The notes below the pieces were generated by a model. The model had not been told where the DNA came from and made no database searches. It was given only the letters and a program-made list of their open reading frames with translations. This document shows positions 1 to 64,000 of a DNA stretch of 64,000 bases, in pieces. The stretch lies in the NCBI RefSeq assembly GCF_035084215.1, contig NC_090340.1:5704001-5768000 (forward strand), in the 5' to 3' direction. The stretch is from Heptranchias perlo (lineage: Eukaryota). Each line of letters opens with the position of its first letter. The stretch's first letter is position 1. The position numbers and the translations under genes were made by a program.

Positions 1-514
1 ACTTTAATGACTTACGACTGAGCTTCTGACTGCCAGGGTTGGCCACTCCCAAGTTGACACTCTTATTAATACGTCCGAGAGACCATAGTTATCATCGTTA
101 ATACTATATTAAGAGATAAAAATAATCAGTCATTGTAAGTAAGCAAGTTATATACATCTGTATACTTACAAGCAGACAACCTGTTGTATGAACCTAATAA
201 AAGCTTGACTTCCTGTGTCTGCAGTAAAAGACATAAGTAGCGGTATACCGCTATTATACCGCTACTTAAATAAAACTTAATTACATTAAATAAAAAAATA
301 TTCTAAACCATTATAAACTAATGTTAATCATGTGGATTACTTAAAATCGTGCTTTGTTAGTTCTGAATTAAGTTTGCATTGTGATTAACTATGAGCTATC
401 ACAGCTCGCTGGGCTCCTGCTTTCCATGTTACAAACGTTGCCTGGCAGCACTCTTCAGCAGAAATAAGTTATGTGCCAGTGTCCAGCTGTATGGATTGCT
501 TTAGGCAAACTGCG

Positions 515-1300
515 TTCGGAAGAATGAGGGCAGGCAATGTAAACTAAAGGCCACAATTCTAAAACGGGTACAGGGACAGAGAGATCTGGGGGTATATGCA
601 TACATTCGTTGAAGGTGGTGGGGCAGGTTGAGAAAGCGATTTAAAAAAGCATACCGGATCCTGGGCTTTATAAATAGAGGCATAGAGTACAAAAGCAAAG
701 AAGTCAAGACGGACTTTTATAAATCACTGGTTCGGCCACAACTGGAACATTGTGTCCAGTTCTGGGCACAGCACTTTAGGAAATATGTGAAGGCCTTAGA
801 GAGGGTGGAGAAGTGATTTACTGGAATGATTCTAGGGATGAGAGACTTTAGTTACGTGAACAGACTGGAGAAGCTGTGGCTGTTCTCCTTGGAACAGAGA
901 AGGTTGAGCACAGATTGGACAAAGGTATTCAAAATCATGAAGAGTCTAAGCAGAGTAGATGGAGAGAAACTGTTCCCATTGGCGGATGGTTAAATAACCA
1001 GAGGATAGAGATTAAAAGTGATTGGCAAAAGAACCAAAGGTAAGAATGAAGAAAAACGTTTTCATACAGCGAGGGATTAGGATCTGGAACGCACTGCCAG
1101 AGGGGGTGGTGGAAATAGATTCAATCATGGCTTTCGAAAGGGAACTGGATAAGTACTCGTAAAGAAATAATTTGCAGGGCTACGGGGATAAGGCGGGGGG
1201 AGTGGGACTCGCTGGATCGCTCTTCCATTGAGCCAGCACGGACTCGATGGGCCGAATGGCCTCCTTCCGTGATATAACCTTTCTATGATCCAATGATTAG
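515..1300 (+). mobile_element. CR1 LINE 3' fragment (RT C-terminus + 3' UTR with (TTCTATGA)-like tail)
   Basis: ORF 628-816 (GFINRGIEYKSKEV...LVRPQLEHCVQFW) is the typical CR1 ORF2 C-terminus; ends in gggccgaatggcctccttccgtg...ctatgat. Confidence 0.9.
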
Positions 1301-3800
1301 AACCATAGAAGCATAGAACCATAGAAAAGATACACCACAGAAGGGGCTATTCGGGCCATCGTGTGCATGCCAGCTGGAAGAACAACCAGGTGCCCATTCG
1401 AATCCTAACTTCCAGCACACGGTCCTTAGCCCTGCAGCTGACAGCACTTCAGCTGCAGGTCCAAGCACTTTATAAAAGAGTTGAGGGCCCTTGCCTCTAC
1501 AACCAATTCGGGCAGCGAATTCCATACACACATCACCCTGTGGGTAAAAAAGATTTTCCTCATGTCCCCTCTAATCCTTCCGCCAATCAGCTTATATCTA
1601 TGTCCTCTAGTTCTCAATGTCTCCGCTAGGCGAAACAGGTATTTCCTGTCTACCCTATCTAGACCACTCATAATTTTGTATAACTCAATTAAGTCTCCAC
1701 TCAGCCTCCTGTGCTTCAAGGGAAGCAACCCCAGCCTATCCAATCCCTCCTCATAGCTGCAATTTTCAAGCCCTGGCAACATTCTTGTAAATCTTCTCTG
1801 CGCACTCTCCAGAGCAATTACGTCCTTCCTGCAATGTGGTGACCAAACTGCGCACAATACTCCAGCTGTGGCCGTACCAGCGTTTTATGCAGTTCCATCA
1901 TTACATCCCTGCTTTTGTAATTCTATACCTCAGCTAATAACGGAGAGCAGACCGTATGCCTTCTCCACAACCTTATCTACCTGTACTGCCACCTTCAGGG
2001 ACCTGTGCACATGCACTTCATGGTGTTTCACTTCCTGTACCCCTCTCAATATATTCCCGTTTACTGCGTATTCCTATTTATTGTTTGCCCTCCCTAATTG
2101 CATTACCTCACACTTCTCCGGGTTGAACTCCATTTGCCAGTTTTCTGCCCACGCCACCAACACATTGATGTATTTTTGGAGTCTACAGCTATCCTCTTCA
2201 CTATCAACTGCACAGCCAATTTTTGTGTCATCTGCAAATTTGCCAAACATGTCCCCTACATTCAAGTACAAATCATTAAGATATACCACAAACAGCAAGG
2301 GACCCAACACTGAGCCCTGCGGCACACCACTGGAAACGGATTTCCATTCGCAAAGACATCCATCGACATTTACCCTTTGTTTCCTGTTACTGAGCGAAAT
2401 TTGCGTCCAATTCGCCACATTTCCGTGTATCCCATGGGCTTTTACCTTTCTTACTAGTCTGCCATGTGGGACTTTGTCAAATGACTTACTAAAATCCATG
2501 TAGACAACATCCACTACACTACCCTCATCAATTCTCCTTGTCACTTCCTCAAAGAATTCAATCAGATTTGTAAGGCTTGACCTTCACTGCACAAATCCAT
2601 GCTGACCATTCCTGATTAAAGCACGCCCTTCCAAGTGCCAGTTTATCCTTTCTCTCAGTATTGATTCGAATCGATTTCCCACCACTGAGGTAGGACTGAC
2701 AAGCCTATAATTGTTCGGCCTTTCACTCGTACCGTTTTGAAACAATGGTACTACGTTTGCAGTCTCCCAGTCCTCTGGTACCTCCGCTGTATCTCGTGAG
2801 GATTGGAAAATGATACTCAGAGCATCCGTTATTTCCTCCCTGGCTCCCTTCAATAGCCCAGGAAACAATCCATTCGGCGCTGCTGACTTATCAACTTTCA
2901 AGAATCCAGGTCCCTCTATTACTTTCTCTTTCGATTTGTTTACCTTATCCAACATTATACACCTCTCCTCTTTAACTACTACGTCCGGATCATCCATTTC
3001 CCTTGTGAATACGGAGACAAAATATTCATTTCTTACCCAACCCATACCCTTTGCTTCTACACACAAATTACCCTTATCATCCCCGATAGGTCGCACTTTT
3101 TCCTTAGCTATCTTCTTGTTCTTAATGTACTGGTAAAACACCTTTGGGCTTTCTTTAACCTTACCAGTTAATATTTTTTACATGGCTTCTCTTTGCTTTC
3201 TTTATTACCTTTTTTACGTCATCCCTATACTTTCTCTGCGCCTCTAGGCTTTCTGCGGTATTTATTTTTCTGTGACAGTCATAAGCTTTCTTTTTCTGCT
3301 TTATCTTGCCCCGTATACTTCTAGACAACCAGCGGACTATAAATTTGGCTATACCACCCTTTTTCTTTGAGCGGACGTGTCTGCGTTGTACCCCTAGAAT
3401 TTGTCTTTTTAGTGCCTCCCACTGGCTTGCCACTGATTTCTCCTCAAATAGTTGTGTCCAGTCCACTTCTGCCAAATCACCTCTTAGTTCTGTAAAAATT
3501 TGCCTTGCCCCAATTTAAAACGTTTACTCCTGATTTAACTCTGTCCTTTTCCATTATAATGCTAAAACTAACTGAAATGTGATCACTATCCCCAATATGG
3601 TCACCCACTGTCACTTCACCCACTTGCCCATCATTATTTCCCAGGACTAAATCTAGCATTGCATCCCCCCTTGTTGGGCTTGTCACGTACTGGCTAAAAC
3701 AAGTTCTCCTGGACACCAATCAAGAATTCTACGCCCTCTGTGCCCCTCACACTGTTGGAATCCCAGTTGATGTTAGGGTAGTTGAAGTCGCCTACTTCTA
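1300..3800 (-). mobile_element. CR1 LINE, 5'-truncated, frameshifted ORF2 (APE end, RT, 3' UTR); tail-to-tail with the previous copy
   Basis: ORF pieces PTRGDAMLDLVLGN, DFSKSFDKVPH, GVPQGSVLGPLLF, KFADDTK, QRRFTRMLPGL; (catagaac)n tail at ~1300-1325. Confidence 0.92.
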
Positions 3801-4663
3801 TGACGTAATTCACCTATGATGCCTAATTTTAGCCATTTACTTCTATTATCACCCAAACCTACAGTGTGTCATGTTTGCATATATTCATTGTGTTGCCCAT
3901 CAAACCATGGCACCAACATAAGCTCGTAACTGCCAGGCTAACTCAGAAGTACTAACTGAAGTATTGTATACAGCCATTGTTCTCTGTACTCACTCTATCA
4001 CTGCGCCAAGTTGCATCCTATGCTTTTCTTGAAGGTAAATCTTCCAGGGCCTCAGTAATGTGCCTAAAAATGCAGATCGGAAAATCGAGACTGAAGGGAG
4101 TCCGGCATTGAAGATAATCGTGGAAGGTTGGATCTCCAGAAAATCAAATAATTTGTTCTTAAACTTGTGTAGTGAAAGCCAGGACCAAGAAGTCAAAGTG
4201 TGTTGCAACAAAAAGACAACCCGGATGGAAGTAGCAGGCCTATATAGAACAGTCATTCAGTACGTTGGAGGACTTCCTGGCAGGAATATTTCTTTGCAAA
4301 TGTCCTTCTTGATGACGGAGATTAATCAGTTGGCGACGAGCGTCTCAGGTTTGTGGAAGCATCAGCTGAAGCATAAAGGCTTTGCTGGTCCTCTAGTGGT
4401 CCAATCCACTACAATCTGTTATGGTTTGCCTTTTACTGAAGGAAACTTAAAAAAAAGAACACTAATGCCGGAAGTCTCAATGATTGTTACCTTCAATCTC
4501 AACTTCAAGTCCCTGGGCGTGCAACAGGAAATTAACTGTTGGTGGAACCCGAATCAGTGTGTATTTGTGTATTAACTAGCATAACTAGTTAGGAATGTAC
4601 TTTACGACGACTGGATCGAAGTGAACGTGACATCTGTTTGGGAGCAAGCGTCTAAAACGTTCA

Positions 4664-5045
4664 TAATTGACAGTGGCTAGGGTGCAGATAGCAGAGAGTA
4701 GTTGTGAACATTTTTTCTCACACTGGAGAGACGTGTGCAGTGGTTTTCCCCAGGGTTCAGTGTTAGAACTACTGTTCTTTTTGATATATATTAATGGCAT
4801 GGACGTAGGTATAGAATGTATAATTTCAAAATTTGCAGATGACTCGAAACTCGGAAGTGTAGTAAACAGGGTGCAGGATAGTAACAAACTTCAGGAAGAC
4901 ATGGACAGACTATTCAAACGGGCAGACACATGGCAGATGAAATTTAATGCAGAGAAGTGTGAAGTGATGCTTTTTGGTAGGAAGAATGAGGAGAAGCAAT
5001 ATAAACTAAATGGTACAATTTTAAAGGGTGTGCAGAAACAGAGAC
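4664..5045 (+). mobile_element. CR1 RT fragment
   Basis: GFPQGSVLELLFFLIYIN...KFADDSKLG...WQMKFNAEKCEVM. Confidence 0.88.
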
Positions 5046-5938
5046 ACGTCTGCGGCCGGAGAAACGCATATCTGTTCCTCTTACGATGGAATCCCCTATC
5101 AATATTGCTCTCCCATCCTTTTTCCTCCTCTCCTGTGCAGCTGAGTCACTCGTGGTGCCATGGTCTTGGCTCTTGCTGCATTCTCCTGATAAGCCATCTC
5201 CCCCAACAATATCCAAAGCGGATTATCTGTTTGAGAGGGAGATGGTCCCAGGGGACTCCTGCTCTACCTGCCTGGTCCTTTTACTCTGCCTGGCTGTCAC
5301 CTATTTCCTATCTGCCTGCGTAATCTTTACCTGCGGTGTGACCACCTCACTGAACGTGCTGTCCAGATAATCTCAGCATCGTCGATGCTCTACAATGATT
5401 CCACCCGCAGCTCCAGCTCCGAAATGCGGTAAGCCAGTAGCTCCAGCTGGACACACTTCCTGCACACTTGGTCGCCCGGGACACCAGTCGTGTCCATGAC
5501 TTCGCACATACCGCAGGAGGAGCATATCACGGGTGCGAGCTCTGCTGCCATGACTTGCCTTCGATTAAGCTCGTTAGTTACTCCCTTCAAGGAGTTTACT
5601 CCTTCAAATTACTCTTAATTTAGAGAATGTCAACTACATTAGGGACCTTGATTCACTAAAAAAAACGCTACTTGGTCGAACTAAATTAAGTTTAGTTTTT
5701 TTTTAAATAGTTTTATGCTATAAGTTACTTAGCCCATAGTCGTAAGAAAGAAGAAAGCAGAAGAGATACTCACCAGCAACCATCTACCTGTCTTACCTGT
5801 GACGTCACACTGCAGTTTTGTTTTGTTGTTGCTGTGACCCAGTCTCGGTACACTCCTCTCCGCTCTGCTGACAAATTACCAATTATAGACTCTGTCGAAA
5901 CCGGACTCGGTCGATAGCTGCTACTCCGTGCTCCCTTA
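5046..5938 (-). mobile_element. CR1 5' UTR + ORF1 N-terminal half (zinc finger/leucine zipper, start of SGNH esterase), inverted relative to the rest of its element
   Basis: MAAELAPVICSSCGMCEV...VCRKCVQLELLAYRISELELRV and RAILIGDSIVRGTDMRFSGRRR on the - strand. Confidence 0.85.
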
Positions 5939-7590
5939 CTCCAGGTTGGTGTTTTGCCTCCCTGGTGCTCGGGTCAAGGATGTCACGGATTGGCTGCAGG
6001 ACATTCAGTAGTGGGAGGGTGAACAGCCAGAGGTCGTGGTCCATATCGGTACCAGCGACATTGGAAAAAACGGGATGAGGTTCTGCAAGCAGAATATACG
6101 GAGTTAGGAAATAAATTAAAAAGCAGGACCTCTAAGGTAGTAATCTCAGGATTAGTCCCAGTGCCACGTGCTAGCGAGAGCAGAAATAGGAGAATAGACA
6201 AGATGAATGCATGGCTTGAGAGATGGTTTAGGAGGGAGGGGTTTAAATTCCTGAGGCATAGGGACCGATTCTGGGAAAGACAGGGCCTGTGCAAGCTGGA
6301 CGGGTTGCACACAAGCAGAACTGGGACCAATATCCTCGCGGGGGCATTTGCTAGTTCTGTTGGCGAGCGTTTAGACTAGTATGGCAGGGGGATGGGAACC
6401 AAAGGGCAGTTACAGAAAGGCAAATTCAGACCAGCAAACGGGAAGTGAAAAGCAGTTAATTAACGACTCGGAAAGGCAAAAGAAGCAAAGGTTAAATAGT
6501 GTTCAGCACAGGAATTTCACGGGGTTAAAGTGTATATACTTCAATGCAAGGAGTATTACAAACAAAGCAGATGAGCTAAGGGCAAAAATAGGCACACAGC
6601 TACATGATATCATTTTTATAACGGAAACCTCGCTTAAAGAAGGGATAATGCCAGCTCAATAACCCTGGATATAGAGTTTTAAGGCAGAATAGAGTGGGTG
6701 ATATAAAGGAGGTGGTAGTGTTATTGGTGAAAGAATCAATTTCATTTGTGATAAGGGATGATATGCTAAATGGATCATCAATCGAGGCCATATGGGTTGA
6801 GCTAAGAATTAAGAAAGGGGCAGTCACACAACTAGGAATGTAATATAGTCCAACGAATAGCGAAAGGGAGATAGAAGAACAAATATGTAGGCAAATTTAT
6901 GAGTGCAAAAATAAGAGGGCAATAAAAGTAGGGAACTTCAACTACCCTAACGTCAACTGGGATTCAAACAGTGTGAGGGGCACAGAGGGCACAAAATTCT
7001 TGATCGGTGTCCAAGAGAACTTTTTCAGCCAGTACGTTACAAACCTAAAAAGCGGGGATGCAAATCTAGATTTAGTCCTGGGAAATGATGGTGGGCAAGT
7101 GGGTGAAGTGACTGTGGGTGACCATATTGTGGATAGTGACCACAATTCAGTTAGTTTGAGCACTATTATGGAAAAGGACAGAGTTAAATCAGAAGTAAAC
7201 GTTCTAAATTGGGGCAAGGCAGATTTTACAGGACTAAGAGGTGATTTGGCAGGAGTGGACTGGACACAACTCCTTGAGGAGAAATCAATGGCAAGATAGT
7301 GGGATGCAGTAAAAAGTGAAATTCTAGGGGTACAACGCAGACACGTCCGCTCAAAGAAAAAGGGTGGCACTGCCAAATTTAGAGCCCCCTGCTTGTCTAG
7401 AAGTATACGGGGCAAGATAAAGCAGAAAAGGAAAGCTTATGACCGTCATAGAAAGCTAAATACTGCAGAAAGCCGAGAGGAATATAGAAAGTACAGGGAT
7501 GACTTAAAAAAGGAAATAAGGAAAGCAAAGAGAGGGCATGAAAAGATATTAGCTCGTAAGATTAAAGAAAACCCAAAGATGTTTTATCAG
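5939..7590 (+). mobile_element. CR1 ORF1 esterase C-terminal half + ORF2 APE endonuclease region (degenerate)
   Basis: SRLVFCLPGARVKD...VVVHIGTSD...DGLHTSRTG (SGNH esterase); CIYFNARSITNKADEL, GNFNYP, NLDLVLGN, SDHNSV (APE). Confidence 0.9.
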
Positions 7591-7599
7591 TCCAGTAAG

Positions 7600-8285
7600 A
7601 ACAGTCTATGTAAATAGATCATTAAAATGTTATGGACAGGTACAGAAAATAATGAAAAATGCTAATGGAATGCTGGTCCTTGTATCTAGAGAATTAGAAT
7701 ACAAAGGGGTAGATGTTATGCTACAGCTATACAAAGCCCTGGTTAGACCACACCTTGAGTTCAGCTCTGGTCACCTCACATTAGGGAGGGTATATTGGCC
7801 TCGGAGGGAGTGCAGCGATAATTTACTCGCACGGTACCTGGCTCCAAGGGTTAAATTACGAGGAAAGATTACATAAACTACAGTTGTATTCCCGGGAAAT
7901 TAGCAGATTAAGGGGTGATTTGATCGAAGTTTTCAAGATTTTACAGGGAATTTATAGGGTAGATAGAGAGAAACTATTTCCGCTGGTTGGGGAGTCTAGG
8001 ACTAGGGGACATAGTATAGAAATTTGAGCCAGGAATTTCAGGAGGGAAGTTAAGAAACACTTCTACACGCAAAGGGTGATAGAAGTTTCTATAAACGGAA
8101 GTTGATGCCAGCACAATTGTCCATTTTAAATCTGAGATTGATAGATTTTTATTAACCAAAGGCATTATGGGGGTAAGGCGGGTATATAGAGTTCGTTCAC
8201 AGATCTACCATGATCTCATTTAATGGTGGAACAAGCTCGATGGGCTAAATGGCTTACTTCTGTTACTATGATCCTATGTTCCATA
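7600..8285 (+). mobile_element. CR1 3' fragment
   Basis: ANGMLVLVSRELEYKGVDVMLQLYKALVRPHLE; tail ctatgatcctatgttc. Confidence 0.85.
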
Positions 8286-9024
8286 GCTTGATATTCATTT
8301 GCTCTTATGCACACAACATTAAGGAATTGTCCTGCTTTATTGTTTTTTGGAACTGCATTATTACCTATAAATATCTATGCGGTGGCTGCATATCGAACAA
8401 AAATACTTGCATGGGATTGGGCGTTGGGACGTTGCGCTCCAAGGGTTGCTCGCCAGGACCCGGAGCGCATATGGGAAGCTTCACACCTCCAGCTAGTGAC
8501 TTTTCATGACTAAATCCAATGCTAGTGAAACTAGCGGATTTGGTGAAGAAATTTTCCAATAAGCCGTTGGGCCTTACCAGGATAGTTGAACAGCAAATTC
8601 ACAGACGAATATTTAATCGACCTTGTTAAAAGGAACTTTGTTAAAAAAAACTAATAATAATCTCATAAACAGGCCAACTGGAAGGGTGCCTTACATCCAT
8701 GCACTTCTCATTTATCACTTTCCGAGAATTTCCATTAATTTTATCCTGATTTCCCGGGTAACATGAACTAAGACTGGAGGAACATCAGGAGAAACGGTGC
8801 AAATGAATGGAAACGACTGTTTCCCCAGAGTTTCCGCCAATCAACTGTTGAAGTTATGGCTGAGCTCGGAATATCCCCGTGAAAATGTCACTCTTTGTTT
8901 AACTAAGTGGCAAACGTAATTCATCATTTTAGAGTGCAACGAACGATGCGAAGATGACCTGGGCGAGAACAGAGCGGCAGACCATGTGTGTATAAATAGC
9001 GCTGTGAAACTGACCTGGAGACAT

Positions 9025-9365
9025 GTTGAGTATAAAGAGCGGGAGACCCGTTGAGTATAACGAGCGGGAGTCACGGTGAGTATAAGGAGCGGGAGACAAA
9101 GTGAGTATAAAGTGCCGGATACCCAATGAGTATAAAGAGCGGGATACCCATTGAATATAACGAGCGGGAGACACGATGAGTATAAGGAGCGGGAGACCCA
9201 ATGAGTATAAAGAGCGAGATACCTGTTGCGTATATTGAGCGGGAGGGACAGTTCATAAAAAGAGCAGGAGACCCAGTGAGTATAAAGAGAGGGGGACCCG
9301 TTGAGTACAAAGAGAGGGAGACCCGGTGAATATAACGAGAGTGAGACCCGTTGAGGACAAAGAGC
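9025..9365. repeat. 25-bp minisatellite, ~13-14 diverged units (consensus ~TGAGTATAAAGAGCGGGAGACCCGT)
   Basis: gagtataa-like motif recurs every 25 nt (9028, 9053, 9078, 9103, 9128, 9153, 9178, 9203...). Confidence 0.9.
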
Positions 9366-9379
9366 ATTGTGAAATCGAC

Positions 9380-9960
9380 ACTGACGCAAAAAGACATAAA
9401 ATCTGAAAAGTGAAGTCTTCGACAATACAGAAAAAAGCAACGGAGCCCGAAGAATAGAAGCTAACTGTTTAGTTTCTTTGTTTACGCTTTCATATTTAAC
9501 TACATAGGGGTTAAGGAGCTACAAAACTAATTATATATATATATGGTATAAGAGACAAGGACAAAGCTAAACTACAGGTAAACAGACAGTAAATCTAAGT
9601 AAAATGGCAGGACAGCTGAGACCCGTTGAATGCGCACCCTGTGCCCTTCGGGAAGTTCAGGTCGCCTCGTGTATCCTGGACAGGGGCAGAAGCTGCCTCC
9701 GATTGTTCTAACTCGAGCTCATGGTTTCTGAGCTTGAGGGGTGGCTGGTGTCACTGTAGTTCATACGGGAGTCTGAGAATTTCCTGTATTTCACATTCCT
9801 GGAGACGTAAACTTCGCAGCCACAGAGAATTTAGGAGCACTGTAATTGGGTGGCCATCCGACAGTGCAGGAAGAAGAGCAGGGCAGTATAGGAATCCTTC
9901 GGGAATGTGGGACTCACCAACCGGATTTCATTGCTGAATACTGGTAATAGTGTCCACACC
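9380..9960 (+). mobile_element. CR1 5' UTR + degenerate ORF1 N-terminus (zinc finger/zipper)
   Basis: ATG at 9604 gives MAGQLRPVECAPCALREVQVASCILD...SCLRLF*LELMVSELEGWL, similar to the ORF1 at 5390-5590. Confidence 0.7.
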
Positions 9961-10190
9961 CGTTCAATTTTTAACAGGGAGGTAGCGAAATACCTTCTTC
10001 GCGCTTTTGGAGGAGCAGGGCCTCTGGTGCAGCAACTTCCGGATTCGAACATTTAACTGCGCACGTGCGGTCGTCAGAAGTTGCTGTCCGATTTGTTCGT
10101 GAATAAAGGCAAGCACTGCCAGTCTCACTATACAGCAAAATCCGGCCCAATTTCTTTCAAAACGTGAGTTAACATTTCAAACCAAACACA

Positions 10191-10843
10191 GCATTGACCA
10201 GAAACTTAACTGGACCAGCCACATAAATACTGTGGCTACGAGAGCAGGTCAGAGGCTGGGTATTCTGAGGCGAAAAACTCACCTCCTGACTGCTCAAAGC
10301 CTTTCCACCATCTACCAGGCACAAGTCAGGAGTGTGATGGTATACTCTCCACTTGCCTGGATGAGTGCAGCTCCAACAACACTCAAGAATCTCGACACCA
10401 TCCGGGACAAAGCAGCCCGCTTGATTGGCACCCCATCCACCACCCTAAACATTCACTCCTTTCACCACCGGTGCACTGTGGCTGCAGTGTGTACCATCCA
10501 TAGGATGCACTGCAGCAACTCGCCAAGGCTTCTTCGACAGCACCTCCCAAACCCGCGACCTCTACCATCTGGAAGGACAAGGCAGAAGGCACATGGGAAC
10601 AACACCACCTGCACTTTCCCCTACAAGTCACACACCATCCCGACTTGGAAATATATCGCCGTTCCATCATCGTCCCTGGGCCAAAATCCTGGAACTCCCT
10701 TCCTAACAGCACTGTGGGAGAACCTTCACCACACGGACTGCAGTGGTTCAAGAAGGCGGCTCACCACCAACTTTTCAAGGGCAATTACGAATGGGCAATA
10801 AATGGTGGCCTCGCCAGAGACGCCCACATCCCATGAACGAATT
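10191..10843 (+). mobile_element. 3' fragment of the tRNA-headed single-ORF LINE family
   Basis: Closely matches the reverse complement of 51910-52566 (TRAGQRLGILRR...AWMSAAPTTLK; 3' tail gacgcccacatcccatgaacgaat). Confidence 0.93.
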
Positions 10844-11299
10844 AGGAAAACAGCATTTTCGAAGGAAAGGGATGGGGAGTGGGGGGCAATAGTCAGAGGC
10901 TGGAAACATGTTCCTGGTGATGTTGCCAGTTTTACCAGCAGGATCGGTTGAACACATTGGAATTTTTCCTCCTGAATTACTAATCGCCCTGAAAATACTC
11001 ACAACTCCCGATTAAAAACTGACTTGAGGGGAGAACTGCTGTTTGGTTTTGTTATTTTTCCCCAAATCTTTGAGAAACAAGGTTAGCAGTTGCTTTTAGC
11101 CATTTATGCCATTTTTCAAGATATTCAGTAGATGTCGCGTTGGGGTGCCCTGATAAACTTCAGTGGGCGAGTGGACTCAACTGCCTCAACTGCCTTATTG
11201 TGGGCCCAAAATGATTGTGTTTTCCCTTAATACGCCATTCGGAATCTCCAGGCCCGTGGTCAGTAAATCTTGTTGCTCATTGGTTGACCGTGCACTGTA

Positions 11300-11485
11300 G
11301 GCCCTGAAATTCGTAAGAGTTTTACTCATCTCCTCCTGTACGTTCCGTGGAATATCGGCAGATTCGCTAGAAAAAAATACGTAAATAGCGAGTTTTAACT
11401 ATTTGGACTATTTCTTGGGGGTTCTTCCAGATTCCTGCCAAAATTAAAACACCAGATCGGGAGGACAACGGTGAAATTCAGGGTA
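11300..11485. mobile_element. Putative ~185 bp palindromic non-autonomous DNA element (MITE-like)
   Basis: Inverted termini ccctgaaatt ... aattcaggg with imperfect internal symmetry; related segments at ~8745-8890, 16500-16575 + 18500-18580, 26700-26857. Confidence 0.45.
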
Positions 11486-11689
11486 TTAATTCAATGACTT
11501 CTTACTAGGCAAACTTTCCCTTTTGCAATTACTGACTCTAATGTCTAGATCATCCAGGTGATTTCTGTATGCTGCACCATTCCTCCATTGTGTGTCTTCA
11601 CCAAGCCAACATTTTCCTCGGAATAACGCAGCTCAAGCGAGCAGCAAATATTTGAATTGATTTAAGTCCTTTGATGAAGATAAAACATA

Positions 11690-11905
11690 CCAAGTCTCTT
11701 CACAGGAACCTAATTAGTCAAAAATAGAATTGGAGCCAAAGTTGGCGATATTTGAGAGCTGCCCAAAACCTTGATCAAAGAGGTGGGTTCAATTAGAGTG
11801 TTAAAGGAGCAGAGGGAGCTGCAGAAGCGGATCGGATTAATGAGGGAATTCCAGCGCCTAGGACCTAGACGGACGAAGACACGGCTGCCAATCATGGAGT
11901 GACCG
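11690..11905 (-). mobile_element. Old L2-like LINE 3' end
   Basis: ccaaaaccttgatcaaagaggtgggt...ttaaaggagcagagggag...gggaattccagcgcctagg pattern resembling the L2 3' end read antisense. Confidence 0.55.
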
Positions 11906-14900
11906 GTCCATGGAAGCAAAAGATCAGACAATATCATAACATCAATCGGCCTGAAATTACCCCAAGGTCAACTCGGCAAAAGTATTGAAACACGATGGTC
12001 ACCTAAGCACAAAAATAATCTTGTGCAGGCTGCTGGTGGTCGGTCCATGGTAGTGTTTTTGGACCCCTGTCAGTATTTTGGGTGCTTATTTGTTCGTTTA
12101 TTCATTTAATATTTAAACCAAACTTCCCCTTTTTCTTCCCATTTGTTTCACTGCTAAAGGCAAGGAATCTGCCTTCATTCTATGGATTCTAGCAACTTTC
12201 CGGTGTTTTATCCGCGTGGCAAAACTTTATGTATGAGTCCAGACACGGAGTGTGGGGAGGAATTTAATTTTGGTGGAACATCACAGTCGAAAAGCGTCCT
12301 GTGTTTAATGGACATTCACACCCGTGCATTTCCCAATAGAAATTCTTGTAAAGCGACCACAAGAATGGACCCTGTTTATATTTCAGCTGCTATAAAGGGC
12401 TTGGAGGTCAGTCCTAACAGCCCTACGTCAAGGGAGTTTCTGCTAATGATAGCGGTTAAACGCTACCTCTACTTTTCTTCAGATTTCTGAAGGGCAACTG
12501 GTGGAGCTACCTAGCAACAACATTCTCATTGCATGTGATGAAACTATGACCGATAAAATTATTATGATTATGATGTATTGCCCACTAGTGATCTATAAAA
12601 CTTGATACCTTAAACCACCTCTTCTTTGTGCATGTTTCAACAGTGAATTGACGGGTTTTTTCTCAATGGTGCGGTCTCAGAATAGTGTACGTCGGTTGAT
12701 AATATCTGGAACAAGTCAAGCGGGTGAGATATATTGTTCTTTGTTTATTATTTCTAATTGAGAGATCACTAAGCTATTCTACACGTGTAAAGCTGTATGT
12801 GGTTGGTTGAGATTTTCCGGGGCGCTTTTGTGCCATATTGAGAATTTGGGAATCGCTGTTAGCCTTTCATGCACAATCAATCTGTGCGAGCAGCATACTT
12901 ACACTGATGCGTTCTGGGTGAGTTAAGGGCGTCATTATATATGTATATCGATGTGAAAGCTGTGACGTAGCCCAGAATTGAGCTGCGCGACTGCAGGCAG
13001 GAACCGCTTCAGGCGGTCGAGAAAAGTTCTGGTAGGTATTTATATGTCGCATTTGCCTCTCTCTATGCAAGAATGTTCGAGTTTGTTTGATGTGGCAATC
13101 TGCAGACTGTTGACGACGGAATATTAACACTATTTCTGAATACTACTCAAGATTCCCTAAATGGGAGCTGAGGAAAGACTGACCTAATGTGCTCTAGATT
13201 TCGTCGGCCAGAAGTCACGTCCCAGATATAAATGGTTGGAGGAGGCCGTAGGGTATGGGCAGTTGGAGCTCAAAAACTCGAACTGGGCGTTGGGAACCCA
13301 AAGTCATGTAATAAAATAAAAGCGACAATAGAATCTTCTGCTGATCAACTCGCTGATCATTGAGATCTTGTCTGCGAAAATTGAGAACTATTATTTGGTT
13401 GTATTTCCCTGTATCCATATTTTACAAAAGTGATACCCGGTATGGAAGGTAGTTGAAAGGCTCCACACTATTTTTACTTGTTGAAGTAATACCTCCACAC
13501 CCGACCCTCGGCTGTAGACACTGGAACTAAGAGAGTCATTTGAAAGTTCGCAAGTTCCATATTACCAAACGTTATTCTTATGCTTTCATTCAAAACAAAA
13601 TTTCCAGAATAAAGTTGAAAAGGCGAACAAGTTTAATATTTTAGTGAGTACGTTAACAATCTTTACACGTTTTATCGCGCATTGCCTACAGCTGCCCGAA
13701 ACGTATTCTTTTATGCCTTGTTACTGAATTGCTGCAATAAAAGTCAAGAAATGCAAAGGTTTTGGTGAAGCTAAGGTATTTTCAATTGGAAAGGAAAGTT
13801 GGTCTAACTTATCCAGACATTGGGATTCCCAGGAAACTTGATTGAATTACAAACTCCATCTGTAGATAATTAACTAGCAGAGTAGTTTCCTGTACAGCTG
13901 GGATGCATCTAACCGCAGAGACTCGAGAGAGGGAGCACTGAACCGCAAACGGGTGGGAACCAAAGTGCTATTTGGTGAAATTAATTGAAAGTGAGCGCTG
14001 AAACCTATTTCGGCTCTGGTCAAATTACTTCTCACATTCACTGCTTTCAAAAGCAGAGTGCAACTTTAAAATGTCAGACGTTTTACTCCAGCCTTTAGAC
14101 AGAAGGTTGCACTGTTCTTCATGTTTCCTGTTTAATAAATCTCTGCAAATCAATCTGGTATTTGATTCAGAATCTGAGCCTATCATAAGTGTGTACCTGT
14201 GTCAAAACACCTTGGTTGCAAAAAAAAATGATAAATCCAAGAGAATCGCACCAGAAAGCAAGCACGACAATCTTTGCCCTCTCGGGTGAAATATTATTTG
14301 ATTTGTGTTTATTATTTATTGATGAGTATGCTGCCAAGCAGCTTTATGCACATAATGCATTTATTCAATTCCTTTCGCATGTCTGCCAGCAGATGGTACT
14401 ATTGCATTTTATGAAGCTTCTTCAACTGTCCCAAAATGTGTGTAATTTCGCCAATAACGCCAATGAGGATTGAGTAAAACTGAATTGAAAGCCACGAAAA
14501 AGAAACGTCAACCGTCCGTGGAGCTTTTTGCGATTTATTTATAATTGTTCTTACTCTCAAGCAAAGAACTTATTCACGTTTTCAATAGTTATGATTTCGC
14601 ATTGGTGTTTTTTTGCCAGGATTGTTATATTCCATCGCACCTCATTCTGCGACTAGCCTTGCAGCAACATCGGCCAGGCCTGCTGCCCCTAGCTGTCACC
14701 GATTAAGAACGTTTGGACCTCTCGAGCACTGCATTAACTAATTCCGAAAGACCACGGTTGGTAAAACGGCCTTGTCAGAGGAACGTAGGAATAGGAATAG
14801 GCCATTCAGCCCCACGAGCCTGTTCCACCATTCAATTAGATCATGGCTGATCTGACGGTGATGTACCAAAGTTTCTGCAGAATTGCACTCTCCCTGCAGT

Positions 14901-16579
14901 GCTTACTTACATCTGAAGATAAATCAAGTTGTTTAACTGGTTGTTACACCATCAAACCAGTATGAAATTACAATGAACACAGGGAACGGCCGTGGCTCGG
15001 TTTATAGCATTAGTCCCATACCAATGTGAGTAATAGTTATACCCAATAGAAAATATAAGTGATTGCACATGAAAAACTTTCAGTGCTATGTACGTAATAA
15101 CACATATTAACACGGGCGTTCAAATTTCGTTCAATGTCACTGATATTTATCTATATAAAATTATGTTGACTCGATCGTTGCAGTAAAATAGTACAATTTG
15201 TCCGGCAGTCTTCTTTGATCCTGAAAGTGTGAGACTTTTTTAATTAGTTGGAGAAATGAAAGAAAATAATAACTTGTTTGAATATGGCTCCTTCCCACGT
15301 TTCACGGAACATCCCAGAGTGCTTCAGAACCAAATCATTCCTTTGTGAAGGGTCAATTTTATTCTGTAGGTAGAAATCACATCTAACTTAGGACAATGAG
15401 CAAAGGGGGAGGATTAATGAAATATCTCTAGTAATGGTGATAACTAACCACGGCCAACTGGTCATAACTTAAATGTTTTAGTGAGTTAGTGGAGAATATC
15501 CTGCAGTTTTCACTTAGATTAGCAATACGATTTTTCCTCTTTTTCCCAGTTAACATTACTAGCTATTCGCGAGAAGGTACAAGTGGTTTCGCCAATTAAT
15601 GAACCAGTGATCATCTATGTGCCGGACTGTCTTTTCTCACTGTTGCATTTGTGTCCGTATCGAGCTGCCATTTTCTAAAAGTGAGCAACATGGAAACATT
15701 CAGCAACAAAGTGTAATAATCACGGTTTTGGTCCCTTTTTAAGAAGAACTTCGTGAAGTGAGACATCCGCTCAACTTGTTACACAGGACTGTTCAGGATC
15801 AAAATATGGAGCTGACAATTCATTAACAATATACGGCAAATGTCCACCTACAGAGTGGGCTGTCTGTGCGACCAGTCATGCATGGGGCTGGAAAACAAAA
15901 GCGCTGATTCAACTGTTCAAAGAGCCACAGTAATGAAGCAGGTATTCGTTGCTGGTCGTCTGTACGCAAGGACCTGTGTATTGCACCGAGCTCCGCTGTG
16001 TTTCTGCCTTCACTCCTTTTTCCGGAGGGTAGGACCGGCTACCTAAAATGTCCTCACGTGAATGTGGGTGTACATATGGTAATGATAATAAATGAGTGAA
16101 CCGCACGATCCGCGTTTTTCCCATTATTTGCTCTGACTGAACACTACATGCAGGGGCCACCGTGATGACTAATGCCAAGCGTTCAATGGTCAGATTACGG
16201 GTCTTTGTAGGAATACTGATCAAGGGGGATCTGCAGTTTCCCCACGATTGTAACTGTGCGCATGTTCAGCACATATTGAAAATGTTCTATCCTCATCAAG
16301 GTGCTCTATGGATTGTTTCTTCCTCCTACCACAGCAGGAGTTCTTCCCGCTCTGGTCTGACTCCCGGAAGGAGGGAGCAGAACCAGATTCCAGACTCCAA
16401 ACGTCTGCAAAACGGCTGGAGTCAGGGAGGGCATATTTAGGTTTGGCGGAAGTTTTGTCCAGCTAGAGATGACCCAGAATTAGAAACTCCAATCCATGGG
16501 AGTGGCTTTCCACAGGGCTTCTCCCGCTCGTCCCCTGTAACTTGGAGGAATATGCGCGGAAACCCCAGAAAATCAGCGT

Positions 16580-18500
16580 CGAGATCAGGCTGAATATGGA
16601 AAGTTCAGAGGGGAAATGAAAAATGAAATGAGAGGGGCAAAGAGAGAGTATGCGAATAGACTGGTGGTAAACATAAAAGTGAATCCAAATGTCTTCTATA
16701 GGCATGTAAACAGTACACGGGTAGTAAGAGGAGTGGTGGGACCTTTTAGACACCAAAAAGGATATCTAGCCATGGAGGCTAGGCCGGTGTCCTAAATGAG
16801 TACTTTGCATCTGCCTTTACCAAGGAAGAAGATGCTGCTAGAGCGTCAGTAAAGGAACATGCAGTTGAGGCACTGGATGGGCTAGGATTTGACACAGAGG
16901 GGGTATTAGAAAGGCTAGCTGTACGTAAAGTAGATAAGTCACCCGGTCCAGATGGGATGCATCGTAGGTTCCTGAGGGATGTAAGGCTGGAAATTGCGGA
17001 GGTACTGGCCATAATCTTCGAAACAATACGGGAGTGCTGCCAGAGGACTGGAGAATTGCAAATGTTACATCTTTGTTCAAAAAAGGGTGTAAGGATAAAC
17101 CCAACAACTACAGGCCAGTCAGGTCAACCTCGGTGGTGGGGAAACTTTTAGAAAGGACAATCCGGGACAGATTTAGCAGTCACTTGGATAAGTTTGGATT
17201 GATTAGCGGAAGCCAGCACGAATTTATTAAAGGCAAATCGTGTTTACCTAACTTGATAGAGTTTTTTGATGAGGTAACAGAGAGGGTAGATGAGGGCAAT
17301 GCAGTTGATGTGGTGTATATGGACTATCAAAGGCTGTTTGATAAAGTGCCGCATAATAGGCTTGTCATCAATATTGAAGCCCATGGAATAATGGGTGCAG
17401 TCGCAGCATGGATAGAAATTGGCTAAGTAACAGGAAGCAGAAAGTAGTGGTGAACGGTTGATTTTCGGACTGGAGGGAGGTGAACAGTGGTGTTCCCCAG
17501 GGGTCCGTACTAGGATCACTGCTTTTTTGATAGATATTGATGCCTTGGACACGGGTGTACAGAGCACAATTTCAAAATTTGCTGATGACACAAAACTTGG
17601 AAGTTTAGTGAACAGTGAGAAGGATATCGAGGACTTCAAGAGGATATAGACAGGCTGGTGAAATTGGTGGACACGTGGCAGATGAAATTTAACGCAGAAA
17701 ATTGCGAAGTGATACATTTCGGTAGCGCAAATGAGGAGAGGCGATATAAACTAGAGGGCACAATTACAAAAGGGGTACAGGAACAGAGAATCTGGGAGTA
17801 TATGTGCACAAATCGTTGAAGTTGTCAGGGCAGGTTGAGAAAACGGTTACGAAAGAATACGGGATCCTGGGCTTTATAAACAGAAGCATAGAGTACAAAA
17901 GCAAGGAAGTCATGATGAACCTTTATAAAACACTAGTTCGACCACAACTGGAGTATTGTGTCCAGTTCTAGGCACTGAAATATAGGAAAGATGTCAAGGC
18001 TTTAGAGAGGGAGCAGAAAAGATTTACTAGAATGATTCCAGGATCGATGGACTTTAGTTACATGGATGGACTGGAGAAGCTGGGGTTGTTCTACTTGGAA
18101 CACAGAAGATTGAGAGGAGATTCGATAGAGGTATTTAAAATCATGAAGGGACTAGACAGAATAGATAGAGAGAAACTGTTACCATTGGTGGAAGGGTAAA
18201 AAACCAGAGGACATAGATTTAAGGTAATTGGCAAAAGAACCAAAGGTGACATGAGGAATTTTTTTTCACACAGCTAATGGTTAGGATGTGCAATGCACTG
18301 CCATAGGACGAAGTGTAGGCAGATTCAATCATGGCTTTTAAAAGGGAACTGGACAAATACTTGAAAGGAAACGAATGCAGGGCCAAGGCAATAGGGTGGG
18401 GGAGTGGGACTAGCTGGATTTCTCTTGTATAGAGCCGGCACGGACTCGACGGGCCGAATTGCCTCCTTCCGTGCCGTAACCTTTCTATAATTCTATGATT
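16580..18500 (+). mobile_element. CR1 LINE, 5'-truncated, frameshifted RT + 3' UTR
   Basis: PEDWRIANVTSLFKKG...NYRPV...KFADDTKLG; tail ctttctataattctatgatt. Confidence 0.92.
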
Positions 18501-19394
18501 CACGCCGTTTCCCCGGATTTGTGCGGCTATTTTTCGTCGAAGTTATCGCAGACGAGCGGCAGAACCCTCGCTAATTTTCGTTGTCATGAAATTTGAGTGC
18601 GTGTTTTTTAATAAATATGTAGATAATTCTTACAAAATGTACAGTCATTTAAATAGGCAAAAGTGAAAATAAGTATTTTACTGATAGAATCTAGGAGAAT
18701 GAAACCAATTAAGTTATAATATATTGTTCCTGATATTCCATTTTTGTATTTTAAGTAGATAGGTTGCATCATTGTTGTTTGCAGTGTACTGAATGGATAG
18801 CAGAGAGAAGAATGAAGCTCTCTCTTGGAGATAATCCGCATTATGTGCTTTAGGGAACACTTTTCTGAACAGTAGGAACAGTAGGAATGTTCTGAAATAA
18901 AAATTCACACCACTTCTCACCAAGGTGCTGATCCCCCATCAGTGCAGTAATGGCGGGTTGTTCTAGTTGGGGATCTAGACGCCATCCGTGACGGTCAAAG
19001 GCCGCTGACGTTGCGATTACTCTCGAGGACCTGACTGCTGATGTAAAAGAAGATTGCAGATCCTAGGAAATAAGCCAGGATTCCACTACCCAGTAGTTTC
19101 TGCAGGACATTTCGGTCGTCTAACCTTTTTTTTATTAATCTCTCTCCAGATTGTGCTTACAACATTACAGGCATATCAATATTTGCTAATCATTGCTACT
19201 TTCAGTGTTAACCATCGATGGTCATACATGACATACATACAGGATGCAAAATATTTGTGAAAATGTTGCAATATCGAAAATGGAAAGTGGAATCACCTGC
19301 AAACCCATAGTCCAGCTGCATTATACGTGGCCAATTACTTACACATAGGATGAATTCCACATTGATGGCATGTCTGTTGCTATAGAGAAATACA

Positions 19395-19837
19395 TAGAAT
19401 TAATATTGCGCCTTTTCCGACCTCAGGACGTCCCAAAGTGCTTCACAGCCAATGATCTATTTTTGAAGTGTAGTCACTATTACTGTAATGTAGGGAAGCG
19501 TGGCAGTCAATTTGGGCACAGCAATGTCCCGCAAACAGCAATAAGATAATGACCAGAAAATCGGTTTTAGTTATGTTGGTTGAGGTATAAATATTGGCCA
19601 GGACACCGGGTTAACTTCAATGCTCTGCTTCGTATAGTGCCATAGGATCTTTTACATCCACCTTAGAGAGCAGACGGGGTCTTGGTTTAATGCCCCATCC
19701 GAAAGACAGCAAATCTGACAGTGCAGTACTCCCGCAGCACGTCTTCAGTACTGCACTGAAGTGCGAGACGACATTATGTACTCAAGTCAGTCCTGCAGTG
19801 GGGCATGAACCTTCAGACACTGAGCCACGGCTGGCAC
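19395..19837 (-). mobile_element. tRNA-derived SINE with Deu-domain (SacSINE1/DeuSINE-like)
   Basis: Sense strand: gccgtggctcagtg A-box head, cagtactg...ttcggatggggcattaaacc...cctggccaatatttatacctcaacc core, ctttgggacgtcctgaggtcggaaaaggcgc tail. Confidence 0.8.
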
Positions 19838-22800
19838 ATCTATATCCTTATTAGGATTTCAATGTTGTCTACTTATACATTCCCTTCAAACAAAATCACA
19901 AAATCCAAAGTAATGGAGCATTTTGGAGCAATTCCTCTCAGTTTAATTCCATCGATTATTTTTGGCATCTGGGGTCAACATTGGGAAGCTTGCTGCATAA
20001 ACACAATCCTATCTTCGTCTGGATCGACACTTCTCTTCCCCAATCAACATGACTGAACAAATCCTTAAATGACAGCACATTATGCACCATTACTCATAGT
20101 TGCAAAATTAGATCAACTCTATGGTGCTGCATTTGCTTACAGCAGCACTATGTAAAAAAAAGTAAAGGGAAGATATTTCCTCTTTGTGCAAAGCTGTAGC
20201 ATACTTTGCGGAAGCTTGGTGTAGAGTGAATAATGGGTTATTGTAACTGTGGATCATGTTGTCATGTTGTCACGTCGCATCAATCATTGATATGAATTGA
20301 AGGTACAGTAAAGTACACGGTGAACCCTGCACAGCTACTTTTGAAAAATGTACATCACTTTCTCATTAATCAGCACAGTTGCTTTTTGATATATTTTTTA
20401 ATTTAGTAAAATTAATCTGTGGGACTTCAAGAAATGCTTGGTCAATTGGTACTGCAATGGTTTAAACAAAGTTTTACAACAAACTGCGTCTATGAATATG
20501 TATGAATCAAAAATGAGTAAATGTGAGCCTCATAGTGGTATTAGCGAATGGCCGTTTTAGTAAGTATCCAGTACATATTTCTGTTTAAAAGGCATACTGC
20601 ATATATTTTAAATGAAAGTGCTGGCATGGCTGTTTACAATTATTTTTCTCCAGCAACTTATTAAATGCATATTTCAATATCTGATCAATATAAATTTTGC
20701 AGCTGGAAATTTCATGAAAATTTAGAGTTGATGTAAAGTGGTAACCGTTTCTTAATGAACAATACTGGGTGTTGTGATTTAATGGGTTAGTTTGGGGGAG
20801 GGGAAGGTTAAAAAAACACAGGTTCAATGTTGGAGGGTTAGATGGAGCTAAAAATATAACACAACTTAATAGCATCACGAAATAGATTAGAGGCTTGCTT
20901 TTTTCTGAAACATTCTGGGCTGAACTGTAGGTGCTAAAGTTTGCAACATTCCAAGTCTATTTATTTGCTTGTAAGACCAGCTGATGCATAACACGAGGGA
21001 ATAGACCAGAATACCAAGAGGGCTAAGAAATTACAAATCCTTGTCTCCGTTTGAAGAGACCACCTTAGACACTCCTGCGCATGCCAGCATCAGTGAAGCA
21101 GGGGGAGGTGAAACCAAAGAACTCGCCAACGCTTAATGATTGTACCATCCGCCTTTTTTATATCGTATCCCCTTCTCGAACATTAATGTATAAGCGTATA
21201 AAGAACCCGAAAACACACTCACAGTCTGAGACTGTAAAATCAGTTTGAAGGTTCGCCTTGTAGCTAACATGGCTCCGCTTCTGATTTTCAGACTTTGAAG
21301 AGTAGCCTGTTAGTACTGACCAATCCAGCACCCCACAATACATACGTCACACAAATCCGTGTTTCCAAGCACCAGCACATGTATCTGCATCACCGTGGAT
21401 GCAGACTGCGAAATTTAGCACGTTACACGAAATGTGCCACAGCAAACAAATGGAGCAGACCAGATAGTACTGCTAGAAGCGGGGCAGTGACATGCTGTCC
21501 GTATGGCCCCACGGATATTATCACTCACCATCTGTGCTTTGGGACATGCAGCAGTGCAGCGCATGAGACAGTCATGTGAGGGCCTGCAGCAATTCAACAC
21601 TCCCTTAGTACAGCAATGGACTGTCAGCATAGATTATGTGCTCAATTTGGCAGTGCTGGATTGACACCAACAATATTTCTCTCCACGGGAAGCGTGAAAT
21701 AAGCTGACACAAGGTGATAAATGGAATCCCCTTATTGGGAACGGTAACGACGCAAAAATGCTGGTATAATTTTAGAGATAGTTTGATGTCATGATGAGCG
21801 ACGGCAAGGTCTTCTAAAAAAGAAGGCTTCATCCGCAGCATTTGTTAGCCAAATGGTTGTTACCGTGCATCTAGAAATAGCCTGGGTTCAGACCGGTCAT
21901 AAATCAATGTAAGCTTTATTTGTGAGTAATTTCAAAATCAACAAAGCAACCATATTTCATAATCCTAAGAAGGTATGAGGTAACCTTATCGAGTACAGGA
22001 TACAACAACCTCAAATCTACACTCGCTGTCCAGGGAACTGCGTCTGCTCGGGACTTTTCATGGAGGATTTCCACGGCGCAACTCTTAGGTACAGAGTACA
22101 GAGTCACTGTGCCGTTCCTTATCACTGTTACCTGGCTATTAGTTGGTCCCGCCAATGGTATTCCCACATTTTTTTCAAAACTTTTCATAAACTTTACTAC
22201 GTTTGTTTGAGCAAATGGTGCTGTTATGCTGAAGTATCCCACTGCTATCCTGGTACCTCCTGCCAATGGGAACTTACACCATATCATCCAGCATTATACC
22301 ATTCTTTAGCATAGCTGATCAATCATTCATCCCCGTGAACCTGGCAGCTCCAGTAAATGATAGCTTCCTTATCGCCCAGCGCGTTCTCATTCGGCCTTGC
22401 GAACTTCTTCCTGTAGGTAAAAGTCTTCAACAGTACACGACCAAAAGTCATGAACTTCAATTCAGCCCCGAGAATTCCTGCTGCTCCCCTGATTAACATT
22501 TTCCATTCCAATTCTTTACATTCAGCAAACGATATTATCCCTTACTATTAGTTACCATAGCTGGAGTTGCGATACAAATTGCCTTTGACGGCGCTGGGTG
22601 TTGGTTAATATTACCGAGGGAATAAGATTGTACGCCACCTGCTTCAATATGCACGGCTATGCTGTGTGTTCTCTGATATTTTCTCAACGAACCTGTCGGT
22701 AGCTGAGGACTCCGTCATTATCGTTCTGGCCTCCCGATATGTTCATATGTTTTACTTATTCTCCTCCCTTGCTTAGAACATTTATCTCAACAATCTAATA

Positions 22801-23040
22801 ATTACTTCCTTCCTTTCACTGTGCTTCACCGGAATCAAAATTGCACCAGTAGCTCGCACTGCTGCAGCAGATCATAACATTTCATAAACAAAGGTTTGTG
22901 GTTCTTCAAAGCACTGAAGTGACAACAACATTTATATTCAGCTCCGTCATATTTTCCATCTTTAAGATCTCTTTGATTCTGTTCATACTTATGCGCAAAC
23001 CGCTGCTTATATAGAGAGCATTTCACAAAACACCCGCAAA

Positions 23041-25690
23041 GTCATAGAGTCATAGAGTTATACAGCACGGATAGAGGCCCTTCGGCCCATCGTGTCGGCG
23101 CCGGCCATCAGCCCTGTCTACTCAAATCCCATATTCCAGCATTTGGTCCGTAGCCTTGTGTGCTATGGCATTTCAAGTGCTCATCCAAATGCTTCTTGAA
23201 TGTTGTGAGGGTTCCTGCCTCAACAACCCTTTCAGACAGTGAGTTCCAGACTCCAACCACCCTCTGGGTGAAAAAGTTCTTTCTAAAATCCCCTCTAAAC
23301 CTCCCTCCTTTTACCTTGAATCTATGTCCCCTTGTTATAGAACCCTCAACGAAGGGAAAAAGCTCATAAGTATCCATCCTATCTGTGCCCCTCATAATTT
23401 TGTACACCTCAATCATGTCCCCCCTCAGCCTCCTCTGCTCCAAGGAAAACAAACCCAATCTTCCCAGTCTCTCTTCATAGCTGAAGCGCTCCAGCCCTGG
23501 TAACATCCTGGTGAATCTCCTCTGCACCTTCTCCAAAGCGATCACATCCTTCCTGTAGTGTGGCGACCAGAACTGCACACAGTACTCCAGCTGTGGCCTA
23601 ACCAGTGTTTTATACAGCTCCATCATAACCTCCTTGCTCTTATATTCTATGCCTCGGCTAATAAAGGCAAGTATCCCATGTGCCTTCTTTACCACCTTAT
23701 CTACCTGTTCCGCCACCTTCAGGGATCTGTGAACTTGCACACCAAGATCCCTCTGACCCTCTGTCTTGCCTAGGGTCCTCCCATTCATTGTGTATTCCCT
23801 TGTCTTGTTAGTCCCTCCAAAGTGCATCACCTCGCACTTTTCCGGGTTAAATTCCATTTGCCACTGTTCCGCCCATCTGACCAACCCATCTATATCGTCC
23901 TGCAGACTGAGGCTATCCTCCTCGCTATTTACCACCCTACCAATCTTTGTATCATCAGCGAACTTACTGATCATACCTTTTACATTCATATCCAAGTCAT
24001 TAATGTAGACCACAAACAGCAAGGGACCCAGCACCGATCCCTGTGGTACCCCACTTGCCACAGGCTTCCAGTCACAAAAACAACCTTCGACCATCACCCT
24101 CTGCCTTCTGCCACTAAGCCAGTTTTGTATCCAAAGTGCCAAGGCACCCTGGATTCCATGGGCTCGTACCTTCTTGACCAGTCTCCTGTGGTGGACTTTA
24201 TCGAAGGCCTTACTGAAATCCATGTATACCACATCCACTGCGTTACCCTCATCCACACGCCTAGTCACCCCCTCAAAAAATTCAATCAAATTAGTCAGAC
24301 ATGATCTTCCCTTGACAAAGCCATGTTGACTATCCCTGATTAATCCTTGCTTCTCCAAGTGGAGACTAATTTTGTCCTTCAGAATTTTTTCCAATAATTT
24401 TCCTACCACTGATGTTGGGCTCACTGACCTGTAGTTCCCCGGTTTTTCCCTACTCCCCTTCTTTAATAATGGTATTACATTAGCGGTTCTCCAGTCCTCT
24501 GGCACATCCGCTGTGGCCAGAGAGGTTCTGAATATATGTGTCAGAGCCCCCGCAATCTCCTCCTTTGCCTCACACAGTAGCCTGGGATACATTTCGTCCG
24601 GGCCTGGGGATTTATCCATTTTTAGGCCTGCTAAAACCGCCAATACCTCCTCCCGCTCGATGTTAATATGTTCGAGTATATCACAGTCACCCTGCCGTAT
24701 TTCTATGTCTACATCGTCCTTCTCCATAGTGAAAACAGATGCAAAAAATTCATTTAGAACCCCTCCTGCATCTGCCGGCTCCACACACAGATTGCCATTT
24801 TTGTCCCTAATGGGCCCTATTTTTTCCCTAGTCATCCTCTTACCCTTAATATACTTATAAAACATCTTAGGATTTTCCTTTATTTTACTCGCCAGTGTTA
24901 TTTCATGGCCCCTCCTTGATCTCCTAATTTCTTTTTTAATATGCCCCTGCACTTTTTGTACTCCTCTAGGGCTTCCTCCGTCTTTAGCCTTTTGTATCTG
25001 CCAAAAGCCCTCCTTTTTTTCCTAATCCATTCTCGTGTATCCCCTGACATCCAAGGTTCCCTGGAGTTCTTGGAACCACCCTTGTCCTTTACGGGAACAT
25101 GTTGCCATTGTATGGTCTCAATCTCCCTTCTGAAAGACTCCCATTGCTCCGATGTGGATTTTCCTACAAGCAGCTGATCCCAGTCCATTTTGGCCAGATC
25201 CTGCCTTATCCTATTAAAATCGGCCTTCCCCCAATTTAGAACCTTTATTTCCGGCCCCTCCCTGTCCTTTTCCATGACCACCTTAAATCTCACCGAATTA
25301 TGGTCAATGTCACCACAGTGCTCACCTACTAGCACTTCTTCCACTTGGCCGGCCACATTCCCTAGAATTAGGTCCAGTACCGCCCCCTCTCTTGTTGGAC
25401 TTTCTACATGCTGGCTCAAAAAGCTCTCCTGGATGCACGTTAAGAATTTTGTACCCTCTAAGCCTTTTACACTCTGAGTATCCCAGTTAATATTGGGGAA
25501 GTTGAAATCCCCCACTATTATTACCCTATTATTTGCACAATTTTCTGAGATTTGCCTACATATCTGTTCCTCTATCTCCCCCTGACTGTTTGGGGGCCTA
25601 TAGTACACTCCCATCAAAGTGCTTGCCCCCTTTTTGTTTTTAAGCTCCACCCATATGGCCTCATTATAGGAACCTGCTAATATATCATTA
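23041..25690 (-). mobile_element. Young CR1 LINE, 5'-truncated: APE (24898-25690) + 614-aa open RT region (23108-24952), one frameshift
   Basis: YYRPPN, VGDFNFP, LDLILGN, DFSKAFDKV, GVPQGSVLGP, KFADDTK, WSPHYRKD; (CTCTATGA)n tail. Confidence 0.96.
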
Positions 25691-25832
25691 GTCCATCCAC
25701 AGTATTCCACACGTGACACCACGAAACAGTCATAATCAATTATCTGAAAGTATTTCTGGGCACAACTATTTCGTGCTTATTCTGAACAAGTGTTCGAGAT
25801 CATTTCTGTTTATCTGTCTGCCAATCCGGATT

Positions 25833-25917
25833 ATGTTTCGCTACATATTCCTCATACAGATTATTTTCTGGGGATTTTTTGTTGATTTAACTAAACCTTC
25901 TCGAAACATGTGGCAAG
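25833..25917 (+). CDS. Receptor gene A exon 1: putative signal peptide (MFRYIFLIQIIFWGFFVDLTKPSRNMWQ-G)
   Basis: ATG + hydrophobic stretch, ending at a phase-1 CAAG|gtaaga donor that matches the phase-1 acceptor of the V exon. Confidence 0.6.
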
Positions 25918-26889
25918 GTAAGATGTATATCTTTGTACAGTAACATTATTTAAAAGCGTATCGTTGATCAAGAATTCGGGTCTTTTATTTTATTCTTGTC
26001 TCTGTTCTCTCTCTCCTTTCCTTGATAACGTAAGAGTAATTAATGCAATAAGTCCGGTTAATGCAATTCCAGTGGTTCCTGTTTTTGCTTCACTCGAATG
26101 GTTTCATTCCTGACCACTGATAGCGGCTCAAATCCTTCAATTAATTCCTCTTGAAGGGTAACATCGGAGTATTATCAAATCTGGAATTGCCCTCTGTTTA
26201 ATGTTTATGCTGAAACGTGGTATACTGAGCAGGTTGATTGGAAATACGAAACATACAAAGCTGATACAAAATATTAATTGACATCTCAAAATATCTGGAG
26301 CAAAATGGTTTAGTGGTCTTTAACTTTTAATTTTTGTGAGGTTCTAAGCTTTCTATCATGATTCATGGGAAATGTTATGCAAAGGGAAAAATATATTTTT
26401 TTATTGAAAGCCCTGTATGGATTCACGAACGGGGAGCTCAGTTCAGCTAACACGGGGCTTAAAGACAACTAAGTACTCTTATAATCTATAGTGGAAATAG
26501 TGATGATATTATAGATTGCAGTCATCTGGCAAAGTTCTATACTGGTCATTAATAGCTACGGTTGTGAATCATCGAACAGGCTACAGATTTTTGCATTAGG
26601 TAGACATTAATCAGGAAAAACAAGGGAGATTATAATCGGAACGTTTCGGACTGGAAATAGACTAGAAGTGGCAAATCCGTAGAATGAGCCTTAGGCTACC
26701 TGGCATTTTAAATATATTAATATGCTGTAGTAAAAGTAAAATCTTCCAGCTGTATATACTAAACGATGTGAATGATCGTCTTTTCCGGGCTTTCCGACGT
26801 TCATCCGCTGAAGTTACAGCGGGAGATCAGAATAACCCACTAGGAAATTCCAGGGGTACACTTTTCTGACGGAAAATCCATGACCCGCA

Positions 26890-27420
26890 GACTTAGTGTT
26901 TAGCTAAGCAGAGAGGCAAATATAGTATAGGGCTTCATTGGCGGGTCGACAGAGCAATAATATGGTATTGGCAAGACCCATTGTGGAGGATTATGTACAG
27001 CTATGGCCACATAATCATAAGAAGGACGTTATTCATCTGGAGATAATACAGGGAAGTCCAAAGACAACAATTCGTTTCATGAGGAGTTGAATTTGGAAGG
27101 AAAGGTTTAGGAAATCAGAATTGAGTTATTCCCGAAAGAGCAGATTCAAGAGTAAGCTAATTGACGTTGTCAAGATTATGAATAGAATTGATCCAGATAG
27201 AAGTTTTGTTTGCTGATGAGTTTAAATACGAGAAAGTAACAGCAAGAGAGGAAGTCAAGCGGAATAAATTTACTATAAATAATAAATTATGAAATAATTT
27301 ACCACTAAGCCATATAGTTCAGATGGGTTTAGCATTCTGGTTGTTGAAGGAGATCAGATTGTTAGATGGAGGCTGGTCGGCGAAGTGAGCTAATAAAATA
27401 GACAAATGACGAAAGACGGA
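26890..27420 (+). mobile_element. Highly decayed CR1 3' fragment
   Basis: Residual gcaagacccattgtggaggattatgtacagctatggccac...aagaaggacg (LVRPHLEYCVQFWSP-like). Confidence 0.5.
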
Positions 27421-28667
27421 TTTTCCTGCGTCTCCATCTTGTGATATTATCCACATCGGATTCTGTTCCAAGGTCGTATTTTACACGAGTACTGATATTA
27501 TAGAATATGGTTTCATACTATGGCTAGAATAGGTTGGTCCCAATGATTGTCCTCATTATTTGAAACAATTGCTAGCAGGTCATTCTTCATATTCCGTTTG
27601 TGTCAATAAGAAGACATTTTCAATTCAAAGCAAAATAATCTTTCTAAACACGTGAATCTATCTCTATTTACATGCAGTTAATACCTTGTTGAAACGGCCA
27701 AGAACTTTGAGTTCTTTCAACCATCACTTCTTTTGAGGCATGTCAAGTTTTTATTTTATATCCTTACTTCAGCCTTAAGATAGACTCATCTTTCCGGTGG
27801 CAGCTCTATTCTTGCTTCATTTTATCAAAGTATGTTAAAATAAAATTTAAGCCAGTAGCAGTTAATCCATCTCACTTGGGAAGAATGACCTCTTTTCTGC
27901 ATGCGGTATTCAAGAATTTAATAATCGGGAAAAGGATAGAGTTCAGAGCGGAATCATTTCAAAGCTAGAACAGGGGGTAATAAATGTTCTGTATATCAAC
28001 ATTGGTTAATTTTAGCATTTTGTTGGCTGCAGCAAACGATTGATTCATTATATTTGAAAAATGAGATCTATTGGAAGTGTCTGCTTCTGTTGACGTACTA
28101 GCGCCACACGAGTAGGGGCGCAATTGGACCAATGACTCCCTTGGTTCCTCCAATTGTTATTATTGTATTTCATCCAATAACTGAGTTGTTCGCCATAGCC
28201 ACTCTGAACAACAATAGCAAGAATTAACATTTATATTCAGCCTTTCAGTTAGAAAAAAAACAGTGGTCTTTGTAGCGCGGGTACAAATAAACAGGAACAT
28301 AAGAGCGGAAGACCATGGCAAGAGATTTGGAGAATTACCGAAAGCTGGTATTTCAAAAAATAGATTTTAGGAATGTTATAAAGGGGAAAGAGTGAAGAGG
28401 AAAGGTCGAGGGGTTCGTCCTGAAATGGAGGACCGAGAGTGACGGGAGACGTTTTTTTAGGCCATTTCAGAATTAAAGAATAGGGTGTAGCAAGATATTT
28501 TGAGATGATCACAATAATTTTACATTTTATTCAACGAGAGATTGAAACAAATGTACATTAGCGACGGAAAGGAGTAATGGGCGAACAGGGCTTAAAACAT
28601 AAGTGTCTACGTTAAAGGTGCTATGTTAATGAAAGTTGTTGTTGACGGTGGTGAGCTTTGGAGTCCA

Positions 28668-29740
28668 TAAACATAAGATATAAGAACATAAGAAATAGGA
28701 GCAGGAGTGGGCCATACGGCCCCTCAAGCCAGCTCCGCCGTTCAATCAGGTCATGGCTGATCTTTAACCTCAACTCCACTTGCCTGCCCGATCCCCATAT
28801 CCCTTAATTCCCCTAGAGTCCAAACATGTATCTATCTCAGCCTTGAATAAACTCAACAACTCAGCATCCACAGCCCTCTGGGGTAGATAATTTCAAAGAT
28901 TGACAACCCTCTCAGTGAAGAAATTCCTCCTTATCTGAATCTTAAATGGCCGACCCCTTATCCTGTGACTGTGCCCTCTAGTTCTAGACTCTCCAGCCAG
29001 GGGAAACAACCTCTCAGCCTCTACCCTGTCAAGCCCCGTCAAAATCTTATATGTTTCAAAGAGATCCTCTCTCATTCTTTTGAACTCCAGAGAGTATAGA
29101 CCCATTCTACTAAATATCTCCTCATAGGACAAGCCTCCCATGGCAGGAATCAATCTAGTGAACCTTCGTTGCACCACCTTTAAAGCAAGTATGTCCTTCC
29201 TTAGATAAGGAGACCAAAATTGCATGCAGTACTACAGGTAAGGTCTCACCAAAGCCCTGTACAATTGTAGTAAGACTTCCTTAATCTTGCACTCCAACCT
29301 CCTTGAAATAAAGGCCATCATGCCATTTGCCTTCCTAATTGCTTGCTGTACCTGCATGCTAACTTTTTTGTATTTCTTGTACCAGGACACCCAAGACTCT
29401 CTGGACACCAACATTTAACAGTTTCTCACCATTTAAAAATATTCTGTTTCTCTATTCTTCCTATCAAATTGAATAACCTCACATTTCCCCACATCAGTCT
29501 CCATCTGCCACCTTCTTGCCCTGTCACTTAACCTGTCGAGATCCCTTTGCAGACTCTTTGTGTCCTCCTCACAGCTTATTTTCCCACCAAACTTTGTATC
29601 GTCAGCAAACTTGGATACACTATACTCGGTCCCTCCATCCAGGTTATTTATAAGATTGTAAATACCTGAGGCCCAAGCACCGATCCTTGCGGTACACAAC
29701 TGGTTACAGCCTACCAACCGGGAAATGACACCTTTTTCCC
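28668..29740 (-). mobile_element. CR1 LINE 3' fragment
   Basis: QFWSPYLRKDILAL, KFADDTKFGG; (cataagaa)n tail. Confidence 0.9.
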
Positions 29741-30434
29741 TACAGTTTTTATGTAGAGTGGAGGATGAAAGACGAGCGAAGCGGAAGTTGGAGCGTTTCT
29801 GAGCAAAGACATGAGTCCATGAGATTCGATTCCAATTGCTGCTTTGCTTTGTTTGTTTTCACAATTCTGTGCCCTTCCCTGTCCTTCTCTTCGGATGACC
29901 ATGACTCTTGTTGAGTTGCGCTGGCAAAGGACCGAAGCGCTCCAGCAACTGGTCTAAATGATGACTGAAATTTTGAAGCCACCTGTAATGGCCCACTCTT
30001 GCTCCAGTTTATTAAAGCAAATTCAGCAGAGAACAGGTAGCGAATCTGGAACCTTCCTGATCTCAGAGTCACGTTGGGCATTTACCACGGAACTATAGGA
30101 ACGCTTAAAAAATGTTGCTTTAAAATGTTCAGCAAAATGTCAATACTTTTCTTTTGAAAGATATAAGTGTCCTTTAATGAGCTTGTCAATATTACATTCC
30201 ACCTTCAGGTCATATTATTTTTTTTCCATTGAGACGCTCACTGGTTCAGTTGGAACCCTCCCGCCTCTTAATGAAACGACCGTAGTTTCAATTCTGACTC
30301 GTTCACTCAAGCACATAACTGAGGCAGACACTCCGTTGCAGCAACGAACAAATGTTGCATTTTCCGTGGCCTTGTTTTTCTAACAAAACATTAAAGAGAG
30401 ACAAAAACATTTTCCTTTTGCATAATTCAGTTGA

Positions 30435-30640
30435 ATGCATAGGATCTCATAGCTCGATCTCAATAGAGCAGAGAACTCTGTGCCTTCGTCAACATTCCTC
30501 CCTCAACCAGGATAATTCACATCAGAGTAATGGGCCACTCATCGCAGTGTTAATTGTGGGATACTGCTGAGCTCAAAATGACTTCTTTGTTTTAAAGCAA
30601 GTAATTGTATGTGACGCACTTTCAGACTTTTCAGAGGGTA
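30435..30640 (+). mobile_element. Decayed Deu-domain SINE remnant
   Basis: caacattcctccctcaacc...attgtgggatactgctgagctcaaaatg similar to the 19395-19837 core. Confidence 0.45.
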
Positions 30641-31239
30641 CTTTCGCACTTCGCTACCAGCAACACTGAAACTGTTGTATAAATTAGGAGTCAAGACGCA
30701 GCGCGACCAGTCGGATAACCAGTCTCATAACACACCGTTTGTTCCAGGAGAGAATGTAACGCCAATGAGGTGTGACAGCGTATCTTAAAATGTCATGGAG
30801 CTCCTTGGACAATGCTTATCACGATTACCCCCTGCGGTTCATTTAAATGTTAGAATGCTGTCTTGCACTCTGTAAGTATTTGCTTTTTAACTGCAGGTTA
30901 CCCTTCTGCGCAGAGCTGTCTCCTGGGCAGGGTAATCAGGAGATCCAGTCTGTCGGTGTAAACGGGTAACCGCCCGGCTGGAATGCATCCTGTAGCATCA
31001 GAGGCACGCAGTGAATTCAAGTTTTTGTTTTCTCTTCCATTCAAGATTACCGTTAACCTTCTGGTTGCTGCAGGTCTCTGTTTCTTGAATTTAACATCTG
31101 ACAGTTTCTTTTCTGTATTGTTTGTCCTTTATTGTCCATTTTTAAAACTATCAACACCTCGATAGGTCAATATCGGAACCAATCATAGCTTTTCAACTTT
31201 AATTTACAAATTGTGGTCCCCACGTTACATTATGATGAG

Positions 31240-34200
31240 ATTAGAATCATAGAATCATACAACCATATCAAGGTTACAGCACTGAAGGCGGCCATTCGGC
31301 CCATCGAGTCCGCGCCGGCTCTATGCAAGAGCATTCCAGCTAGACCCACTTCCCCGGCCTATCCCGGTAGCCGTGCTTTTGTTTCTCCTTTCAAGTACTT
31401 ATCAAGTTCCCTTTTGAAGGCCATGATTGAATCTGCCTCGGGCAGTGCATTCCACATCCTAACAACTTGCAAAGCAAAAAGGTTTTTCCTCAAGTCACCT
31501 TTATTTTTTTTTGTCAATCGCCTTAAATCTATGCCCTCTGGTTCTTGACCCTTCCGACAATAAGAACAGTTTCTTCCTATCTATTATGACTGGACCCTTC
31601 ATGATTTTGAATACCTCTATCAAATCTCCTCACAACCGTCTCTGTTCCAATGAGAACAACTCCAGCTGCTCCAGTTTATCAACGTAACTAAAATGCCTCA
31701 TCCCTGGAGCCATTCTAGCAAATCTCTTCTGCACCTTCTCCAATGCCTTCACATCTTTCCTATAGTGTGATGCCCAGAACTGGACACAATGCTCCAGTTG
31801 TAGCTGAACCAGTGTTTTATAAAGGTTCATCATGACTTCCACATACTCCATGCCTATATTTATAAAGCCCATGATCCTGTGTGGTTTTTCAACCACTTTC
31901 TCAACCTACCCTGCCATCTTGAACGATTTGTGCACAAATACTCCCAGATATCTCTGTTCCCGTACCCCTTTTAGAATTGTGCCCTCTAGTTTTATTGCCT
32001 CTGCTCGTTCTTCCGATCAAAATATATCACTTCGCATTTTTCTGTGTTAAATTGTATCTGCCACGTGTCTGCCCATGCCACCAGCCTGTCTATCTCCTAT
32101 TGAAGTCTACCACTATCCTCCTCACTGTTTACTACCCTTCCAAGTTTTGTGCTATCTGCACATGTTGAAATTGTGCCCTGTGCACCCAAGTGAAAGTCGT
32201 TAACATATATCTAGAAAAGCAGTGGTCTCAGCACCGACACCTTGGGAACACCACTGTACAACTCCCTCCAGTCCGAAAAACAACTGTTCACCACTATTCT
32301 CTGTTTCCTGTCCCTTAGCCAATTCTGCATCCATGTTGCTACCGCCCCCTTTATTCCATGGGCCGCAATCTTGATAAGCATACAATGGAGAACTTTATCA
32401 AAAGCCTTTTGAAAGTCCATGTACGCCACATCAACTACATTGCCCTCATCGACCCTGTCTGTTACCTCATAAAAACTTAGTTAAACACGATTTGCCTTTA
32501 ACAAATCCGTGCTGGTTTTCCCTAATCAATCCTTACTTGTCCAAGTGACTGTTAATTCTGTCCCGTTTCTAAAAGTTTACCCACCACTGAGCTTAAACTG
32601 ATTGGACTATCGTTGCTGGGTTTACACTTACACCGATTTTTGAAAAACAGTGTAACATTTGCAATTCACAAGTCCTCCCGCACCACTCCCGTATCTATGA
32701 ATGTTTGGAAGATTATGGTCAGTACCTCCGCAATTTCCACCCTCACTTCCCTCAGGGTCCTAGGATGCATCCCATCCGGACCAGGCGACTTATCTACTTT
32801 ATGTACAACTAGCCTTTCACATATCTCTTCTCTATCAATTTTTGTCCCATCCAGTATCTCAACTGTATCTTCCTTTACTGAGACTCTGTGGCACCTTCTT
32901 CCTTGGTAAAGAAGATGCAAAATACCCATTTAGTACCTCAGCCGTCCCTTCTGCCTCCATGAGTAGAATTTCCCCTCTGAACTTTCTATATTCTGCCTGG
33001 TTCCCACTTGTGTTATTTATCTGACATCTGTCTTACGCCTTTTTTTTCCATTTCATCTTACTCACTATCTCTTTTGTCATCCAGGGAACTCTGGCTTTAG
33101 TTGCCCTAATTTTCAGCCTTCTGGGAATGTGTCTAGACTCTACCAGAACCATTCCCTCTTTAAAGGCCGCCCACTGTTCAATTACAGTTTTGCCTGCAAA
33201 TCTTTGATTCCAATTTACCCAGGCCAGATCTGTTCTCATCCCATTAAAATTGATCCTCCTCCAATTGTATAATTTTACTTTAGAGTGGTCTGTGTCCCTT
33301 TCCACAGCTATTCTAACCTTATGATATTATGATCGCTGTTCCCTAAATGCTCCACCACTGACACTTCATCCACTTGGCCCGCCTAATTCCCTAGAACCAA
33401 ATCCAGCAATGCTTATTTACTCATTGGGCTGGAAACGTACTTGTTAAGAAAGTTAACATGAACAAATTTCAAAAATTCCTCCCCCTCTTTGCCCCTTGTA
33501 TTATTACATCACTGTCTATATTACAGTAGCTGAAGACCCCAGTTATCACTAATCTAGAGCTTTTGCACCTCTCTGTAATTTCTCTGCAAATTTGTTTCTC
33601 TATATTCTTCCCACTAATTGGTGGCCTATAGAATACATCCAGTAGTGTACTGGTACCTCCTTTATTTCTTAACTCTAACCAAATAGATTATATCCTTTAC
33701 CACTCCCCGACATCATCGCTCTCCAGTAATGCAATATTCTCCTTTATCAATGCTGCCACCCACCTCTCCATTCTTTGCTTCCCTATCTTTAATGAACACC
33801 TTGAATCCAGGAATATTTGGTACCCAATCCTGCCCTTTTTTGAGCCAGATCTCCGATATCGCCACTACATCGTATTTCCATGTGGCTATTTTTGCGTGCA
33901 GCTCACCAACCTTGTTAACCACACTTCGTGCATTTACACACATGTACTGCAAACCAGTCTCAGACTTGTTTTTACTCCCTCTTAGTCTGATCCCACCTAA
34001 CAATGTACTATTACTTGTTCCAGTGCTATATTTCTCCCCCAATCCTTTGTGCCCCCTGTTTCTCCTTTCCATTGCAACATCGTGGTGCCCATCCCTCTGT
34101 CAAATTAGCTTACGCCCGCTACCACCCCCCCCCCCCAAAAAAAAACACTAGCGAACCTCCCCACGAGGATATTGATGCCAGCTCCGTTGAGATGCAACCC

Positions 34201-34430
34201 ATTCGGCCTATATAGATCCCAGCTACCCCGTCCCAATGCCCCAGGAATCCAAAGCCCTCCCTCCTGCACCATCTCTCCAGTCACACAGTCATCTCCTCTA
34301 TCCCTCTATTTCTATACTCACTAGCACGTGGCACCGGGCGTAATCCAGAGATTACTACCTTTGAGATCCTGCATCATAATCTCTTTCCTAACTCTTTAAA
34401 ATCGACCTGCTGGACATCATTCCTCCTCCT
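31240..34430 (-). mobile_element. CR1 LINE (ORF1 end, APE, RT, 3' UTR), degenerate with internal deletions
   Basis: YMCVNARSVVNKVGEL, KSPGPDGMHPR, DFQKAFDKV, EHCVQFWASHYRKD; agaatcat tail repeats. Confidence 0.92.
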
Positions 34431-35267
34431 AATTATGATGTATTATGAAAATCCTTTTTCTGCCTATGGAGAATTATGAAAATCCAGCCCTGATTATCGA
34501 CTATCCGCATTACACAACGTGCGTTTGCGAGTCGATTAACACAGGTTTGCCTTAATTTATACCCGGAGTTTGCTATACAAATTTTATCTCAGAGAAGAAA
34601 GTCAGGAGAGATATTAAAGGCTGATTGGCAAGCGAAGCAAATGGATGCCTACGATTACGCTGATCAAATGGAACCAGCGTAAGGATTGGGTTTACTGATC
34701 CTTGTCGCTTCTAAGAGGCTAAAAGTGAGTTTTTGAGGCATTGGCTAATACGGCAGCTGAAAAGCTAATGTTCGCACAACTCATTTTCCACACGATTTCA
34801 AAATCTCTTTTCATATCCTGCTGCTACAACAACGTGACAGCGTTCAATGGTTAGTGTTTTTCGACATTCTAGTTTGTCTCAGTGGTGTCTCGAAGATAAT
34901 TGTTTACCAGTAGGTCGTATGCACTATTGCAACCTTTACCAAATCATTGATTATTCATCGTATATTCCTTTATTTCGTTGCAAGAAGCAATGCGCTATTT
35001 TCAGTGCAACAGTAATATTTCACTGTAAATAATCATATTCTCACCAGTGTGCAGATCTGTTATTCGTTTTCGTTTTTAAAGACGGTTTTACATCTTCATT
35101 ATTTATAGACAATGAAATTTAAATAACTCAGCTGGCTTGTTGTTTAGTAGTTATATCATCTAATGCCTACACTTAATAAATAGAACTTTTTTGCAAGGTA
35201 TGTAGAAGGATAAAGTATTTTACCGGAATGTGTGCGGCGCTGGTTATTATTTTGTTGTATATTTCAG

Positions 35268-35609
35268 GAACGATTGCTCCTACAAAGCAATTCAAACTGA
35301 CTCAAAACCAGTCCTGTGCATTAAAGATGAAAGGTGAGAACTTCACATTTGTTTGCAAACTTCCTCCGACACGGATTGCTCTTATGCTTCATGTGTATTT
35401 GAGAAGATTTGATGGGAGTAAATCTATAGTATCCCCATCGGAAAGCCAGTCAGCTGATAAAGTCCATGTAAACTTTGAGAAAGAAAAATGGCTCGGTTCT
35501 ATTATGCTCCGTAACATCAGCGTGGCGGACTCTGGAGTATATTGCTGTCAATTCTACTACAGGGACGGAAAGAACGTATCCCAGAATGGGAGCAAACTCA
35601 TTGTACTTG
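35268..35609 (+). CDS. Receptor gene A exon 2: Ig V-set domain with germline-joined J-like G strand
   Basis: tttcag| acceptor, G|gtgagt donor, phase 1-1; LTQ...GENFTFVC...SIMLRNISVADSGVYCC...NGSKLIVL. Confidence 0.9.
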
Positions 35610-36972
35610 GTGAGTACCCCCTTGCCAAATGGTCACAGGACGATTTTGCTCAATCCTATCATTTTATTTGGATTGCAGCGAACGGTTAAGTAACACAGCA
35701 TTAAGGTTTTCGAGTGCGTGTTATATTTTATCATGAATGAAAGTAAAATATAGTATATGTAAAAAGGGCTCGCATTCATCACAAGATGCCGCAGTTGATC
35801 GTGCCGCTGATCCACACAGACCAGAATAACCCATAACGTATACCGGGATGGAAGAAGTAAACTGATCTTCATAAGATTGACGTGGGAACGGCAATTAGTC
35901 TTACATCCCTGACTAAAGGTGGCAAACCAAAGTCTCTGCCCTTGATAGTTGTCTTAAGATCTTTGCTGGAAGAGGACATATGGTAGAAAAGAACGATCGT
36001 TCCTCCCCACGGCCAATTAGCCTCCAAAACTTTTGTGGTAAATTTTGGCCTTTAACAATGAGGCGGTAATTTAGCGGGGCACACTGCAGGCCATTGATTT
36101 AAACCGCCCGATTTCCATTCGGTTTATTTGAATATAAGATCCCATTGCTAGAATATATTGGTGATAGCAAGAAACTCTGAACTGTAGATAAGTCATGCAA
36201 AGAAATGTGGCTGAATGTTCAGCCCTTCCGACTAGCGCAATGGGACCATATCCCGGGGCAATGGGCGGCAATCATCCATCGCCCGTTGCCGCAGACGCTG
36301 TCGGCGCGGGAATGTTCACATGCGTCTGCCACTGTACGGCCATTGCGACCTACGAAGTCAGGATCCGGAACAAATGGGGGTCGGGTGGACGAGGACCCGA
36401 AACTTGAGTTCCTCTTCCATTTTGTGAGGGCAGGAAGAGCAAACACAGGTGCCACAAACACTGTCTGCGCCACTGATGCTCCCGCTCCCACCAGCTCCGC
36501 GCATTGTCTTCCACTCCGCTTCCAGGAAGCTACTTTGCCCGGGCCGACGCCCGACGTTGAGCCGCCCGATATTGCTGCGGCGGGAAGCCCGACACAAAAG
36601 AGGTCCGGACATCGAAATGGAGTGCGATCCTACAGTGGACTGTACGCCAGCCGGCCGGCGTGTTCCGCCAGACAACCGCCCGAATAACGGTCTGGGCCGA
36701 AATCCACTCCACGAGGGCAATTTTCAAATTGCTGCCGGGAGATAAAGTGGTTTTGAGGTAGGGCGGAGATTTTAACGGCTTTGTTGTACTCCGTGAGTTC
36801 AAGTATCCTTTGTGACTTGGATTTTGCCCTGTGCCCACTATATCCATGTTTCGAGAGTTTAGGGATAAATTCTATAACAGATTATTTTGAAACGCAAGTT
36901 AAATAAATTCTTTTGTGCCTGCGCTACGCACTTTACTGGTTTGTTTTTAGTGTCTTTTTTTTTCCAACAAAG

Positions 36973-37269
36973 AACCTCCGACTCCTCTAATAATTTCCGC
37001 TGCATTGACTCAAAATCGTTCAACTTCTATGCGATTGGTGTGCGAAACGGCTTGGTTTTACCCGGAAGATTATAACATCACTTGGTATAAAGATCGTACG
37101 GAGATTGCGTTTGGAATCAGTGCACAGCGGAACGCAGAGGGCTTGTCTCAGGTTTCCAGCTACGTAGAAGATCAGAACTCTGTGCATAATGGGGCAACTT
37201 ACACGTGCCAAGTATCTCACATATCCCTTCAGACTCCATCCAGTGTCAGTTATACTATCAATAGTAAGG
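36973..37269 (+). CDS. Receptor gene A exon 3: Ig C1-set domain
   Basis: Polypyrimidine tract + ag| acceptor, G|gtaaga donor, phase 1-1; LVCETAWFYPEDYNITWYKD...YTCQVSHISL (FYP, W and YxCxVxH C1 signature). Confidence 0.92.
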
Positions 37270-38069
37270 GTAAGATCTCATGAATACAATTAACTGCAGC
37301 TAAATAGTTTAAGTATTAATTGCAGTAGCTAAACAAAAACATTTGCATATTGCTAATTCACTCCCATTTCCGGAGACTCTCTGTACATTATCTGCCCAGT
37401 CTTTAACTGACTCCTACAAGCCAAGAAAGTTCCAAGAAAGTCAGCACTGCTCTGTGCTGACTTACCCATTCTCAGCTGGCCTGGCCCGATGGCAGTTACA
37501 GCTGAATCAACGCCCCAAAGAGAAGAGGAAGTCAATCGGTGTGCTCACTCCTTGTCACAACCCTATGATAAATTGATGGAGAATGAATGTATCTGGATTT
37601 GGAGTGAGGACAGAATTCTACTCCACTGTGGTGCATTCCATTATCCAAATTGCTGACAATACTGAAAGTCTAGGCAACAAATGGGTGAATGAATGGCAAA
37701 TTCCGCGAAATCCTGACGAGCGCCTGATATCCGTGGAATTACTGGGCAGCTCTGTAGACTCAGCTTCTGCCTTCTCTCTTGGAACTAGTCGTCACTTTAT
37801 TTATATTAACACACATTGACTGTAGAATGTACCACAAATAATTTACTAATAGATATATAAAGTATGAATACGTAGTATGAATGGTCCTCGAGGCAAGATT
37901 ATCATTATTTAAACACAAAGCTACGCACAAGAACAAATAATTTCTGCCCGGAGAAAATGAGAGTTAATACTGCATTGCAAAAGATCACATTTAAGTTGCA
38001 ATTATACTGCGTTCAGTGTGGTTATGAGGAACCGATTATTTAGGCGTGACGATAGAATAGTCGAACCAG

Positions 38070-38462
38070 TTGTCGCTTAGTTGTCGCACTTTTGCCTCTG
38101 AGTCAGAAGCTCGTGGGTCCACGTCCCACTCCAGAGACTTAAACCCACACCTATTCTAGGCTGACGCTTAAGTGCAGTACTGAGGGAGTACTGCAGTGTC
38201 CGAGGATGGGATGTAAAACCTTCTGCCCTCTTTAGTGTTTGTAAAAGATGCTGTGGCACTATTTGAGAAATGCAGTGGATTTCTACCACTAAAAATGAAA
38301 TAAATTATCTCATTGCTGTTTGCGGGACTTTATTGGGCACAAATAATCTGTATGTGTCTAACATTACAACAGTAATTACACTTCAAAATTACTTCACTGG
38401 CTGCAAAGCGCTCGGGAAGTCTTGAGGCTGCGAAAGGCGCTATATAAATGTAGTTTATTTCT
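38070..38462 (+). mobile_element. Deu-domain tRNA-derived SINE
   Basis: gcctctgagtcagaag head, cagtactgagggag core, cttgaggctgcgaaaggcgctatataaatg tail. Confidence 0.8.
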
Positions 38463-38589
38463 TACAAACTATCAACAATGACTTTTAGATCGATGTGCGC
38501 CTTCCAGTTTTGCGGCACTTTATGACGTTTTTTATTATTTTCAGTGACTTATATCATCTCTTGAATTCCATGTTTTATTTATCCTGCAG

Positions 38590-38700
38590 GTAATGACTTT
38601 ATATTGTATTCTGTCATATCTGCATGTATCTTCGGTGGAATGATTTGTATAATAGGAGCAGGCATCGTATTGAAGCGTTTCAAATTGAAGACTGAAGAAG
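38590..38700 (+). CDS. Receptor gene A exon 4: transmembrane (NDFILYSVISACIFGGMICIIGAGIVLKRFKLKTEE)
   Basis: ctgcag| acceptor, G|gtaatt donor, 111 nt phase 1-1; uncharged hydrophobic stretch followed by KRFK. Confidence 0.88.
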
Positions 38701-40133
38701 GTAATTCAGATACCTTTATTTAAAGCAGTACAACATGAAGTTCAAATAATTCAGGGTACTTCAGAATCAGAAATTAAAACTAACTGCATACATATGTATG
38801 GGAAATACACGTTGATGTAACAAATTAAAGCCTGATTTTAGTTAATGTGTTTTGCCATTACATTTGACAAATTAACATTTATGCGCCCTGGAGGCTCTAT
38901 GCTATGGATCTGTGCCATTTAGGAAGACAAACATAAACGTAGACATCCCTGCACTCAAGAAACAGAACCCCTTCAGGAGGTCGTCTCAGACAAGTAGGGC
39001 TTCACACCAGTTGTAACACCGCAACATGGTACGATTGGGAAATGTACAAATGCTTTGTTGGATTTTCTGGCTCGTTCTAAACTTACGCTACTTAACTTCA
39101 ACGTGAGTTCCACCAATAGCCCGTTTACGCTTGTTTTCCGCCAAAGTTACGGTGGACGACGAGGAGATATGCCACGAAATGTAAGCCTTAGTTTTCAAAT
39201 TTCTTTGTAATTTTGGCGGAAAGCAGGAGCTGCTTCCACTATCTTCTAACCGAAGAAATAGCCATCTGAGATTAGGTATTAGCTCTGGCACGTAATCACA
39301 CCACGGGCAGCGGCAGAGTGAAAGTAAGTGTCCACAGTAAAATTAGGGGGCTGAAATGCACTTTCTTCACCAGGCGATAACGGAGTGTTAAGGACCTCAT
39401 AATGGGGTTTGTAGCCGTACCACCCGGTTAACAGCGGCAATGGGGCCGGATTCGCTTTTAAAGGGACCGATATCAGGTGGGCCCCTTTTAACATGGACAT
39501 CGAGTTCCCAATCGGACTTCATTTCCATTTTAGATTGGAACTGGCAGGAGCCTCTTCCCTGCCTGGTCAGTTCCACGGTTGATGGTGCTAAAGAGACCAG
39601 ACGCAATTGAGAGCGGTATTATTTTGAATGGCCCTGGCCGCACAGGAGTGCTCCTCCAGGGCCCACAAAGATAATCGGGAACGCTGCCGCACTATGATGG
39701 CGATCACCTCACCTCCCAACATACATTTAGGACCAATTTTGGGAGACATCATACCGGCGAGTAGCATCGAAACGCCCGTTTACTGCCCTGTAGCTGACCA
39801 GTCCATTGTTAATGAGGCCGCTGCCTCAAAATCGGGACTGCATTTTCACGCTCAACTGGGTCGGTTGCCCAAAACTCAAAATGGACCCAACGGACCTTGT
39901 CTGCTGTGCTTTTCACTCTATGAATACAGGTCTGAAAGAGTAGGGTACAATGCTTACATACATTGTGTTGAGGTTCTGCAGAATTCAACTGAATAACTCG
40001 ATCGCAAATTATACTTAATCAGTAAGATTTCCAGATGATACTTTGTAATTAATTGTTTCTTCCAGATATTTGATAACGTGTGGCAGATATTAATTTAGTT
40101 GTTATTTGAAGACTTATTGACTTCAATTTCCAG

Positions 40134-40177
40134 GTGCTGAAACCTATGCAAAAGAACACAGCCACTGTACTAATAGG
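40134..40177 (+). CDS. Receptor gene A exon 5: short cytoplasmic exon (GAETYAKEHSHCTNR)
   Basis: tttccag| acceptor, AGG|gtaagt donor, phase 1 to 0, fits the flanking exons. Confidence 0.75.
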
Positions 40178-40191
40178 GTAAGTCCTACACA

Positions 40192-40490
40192 TTGATCTAT
40201 CTATCAANNNNNNNNNNNNNNNNNNNNNNNNNNNNNNNNNNNNNNNNNNNNNNNNNNNNNNNNNNNNNNNNNNNNNNNNNNNNNNNNNNNNNNNNNNNNN
40301 NNNNNNNNNNNNNNNNNNNNNNNNNNNNNNNNNNNNNNNNNNNNNNNNNNNNNNNNNNNNNNNNNNNNNNNNNNNNNNNNNNNNNCTATAGATCTACTTA
40401 TCCACCTATCTATCTGTAAATGTATATATCCATCTAGCTATCGTCCATCTATCTATTTATCTATCGATAAATCTATCAAACTATCTTTTT
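40192..40490. repeat. (TCTA)n microsatellite containing an assembly gap (N run 40208-40385); resumes at 43884-43925
   Basis: ctat/tcta repeats flank the Ns; similar repeats plus (TA)n follow the LINE cluster. Confidence 0.85.
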
Positions 40491-43400
40491 CTATTCATTC
40501 ATAGAATGTAAGCGTCGCTGGGAACGCCAGCATTTATTGTCCATCATTAATTGCCATTTTGAAGGTGGTGGTGAGCCGCCTTCTTGAACCGCTGCAGTCC
40601 GTGTGGTCAAGGTTCTCCCACACTGCTATTAGGTAGGGAGTTTCAGGATTTTAACCCAGCAATGATGAACGAACGGCTATATATTTCCAAGTCAGGATGG
40701 TGTGTGACTTGGAGGGGAACCTGCATGGGGTGTTCCCATGTACCTGCTGCCCTTGGCCTTCTAGGTGGTAGAGGTCCCGGGTTTGGGAGGCGCTGTCGAA
40801 GAAGTCTTGGCGAGTTGCTGCAGTGTATATTGCACATGCTGACACTGCAGCCACGTTGCGCTGGTGGTGGAGGGAGTGAATGTTTAAGGTGGTGGATGGG
40901 ATACCAATCAGGCGGGCTACTTTGTCCTGGATGGTGTCGATCTTCTTGAGTATTGTTGGAGCTGCACTCATCCACACACGTGGAGAGTATTCTAACACAA
41001 TCCTGACTTGTGCCTGGTAGATGGTGGAAAGGCTCTGGGGAGTCAGGAGGTGAGTCACTCGCCGCTAACTACCCAGCCTCTGACCTGCTCTTGTAGTCAC
41101 AGTAATTATGTGGCTGGTCCAGTTAATTTTCTGGTCAATGTTGACTCCCCACCCCCCCACCCCACGCACACACACACATACGATGTTGATGGTGGGAGAT
41201 ACGGCGATTCTAATGCCGTTGAATTTAAAGGGGAGGTGGTTAGACGCTCTCCTATTGGAGATGGTCATTGCCTGCCATTTGTTTGGCACGATTGTTACCT
41301 GCCACTTATCAGCCCAAGTCTGAATGTTGTCCGGGCCTTGTTGAATGCCGACACGGACTGCTTCATTATCTGAGGGGTTGCGAATGGAACTGAACACTGT
41401 GCAATCGTTAGCAAACAACCCCATTTCTGACCTTATGATGGAGGGAAGGTCATTGATAAAGCAGCTGAAGATGATTCGGCCTAGGACACTGCCTTGTGGT
41501 ACTCCTGCAGCAATGTCCTGGTGCTGAGATGATTGGCGTGCAACACCCACTACCATCTTCCTTTTTGCCAGGTCTGGCTCTAGCCACAGGAGAGTTTTCT
41601 CCCTGATTCCCATTGACTTGTAGTGCCACACAGCACGATGGATTGTGCCCTCTGTGTGATGACGGGTCTCCGTCTCCCATGAGGTATATGCAGTGGTCAC
41701 TCCTACCAAAACTCTCATGGGCAGATGCATCTGCGACAGTTAGATTGGTGAGGACGAGGTCAAGTAGGCTTCAACCTCGTGTTGGTTCTCTCACCACCTG
41801 TCGTAGTCCCCGCCTGGCAGTTATGTCCTGCAGGACTCGGCCAGGTCGGTCAGTAGTGGTGCATCCGAGCCACTATTGGTGATGAACATTGAAGAATCCC
41901 ACCAGAGTGCATTCTGTGCCCTTGCTACCCTCAGTGCTTCCTCCAAGTGGTGTTCAACTTCAAGGAGGACTGATTCATCAGCTGAGGGAGGGAGGGAAGT
42001 GGTAATCAATAGGAAATTTCCTTGCCCATGTTTGACCTGATGCCATTCGACTTCCTGGGGTCTGGAGTCAATGTTGAGAACTCCCAGGGCCACTCCCTCC
42101 TGACTGTGTACCATTGTGCCGCCACCTCTGGTGGTTCCGTACTCCCAGTGGGACAGTACATACCCAGGGATGGTGATGGCGCTGACTGGGTTGTTAGCTG
42201 AAAGATATGATTCTGTGAGTATGTCTATGTCAGGCTATTGCTTGACTAATCTATGGGACAGCTCTCCCAATTTTGGCATAAATCCCAGATGTTAGCGAGG
42301 AGGTCTTTACAGGGTCGAATGCACTTGTTTTGCCTTTGTCGTGTCCGGTGCTCAGTGGTCCGATTCCGGATGGTCCTCCCGGTTTTATTATTATCATGTC
42401 TTTTTGTAGCAGAATTTTACAACTTATTTTTATTCGTTCATGGGATGTGGGCACCGCTGGCGAGGCCTGCATTTATTGCGCATCCCTAATTGCCCTTGAG
42501 AATGTGGTGGTGAGCTGCCTTCTTGAACAGCCACCGTCCGTGTGGTGAGGGATTCCCCACAGTGCTGTTAGGAAGTGAGTTCCAGGATTTTGACCCAGCG
42601 ACGATGAAGGAACGGCGATATATTTCCAAGTCGGGATGGTGTGAGACTTGGAGGGGAAAGTGTAGGTGGTGATGTTCCCATGTACCTGCTGCTCTTGTCT
42701 TTCTAGGTGGTAGAGGTCGCGGATTTGGGAGGTGCTGTCGAAGAAGCCTTGGCGAGTTGCTGCATTGCATCCTGTGAATGGTACACACTGCAGCGACAGT
42801 GCGCCGGTGGTGAAGGGAGTCAATATTTCGGGTGGTGGATGAGGTGTCAATCAAGCGTGCTGCTTTGTCCGGAATGGTGTCGAGATTCTTGAGTGTTGTT
42901 GGAGCTGCACTCATCAAGGCAAGTGAAGAGTATTCCTCTCCTGACTTGTGCCTTGTAGATGGTGCAAAGCCTTTAGGAGTCAGGAGGTGAGTCACTCACC
43001 GCAGAATACCCAACCTCTGACCTGTTCTTGTAGCCAAAGTATTTGTATGGCTGGTCTAGTTAAGTTTCTGGTCAATCTTGACCCCCAGGATGTTGATGGT
43101 GGTGGATTCGGCGATAGTAATGCCGTTGAATGTCAAGTGGAGGTGGTTAGACTCTCTCTTGTTGGAGATGGTAATTGCCTGGCAATTGTCTGGCGTGAAT
43201 GTTACTTGCCACTTATCAGCCCAAGCCTGGATGTAGCCCAGGTCTTGCTGCATGCGGGCTCGGACTGCTTCATTATTTGAGGGGTTGCGAATGGAACTGA
43301 ACATTGTGCAATCATCAGTGAACATCCCCATTTCTGACCTTATGATGGAGGGAAGGTCATTGATGAAGGAGCTGAAGATGGTTGGGCCTAGGACACTGCC

Positions 43401-43883
43401 CTGAGGAACTCGTGCAGCAATGTCCTGGTGCTGAGCGGATTGGCCTCCAACAACTTCTACCATCTTACTATATGCCAGGTATGACTCCAGCCACTGGAGA
43501 GTTTTCCCCCTGATTCCCATTGACTTCAATCTTACACGGGCTCCTTGGTGCCACACTCGGCCAAATGCTGCTTTGATGTGAAGGGCAGTCACTCTCACCT
43601 CACCTCTGGAATTCAGCTCCTTTGTCCATGTTTGGACCAAGGCTGTAATGAGGTCTGGAGCCGAGTGGCCCTGGCGGATCCCAAACTGAGCATCGGTGAG
43701 CACGTTATTGCTGAGTAAGTGACGCTTGATAGCACTGTCGACGACACCTTCCATCACTTTGCTGATAATTGAGATTAGACTGATGGGACGGTAATTGGCT
43801 GGATTGGATTCGTCCTGCTTTTTGTGGAATTAGTGGCTTGCTAGGTCTTTTCAGAGGGCATTTAAGAATCAACCATATTGCTG
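40490..43883 (-). mobile_element. Older copy of the tRNA-headed LINE (40490-42424 + 43830-43883), with a ~1.1 kb internal deletion at ~41619 and interrupted by a second copy
   Basis: Collinear with 51905-54955 except the jump cattgactt|gtagtgccaca; leader remnant tagtggcttgctagg...aatcaacc at 43830-43883. Confidence 0.88.
42425..43829 (-). mobile_element. 5'-truncated copy of the tRNA-headed LINE nested in the previous copy
   Basis: Own 3' tail (tattcgttcatgggatgtgggc) at 42431; RT ORF 43056-43757; truncated at gtcctgctttttgtgga. Confidence 0.9.
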
Positions 43884-44649
43884 TCTATCTATCGATCCAT
43901 CTATATATATATATATATATATATAATTTAGAAATTGTAAGAAATCATGAGCCAGAAAGATGATTGTCCAGATGTTGATCTTTAAAGTATAGGATTGCAA
44001 CATGATAGCACAGGCATTGTTATCGCATTCGATTTATTTTTCTTCTTTTAAGAGTTTGCCTGTTTATGTATTATGTACCACCCATTGTAAATTAACTAGG
44101 AAGTAGTTTATACAAGAGTAGCTTGGGTGAAGATATACATTTGGAATGTGGAGTGTGAAGGACTCCACATTTTCCACATTGGAGAAAGAGTTCGAAATCC
44201 CCACCAAAGATATTATGAATTTTATGAGGCTTTTGAACGTGGAGCAAGAACGAAAATTCAGAGCTTTGATTTGGGAGTTGCAGAATATAGGTGCGCAATG
44301 CTTGGTTTGTACCAAGATGGTACAATGAAGGGATGGGGCAATTTATTGTTAACTAAATCTGGAAGCTCTGAGAATATTAGCACAGACGAAGGGTTCAGGG
44401 AGATTCCCGAGGTAAGGAAGAGGGGAGTGATGGGCCGATTTTCCAGCCAGTAGAAGAATCGTAAATTCGATGCAATGAGGATTGAGGAACCAATGGAGGA
44501 AAGCAACGACATGGTAATAAGTGGCTGCATTTTTTATTTGATAGGATGAGAGCAGCAGACGTCTCGATAAATAGTGGCTTACGTGGAGTCGAGGTCAAGT
44601 CACAGAGAGGATCATTGGGAAAGTGGAGCCTGGAAGTCATAAAGGCATA

Positions 44650-45612
44650 CCATCTTCAGCTGCTTCATCAATGACCTTCCCTCCATCATAAGGTCAGAAA
44701 TGGGGATGTTCGCTGATGACTGCACAGTGTTCAGTTCCATTCGCAACCCCTAAAATAAAGAAGCAGTCCGGGCCCGCATGCAGCAAGACCTGGACAACAT
44801 CCAGGCTTGGGCTGATAAGTGGCAAGTAACATTCACGCCAGACAATTGCCAGGCAATGACCATCTCCAACAAGAGAGAGTCTAACCACCTCCCCTTGACA
44901 TTCAACACCATTACCATCGCCGAATCCCCCACCATCAACATCCTGCGGGTCACCATTGACCAGAAACTTAACTGGACCAGCCACATAAATACTGTGTCTA
45001 CCAGAGCAGGTCAGAGGCTGGGTATTCTGCGGCGAGTGACTCACCTCCTGACTCCTCAAAGCCTTTCCACCATATACAAGGCACAAGTCAAGAGTGTGAT
45101 GGAATACTCTCCACTTGCTTGGATGAGTGCAGCTCCAACAACACTCAAGAAGCTCGACACCATCCAAGATAAAGCAGCCCGCTTTATTGGCACCCCATCC
45201 ACCACCCTAAACATTCACTCCCTTCACCACCGGCGCACTGTGGCTGCAGTGTGTACCATCCACAGGATGCACTGCAGCAACTCGCCAAGGCTTCTTCGAC
45301 AGCACCTCCCAAACCCGCGACCTATACCACCTACAAGGACAAGAGCAGCAGGCACATGGGAACAACACCTGCACGTTCCCCTCCAAGTCACACACCATCC
45401 CGACTTGGATATATATCGCCGTTCCTTCATCGTCGCTGGGTCAAAATCCTGGAACTCCCTTCCTAACAGCACTGTGGGAGAACCGTCACCACACGGACTG
45501 CAGCGGTTCAAAAAGGCGGCTCACCACCACCTTTTCAAGGCCAATTAAGGATGGGCAATAAATGCTGGCCTCGCCAGCGACGCCCACATCCTGTGAACGA
45601 ATAAAAAAAAAA
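44650..45612 (+). mobile_element. 3' fragment of the tRNA-headed LINE family with A-rich tail
   Basis: ORF 44778-45548 near-identical to the C-terminus of 51969-54032; ends gaacgaataaaaaaaaaa. Confidence 0.93.
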
Positions 45613-47489
45613 TGACGTTTTCGGCAGCAATGGTGATCAGGTGTCGTAGGCTAGAGGTGGAAGTAGGCAGGCTTGGTGTTTGACTGAATGTGGAGTTTAA
45701 AGCGAAGTTCGTGGCCGGACAAGAAACTGAGTTATGCCACATAGGGTTGACTGTGACTGCGAAGCCAAGCTGCGGAGTAGGATCAGGGACAAATGCATGG
45801 ATTCTCTGGACGGAACAAAACGTAATGACTTTTGCCTTTCCAGTGTTGAATTGTGGAACGATTTGGCTCTGCCACGGCTTAGTATCAGTTGGACAAAGAG
45901 TCGGACAACATAGTGACATTCGGGGAATCAAGAGTGTGTGGTGGCGAGTTAAATATTTTATACTCAGCATAACAAGGAAGGTTGACCTCATGCTTATAGC
46001 TAATTTCTTTAATGAGCACCAAGATAAGAAACAGGGAGGAGGTCAAAAATGCATCCTTCGATCGCACTGCAGAAAGCCGGGCAGATATGGGAAGAAATGC
46101 TACTGCAGGACACGTATTCCTCCTTCAATGTCTCTGCTTATCTCTTACATTTCTCTCTCTCCTCCTGCTCTGTCCCACCCACCTTGCTAGGTGCCTTGGG
46201 ATGTTTGCTTCAGTAAACTGCTAAACAAGTGGACGTTGTTGAAAAGGGGATTATATTTACTTGTTTGAAAATTTCATTTGAAAAATAATAGAAACACTTT
46301 AAACTTACATCAATAACTTGGCAGCAATTTCCACTGTTTATGCCTGCACCTGCACCGGAATCAAAACCACGCTCCTGGTAACTCATCAGCTTCATGTTTC
46401 AGAATTTCAATGTTAGCAAAGATCCAAATATCCTATTGCCCTTTTTGTTCGCACTAAAATGTGGTTGGGACTTGGTCACGAATGGCGGGAAGACGGCCCA
46501 TGAGTAGTTTCACCCATAGGCAGAATTTAATTTCCTTGTCCAGTCTGTCCCCAGTTGGCATTAGTATTGTACTGTGCTTAGCCGCGTACCCAGAAGTTAC
46601 TGGATACAGCACTTCACCATCCATCACACTCTGCCAGGCTGGCGAGGGTTCTGCCAATGGTTGTTTGTATGCGGGTTCAGGCTTCCATTCATCGCTGGCT
46701 ATTTTTTTTATTGTTATGATGGACCCCTCCCCACGAAATGAAAAACAATTCCTTACTATGTTTAAGTGCCTCCAGATAATTCAAAAAAACACCTGGACAA
46801 CTATGCATCTAGTTTCACGCTGAGATGGAATTGTATTACACCAAGTAATGTGACTCAACTCATTGCATTGGTCCCCGGAATTTTAATTTGCAGTTCTGGC
46901 CAACCAAAATGTCACTTATTCTCCCACCTTTGTATCAAATTACATCTTAAATCGCTTTGAACCGATATAACAGTGGTCATTAATGGTGACTGAATTATTT
47001 CACTGATGTTGCAACTTATAAGGCATGGATGCAATATTTTTCTATATAGTATGGTGTGTTTAAGTAATGCTATGTTTTCTATTGTAATAATTTGAAATAT
47101 TAATCTGAAACTCGTCTGTATATTCAGGTTAACTTGAAAGATTTCATAACACCATTGGAAGAAGCATAAAGAGTTCTCCCAGGTTCCTGTCCTTAACCTC
47201 CCTCCATCAATACTGCCAAAAGCAGGCATCTGTCTCATTTGTTACTTATTTAAAAAGTATTCTATGGTTGTAAGGGCTCGCTATGATGTCCCGAGAACGT
47301 GAAAGGCGCTGTACGAATGGGGAATTCCTTCTTTCTAAGGGCAATTGCGTGTGGTTACGAATTCATTATTTTCTTTCAATTTATTTGAACCGATGATTGG
47401 AAGCAAACTGCTCTGATTTTGGTAGCAAAATAATCCCGGAAGAATAAGGGGAGATCTACAATTATTTTCCCTTTGTTTTTGCTTCGCAG

Positions 47490-47672
47490 AACAAACAAGA
47501 GAAGGCTGAGGGGAACATGACCTACGCCGTTCTAGATTTAACTGGCCTAAAGAAAACTGCAAAACCAATAATTAAAAAGCAGAATACGATGGATGCTCTG
47601 GTTCAGCCGAGGAAAGAAAGTGGAGAACATCATATTATTTATTCAGTACCAATTTTCAGTGGACAAAAGTGA
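47490..47672 (+). CDS. Receptor gene A exon 6: terminal cytoplasmic exon with ITIM-like MTYAVL and IIYSVP
   Basis: ttttgcttcgcag| phase-0 acceptor; NKQEKAEGNMTYAVLDLTGLKKTAKP...IIYSVPIFSGQK*; homologous to the exons at 59583-60811. Confidence 0.8.
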   Translation, partial: NKQEKAEGNMTYAVLDLTGLKKTAKPIIKKQNTMDALVQPRKESGEHHIIYSVPIFSGQK

Positions 47673-48687
47673 GACAACAGCTAATACTGAAGAGATGGTA
47701 ATTTGCGAGAAACATATAAATATTCTCGCTTACTGTATGTACAGTGTGCACAGTAGGCACTTTACTGATGTATCTTATTACAGCGAGTGTAACGTGCAAT
47801 AGAATTGAAAACTGTAACCGATTTCTCTTCTAATATGCAATTAATTTTAAAACGGAAAATATAGAGCCCAAGTGAATATCAGTGTGATGTACCTCGGACT
47901 TTCTGTTTAGCGAGTCTTGAATTTTAAAACTTATTCCGCGCAATTAATCCTATTTGCTTTGTAGTGTTACCGTGCATTTCTCGAATAATTGTATTGATAA
48001 TGAATGACCGTAAGGTAACTAAAGTAAAACTGGGTCTTAAGAAAGATTTTCTTTCGGAAATTATGTTTTGGTATATATCCTTACTAATACAAGTATATTA
48101 AACCGAGATCCCATCTGCTTGTATGGGATGATGTTCAAGTTATTATCGCACGATTCAATCACGAGCAAGGAGTACTCCCAATGTCCCGACCAACATGCAG
48201 TTACCAATGCTTGTGGTATTGAGATGTGGACGAAATGGCGCCGGGTCTGTCTGCAGTGAAAGTACTCTGGGATATTCATTAGCCCTGACTACTTTGCGAT
48301 GATCCATTTTACGGATATGTGAGGGAGATTTAATCTGGTCGGCATTTTAGTTAGATTGCAAACATCATATTATTTCCACTGACTCCTATTTCGAGAGAAA
48401 TTGTAATCACGTCGGTTCAGAATTCCTTTACAATTTCGTTAGTTATAGGGAACATAGGAAATCTCCCCTGAGGGGTTCGTTATTGATGGAGTAATCGACA
48501 AAATTAGCAATACAATATCAACAATCTTAAGGATTGAGATGCTGCTGGCCGCAAGTTAATCTGCTTGATCATATTTCACTTGTATTAAATTACGTTTACT
48601 TTTGACCATGTTATTTTATGCATGAGTTTTGATAAATTACGTCCAACGTATTTTCAGCAATCAGCGTTAAGCCTGTATCGGGAGACT

Positions 48688-49640
48688 TATAAGAACATAA
48701 GAACATAAGAAATAGGAGCAGGAGTAGGCCAATCGGCCCCTCGAGCCTGATCCGCCATTCAATAAGATCATGGCTGATCTGATCCTAACCTCAAATCTAA
48801 ATTCATGTCCAATTTCCTGCCCGCTCCCCGTAAACGCTAATTCCCTTCATTTCTAGGAAACTGTCTATTTCTGTTTTAAATTTATTTAATGATGTAGCTT
48901 CCACAGCTTCCTGGGGCAGCAAATTCCACAGACCTAGTACCCTCTGAGTGAAGAAGTTTCTCCTCATCTCAGTTTTGAAAGTGCAGCCCCTTATTCTAAG
49001 ATTATGCCCCCTAGTTCTACTTTCACCCATCCTTGGGAACATCCTTACCGCATCCACCCGATCAAGCCCCTTCACAATCTTACATGTTTCAATAAGATCG
49101 CCTCTCATTCTTCTGAACTCCAATGAGTAGAGTCCCAACCTACTCAACCTCTCCTCATACGTCCGCCCCCTGACCCCCGGGATTAACCGAGTGAACCTTC
49201 TATGTACTGCCTCGAGACCAAGTATGTATTTTCTTAAGTATGGACACCAAAACTGTATGCAGTATTCCAGGTGCGGTCTCACCAATACCTTATATAACTG
49301 CAGCAATAGCTCCCTGTTTTTATATTATATCCCCCTAGCAATAAAAGCCAACATTCCATTGGCCTTCTTGATCACCTGCTGCACCTGCATACTAACTTTT
49401 TGATTTTCTTGCACTAGGACCCCCAGATCCCTTAGAACTGCAGTACTTTCTAGTTTCTCGCCATTAAGATAATAACTTGCTCTCTGATTTTTCCTGCCAA
49501 AGTGCATAACCTCACATTTTCCAACATTGTATTGCATCTGCCAAATCTCCGCCCACTCACCCAGCCTGTCTCTATCCCCTTGTACGTTTTTATGTCCTCC
49601 TCACTCTCTACTTACCCTCCCATCTTTGTATCATCAGCAT
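48688..49640 (-). mobile_element. CR1 3' fragment
   Basis: LVRPHLEYCIQFWCPYLRK; (cataagaa)n tail. Confidence 0.92.
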
Positions 49641-50129
49641 TATTGCACCAGCATTCGTGACTGAGGGCTCTGTTCATTCTCTAGATTTTAGAAAATGCAA
49701 TTTTCGATTAAGCAAGCATGTTGGAGATTGGTTTGTGGAGAAGGCAAAGTTAATGACGTGTTCACTCCGTTGAATCTATAGGAAGAAATACCATTCGTTC
49801 CGTCAATAGGTGACACATTTAGCCGATACGTCCCAGCGTGAGCTACGAGACCCACAAGGGTGGCGGGCTGACTGAACTAATATCTTCAACCTCCAGTGAG
49901 CCTGCCAATTCATCAGAAAGTATGGGTTAGATTTTTGTCTTTATCACCCGAGCGTTAATGATCGCCTTGGCAGTGCTTAGAAAGGAAAATCTGAAGGGAT
50001 AGAAACCGACGCACGAAACAGAACGCACCAGATATTCCCCTCTGTGCACCATCGGTAAAGACAACAATTTACCCCTGTATTCACCTGCATTAATTCTCAC
50101 AGACTGACTGATGTTTATGAGCATACAAA

Positions 50130-50870
50130 CAAACATACGACAATGACAGGCAGGATTAGACCCATATTGCATCCAGCTTGTCCCACAGAACTGTAATGAC
50201 TTATGCATCACGATACATACCCTTCCCACCCCACCGGACGAGACGAAAAACCAGATAAAAACCTAAGTTAATTACGGGGAAAAAATAAGGAAAATTCCTC
50301 TCTGACACTCCTGCCCCTCACCGCCTTGGGCGATCGAACCTACTCCAGAAGACCATCCTGAACCTGATTAACGTTATGAAGTTCCTACCTGTTCTACAAG
50401 ATGATCGCAACCCAGCGAGAAACAGGTCGCTTGAAGGAATTCAGCAAATCAGCGTTTACCAAATTAGCCGGCAGCTTGGACCACAGGTTTATTATTTTCT
50501 GGGAAACGAATCACCCCCTAACATATAACCTAGCCCTGGCCTTACATAACTTGAGATCGTGACCCCCTGTTCCTCGCCGACCAAGTTAACTGAAACAAAC
50601 TGTCTACACAAACACAATCATCATCTTATACACCTCGATCAAATTGCTCCAAAGTCGAACCTTCTCTAAAGTGTAGAGTCCCAGCTCCTTGAAACTATTT
50701 GGGTAACAAAGATGCTTCAAACTGGGTACTAATCTAATGGCACTTCTCTGATTTAACGTCGCCCACCATTAGAGGAAACGACAGCTGGTCACAGTATTCT
50801 AATTGAGGCCTAACCAAGGTCCTGCACAAAGACAAAACAGTATACTTTTCTTACAGTCAATTGTCCTGTC
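50130..50870 (-). mobile_element. Decayed CR1-like LINE 3' region (different family)
   Basis: Residual cagtattctaattgaggcctaaccaagg (LVRPQLEYC-like antisense) and catacaaacaaacatacga tail. Confidence 0.5.
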
Positions 50871-51019
50871 AATAAAACGAGCCTGTGCCAATATATGGGG
50901 ACAAGTTAAACATAAAACAAGTTGCTTTCCGCTGTATTTACGCACTTCAATGCGTTTCTTTGGTATTAAGCAACCTAAGATCAGTACCGCTTTATAAATG
51001 GTCCCATCCGCCAAAACAA

Positions 51020-51400
51020 ACTGCAGTTGTGGTGTAATGGGTAACATATTAACATGGATATAGGATTGGTTAGCTAACAGAGAACAGAGCGTATGAATAA
51101 ATAGGTCATTTTCAGGTTGGCAAGATATAATGAGTGGAGCGTCACGGGGATCAATGCTTGGGCCTCAACGGTTTACAATCTATATCAATGAATTGGATGA
51201 AGGGACAGAATGTATGGTTGCAAAATTTGCTGATGACACAAAGTAGGTAGGAAAGTAAATTGTGAAGAGGGCATAAGGGATATAGATAGGTTTAGTGAGT
51301 GGGCAAAAAAATTGGCAGATGGAGTATAATGTGGGAAAATGTGAACGTGTCCACTTTGGCAGGAGGAATAGAAAAGCATTATGTTATTTGAATGGAGAGA
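51020..51400 (+). mobile_element. CR1 RT fragment
   Basis: aaatttgctgatgacacaaag, tggcagatggagtataatgtgggaaaatgtga. Confidence 0.8.
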
Positions 51401-51968
51401 GCCCTTTTTTCTATTTGGTTATATTTTTTAAGTATTATTGATAAAAAAAAACATTAATGCATGACTTTGCAATGGAGACTGAACTAAGTCTGCACGTCCT
51501 AATTGCTCTCTGCTCCTCACTCTCCTGGAGATAAAATAATGCATTGTAAAAATAACTTTCTAAATTTGTGTTTTTAGCACCTTTTCTGATTGTGGGATCA
51601 CGCACATTGGAGGAAGAGCGCATCCTATGGCTGGCGGTAGAAATCGGAAGCAGGACAAAACGGAGGCACCTATCCGGCTGAATGGTATTACCAGAGGTGA
51701 ATTTGCATTTTCTGCTGAAATTTACCCCCAAGGCAGAAATCTCAATATATAAAGCTGCAGAGTTGAGACTAGACGATTGAAGTTTAGGGCAACTGGGATC
51801 CTTTCGCTGCTAAGAAAAAACGGGAAAATCGCGGCAAAGAGGCCAAGGAAAATGGGGTAGATAATAAACATGCATTCTTGATACTGAACTTCGGAGGAAG
51901 TATTTTTTTTTATTATTCGTTCACGGGATGTGGGCGTCGCTGGCAAGGCCAGCATTTATTGCCCATCC

Positions 51969-54884
51969 CTAATTGCCCTCGAGAAGGTGGTGGTGAGCCG
52001 CCTTCTTGAACCGCTGCAGTCCGTGTGGTGACGGTTCTCCCACAGTGCTGTTAGGAAGGGAGTTCCAGGATTTTGACCCAGCGACAATGAAGGAACGGCG
52101 ATATATTTCCAAGTCGGGATGGTGTGTGACTTGGAGGGGAACGTGCAGGTGGTGTTGTTCCCATGCGCCTGCTGCCCTTGTCCTTCTAGGTGGTAGAGGT
52201 CGCGGGTTTGGGAGGTGCTGTCGAAGAAGCCTTGGCGAGTTGCTGCAGTGCATCCTATGGATGGTACACACTGCAGCCACATTGCGCCGGTGGTGAAGGG
52301 AGTGAATGTTTAGGGTGGTGGATGGGGTGCCAATCAAGCTGGCTGCTTTATCTTGGATGGTGTCGAGCTTCTTGAGTGTTGTTGGAGCTGCACTCATCCA
52401 GGCAAGTGGAGAGTATTCCATCACACTCCTGACTTGTGCCTTGTAGATGGTGGAAAGGCTTTGGGGAGTCAGGAGGTGAATCACTCGCCGCAGAATACCC
52501 AGCCTCTGACCTGCTCTCGTAGCCACAGTATTTATATGGCTGGTCCAGTTAGGTTTCTGGTCAATGGTGACCCCCAGGATGTTGATGGTGGGGGATTCGG
52601 CGATGGTAATGCCGTTGAATGTCAAGGGGAGGTGGTTAGACTCTCTCTTGTTGGAGATGGTCATTGCCTGGCACTTATCTGGCACGAATGTTACTTGCCA
52701 CTTAGGAACCCAAGCCTGGATGTTGTCCAGGTCTTGCTGCATGCAGGCTCGGAATGCTTCATTATCTGAGGGGTTGCGAATGGAACTGAACACTGTGCAG
52801 TCATCAGCGAACATCCCCATTTCTGACCTTATGATGGAGGGAAGGTCATTGATGAAGCAGCTGAAGATGGTTGGGCCTAGGACACTGCCCTGAGGAACTC
52901 CTGCAGCAATGCCCTGGGGCTGAGATGATTGGCCTCCAACAACCACGACCATCTTCCTTTGTGCTAGGTATGACTCCAGCCACTGGAGAGTTTTCCCCCT
53001 GATTCCCATTGACTTCAATTTTACTAGGGCTCCTTGGTGCCACACTCGGTCAAATGCGGCCTTGCTGTCAAGGGCAGTCACTCTCACCTCACCTCTGGAA
53101 TTCAGCTCTTTTGTCCATGTTTGGACCAAGGCTGTAATGAGGACTGGAGCCGAGTGGTCCTGGCGGAACCCAAACTGAGCATCGGTGAGCAGGTTATTGG
53201 TGAGTAAGTGCCGCTTGATAGCACTGTCGACGACACCTTCCATCACTTTGCTGATGATTGAGAGTAGACTGATGGGGCGGTAATTGGCCGGATTGGATTT
53301 GTCCTGCTTTTTGTGGACAGGACATACCTGGGCAATTTTCCACATTGTCGGGTGGATGCCAGTGTTGTAGCTGTGCTGGAACAGCTTGGCTAGAGGCGCA
53401 GCTAGTTCTGGAGCACAAGTCTTCAGCACTACAGCTGGGATGTTGTCGGTGCCCATTGCCTTTGCTGTATCCAGTGCACTCAGCCGTTTCTTGATATCAC
53501 GTGGAGTGAATCGAATTGGCCGAAGACTGGCTTCCGTGATGGTGGGGATATCGGGAGGAGGCTGAGATGGATTATCCACTCGGCACTTCTGGCTGAAGAT
53601 GGTTGCAAACGCTTCAGCCTTGTCTTTTGCACTCACGTGCTGGACTCCGCCATCATTGAGAATGGGGCTGTTTGCAGAGCCTCCTCCTCCCGTTAGTTGT
53701 TTAATTGTCAACCACCATTCACGACTGGATGTGGCAGGACTGCAGAGCTTTGATCTGATCCGTTGGTTGTGGAATCGCTTAGCTCTGTCTATAGCATGTT
53801 GCTTCCGCTGTTTAGCATGCATGTAGTCCTGAGTTGTAGCTTCACCAGGTTGGCACCTCATTTTTCGGTACGCCTGGTGCTGCTCCTGGCATGCTCTTCC
53901 ACACTCCTCATTGAACCAGGGTTGATCCCCTGGCTTGTTGGTAAAGGTAGAGTGAGGAATATGCCGGGCCATGAGGTTACAGATTGTGCTGGAATACAAT
54001 TCTGCTGCTGCTGATGGCCCACAGCGCCTCATGGATGCCCAGTTTTGAGCTGCTAGATCTGTTCAGAATCTATCCCATTTAGCATGGTGGTAGTGCCACA
54101 CAACACGTTGAATGGTGTCCTCAGTGCGAAGACGGGATTTCATCTCCACGAGGACTGTGCGGTAGTCACTCCTACCAATACTGTCATGGACAGATGCATT
54201 TGCGACAGGTAGATTGGTGAGGACGAGGTCAAGTAAGTTTTTCCCTCGTGTTGGTTCGCTCACCACCTGCCGCAGGCCCAGTCTAGCAGCTGTGTCCTTC
54301 AGGACTCGGCCAGCTCGGTCATTAGTGGTGCTACCGAGCCACTCTTGGTGATGGACTTTGAAGTCCCCCACCCAGAGTACATTTTGTGCCCTTGCTGCCC
54401 TCAATGCTTCCTCCAAGTGGTGTTCAACATGGAGGAGGACTGATTCATCAGCTGAGGGAGGACGGTAGGTGGTAATCAGCAGGAGGTTTCCTTACCCATG
54501 TTTGACCTGATGCCATGAGATTTCATGGGGTCCAGAGTCAATGTTGAGGACTCCCAGGGCCACTCCCTCCTGACTGTATATCACTGTACCGCCACCTCTG
54601 GTGGGACTGTCCTGCCGGTGGGACAGGACATACCCAGGGATGGTGATGGAAGAGTCTGGGACGTTGGCTGAAAGATATGATTCTGTGAGTATGGCTATGT
54701 CAGGCTGTTGCTTGACTCGTCTGTGGGACAGCTCTCCCAATTTTGGCACAAGTCCCCAGATACTAGTAAGGAGGACCTTGCAGGGTCGACTGGGCTTGTT
54801 GTTTTGCCGTTGTCGTGTCCGGTGCCTAGTGGTCCGATGCCGGGTGGTCCGTCCGGTTTTATTCTTATTATGACTTTTCGTAGC
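51969..54884 (-). pseudogene. APE-RT ORF of the tRNA-headed LINE: 971 codons in one frame, two premature stops (54492-54494, 54063-54065), no AUG start
   Basis: Track ORFs 54492-54749, 54063-54416 and 51969-54032 share a frame; motifs SIWGL, PDIAILTES, VGDFKVH, LLDLVLTN, NYRPISLL, KAAFDRVWH, GVPQGSVLGP, FADD. Confidence 0.9.
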
Positions 54885-55060
54885 GAGATTTTACAACTGA
54901 GTGGCTTGCTAGGCCATTTCAGAGGGCAATTAAGAATCAACCACATTGCTGTGGGTCTGGAGTCACATTTAGGCCAGACCGGGTAAGGACGGCAGGCTTC
55001 CTTCCCTGAAGGACATTAGTGAACCAGATGGGTTTTTACGACAATCCGGTAGTTTCGTGG
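54882..55060 (-). promoter_or_regulatory. Structured leader; candidate IGR-IRES-like element ending in an anticodon-mimic hairpin (54897-54922)
   Basis: Hairpins at 55023-55050, 54955-54979, 54941-54954 (GCAA tetraloop) and CUGA-AA-UGGC[CUAGCAA]GCCA-C-UCAG; loop AGC is complementary to the in-frame GCU at 54884-54882. Confidence 0.5.
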
Positions 55061-55149
55061 CTATCATTACTGATACTCGTGCTTGAATTCCAGATTTTTA
55101 TCTTAATTAATTGAATTTAATTAATTAATTGAATTTAAATTCGCCAGCT

Positions 55150-55240
55150 GCCGTGGCGGGATTTGAACTCATGACTCTGGATTTTAGTCCAGGCCTCTGG
55201 ATTATTAGCCCAGTAACATAACCACTATGCTACCGTTCCC
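55150..55240 (-). promoter_or_regulatory. tRNA-derived internal Pol III promoter (A box 55232-55222, B box 55170-55159)
   Basis: Sense strand: GGGAACGG-TAGCATAGTGG-TTATGTTA-CTGGGCTAATAATCCAG-AGGC-CTGGACTAAAATCCAG-AGTCAT-GAGTTCAAATCC-CGCCACGGCA. Confidence 0.85.
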
Positions 55241-55391
55241 GTATAAGACGGCGGTTTCGCCAACTCTGATGTGGAACGTCGAGTAATCAGTTCAACTGGA
55301 GAAACTGAAGGTTAACAATGGATTTTTTTTCCAGAAGAAAAGTGGGAATCAGTATATCACAAGTACCTTTGAGAGTGTTTAATCTTATAAT

Positions 55392-56560
55392 TACATAGAA
55401 TTTACAGCACAAAAACAGGCCATTCGGCTGGTGCTTATGCTCGACATGAGCTTCCTCCCACCCTGCTTCATCTAACCCTATATGCATATTGTTCTGTTTT
55501 TTTCTCTCTCATGTACATATCTAGTTTCCCCTTAAAAGCATCTACGCTCTTGTCCTCAACTATTCAACGTGGTAGTAAGTTCCACACTCTGAACCACTCT
55601 CTGTGTAAAGAATTTTTTCCTGAATTCTTTGTTGGATTTATTAATGACTATCTTATATTTATGACCCCAATTTTGGACTGGCCAACAAGTGGAAACATCT
55701 TCTCTACGACTAAACTATCAAACCCCTTCATAAATTTGAGGACCTTTGTTAGGTCACCTCTCAGCCTTATGCTTTCTAGAGAAATGAGTTCCAACCTGTT
55801 CATTCTTACCTGATTGTTACACCTCAGAGTTCTAGTATCATCCTTGTAAATCTTTTTTCCACCTTCTTCAGTGCCTCCATATCTTTTTTGTAATATGGAG
55901 ACCAGAACTGTCCACAATACTCTAAATGTGGTCTTACAGGAATTTAACATAACTTCCGTGCTATTCAATTCGATTCCTCTATTTTTGCATTTGTATGCCT
56001 TTGTTAATTGCGTTGCTACAGTTGATGATTTGTGAATGTGTACCACTTGATCCCTTTGCTCCTCTATCACGTTTAGAATCTAAATTTCGAAAGAATATGT
56101 GGCCTCCTTATTTCTCCTACCAAAATGCACCATCTCACATTTATCAATGTTGAAATTCATTGGCCATTCACACGCCCATTCTGCAACTTTATTTATGTCT
56201 TCGCGATTTTGGCACAGTCCTCCTCAATATTAGTCATATTAACCCCCCTCTCCAATTTGGTTTCATCTGCAAATTTTGTAATTTTACCTCCGATTCCCGA
56301 TTCTGTTTATGTAAATGGTGAACAGCAGTCGTCCCAACACCGATCCATGTGGAACACCACTTCCCACCTTTTGCCAGTCTGAGTAACAACCTTTAACCTC
56401 TACTCTCCGTTTTCTGTTTACTAGCCAGCTTGCTATCCATTCTGCGACTTGTCCCCTGACTCCACATGCTCTGACATTAGTCACGAGTCAACTATGCGGC
56501 ATCTCATCAAAAGCGGTTTGAAAATCCATGTAAATTACATCTACTACATTACCCTTCATA
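55392..56560 (-). mobile_element. Decayed CR1 3' fragment
   Basis: GSGVPHGSVLGRLLFTIYIN, LRGDLTKVLKFMKG; 3' UTR ttacatagaatttacagcaca. Confidence 0.85.
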
Positions 56561-57964
56561 TCATTATCCTACATTATCTTTCTGTTACTTCTTCAAATAA
56601 ATGGAGTAAGAGAGAGTGAAATCCAGAAAAGATAGGAAACAGTTCCAGCGGAAGGGTTGCACAAAGTCTATTAGCTATTCAAAACGAGAATAGAGCAGGA
56701 AGCAGCACAGTCACGGATGTAAGCGAGGCAGCGATCGGCGAAGGATCCTTAGTGGAATGAGAATAGGATAGTTTCACAGACTATGTGTATGAAAGACGAA
56801 GAAAACTGGGACCCAAATGGGTTGTTAACCCATTGGAAGTGAATAAAGATTAAAAGTTGTAGAATGGTTGCGGAGCCTAAATCCTTCACATCATAATATA
56901 GAAGTACAATTATTAAAGAGAAGCATAAATTTCATTTTGTACTTCTATTTTATATCATGCCCCGATCAAACTTGTTCGATGTTCAATGATCTTCAGAGTG
57001 GATGTAACACAAATTTCTACTGTTTGAGTATTCACTGTATTTTTCTCGATTTGGAATAGTGCAAGGTACTTACGCTCTTAACCTAAGTTTCAATAGGTTC
57101 CATTTACATTTACTCATTAAGCCCTTAATTAATGCTCTTGAACGCGTTGAGCTATCTCAAGACAACATCAGCTCACAAACTCCTTTCAAGTCCTAGAATA
57201 CGACGCCGTATTTTGTCAAAATAATGTATACATGAACTGATCGATGTTCGATCTTCGCTAACTTCAATATAATTGAACTTCATCTCTTTTATATTTCACA
57301 ATTATTTCAACGAAAATCAGAAGTATGATTAATGTTTCGTGTTGCAATTTAATGTGTAACGAAAGCGACATTATAAGTTCAAGCACGTCAACCGAGATTG
57401 AAAGCTCACAGAACATTGCAGATCGATGTAAGCTTATCATCACAAAATTAATAAATGACTCATTCTGTGATCGAAGAGATCTACAATCGAACAAATTTGA
57501 AATAAGAACTAAGGGCATGTACGGATGAACTCAGGTCCACATACAATGGATACCTGCCTCATCCCGACTCTCACAACAGCAGCCAAAACAAAATTGGAAT
57601 CAAGTACAGAAGAATTGTGCTAAGGTCTTTTTATGTTTAATTTTTGTTCTCTTCCAATGTTCTTCACTAGCCTTCTACTAGTCGAAATACATTCAATTTA
57701 TTAACGGTGTCCAGTGGAAATGTATTCCAAGTTCCGGTAAGTGTTTTTGTTTTTGGGTGAAACTTCCTTTGTTTCTGAATATATTCAGGGCAGAATATAG
57801 AGAGCCGCTGATACATGAGGAAAACAACGATAACACCACAAGGATCGCTAAGGATTGCCCTTTCTACTTTCGATGTAATAGTATATCTGTACTAACCAGT
57901 ACCATGAACACTGGGATGTTTACTCCGATCATGCAGCCTTTTCTCAGGATGGTAACATCGTGAC

Positions 57965-58420
57965 AATAGGAAAAGGGTTGGCCCTTCAGCCTCTCGAGCC
58001 TGTTCCACCATTCAATAGATCATGGTTCTATCTATCTACCCTATCAAATCACAGAAACATGGAATCATAGAATGGCTACAGCACAGAAGGAGGCCATTCG
58101 GCCCATCGAGCAGGTTCTTTGTAAATCATGTTAACATTCAAACATCTCTATCAGATCAACACTCAATCGTCCATATTCGTCTATAGTCAAAGGAATACAA
58201 GCAACTTTTATGCAATCTGTCATAATTTAACCATCTAAGCCCCAATATCATTCTGGTGAATCTGCATTGCACTCCCTCCAAGGCCAATACATCCTTCCTG
58301 AGGAACAGTGCCCAAAACTGAACCGAATACCGCAGATGGGATCTGACTAAAGCTCTATATAACTGAAGCATAACTTCCTCCCCTTTGTGTCCTAGCTCCC
58401 TTGAGTTAAAGACCAAAAGT
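57965..58420 (-). mobile_element. CR1 3' fragments/tails
   Basis: MLQLYRALVRSHLRYSVQFW; two CR1 3' UTR ends. Confidence 0.75.
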
Positions 58421-59079
58421 CCAGGCTGGACAATGGAAATATTACATTTTCACCGCTTTGAATAGGAACTGCTCTAAAAGTTAAAATCCCACAGAGTATC
58501 AAAAGTTTCCAACAGATTAGCAGATTATCGTGAATAATTCCTTTACATTAGGCTCTTATGGAGAGAAAACGGAACTGCATATAACAATGAAAATTACATT
58601 TCTTAATAGATAAAAAAATGATGAAGAATACCAGGCAAATATATTTTTCAAATCGTATATTTTTAATGTTTATAATATTCGAGTAATTTAATTGCTTCAG
58701 CAATTCAGTGCTTCAACTCGGTTAAAATACTTCAAGAATACCTGGGGGAGATATGTGCCACACGATCAGTTTTTTCTCTTTAATTATTAATATTACATTA
58801 ACAATTTAACTTTATGAAACCAAATTGTTTAAACTAAAATCTTTTGCCAAGCGATTAAATGAAATAACTTCACAAAGAAAACCTAAAGCTAAATTGGAAT
58901 AGCTTATACTTCATATTTGTACATGTCACTATCAGTGGAAGTTAATTCGCTGATTTGTTGCTCAGCAGTGAACATACAGCATTTTAATAATTCATTGTTA
59001 TTGGTTGCCAACCTTCTGATTTAGTGCATTTACCTTTGCTGTTAAATAAATATGTCTATTTATAGCTAATGAAGCCATA

Positions 59080-59415
59080 ATTACATCGTATTATATAGCA
59101 TTTACAGCACTGAAATAAGCCATTCAGCCCAACAAATCTATGCCGGTATTTATGTTCCACACAAGTATCCCCCCACGTTAATTCATCTCACCGTATCAAC
59201 GCTTCCTTCTATTCCTTTCTCCCTCATGTACTTATCTATCTTCCCTCTGAACGCACCTATGTTATTCATCTAAAGTACTTCACGTGGTCAAACTTCCACA
59301 GCCTAACCACTCTCTGAATGAAGAAGTTTGTCCTGAATTCCTTATGGGCTGTATTAGTGACTATCTTACATTCATGGTCCCTAGTCTTGGACTCTCCACA
59401 AGTGGATTTGCATTG
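59080..59415 (-). mobile_element. CR1 3' UTR fragment
   Basis: Similar to 55392-55700 and 61610-61740. Confidence 0.7.
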
Positions 59416-59582
59416 TGAAATTTCAGAACGTGTCGGTCAACGGGCTGCTCAGAATACACGAACATTATAACGTTGATAAGCATGACTGTTCCACCTTCTG
59501 CAGGTGAAAGGATTAGGCGTTCACAAATGACAATGTTCATAGAATTATTATTATTATTATTATTCATTAAGTGTGCCCTTCC

Positions 59583-59663
59583 TTATGGTTTTGCAGTTTT
59601 GCTGGTGTCAGTCAGATTTATAGCGGTGTATGCAGCTTCAGCTTCAGATGTGTCTTGTTTGGT
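59583..59663 (-). CDS. Receptor gene B cytoplasmic exon C (TKQDTSEAEAAYTAINLTDTSKTAKP*)
   Basis: tgttttacag| phase-0 acceptor; paralogous to exons A and B and to 47490-47672. Confidence 0.65.
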   Translation of the reverse strand, partial: TKQDTSEAEAAYTAINLTDTSKTAKP

Positions 59664-59737
59664 CTGTAAAACAATGTTTCGTGATATGATCACCTGATTC
59701 TTATTTTGCCATTCACAGCTGGCTGTTTAAACAGTTT

Positions 59738-59856
59738 ACATTCTCAGTAATAAAGATACTAAACGAGCTAGCATTCTCAGTGGTAAGGATATTTAAAGAC
59801 TTAACATTTTCTGTGGTAGGGATACGAAAACAATTAACATTCTCCTTGGTAAAAAA
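59738..59856. repeat. ~33-bp tandem repeat, ~4 diverged units (acattctcagtggtaaggata...)
   Basis: cattctc...gtaa/gtag motif recurring at ~33-nt spacing. Confidence 0.6.
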
Positions 59857-59919
59857 AATCAACTTTAATACAATCAAATGTCAAAAGCCAGTGCACACAT
59901 AGCTAAATGTAACTTTATT

Positions 59920-60063
59920 TTACCCTTCCTCCTTGTGTAACCTCACCTGAGCCTGTGCATACACTGCATCCTCTTTCTTCTGGATAGGTGTCCTCGTTCT
60001 TTTTAAGCCTATAAAATCCAGAGCAGCGTACGTCATCTTATTCTCGGTTGACCCTTGTTTGGT
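59920..60063 (-). CDS. Receptor gene B cytoplasmic exon B (TKQGSTENKMTYAALDFIGLKRTRTPIQKKEDAVYAQAQ|VRLHKEEG*)
   Basis: tttatag| acceptor; internal CAG|gtgagg donor after 59947, or read-through to TAA immediately followed by AATAAA. Confidence 0.7.
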   Translation of the reverse strand, partial: TKQGSTENKMTYAALDFIGLKRTRTPIQKKEDAVYAQAQVRLHKEEG

Positions 60064-60589
60064 CTATAAACGCCAATATTTAGGGCTATAGTTAATCTGT
60101 TTTTGTCCACTTTGCATACTGTTATTCAAAATAACCATACAAATAATCAAGGAACTTCTTCAATACAGCTTATTCCTGTTAAGGTAGTTACTTATTTTTC
60201 ACGCGCATGATTCACTTATCAAAATCTTACAGGTCATTATATTAACAATAAGTAATTACACGTTTCAGTAGCTCCGGCGTCGTTCATCTGTAATAAAGTA
60301 TTTGTAGTGCAAATAAGTTAATTTAACTTCATATTTCATTTTCCCAATTAGGCGTGGATTGTTTCAATACTAAAACCATGCAGTCAATGACTTGTATAAT
60401 TTGGCCTGTGAACTTTGTAATCTATTCCGTCTGGGAATAAATAGTATTTTAGTAACAGAAATAAGGTTTTGATATTTTCAACAAGAGGCAACAAAATCAA
60501 CGGATGCTGATAAAAGTGTTTTGTCATTTTCAGTATGCATTCATAGTACACATAATCACACACACACATTAATACACACGGACACACAC

Positions 60590-60811
60590 TCAAACGCACA
60601 CAAACACACTCTTACACACAGAACTATATAACGCTACGATAATAACTTCAACAGACATTATTCTGGAGTGTGGCTCCTTCAGTTGACATGTTCCCTGTAC
60701 CTCGGAATATATTGTGCTCTCTTCCGTACGTCTGGGTTTAGCAATTTTGTTGGTGCTAGTGAGATTCAAAGTGAGGTATGTTAGCCTCTCATCAGTTTCT
60801 ATATGTTTGGT
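60590..60811 (-). CDS. Receptor gene B cytoplasmic exon A with ITIM LTYLTL and ITSM TIYSEV
   Basis: gtttttcag| acceptor; TKHIETDERLTYLTLNLTSTNKIAKPRRTEESTIYSEVQ...; weak possible donor GAG|gtacag after 60701. Confidence 0.72.
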   Translation of the reverse strand, partial: TKHIETDERLTYLTLNLTSTNKIAKPRRTEESTIYSEVQGTCQLKEPHSRIMSVEVIIVALYSSVCKSVFVCV

Positions 60812-61609
60812 CTGAAAAACAGCAACACTTTCTTATGGAACGTTTTCTCTACAAATCGAAATCTGTTCCATACACATAAGATAATAGAGAGAAATAAAGA
60901 TGAGAGAAAAGCATGCAATAATTCAACTTCTTATTGTTATGAATATGACGACAAGGGAAGTGTTTAAGGATTCTGGTGGTTCTTAGAAAGGGATGAAGTC
61001 AGAGTCTAAACTAATTAATTGAACGTTCACACTGACATAATTGAAATAGATAGTGGATCATTTGGATTTCATTATTGTGCAGTTTCATGCTATGTAATTC
61101 GACATTCTTATAATTAAACAATAATAACGGAAGTCATGCGAGCGGGATATTTTATGGTAAATGTTCAGTATTTTCGATAAATTACCCGCCTGTCTCTACT
61201 TCTGAAATAATTATTGCGGTTAATTTACCGGCTCGTGGCGTTCTTCTGTCTTTTTGTCTGTCCCTAAAGGAGAAGTAAATTAGGAAGAATGAATTCCATT
61301 CTTTATCAAATGACACACTAAAATGTTACAGCTGCTACCAAGGCGGTAGGTCCTCAAAACTAACTCAGGCTAATAGTAAGTTCAACTGCCGTTCTTCATC
61401 ATTTCTCTGCATATCTTGCGGTTCCTAGCTCGTATCTGTTAACAATAATCTCAAGAAATGAACAGGTTAAAACCTAGACGGCCCTAATAGGCTGCACTTT
61501 GACGCCATTTGCTACCTTAAATAAAGAACTTGACTCGTCGTCGGGAACATTTCCAGAGCCACTAAACTCCCTCCAGTACATACCCAGTGTGTGAACCCAA
61601 GAAGTGAGT

Positions 61610-61740
61610 TATTACATAGGATTATATAAAATATATAGCACAGAAACAGGCCAATCGGCCCAACAAGTCGATGCCGGTGTTTATGCATCACACGAGCCTC
61701 CTCCCTCCCTACTTCATCTAACCCTATCAGCATATTCCTT
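61610..61740 (-). mobile_element. CR1 3' UTR tail
   Basis: cagaaacaggccaatcggcccaac...ctaaccctatcagcat. Confidence 0.7.
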
Positions 61741-62919
61741 ATGGGAGGCTATGCAATCGGGGGGGACATCACAGATGAGCTAACCGCACTACTACACACA
61801 TCGATATACACTATTCGGCCGAACTAACCTACCGGGCGAAGCCATCAGAAACTGATAGTGAAGCATAAATTTGAGCATCTACCTGTGTACAGTATATCTA
61901 TGGACACTGTTTCTAGACTTGAAGGTGTACTGCCACGTAATTCTAACTGAAGAATTTTACTATAATCTACAGATCAAATAGATACTGAATCCTACCTCTT
62001 CGCTTCACAATGCCAATTACGGTCAGGAAAATTATCAATCCTGCTCCCAGACAACCGAAAATCAACGGATAAGGAAGGTCATCATGCTCTGCGAGATTAA
62101 TAATGAATATAGACGTCAGGTGTAAAATATATATAGCGTTATAGGATAGTAATAACTGGCAAATGATTCCAACTTTTTCACTTCTGCTTATCTTTTATAT
62201 CGGGGGAATATTTCCTCTGACGGTCCTATGTTAGATAAAAAGTAAATACAAGGGAATGTTTCCTATGACGGTTCTGTGTTAGAAACACAGTAAACACACG
62301 GGATATTTTTATTATCATTTACACTGATACGGCCAGTGAGTCCATGCATTGTCAAACCAGAGTAGCCTGACTCCTCCAACGGACATAGCCTTAAAATGTA
62401 ACTTTGGTGTTAGTGTGACGTATGACGCAGGAGTTGGATTTAAGACCAATTCTCCACAGACAGTACTTAAGCAGTTGACTTAAAGTCGCAAACCTAGTGT
62501 GAAGCTAATCAGGACACCAGACTAACCCATGAGTGAAGCTAAGGGATATATAAATATGAGTGCATGTATATCGTGGATCACCCATGGTATTACTGGCAAC
62601 AAGTTAAAGCTTCTACTGTTGCAAGGGAGTGCAGATTTGAGGCGTGGAGACTATGACATGAATGTTTAGAAACATCAAATTGTTTCCTCAGAGACTGTAG
62701 GTGGATAAATAATTGCCCCTCTTCACACATCAGATTACAACCTAATTCATCTCTGTATGCAAAATGTAAAGGAACAATGGCTCAGGACAGGGGCAACTCA
62801 CTGGGACGAAATTGCAGATTAGGATCATATAATATCATAATTCTTTTTTGCTCCAGCAGTGTTTTAGGAGATAGTTGCAAAGTGGCAACGTTTTCAATTG
62901 CAGATCAAATTTAGAGACA

Positions 62920-63435
62920 ATGGGAGCAACTTTAACTTTAACCGCTGAACGGGAAACTGATAAGGTCGAGTGCAACGGTGGATTTACACACTCCCATTTT
63001 ACTCTCAGTTGATAAAGTCAGTGAGAGTAAGATTGGGCATTGTGAGTAACCAGCATTCTACCCCGTCAAGTAGGTTTCCCACCAGGAGAGTTAGATGAAA
63101 ACTACTCCCAATGTAATGATGGGGCATGGGTGACACAGGCCTAAAACTGGTACCGGCACATGCATGAGTAAGTATTCTCCAGAGATGGTGAGAAGAGTGA
63201 TTTAATTGTGGAAACGAAAATCGGCCTTACCCCAACCCTAATGCAACGTGCGGCTGGTCCATTATCGCTCAAAGTCAAAATGACCCCCAGTCTGTAACTT
63301 GGGGCAATTTTAACCTAACCAGCCTGTCGAGAAACTGACGGGATAGAATGAAGCGTTAGCTTTACACACTGCCGGTTTATAATCTCTATTAAATTCGTTG
63401 TCCCACCGGGTGAATGAGGGGGAAATTGTCCCTTC
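62920..63435. mobile_element. Two related short palindromic (MITE-like) elements, 62921-63110 and 63300-63432
   Basis: Inverted ends tgggagcaactt/aaactactccca and ggggcaattt/aaattgtccc; shared taacc...gaaactga...tttacacact core. Confidence 0.5.
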
Positions 63436-64000
63436 TGCATCAGAAAATACACGGATTTCTGCTTTACTAAACATGTGCCACATAAATAAACAGCCGCCTG
63501 CAGATAGTTAACTTCCTGGCCCAGTTGCTTCAGTTAATGTTCCAAAGGTCATGGTTTATGCTTTTGGTGCATTAATACAAAAATAACTTTCCATTCCTAG
63601 AAATAGCCCACCCGCTTGTGACGCCAGTGCTTTGCCATCCGTACAGGAGAGAGCGGTGGTTACAATCAAAAAACAACATTGCAGTCTGAATGGTTAGTGT
63701 CACCGTCAATCGCTAAAAGACCCTGGTCTATTAAGCGGGCCAACAAGTTCAAAATATCGTGCTGTTCATTTGACTTGAAGGCTAGTTTGCGGCGTGACAC
63801 TTGGTTTCATTTTAGGATCTTGAGGGTGAACATTGGTCTTGGGCGGTAGCGCAAAACGGGCGATGGAGAATCGGACGACTTTCTGTACTCCGCCCGAATT
63901 TCTTTTCAATTGACCTAAATCACTTTGTCCTTAAAGTGCCTCATAAAGTGATTCTGGACATTCTGCGAGTTGTAATCGACTACGTATTTGAGCTCTTCCT

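Follow-up and report, generated by a model that had tools for sequence, protein, structure and literature searches.

A Zenon LINE of Sharks and Rays with a tRNA-Derived Head, a T-Run-Poor Sense Strand and a Candidate AUG-Independent Translation Start

Introduction

A retroelement of 3.3 kb occupies the minus strand of positions 55240–51902 in the 64,000-nucleotide stretch of Heptranchias perlo DNA analyzed here (hereafter, the window), raising the question of whether a protein-coding LINE might be transcribed by Pol III (RNA polymerase III) and translated without a cap or a start codon. The original prediction regarded it as a candidate new system; the unusual set of features was largely upheld, but the family, with copies numbering in the thousands, proved to be published already. 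Judged by its sequence, what lies here is a copy, now disabled, of a known family and not of a new one: the elasmobranch (shark and ray) Zenon, or CR1-Zenon, LINE (Stuart et al. 2026, PMC13343379). Its leader agrees with seven published elasmobranch consensus rows (by eye, first 400 nt compared), and a 14-nt leader motif was found five times in the published consensus supplement. The closest relatives share 35–40% identity, and no relative was detected in viral contigs. The terms “tRNA”, “polymerase III” and “start codon” have zero occurrences in the main text of PMC13343379, and though the Zenon family itself is known, the tRNA head, T-run avoidance and missing AUG were not found in print.

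The joint reading considered here, in which an A/B-box head would yield a T-run-poor Pol III RNA whose leader would direct a cap- and AUG-less start at a GCU codon, appears to us evenly balanced between right and wrong. Its extension to all of shark and ray history, as a LINE that would be a 3.3-kb coding Pol III RNA with a tRNA-mimicking, factor-independent IRES, akin to the dicistrovirus type 6 IRESs but non-viral, and would give birth to SINEs by one deletion, is possible but clearly more doubtful.

Structure of the Element and Its Insertion Unit

The features of the element and of the other copies in the window are as follows.

55148–55240, minus: tRNA-derived head, with +1 at 55240 (cmscan tRNA, 19.4 bits)
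55222–55232, minus: A box; of 54 aligned copies (5′-truncated ones included), 41 carry the exact motif in their 5′ region
55177–55213, minus: tandem duplicate of an anticodon-arm-like hairpin between the A and B boxes (arms 55213–55197 and 55192–55177)
55159–55168, minus: B box; 41 of 54 aligned copies, present too in published elasmobranch Zenon rows
55081–55147, minus: AT-rich palindromic linker of variable length; 37 of 50 columns the same in young and old groups, with indels
54893–55044, minus: structured leader core, predicted translation-initiation element; 145 of 152 columns the same in young and old groups
54898–54921, minus: terminal hairpin with a 7-nt anticodon-like loop (54912–54906), including AUG 54917–54915 and TAG 54911–54909
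54885–54893, minus: A-rich 9-nt spacer, with an in-frame TAA at its start in the young subfamily; 3 of 8 scored columns (54892–54885) the same in young and old groups
54881–54884, minus: GCU-A, predicted loop partner and onset of protein conservation; invariant, in-frame GCU 54884–54882, found in published rows
51969–54890, minus: one APE-RT frame whose N-terminal extension is Arg-rich, interrupted in this copy by premature stops at 54494–54492 and 54065–54063
51902–51968, minus: 3′ tail with a short terminal A-run, also seen in fetched copies reaching the 3′ end
40486–43884, minus: older copy (84–85%), split at the leader–ORF junction by a younger 3′ fragment (43828–42424)
44649–45612, plus: 5′-truncated copy (95%)
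10189–10850, plus: 5′-truncated copy (93%)

The four other partial copies announced for the window were recovered. AATAAA motifs lie close to the 3′ end, and no target-site duplication was found for the window copy. Three nested copies (L034, L043 and L108) are inserted head-to-tail into other copies with a target loss of 1–4 nt, and the 44 flanks inspected are unrelated, with sequence common to only three pairs. The unit from head to A-tail inserts as one piece.

Coding Frame, Leader and Translation Start

The element carries one APE + RT frame and no ORF1, and no Met appears in the frame until about codon 250. Of the 54 fetched copies, 13 keep a frame longer than 950 codons, and in 12 of these 13 the first endonuclease motif is reached without a Met. 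Since Zenon lacks ORF1 in all phyla, with a single APE + RT frame stated (PMC13343379, section 15), the missing ORF1 is no evidence for Pol III. The predicted absence of an early AUG held with one correction: an in-frame AUG lies at 54917–54915 within the terminal hairpin. Its context is strong, with a purine at −3 and G at +4; TAG (54911) comes next and, in the young subfamily, also TAA (54893), so that the long frame sits behind one or two stops. In the master lineages, no usable in-frame AUG was found. The leader/ORF junctions comprise 6608 exact TAA-type and 1724 TAC-type sequences, the TAA-type lineage, which carries the second stop, being the largest and youngest. Substitutions common to at least four TAA-type copies were 19 synonymous and 12 non-synonymous, against 186 and 470 for private ones (p = 2e-4); the ORF is under purifying selection even in lineages with both upstream stops.

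The leader that precedes this frame folds with a z of −4.9. A compensatory pair, 55028/54956, was observed (24 UA and 9 AU among 40 rows), which probably arose once and was passed on to many copies, together with two further compensatory pairs in the published rows (by eye), and because of such pairs the structured leader is supported. Conserved helices of at least 6 bp numbered 17, versus 11.8 ± 4.2 in column shuffles, while RNAalifold found little. One long-range helix is backed by a compensatory pair, and the candidate pseudoknot helices compete with one another. Two other helices were rejected: 55049–55042 with 54981–54974, good in this genome, is broken in the white-shark row, and in three published rows an A disrupts 54932–54927 with 54899–54894.

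The original prediction also saw an anticodon-loop mimic able to pair with an in-frame GCU. The hairpin with its 7-nt loop, the GCU and the compensatory pairs are present, and the GCU-A stays fixed although the spacer changes; the pairing itself is putative. It comprises 3–4 bp, with the two flanking positions mostly unpaired; three pairs are retained in 28–30 of 32 LINE-type rows with no covariation at the family level, the loop U is altered in 25 of 52 copies, and an arrangement of this type arises by chance in 7.6% of shuffles of an 80-nt stretch. The leader did not match the Rfam dicistrovirus IRES model (RF00458). With no Rfam match, only 3–4 invariant pairs and no covariation, a dicistrovirus-type pseudoknot is unproven as a model of this leader.

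According to the proposed mechanism, the folded leader would permit a cap-less, AUG-less start at the invariant GCU. We put forward such an IRES-type start tentatively, at slightly less than an even balance, and hold with the same reserve that the AGC of the loop may pair with GCU as a mimic of tRNA and codon in the P site, in which case decoding would begin at the following codon (Thr or Lys). Under a different explanation, which we consider unlikely, the RNA is still a Pol III product, but translation starts at the hairpin AUG (Met-Ala-stop), the ORF is reached through readthrough or non-AUG reinitiation, and the match of loop and GCU is due to chance. The strong context of this AUG, its in-frame position, the 9-nt spacer shared by this genome and four of five published species, and the 9 of 25 TAC-group copies in which the AUG is present and both stop sites are free of a stop all agree with such a start; UAG followed by CAA is a leaky stop context, and AUG-independent reinitiation has been described for L1 ORF2. 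However, the largest and youngest lineage gained the second stop while purifying selection persisted, 5 of 12 old copies read GTG where the ATG would stand, the AUG is out of frame in the whale-shark row (spacer of 8 nt), and the loss of TAG in single copies is attributable to the general hypermutability of T in CTA(G). Against the proposed GCU start, the dogfish row seems to be one base out of frame after GCU (first 400 nt).

Four further candidates were considered. ACG after GCU is not a fixed near-cognate start, as older copies have ACA or AAA there; a frameshift from the overlapping upstream frame (54695–55015) is at odds with its different offset in the whale-shark row and an early stop in the stingray row (by eye), and was rejected, as was the ACG start; for a leader-internal HDV-like ribozyme, Rfam gave no match and the 5′ ends do not cluster; and a Pol III-specific RNA modification behind the T-hypermutability of CTA(G) was not supported, as a CR1-like control gave a similar ratio (few sites).

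tRNA-Derived Head, T-Run Depletion and Transcription

By covariance model, the head is weakly tRNA-like, its 19.4 bits being lower than the gathering score of 29. ARAGORN made no tRNA call in it, and the Rfam search for a parent tRNA gave only Cys and Thr genes, neither of which aligned well. The anticodon-like arm is single, with no duplicate, in a number of old copies, L341 and L352 among them. As predicted, the boxes stand at the very 5′ end, and the start is fixed at the family level: base 55240 is exactly the start of 28 of 44 full copies, the others lacking the first few bases or having them altered. Among copies picked by their endonuclease, 28 of 39 reach the head (24 of 34 once flank duplicates are removed), and the remaining 11 are scattered 5′ truncations with no common alternative 5′ sequence except at one duplicated locus. 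Conversely, the coding body continues after the head in 27 of 29 head-picked copies, and 8 of 15 old copies (70–87% identical) extend to the B box or beyond (blastn).

The same start was observed in other elasmobranchs, where all seven consensus rows of PMC13343379, from dogfish, white shark, whale shark, catshark and stingray, open with a tRNA-like head whose A/B boxes are conserved and whose intervening sequence is divergent (by eye, 400 nt). No head of this kind is seen in the 400 nt displayed for hagfish and coelacanth (by eye). For distant invertebrate-type relatives, leader similarity was found in 0 of 160 loci and an upstream A/B-box pair in 1 of the 126 long loci listed, and relaxed ARAGORN gave only noise. 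Being a constant feature of the whole family, in sharks and in a ray alike, the head does not reflect chance adjacency of a SINE, a source which the head-picked (27/29) and endonuclease-picked (28/39) copies rule out.

The sense strand of the window element contains no run of four T (T4), as had been claimed, and T4 is absent in 45 of 55 copies. TTT occurs 7 times versus 27.4 expected, AAA and GGG are not depleted, and CCC is somewhat under-represented (56 vs. 77). In 69 TAA-type copies, the T4 density was 0.06/kb, compared with 4.0/kb in 38 other LINE coding fragments of the same genome, and a young CR1-like control family has 11 T4 in 2022 nt. All 126 distant relatives contain T4, and the observed/expected ratio of TTT is 0.26 in the element, the lowest among these relatives being 0.67. 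No T4 occurs in the 400 nt shown of the seven elasmobranch rows, and the hagfish and coelacanth rows contain T4 runs (by eye). Taken alone, the absence of T4 gives P = 0.06 to 0.10 when the null model preserves dinucleotides or codons.

These observations make transcription by Pol III likely, indirectly supported as it is by the conserved boxes, by flanks with no shared promoter and by a T-run avoidance that is missing from the control LINEs. The tRNA-derived head would direct the synthesis of one 3.3-kb T-run-poor RNA, which we infer to be uncapped and to end at the first T-run of the flank. The APE-RT protein would then copy its own RNA by target-primed reverse transcription; in the accessible part of PMC2666806, Pol III RNAs are reported to retrotranspose without ORF1p.

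Alternatively, the head might be a tRNA relic serving as an internal Pol II promoter, with a capped RNA, a non-AUG start via shunting or internal entry, and a T-poverty that is compositional or historical; this, too, strikes us as improbable. A natural Pol III RNA of 3.3 kb would be far above the usual length, AATAAA at the 3′ end fits Pol II as well, and the low CCC count points to composition. LINEs are as a rule Pol II transcripts in the accessible text of PMC5786205, and that of PMC6740152 describes a lepidopteran Zenon and a deletion derivative with no Pol III promoter. Against a relic stand the boxes retained across sharks and a ray despite divergence between them, the four-fold depletion of TTT but not of AAA or GGG, a pattern which the control LINEs do not have, and an element 5′ end that coincides with the tRNA-like start. 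Least probable by far, and largely refuted, is the idea that full-length copies are passengers, in which a SINE was joined by chance with a LINE body and which a separate, conventional AUG-LINE mobilized in trans: the commonness of head-plus-tail forms implies that fusions could arise by template switching, but no alternative 5′ end appears among the 39 copies, headed lineages show purifying selection on the ORF, and old subfamilies and five other species share the architecture.

With Pol III transcription as the preferred reading, the SINE-like head-plus-tail forms, which look like deletions of the LINE, would each be explained by one step, since loss of the ORF would leave a ready-made SINE.

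Significance

If true, the usual split between coding LINEs transcribed by Pol II and non-coding SINEs transcribed by Pol III would be broken, and a long Pol III RNA that is translated would be known from nature. A vertebrate genome would host a cap- and AUG-independent start element, and SINE birth would have a one-step route. The leader of ~360 nt and the naturally open copies make these proposals directly testable, and an element so compact (3.3 kb, ORF1-less) that brings both a promoter and a start element of its own would be of interest for retrotransposon and cap-independent expression tools.

Comparison with Known Systems

The element is like the published elasmobranch Zenon (PMC13343379) in its ~3.3 kb, single APE-RT frame without ORF1, A-tail and near-identical leader. 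With tRNA-derived SINEs (SINE2) it shares the A/B-box head, T-run avoidance and a LINE-type 3′ tail; unlike them, it encodes its own APE-RT under selection, in the long frame counted above. The leader is not the Deu domain of SacSINE1, since 10 Deu-type SINE matches in the fetched flanks, identified by a motif and not with the SacSINE1 reference as query, had no blastn similarity to it (best E 0.77).

Those R2 and RTE elements that carry 5′ HDV-like ribozymes have uncapped RNA and an AUG-poor translation start, as proposed here; the element differs in having no ribozyme family match and in 5′ ends at the tRNA-like +1 and not at a leader-internal cleavage site. Type 6 (dicistrovirus IGR) IRESs resemble its leader in having ~170 nt of structured RNA that ends with an anticodon-like hairpin, then an A-rich linker and, ahead of a frame that lacks an AUG, a GCU. 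The L1.1 (L1.1a, L1.1b) and SLV motifs of types 6a/6b are absent from the leader (by eye), other subtypes using other motifs; in the NediV-type IRES, GCU is the first decoded codon, whereas in the element it would be the mimicked one.

Finally, the SINE-like forms have counterparts in the Persaeus SIDE of lepidopteran Zenon, for which the accessible part of PMC6740152 gives no Pol III promoter, and in the bipartite LINE-derived SINEs, as far as described in that of PMC5786205, both likewise short, non-autonomous and built from the 5′ and 3′ ends of a LINE. In the Kojima model, in its accessible account, the tRNA head is added after the deletion, whereas here the parent LINE is already headed.

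Identity and anatomy of the element

The element lies in a 3.25-Gb genome and matches the elasmobranch Zenon LINEs; its features are as follows.

Features of the Zenon element in the window
55240-51902, minus: whole element, 3339 nt
5′ part of 55240-51902, minus: leader, 350 nt
55232-55222, minus: A box, near the leader start
between A box and B box, minus: two tandem anticodon-arm-like hairpins
55168-55159, minus: B box
54890-51969, minus: single frame with Pfam Exo_endo_phos_2 and RVT_1, broken by two stops in this copy
3′ end of the element, minus: short A-run

The seven elasmobranch Zenon rows of Stuart et al. 2026 (PMC13343379), from white shark, whale shark, catshark, stingray and three dogfish, all carry, as judged by eye over the 400 letters visible, the same leader with the tRNA-like head first; the boxes are kept, the sequence between them differs, and no T4 run occurs within those letters. 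In contrast, the visible parts of the two hagfish rows and the one coelacanth row contain T4 runs and no such head by eye. Because the elasmobranch rows match, and because Zenon is described in all phyla without ORF1 and with a poly-A tail (PMC13343379), the family is already known and the absence of ORF1 is not special. The terms tRNA, polymerase III and start codon have no occurrence in the main text of that paper.

Four further partial Zenon copies were located in the window, as originally noted. An older copy (40486-43884) is split, within a few bases of where leader and ORF meet, by the 3′ fragment of a younger Zenon, and further copies are likewise nested inside copies of the same family. 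The Arg/Thr/His-rich N-terminal extension (54770-54884), which varies by frame-preserving indels of 15-nt repeat units, may serve as a peptide for RNA binding or nuclear import.

The head as the 5′ end of the family

The same 5′ end was reached by 28 of the 39 best other endonuclease-region matches, and by 24 of 34 after five flank duplicates were dropped, the copy samples being top-scoring or first-listed matches rather than random draws. The remaining 11 of the 39 have ends scattered between 55117 and 54866 and, except for one duplicated locus, have no alternative 5′ sequence in common. When 29 loci were picked by the head, the coding body followed in 27, and the leader was joined straight to the tail in two. 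Among 44 full copies, the same GGG forms the first bases in 28, and of all their flanks only three pairs show similarity. No convincing target-site duplications were found in the Zenon copies compared; in three copies nested in others, a head-to-tail unit was inserted with loss of 1-4 nt of target. Exact leader-ORF junctions number 6608 in the TAA form and 1724 in the TAC form, named after the start of the spacer before the GCU (54884-54882). An older junction form gave 15 matches (70-87% identical), eight of which extend by blastn to the B box or further. The tRNA-like head is part of the Zenon family, and the A/B-box head predicted at the exact 5′ end of this single copy holds family-wide. 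It matches the tRNA model weakly (covariance-model search, 19.4 bits, E 0.32) and receives no tRNA call by ARAGORN.

An initial identification of the leader as the SacSINE1 Deu domain proved incorrect. A separate and abundant Deu-type tRNA SINE, with unrelated body and tail, lies in the flanks of seven fetched loci (L304, L313, L320, L322, L327, L328 and L383), and tRNA-Cys genes occur in large tandem arrays, about 2.35 kb apart (G000 C23, L385-L414).

Depletion of T-runs

The claimed absence of sense-strand TTTT was borne out, with no T4 run in the window copy and 45 of 55 copies free of it; the 15 runs found in 177.5 kb overall lie nearly all at differing positions, several in inserted foreign DNA. 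The probability of zero T4 in the window copy is 0.013 under base shuffles, 0.06 under dinucleotide shuffles and 0.10 under codon-usage shuffles, the latter two nulls soaking up part of the depletion, and T4 absence by itself is modest evidence. The depletion is clearer in TTT, with seven observed against 27.4 expected in the focal element (Poisson P = 4e-6), than in T4; the other triplets gave AAA 75 against 73, GGG 46 against 41 and CCC 56 against 77. T4 density is 0.06/kb in 69 TAA-type copies and 4.0/kb in 38 coding fragments of other LINEs from the same genome, and a young CR1-like control family of comparable T content has 11 T4 runs in 2022 nt. None of the 126 distant relatives with >1500 nt of matched frame, out of 160 from public contigs, is T4-free, and their lowest TTT observed/expected ratio is 0.67 against 0.26 in the focal element, though most of them are T-richer than it. 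The nearest T4 downstream of the window copy is 50 nt beyond its end.

The control family (window 23040-25688 and beyond, minus strand) has copies 97-99% identical and about 28% amino-acid identity to Zenon. An AT-rich palindrome in the leader (55081-55147) grows and shrinks among copies, with extra units in L042, and T4 is never fixed there. LINE frames of animal type are also present in many symbiont genomes assembled from metagenomes in GTDB (L120-L199), most likely as host contamination.

Coding state and start codon

A frame of >950 codons is retained in 13 of 54 fetched copies, and in 12 of these 13 the first endonuclease motif precedes any Met, the earliest of which usually stands at codon 247-277. 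The original prediction of no in-frame AUG before that motif stands to this extent; it missed an in-frame AUG at 54917 within the terminal hairpin, followed by TAG one codon later and TAA after eight. In TAA-type copies (n = 69), substitutions present in at least four copies comprise 19 synonymous and 12 non-synonymous changes, against 186 and 470 among private ones (p = 2e-4; CpG- and TpA-type sites excluded), although some shared variants segregate in the TAC group too. As shared substitutions lean synonymous relative to private ones, the TAA lineage was coding. The longest ORF2 reported for dogfish and stingray (739 and 747; PMC13343379) is near the Met250-to-end distance of 724-740 in our copies, as might be expected from an ATG-based caller.

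A start at the hairpin AUG, with readthrough or reinitiation into the ORF, is unlikely. In its favor, nine of the 25 copies in the TAC group combine the AUG with both stop sites open, which counts against a leader-driven non-AUG start. On the other hand, TAG is the most frequent state in each group (32/69, at least 12/25 and 10/12), its losses being scattered and in line with the hypermutability that T shows in CTA(G) throughout the element. The AUG position reads GTG in five of 12 old copies, the 8-nt spacer of the whale-shark row puts the AUG out of frame by eye, and the dogfish rows also have TAA (PMC13343379, visible parts). GCU marks the onset of protein conservation both in old copies and, as far as visible, in four of the five published species, the dogfish row looking one base off.

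The sense-strand T of CTA(G) (51940-55240 and copies) is off-majority in 10-18% of cells, a CpG-like rate, changing to G and C and spread over copies; the opposite-strand site changes about three times less often, and the CR1-like control has a similar ratio at few sites. Modified-U misreading and a strand-biased mutation process are candidate causes.

Leader structure and the loop:GCU match

Between young and old groups, 145 of 152 columns of the leader core (55044-54893) are identical; the AT-rich linker has 37 of 50 such columns and the spacer three of eight. The full leader fold is more stable than 100 shuffles (z = -4.9), and a five-helix model, built from the same sequences, has 87.8% of cells paired, a share that falls to 26-36% when the model is slid. 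The long-range pair 55028/54956 is UA in 24 of 40 rows and AU in nine, probably one ancestral event; by eye, pair 55003/54985 changes from A-U to G-C in the visible whale-shark row, and pair 54917/54901, which is G-C in the old copies of this genome, is A-U in the visible stingray row. Conserved helices are no more numerous than chance would give (17 against 11.8 ± 4.2), and RNAalifold was uninformative on decayed copies.

Both parts of the predicted anticodon-loop mimic with an in-frame GCU are present: the terminal hairpin is laid out like a tRNA anticodon arm, and the potential AGC:GCU pairs are retained in 28-30 of 32 LINE-type rows (a fourth pair in 15 of 32). The two bases next to the match on its opposite side are mostly unpaired, no loop:GCU covariation was found at family level, and a comparable arrangement arises in 7.6% of shuffles. 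Possible alternative partners for the GCU bases are the A-box start and a local 5-bp hairpin with pre-spacer bases (55229-55233 and 54878-54896), either of which could explain part of the conservation.

Proposed expression and comparison with known systems

TFIIIC would bind the internal A and B boxes, and Pol III would transcribe from +1 across the body as far as the first flanking T-run, yielding an uncapped RNA; T-runs have presumably been removed by selection. The leader core would bring in ribosomes cap-independently, and in the P site the hairpin loop would pair with GCU, making the codon after it the first to be decoded. The one encoded protein, which has an Arg-rich N-terminal extension, would bind the 3′ tail and insert the copy. 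This predicted mechanism is specific. We consider Pol III transcription probable and a mimic-type start nearly an even proposition; Pol III together with a leader-driven non-AUG start is evenly balanced, and the full factor-independent version is tentative. A relic head acting as a Pol II promoter is improbable.

Full-text searches on the element's features and on IRES types, in a literature set with few subscription papers, turned up no autonomous LINE described as tRNA-headed or as transcribed by Pol III. Elasmobranch Zenon is a known family whose anatomy is well supported and apparently undescribed. In the accessible texts on IRESs, "retrotranspos-" is absent from bioRxiv 2024.04.17.590008 and "transpos-" from PMC12221177. 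The leader gave no match to Rfam RF00458; as type 6 IRESs vary in motifs according to the parts available (bioRxiv 2024.04.17.590008, PMC12221177, PMC10275262), this weakens type 6 membership, not the working analogy. For Alu, Pol III RNAs are reported, in the part available, to need no ORF1p (PMC2666806).

SINE-like head-plus-tail forms with varied deletion junctions, some retaining the first ORF bases, were also observed (L082, L095, L312-L336). Among 30 loci with the TAC/TAT junction pattern, about half have the leader running straight into the 3′ tail; the joining points are many, in several cases spacer and GCU are retained ahead of the jump, and the joined form also occurs in contigs of other organisms. 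Repeated internal deletion of a headed LINE fits these forms. In the Kojima model, as far as available, the head is acquired after deletion (PMC5786205). Persaeus, from lepidopteran Zenon, is a similar internal-deletion derivative but is without a Pol III promoter in the portion available (PMC6740152).

What the first reader, a model, noticed from the sequence alone, without database searches (positions are those of the whole stretch)
51905..55240. Complete absence of Pol III terminators (TTTT) on the LINE sense strand
Seen: reading the + strand line by line I found no AAAA in ~3.3 kb (only about seven AAA), while TTTT is frequent on that strand. The ordinary CR1 at 23041-25690 has many sense-strand T4-T6 runs, an internal control. 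Caveats: LINE sense strands are generally T-poor, and two truncated copies have CTTTTC near the 3' end (10771, 45531). Inference: selection against premature Pol III termination across a ~970-codon ORF.
Basis: partly seen in the sequence, partly recalled or inferred. Interest (0 to 1): 0.8.

Follow-up and report, generated by a model that had tools for sequence, protein, structure and literature searches.

The report
T-run-free LINE with SINE-type tRNA head
A shark-type jumping gene that codes for its own copying enzyme starts with the same tRNA-like promoter piece as its short non-coding partner and avoids runs of T along its whole length, which fits, but does not prove, that it is copied into RNA by the polymerase that normally makes only small RNAs.

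Summary
The + strand has no AAAA from 51850 to 55340, so the LINE sense strand has no TTTT for 3.49 kb. This is the longest such gap in the window.

The zero alone is only marginal. Codon shuffles expect 2.4-2.7 T4 runs, with P(0) of 0.03-0.06. A broader avoidance of T runs is stronger:
- T3+ runs number 6 against 14 expected (P about 0.001).
- T|T codon junctions number 10 against 27 expected.
- 0 of 33 TTN codons follow a T (P 0.0005).

On each measure this ORF is more extreme than 78 distant relatives and two CR1 ORFs of the same window. Milder T|T avoidance is common among LINEs.

The element is a 350-nt tRNA-derived leader with A and B boxes, one APE-RT ORF, no ORF1, and a short A-rich tail. 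Contigs from three of the four runs laid show an abundant SINE made of that leader plus that tail.

Reading by Pol III is the best explanation at about 0.45, but there is no RNA evidence. Two 3'-truncated copies carry CTTTTC near the 3' end.

First readers of this scan noted similar tRNA-headed copies at other places in this genome, most on other pieces.

The parts
55140..55240 (-). tRNA-derived head at the 5' end of the element. A box TAGCATAGTGG lies at 55232-55222 and B box GTTCAAATCC at 55168-55159.
   Evidence: Rfam tRNA match at 55232-55177: 19.4 bits, E 0.28, below the gathering score. ARAGORN finds none. Motif positions come; the consensus motifs were recalled. The MFE fold is not a cloverleaf, z -1.63.
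54891..55139 (-). Rest of the 350-nt leader: an AT-rich linker with an internal repeat, then a body shared with the partner SINE. It ends in a TAA two bases before the ORF frame opens. There is no ORF1.
   Evidence: Three-frame translation. Leader self-matches. Contig depth rises over 54875-55255 relative to 54748-54874, and contigs join 54892 to about 51979. The leader has 0 T4 and 1 T3; a mononucleotide shuffle expects 1.1 T4, P(0)=0.30.
51972..54890 (-). Single open frame of 973 codons with no frameshift and no in-frame ATG before about codon 265. It has two in-frame stops, at 54494-54492 and 54065-54063. The APE part is about 54749-54063 and the RT domain about 53309-52563.
   Evidence: Pfam PF14529 (E 2.2e-08) and PF00078 (E 2.6e-36). 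At both stops, essentially all laid contig depth in the four runs reads another letter, so the stops are private to this copy (table 3).
51905..51971 (-). Stop codon, 3' tail and short A run. AATAAA starts at 51960 and 51914. This tail is shared with the SINE.
   Evidence: Tail matches in five other copies. Joints.
51850..55340 (-). Sense-strand interval without any T4. It is bounded downstream by the first T4 at +53 from the 3' end (window 51852-49), which would be the first canonical Pol III stop.
10189..10850 (+). 5'-truncated copy (93% identity) with CTTTTC at the ORF end.
44649..45612 (+). 5'-truncated copy (95% identity) with CTTTTC at the same site.
42424..43828 (-). 5'-truncated copy (91% identity), with no T4 in 1405 nt. 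It is nested inside an older copy.
40486..43884 (-). Older copy (84-85% identity), in pieces at 43884-43832, 42424-41620 and 41619-40486. It starts at leader position 289 and shows the same leader-to-ORF junction. Element positions 1211 to 2286 are skipped. It has one T4, in the 41620-42424 piece.

Best explanation
The stretch is a nearly intact full-length copy of a CR1-group LINE family of a cartilaginous fish. Its first 350 nt are the tRNA-derived head and body of its own partner SINE. A single APE-RT ORF follows, and the element ends in the 3' tail that the SINE also carries.

The family keeps T runs off its sense strand by codon choice and codon order. [quoted passage not shown] It would then stop at the first T4 in the flank, here at +53.

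Shown here:
- The anatomy.
- The T-run scarcity and its specificity.
- The shared leader and tail.

Inferred:
- That Pol III reads it.
- That the scarcity is due to selection for read-through.
- How the ORF is translated. The protein may come from rare Pol II or read-through RNAs and act in trans on Pol III-made RNA through the tail.
For: 1. Anatomy. An A box and B box lie at the exact 5' end, with a weak Rfam tRNA match. There is no ORF1 and one 973-codon APE-RT frame without frameshift.

2. Partner SINE. Contig depth in three of the four runs (X1, X6, X10) rises over the leader relative to the ORF 5' end: 76K vs 16K, 61.6K vs 1.3K and 40.8K vs 1.0K. In run X5 it does not rise (794 vs 994). 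Contigs in X1, X6 and X10 join about 51978-52020 directly to 54892. A SINE made of leader plus tail therefore exists and is abundant, which implies that both modules work.

3. T-run avoidance beyond protein and codon usage.
- T3+ runs: 6 against 14.2 expected, z -3.16, P 0.001.
- T4: 0 against 2.66 expected, P 0.033.
- T|T junctions: 10 against 27.0 expected (ratio 0.37), while A|A is 0.78, C|C 1.16 and G|G 1.19.
- 0 of 33 TTN codons are preceded by T, binomial P 0.0005.
- NNT versus NNC before T-initial codons: odds ratio 0.29, P 0.00013.

4. Specificity.
- Across 78 relatives with ORFs of 400 aa or more, the T3 ratio has minimum 0.72 and median 1.00, and the T4 ratio has median 1.03. Only 1 of 78 has zero T4.
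- Twelve other CR1-like segments of this window (14,893 nt) hold 64 sense T4+ runs. Six segments of this family (8,306 nt) hold 3.
- The sense strand has 20 A4+ runs against 0 T4+.

5. Family level. 0 of the 40 listed contig variants would create a sense T4, and one removes a T3.

6. Strength of selection. T4 gives about 75% termination in human cells (PMC5725217, section 6 read). The 2.6 expected T4 would then leave only a few percent of transcripts full length.
Against: - Zero T4 alone is marginal (P 0.03-0.06). It follows from the scarcity of TT and TTT: Markov-1 P(0)=0.17 and Markov-2 P(0)=0.68.
- The avoidance already acts at T3, and T1-T3 are read through by human Pol III (PMC5725217).
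- T-rich clusters are not significantly depleted. Six-base windows with 5 or more T number 0 against 2.6 expected, P 0.11.
- T|T avoidance is a continuum. Thirteen of 78 relatives have P<0.01, the lowest odds ratio among them is 0.33, and the same-window CR1 has 0.45.
- 2 of the 5 family 3' ends in the window share CTTTTC inside the last codons, 85 nt before the end. A T4 is therefore tolerated in at least one lineage, or those copies came from another RNA.
- Relative L049 has zero T4 in 3018 nt with no small-RNA head visible, although only 53 nt precede its ORF.
- There is no RNA evidence. All four runs laid were contigs, and their RNA label is a guess.
- Natural Pol III units of 3 kb, and translation of such RNA, are not known to me (recalled). 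Searches found no paper on them.
Confidence: 0.45

Rival explanations
1. Ordinary composition and codon-context bias. The family is simply T-poor (19.6% T in the ORF) and shares the general LINE tendency to avoid T|T at codon junctions. It is transcribed by Pol II or by read-through from host genes. The SINE-type leader is an inherited relic of a one-off chimera and has no role in reading the body.
For: - Zero T4 is P 0.03-0.06 under codon shuffles and 0.17-0.68 under Markov models.
- T|T avoidance at P<0.01 occurs in 13 of 78 relatives and in the same-window CR1, with odds ratio 0.45.
- The avoidance acts at T3, which is not a terminator (PMC5725217).
- CTTTTC is present in 2 of the 5 family 3' ends in the window.
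- L049 is T4-free without a visible head.
Against: - This ORF is the most extreme of 81 on every T measure: T content, T3 ratio 0.42 against a minimum of 0.72, T|T ratio 0.37 against a minimum of 0.55, and odds ratio 0.29 against a minimum of 0.33.
- The bias is for T only and on the sense strand only.
- No Pol II-type 5' UTR or ORF1 is present.
- Poly(A)-signal hexamers are not depleted, 2 against 1.6 expected, so there is no sign of Pol II-related tuning, although the power of that test is low.
Confidence: 0.35
2. Recurrent chimeras. The LINE proper has a leader without the tRNA part. tRNA-headed full-length copies arise again and again when the reverse transcriptase switches from LINE RNA to SINE RNA within the shared leader, so they are not themselves a transcription unit.
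For: The leader body is shared by SINE and LINE. The only other copy in the window that reaches the leader is 5'-truncated at leader position 289, so a head cannot be seen there.
Against: The leader-to-ORF junction is identical in a copy about 15% diverged. First readers' notes describe at least 11 other copies of 3.25-3.35 kb with the tRNA head on other DNA of this genome (unchecked). This rival does not explain the T-run deficit.
Confidence: 0.08
3. Processing signal. The tRNA-like head is cut at its 5' side by a tRNA-processing enzyme out of host co-transcripts. This would give a precise 5' end, as 5' ribozymes do for R2 or RTE elements (recalled).
For: The head sits at the exact 5' end, and no Pol II promoter features were recognised.
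Against: The head does not fold as a cloverleaf, and no acceptor pairing is evident. MFE z is -1.63, Rfam gives 19.4 bits against a gathering score of 29, and ARAGORN finds none. This rival gives no reason for T-run avoidance.
Confidence: 0.07

Closest known systems
SINE-LINE pairs with a common 3' tail in cartilaginous fishes (SacSINE1-type DeuSINEs with a CR1-like partner; HE1 with HER1)
   Same: There is a tRNA-derived head with A and B boxes, and the LINE-derived 3' tail is shared by the short and the long element (table in PMC3747384 seen as a passage; passages of PMC5499810).
   Different: Here the long, coding element itself carries the SINE's head and body at its 5' end. In the published pairs only the tail is shared. 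That the leader body is a Deu domain is my recollection only and could not be tested.
Bipartite (internally deleted) non-autonomous LINEs and SINE bodies derived from LINE 5' regions (Kojima 2018, PMC5786205; abstract and passages read)
   Same: The partner SINE equals the LINE's 5' part plus its 3' part, with the coding region missing.
   Different: That study found such 5' contributions only for the RTE and Vingi clades and assumes Pol II for the LINE. Here the LINE is CR1-group and the full-length element keeps the tRNA head.
Chimeric retrocopies of a small Pol III RNA fused to 5'-truncated L1 by template switching (U6/L1 type; recalled)
   Same: A small Pol III RNA sequence is fused upstream of LINE sequence.
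   Different: Those are dead-end single insertions. Here the same junction is found in copies 15% apart and, by unchecked notes, in many full-length copies.
T+ SINEs (B2, Dip, Ves), whose Pol III transcripts are polyadenylated through AATAAA (PMC8466645; abstract in search listing only)
   Same: AATAAA sits at the very 3' end next to an A-rich tail.
   Different: No built-in T-run terminator follows the signal here, the elements belong to a different LINE partner type, and nothing was tested.

Membership tests
APE-type non-LTR retrotransposon (LINE), CR1/L2/Jockey group | Apurinic-type endonuclease domain followed by a reverse transcriptase in one ORF | tested here: met
   PF14529 at E 2.2e-08 and PF00078 at E 2.6e-36. 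They lie in a single frame with no frameshift. 4495 homologues at E<=1e-20, the best at 42-43% identity.
APE-type non-LTR retrotransposon (LINE), CR1/L2/Jockey group | Upstream ORF1 and its own 5' UTR | tested here: not met
   Only 350 nt precede the ORF, and all three frames there are full of stops. Clade assignment (CR1 versus Zenon versus L2) was not tested, because no reference set was at hand.
tRNA-derived SINE (SINE2) | tRNA-related head with A and B boxes at the 5' end | tested here: met
   A box at 55232-55222 and B box at 55168-55159. Rfam tRNA match of 19.4 bits, below the gathering score.
tRNA-derived SINE (SINE2) | Short and non-coding | tested here: not met
   The element is 3336 nt with a 973-codon APE-RT frame.
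tRNA-derived SINE (SINE2) | 3' tail shared with a LINE | tested here: met
   The tail at 51905-51985 recurs at the ends of 5 other LINE copies. It is joined to the leader in contigs of 3 runs.
RNA polymerase III transcription unit (type 2) | No T4 or longer run between the start and the intended end, and a T run downstream | tested here: met
   0 T4 in 3336 nt, and the first T4 lies at +53 from the 3' end. Two other copies carry one T4 near the end.
RNA polymerase III transcription unit (type 2) | Transcripts that start at +1 of the head, carry a 5' triphosphate and depend on Pol III | not testable with these tools
   Only contigs were available, and they show no starts, ends or strand.
DeuSINE / SacSINE1 | Deu domain in the body | not testable with these tools
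   No SINE library or printed consensus was at hand. The resemblance is recalled. Supplementary alignments of PMC5499810 were not opened because supplements are closed.

The most novel reading that the evidence does not exclude
This would be an autonomous, protein-coding retrotransposon whose 3.4-kb genomic RNA is made by RNA polymerase III from a SINE-type tRNA head. Its coding sequence would be recoded to be free of Pol III stops. It would also be the parent, or the ORF-capturing offspring, of its own partner SINE. That would make it by far the longest natural Pol III unit and a living link between SINEs and LINEs.
Probability: 0.35. Interest if true: 0.9.

Novelty: new variant of a known kind. 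Interest (0 to 1): 0.65.

Why it matters
LINEs are taken to be Pol II elements and SINEs Pol III elements, and the two are thought to share only a tail. This family carries the SINE's promoter module and body in front of a working-type APE-RT ORF, and it shows a T-specific recoding of that ORF.

If Pol III really reads it, three things follow:
- A Pol III unit could be several kilobases long and protein-coding.
- There would be a concrete route for SINE birth (loss of the ORF) or LINE rebirth (capture of an ORF by a SINE).
- Synonymous sites of a transposon would be shown to be shaped by a polymerase's stop signal.

If Pol III does not read it, the family is still a clear case of a LINE and a SINE sharing both ends in the CR1 group. 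Kojima's 2018 survey found that only in the RTE and Vingi clades.

Tried and rejected
- **DNA of the closest protein relatives.** I used 80 more distant metagenome loci instead.
- **Viral contigs.** A scan found 35 pattern matches, none a relative.
- **tRNA heads in relatives.** ARAGORN found no tRNA in 56 relatives. It also misses the window's own head, so this says little.
- **L049.** An Rfam search found nothing credible.
- **Markov nulls.** First- and second-order Markov models were run and are reported, but I reject them as tests of T4 avoidance because they condition on the TT and TTT scarcity itself.
- **T-rich clusters.** The test for degenerate terminators was not significant.
- **Poly(A) signals.** No depletion was seen in the ORF.
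- **Target-site specificity for a SINE or tRNA.** Rejected, because the 3' flanks of five copies are unrelated.
- **Upstream ATG ORF feeding the main frame.** An 83-codon ORF at 54946-54695 overlaps the main frame. Its ATG is not kept in frame in the older copy, so I did not pursue it.
- **Literature.** No paper on a tRNA-headed or Pol III-read LINE turned up in searches. The library lacks most subscription journals and Repbase Reports. Ogiwara 1999 and Nishihara 2006 were not seen and are recalled.
- **Supplements.** Supplementary files of PMC5499810 and PMC5786205, which may hold SacSINE1/Deu alignments, were not opened because supplements are closed.
Full report
**What is there.** The finding lies on a minus-strand element spanning window 55240 to 51905.

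Read on its sense strand, it begins with a tRNA-derived head. The A box TAGCATAGTGG is at 55232-55222 and the B box GTTCAAATCC at 55168-55159 (the consensus motifs are recalled). Rfam gives a weak tRNA match of 19.4 bits, E 0.28, below the gathering score of 29. ARAGORN calls nothing. The head does not fold as a cloverleaf, with MFE z -1.63. This is what a degenerate SINE head looks like.

The head is followed by an AT-rich linker and a body, making a 350-nt leader that ends in a stop codon. Two bases later a single frame opens (54890-51972). It has 973 codons, no frameshift, and no in-frame ATG before about codon 265. It carries an endonuclease part (PF14529) and a reverse transcriptase (PF00078). 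There is no room for an ORF1.

The copy has two in-frame stops, at 54494-54492 and 54065-54063. At both places essentially all laid contig depth in the four runs reads another letter, so they are private defects of this copy.

The 3' end is a 67-nt tail with AATAAA at 51960 and 51914 and a short A run.

The best protein relatives are only 42-43% identical. One shark protein, annotated as an aldo-keto reductase of Heptranchias perlo, holds a 78% identical piece. The host is therefore most likely a shark; this is an inference.

**The observation.** The + strand of 51905-55240 has 0 AAAA, seven AAA and 20 runs of T4 or longer. The AAAA-free interval is 3489 nt, the longest in the window, and the next two longest lie over other copies of the same family. 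The caveat holds too: two truncated copies share CTTTTC in the last ORF codons, where the other three copies read CTTCTC or differ.

**Is it more than chance?** For T4 alone, only just. Expected counts and P(0) for the ORF were:

| Null model | Expected T4 | P(0) |
|---|---|---|
| Synonymous codon shuffle | 2.63 | 0.044 |
| Synonymous shuffle, 2000 repeats | 2.66 | 0.033 |
| Codon-order shuffle | 2.42 | 0.0625 |
| Mononucleotide shuffle | 3.40 | 0.0255 |
| First-order Markov model | 1.81 | 0.166 |
| Second-order Markov model | 0.39 | 0.676 |

(unless marked.) The Markov results show that the zero follows from a scarcity of TT and TTT.

That scarcity is the real signal:
- T3+ runs number 6 against 14.2 expected, z -3.16, P 0.001.
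- Codon junctions T|T number 10 against 27.0 expected (ratio 0.37). A|A is 0.78, C|C 1.16 and G|G 1.19.
- None of the 33 codons starting with TT is preceded by a T, although 20.6% of third positions are T (binomial P 0.0005).
- Among NNY codons, T rather than C is chosen 10:50 before a T-initial codon and 190:275 elsewhere (odds ratio 0.29, P 0.00013).

The sense strand has 20 A4+ runs, so the bias is for T only and on one strand only.

**Controls.** The first set comes from the same genome. Twelve other CR1-like segments of the window total 14,893 nt and hold 64 sense T4+ and 224 T3+ runs (iid expectation 38.6 and 158). The six segments of this family total 8,306 nt, are not independent of each other, and hold 3 and 27 (iid expectation 11.2 and 55.2). 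The long CR1 ORF has 10 T4 against 7.6 expected and a T|T ratio of 0.92.

The second set is distant relatives. One metagenome scan gave 80 loci at 26-41% identity, of which 78 have an ORF of 400 aa or more:
- T3 observed/expected: minimum 0.72, median 1.00. The window ORF is 0.42.
- T4 observed/expected: median 1.03. Only 1 of 78 (L049) has zero T4.
- T|T ratio: minimum 0.55, median 0.94.

These relatives show that the shuffle null is calibrated and that this ORF is the most extreme of all on each measure.

The controls also count against a simple story. In the NNY test, 13 of 78 relatives reach P<0.01 and the lowest odds ratio is 0.33, and the same-window CR1 has 0.45 at P 0.009. Mild T|T avoidance is therefore ordinary in LINE ORFs, and this family is the end of a continuum.

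L049 is T4-free over its whole 3018-nt contig (5.7 expected) and shows no small-RNA head. Only 53 nt precede its ORF, so its 5' end may be missing.

**The partner SINE.** Contigs of four runs, all coded and with their RNA status a guess, were laid at 88% likeness or more.
- Depth falls from the 3' end to the 5' end of the ORF, as expected for 5'-truncated LINE copies.
- In three of the four runs (X1, X6, X10) depth then rises again over the leader: 76K vs 16K, 61.6K vs 1.3K and 40.8K vs 1.0K for 54875-55001 against 54748-54874. In X5 it does not rise (794 vs 994).
- In X1, X6 and X10, contigs join places 51978-52020 directly to 54892. Fifteen joints are listed and 365 more are not shown.

A SINE therefore exists that is this element without its ORF: leader plus tail. 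One contig (X1, 54844-55016) bridges the leader-ORF junction in another copy.

In the window, an older copy about 15% diverged starts at leader position 289 and has the same leader-ORF junction. The fusion is therefore old and was inherited, not made anew each time.

First readers of this scan noted at least 11 further copies of about 3.25-3.35 kb with a tRNA head and no ORF1 elsewhere in this genome, most on other pieces. Several were noted as T4-free, and one as having its own SINE derivatives. These notes are unchecked and I could not see the sequences.

**How it most likely works.** The head and leader are a working Pol III module, since the SINE that uses them is abundant. The tail is the recognition site for the family's reverse transcriptase, the general rule for stringent LINE-SINE pairs (PMC3747384 and PMC5499810, passages read).

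A Pol III complex that starts at the head of a full-length copy must pass 3.3 kb to include the tail. In human cells T4 stops about 75% of Pol III and T5 about 95%, while T1-T3 are read through (PMC5725217, section 6 read). Degenerate T-rich signals give partial stops (PMC3141230, abstract read). With the 2.6 T4 runs expected from codon usage, only a few percent of transcripts would reach the tail. A T4-free master would therefore have a large advantage. The first canonical stop after the element lies 53 nt into the flank.

I therefore rate Pol III reading of the whole element as the best single explanation, at confidence 0.45. Translation is the weak point. The protein may come from rare Pol II or read-through RNAs and act in trans through the tail. 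None of this was tested.

**Against this reading, and rivals.**
- The avoidance acts already at T3.
- A T4 is tolerated at the ORF end in 2 of the 5 family 3' ends in the window.
- T-rich clusters are not significantly depleted (P 0.11).
- There is no RNA evidence at all.

The main rival (0.35) is that the family is T-poor with a strong but ordinary codon-context bias, and that the leader is a passenger. Recurrent template-switch chimeras (0.08) fit badly with the conserved junction. Use of the head as a tRNA-type processing signal (0.07) fits badly with the lack of a cloverleaf. Neither explains the T deficit.

**Comparison with what is known.** The element works like a LINE and starts like a SINE.
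- As a LINE it meets the APE-RT test but lacks an ORF1.
- As a SINE it meets the head and tail tests but is long and coding.

Kojima's survey found LINE 5' regions in SINE bodies only for the RTE and Vingi clades and assumed Pol II for the LINEs (PMC5786205, abstract and passages read). Here a CR1-group LINE shares both ends with its SINE and keeps the tRNA head.

I recall the leader body as similar to the Deu domain of SacSINE1-type elements, but no tool could test this. Seven searches found no paper on a tRNA-headed or Pol III-read LINE. The library is incomplete and supplements were closed.

**Verdict.**
- Observation: confirmed.
- Interpretation: partly supported.
- Kind: a new variant of a known kind, namely a LINE with the complete 5' module of its SINE and a T-run-poor coding strand.
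- Interest: 0.65.
- Boldest reading not excluded: a protein-coding autonomous retrotransposon transcribed by Pol III, with probability about 0.35.

Noticed in passing
L049:1-3018: This metagenome contig encodes a 912-aa relative and has no T4 on its sense strand over the whole 3018 nt (5.7 expected in the ORF), against 35 A4+ runs. No small-RNA head was found, but only 53 nt precede the ORF. It may be a second, independent T4-free LINE.
   Followed up: partly
window 40486-43884: A nested structure. An older family copy (84-85% identity) is split at the leader/ORF border by a younger 5'-truncated copy (42424-43828, 91% identity). The older copy also skips element positions 1211 to 2286. An N stretch lies just beyond its 3' end.
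   Followed up: partly
window 54695-54946 (-): An ATG-started 83-codon ORF begins in the leader and overlaps the start of the main frame in another frame. A -1 shift would lead from it into the main frame. Its ATG is not kept in frame in the older copy at 43884-43832.
   Followed up: partly
window 55103-55138: The AT-rich linker of the leader holds a short internal repeat that also matches itself on the opposite strand (palindromic).
   Followed up: no
window 55383-55500: Another high-copy repeat starts about 55389. Contig depth jumps there in all four runs, and loose ends cluster at 55389-55428. It overlaps a decayed CR1-like fragment at 55483-56556.
   Followed up: no
protein P0064: A protein annotated as aldo-keto reductase family 1 member B1-like in Heptranchias perlo matches the LINE reverse transcriptase at 78% identity over 38% of the query. 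The gene model probably swallowed a LINE fragment.
   Followed up: no
window 51905-51920 and the 3' ends of copies at 10850, 45612, 42424, 40486: The family ends in GAATAAAAA-type A-rich tails, with AATAAA overlapping the tail, rather than in the microsatellite-like ends I recall for CR1 elements.
   Followed up: partly
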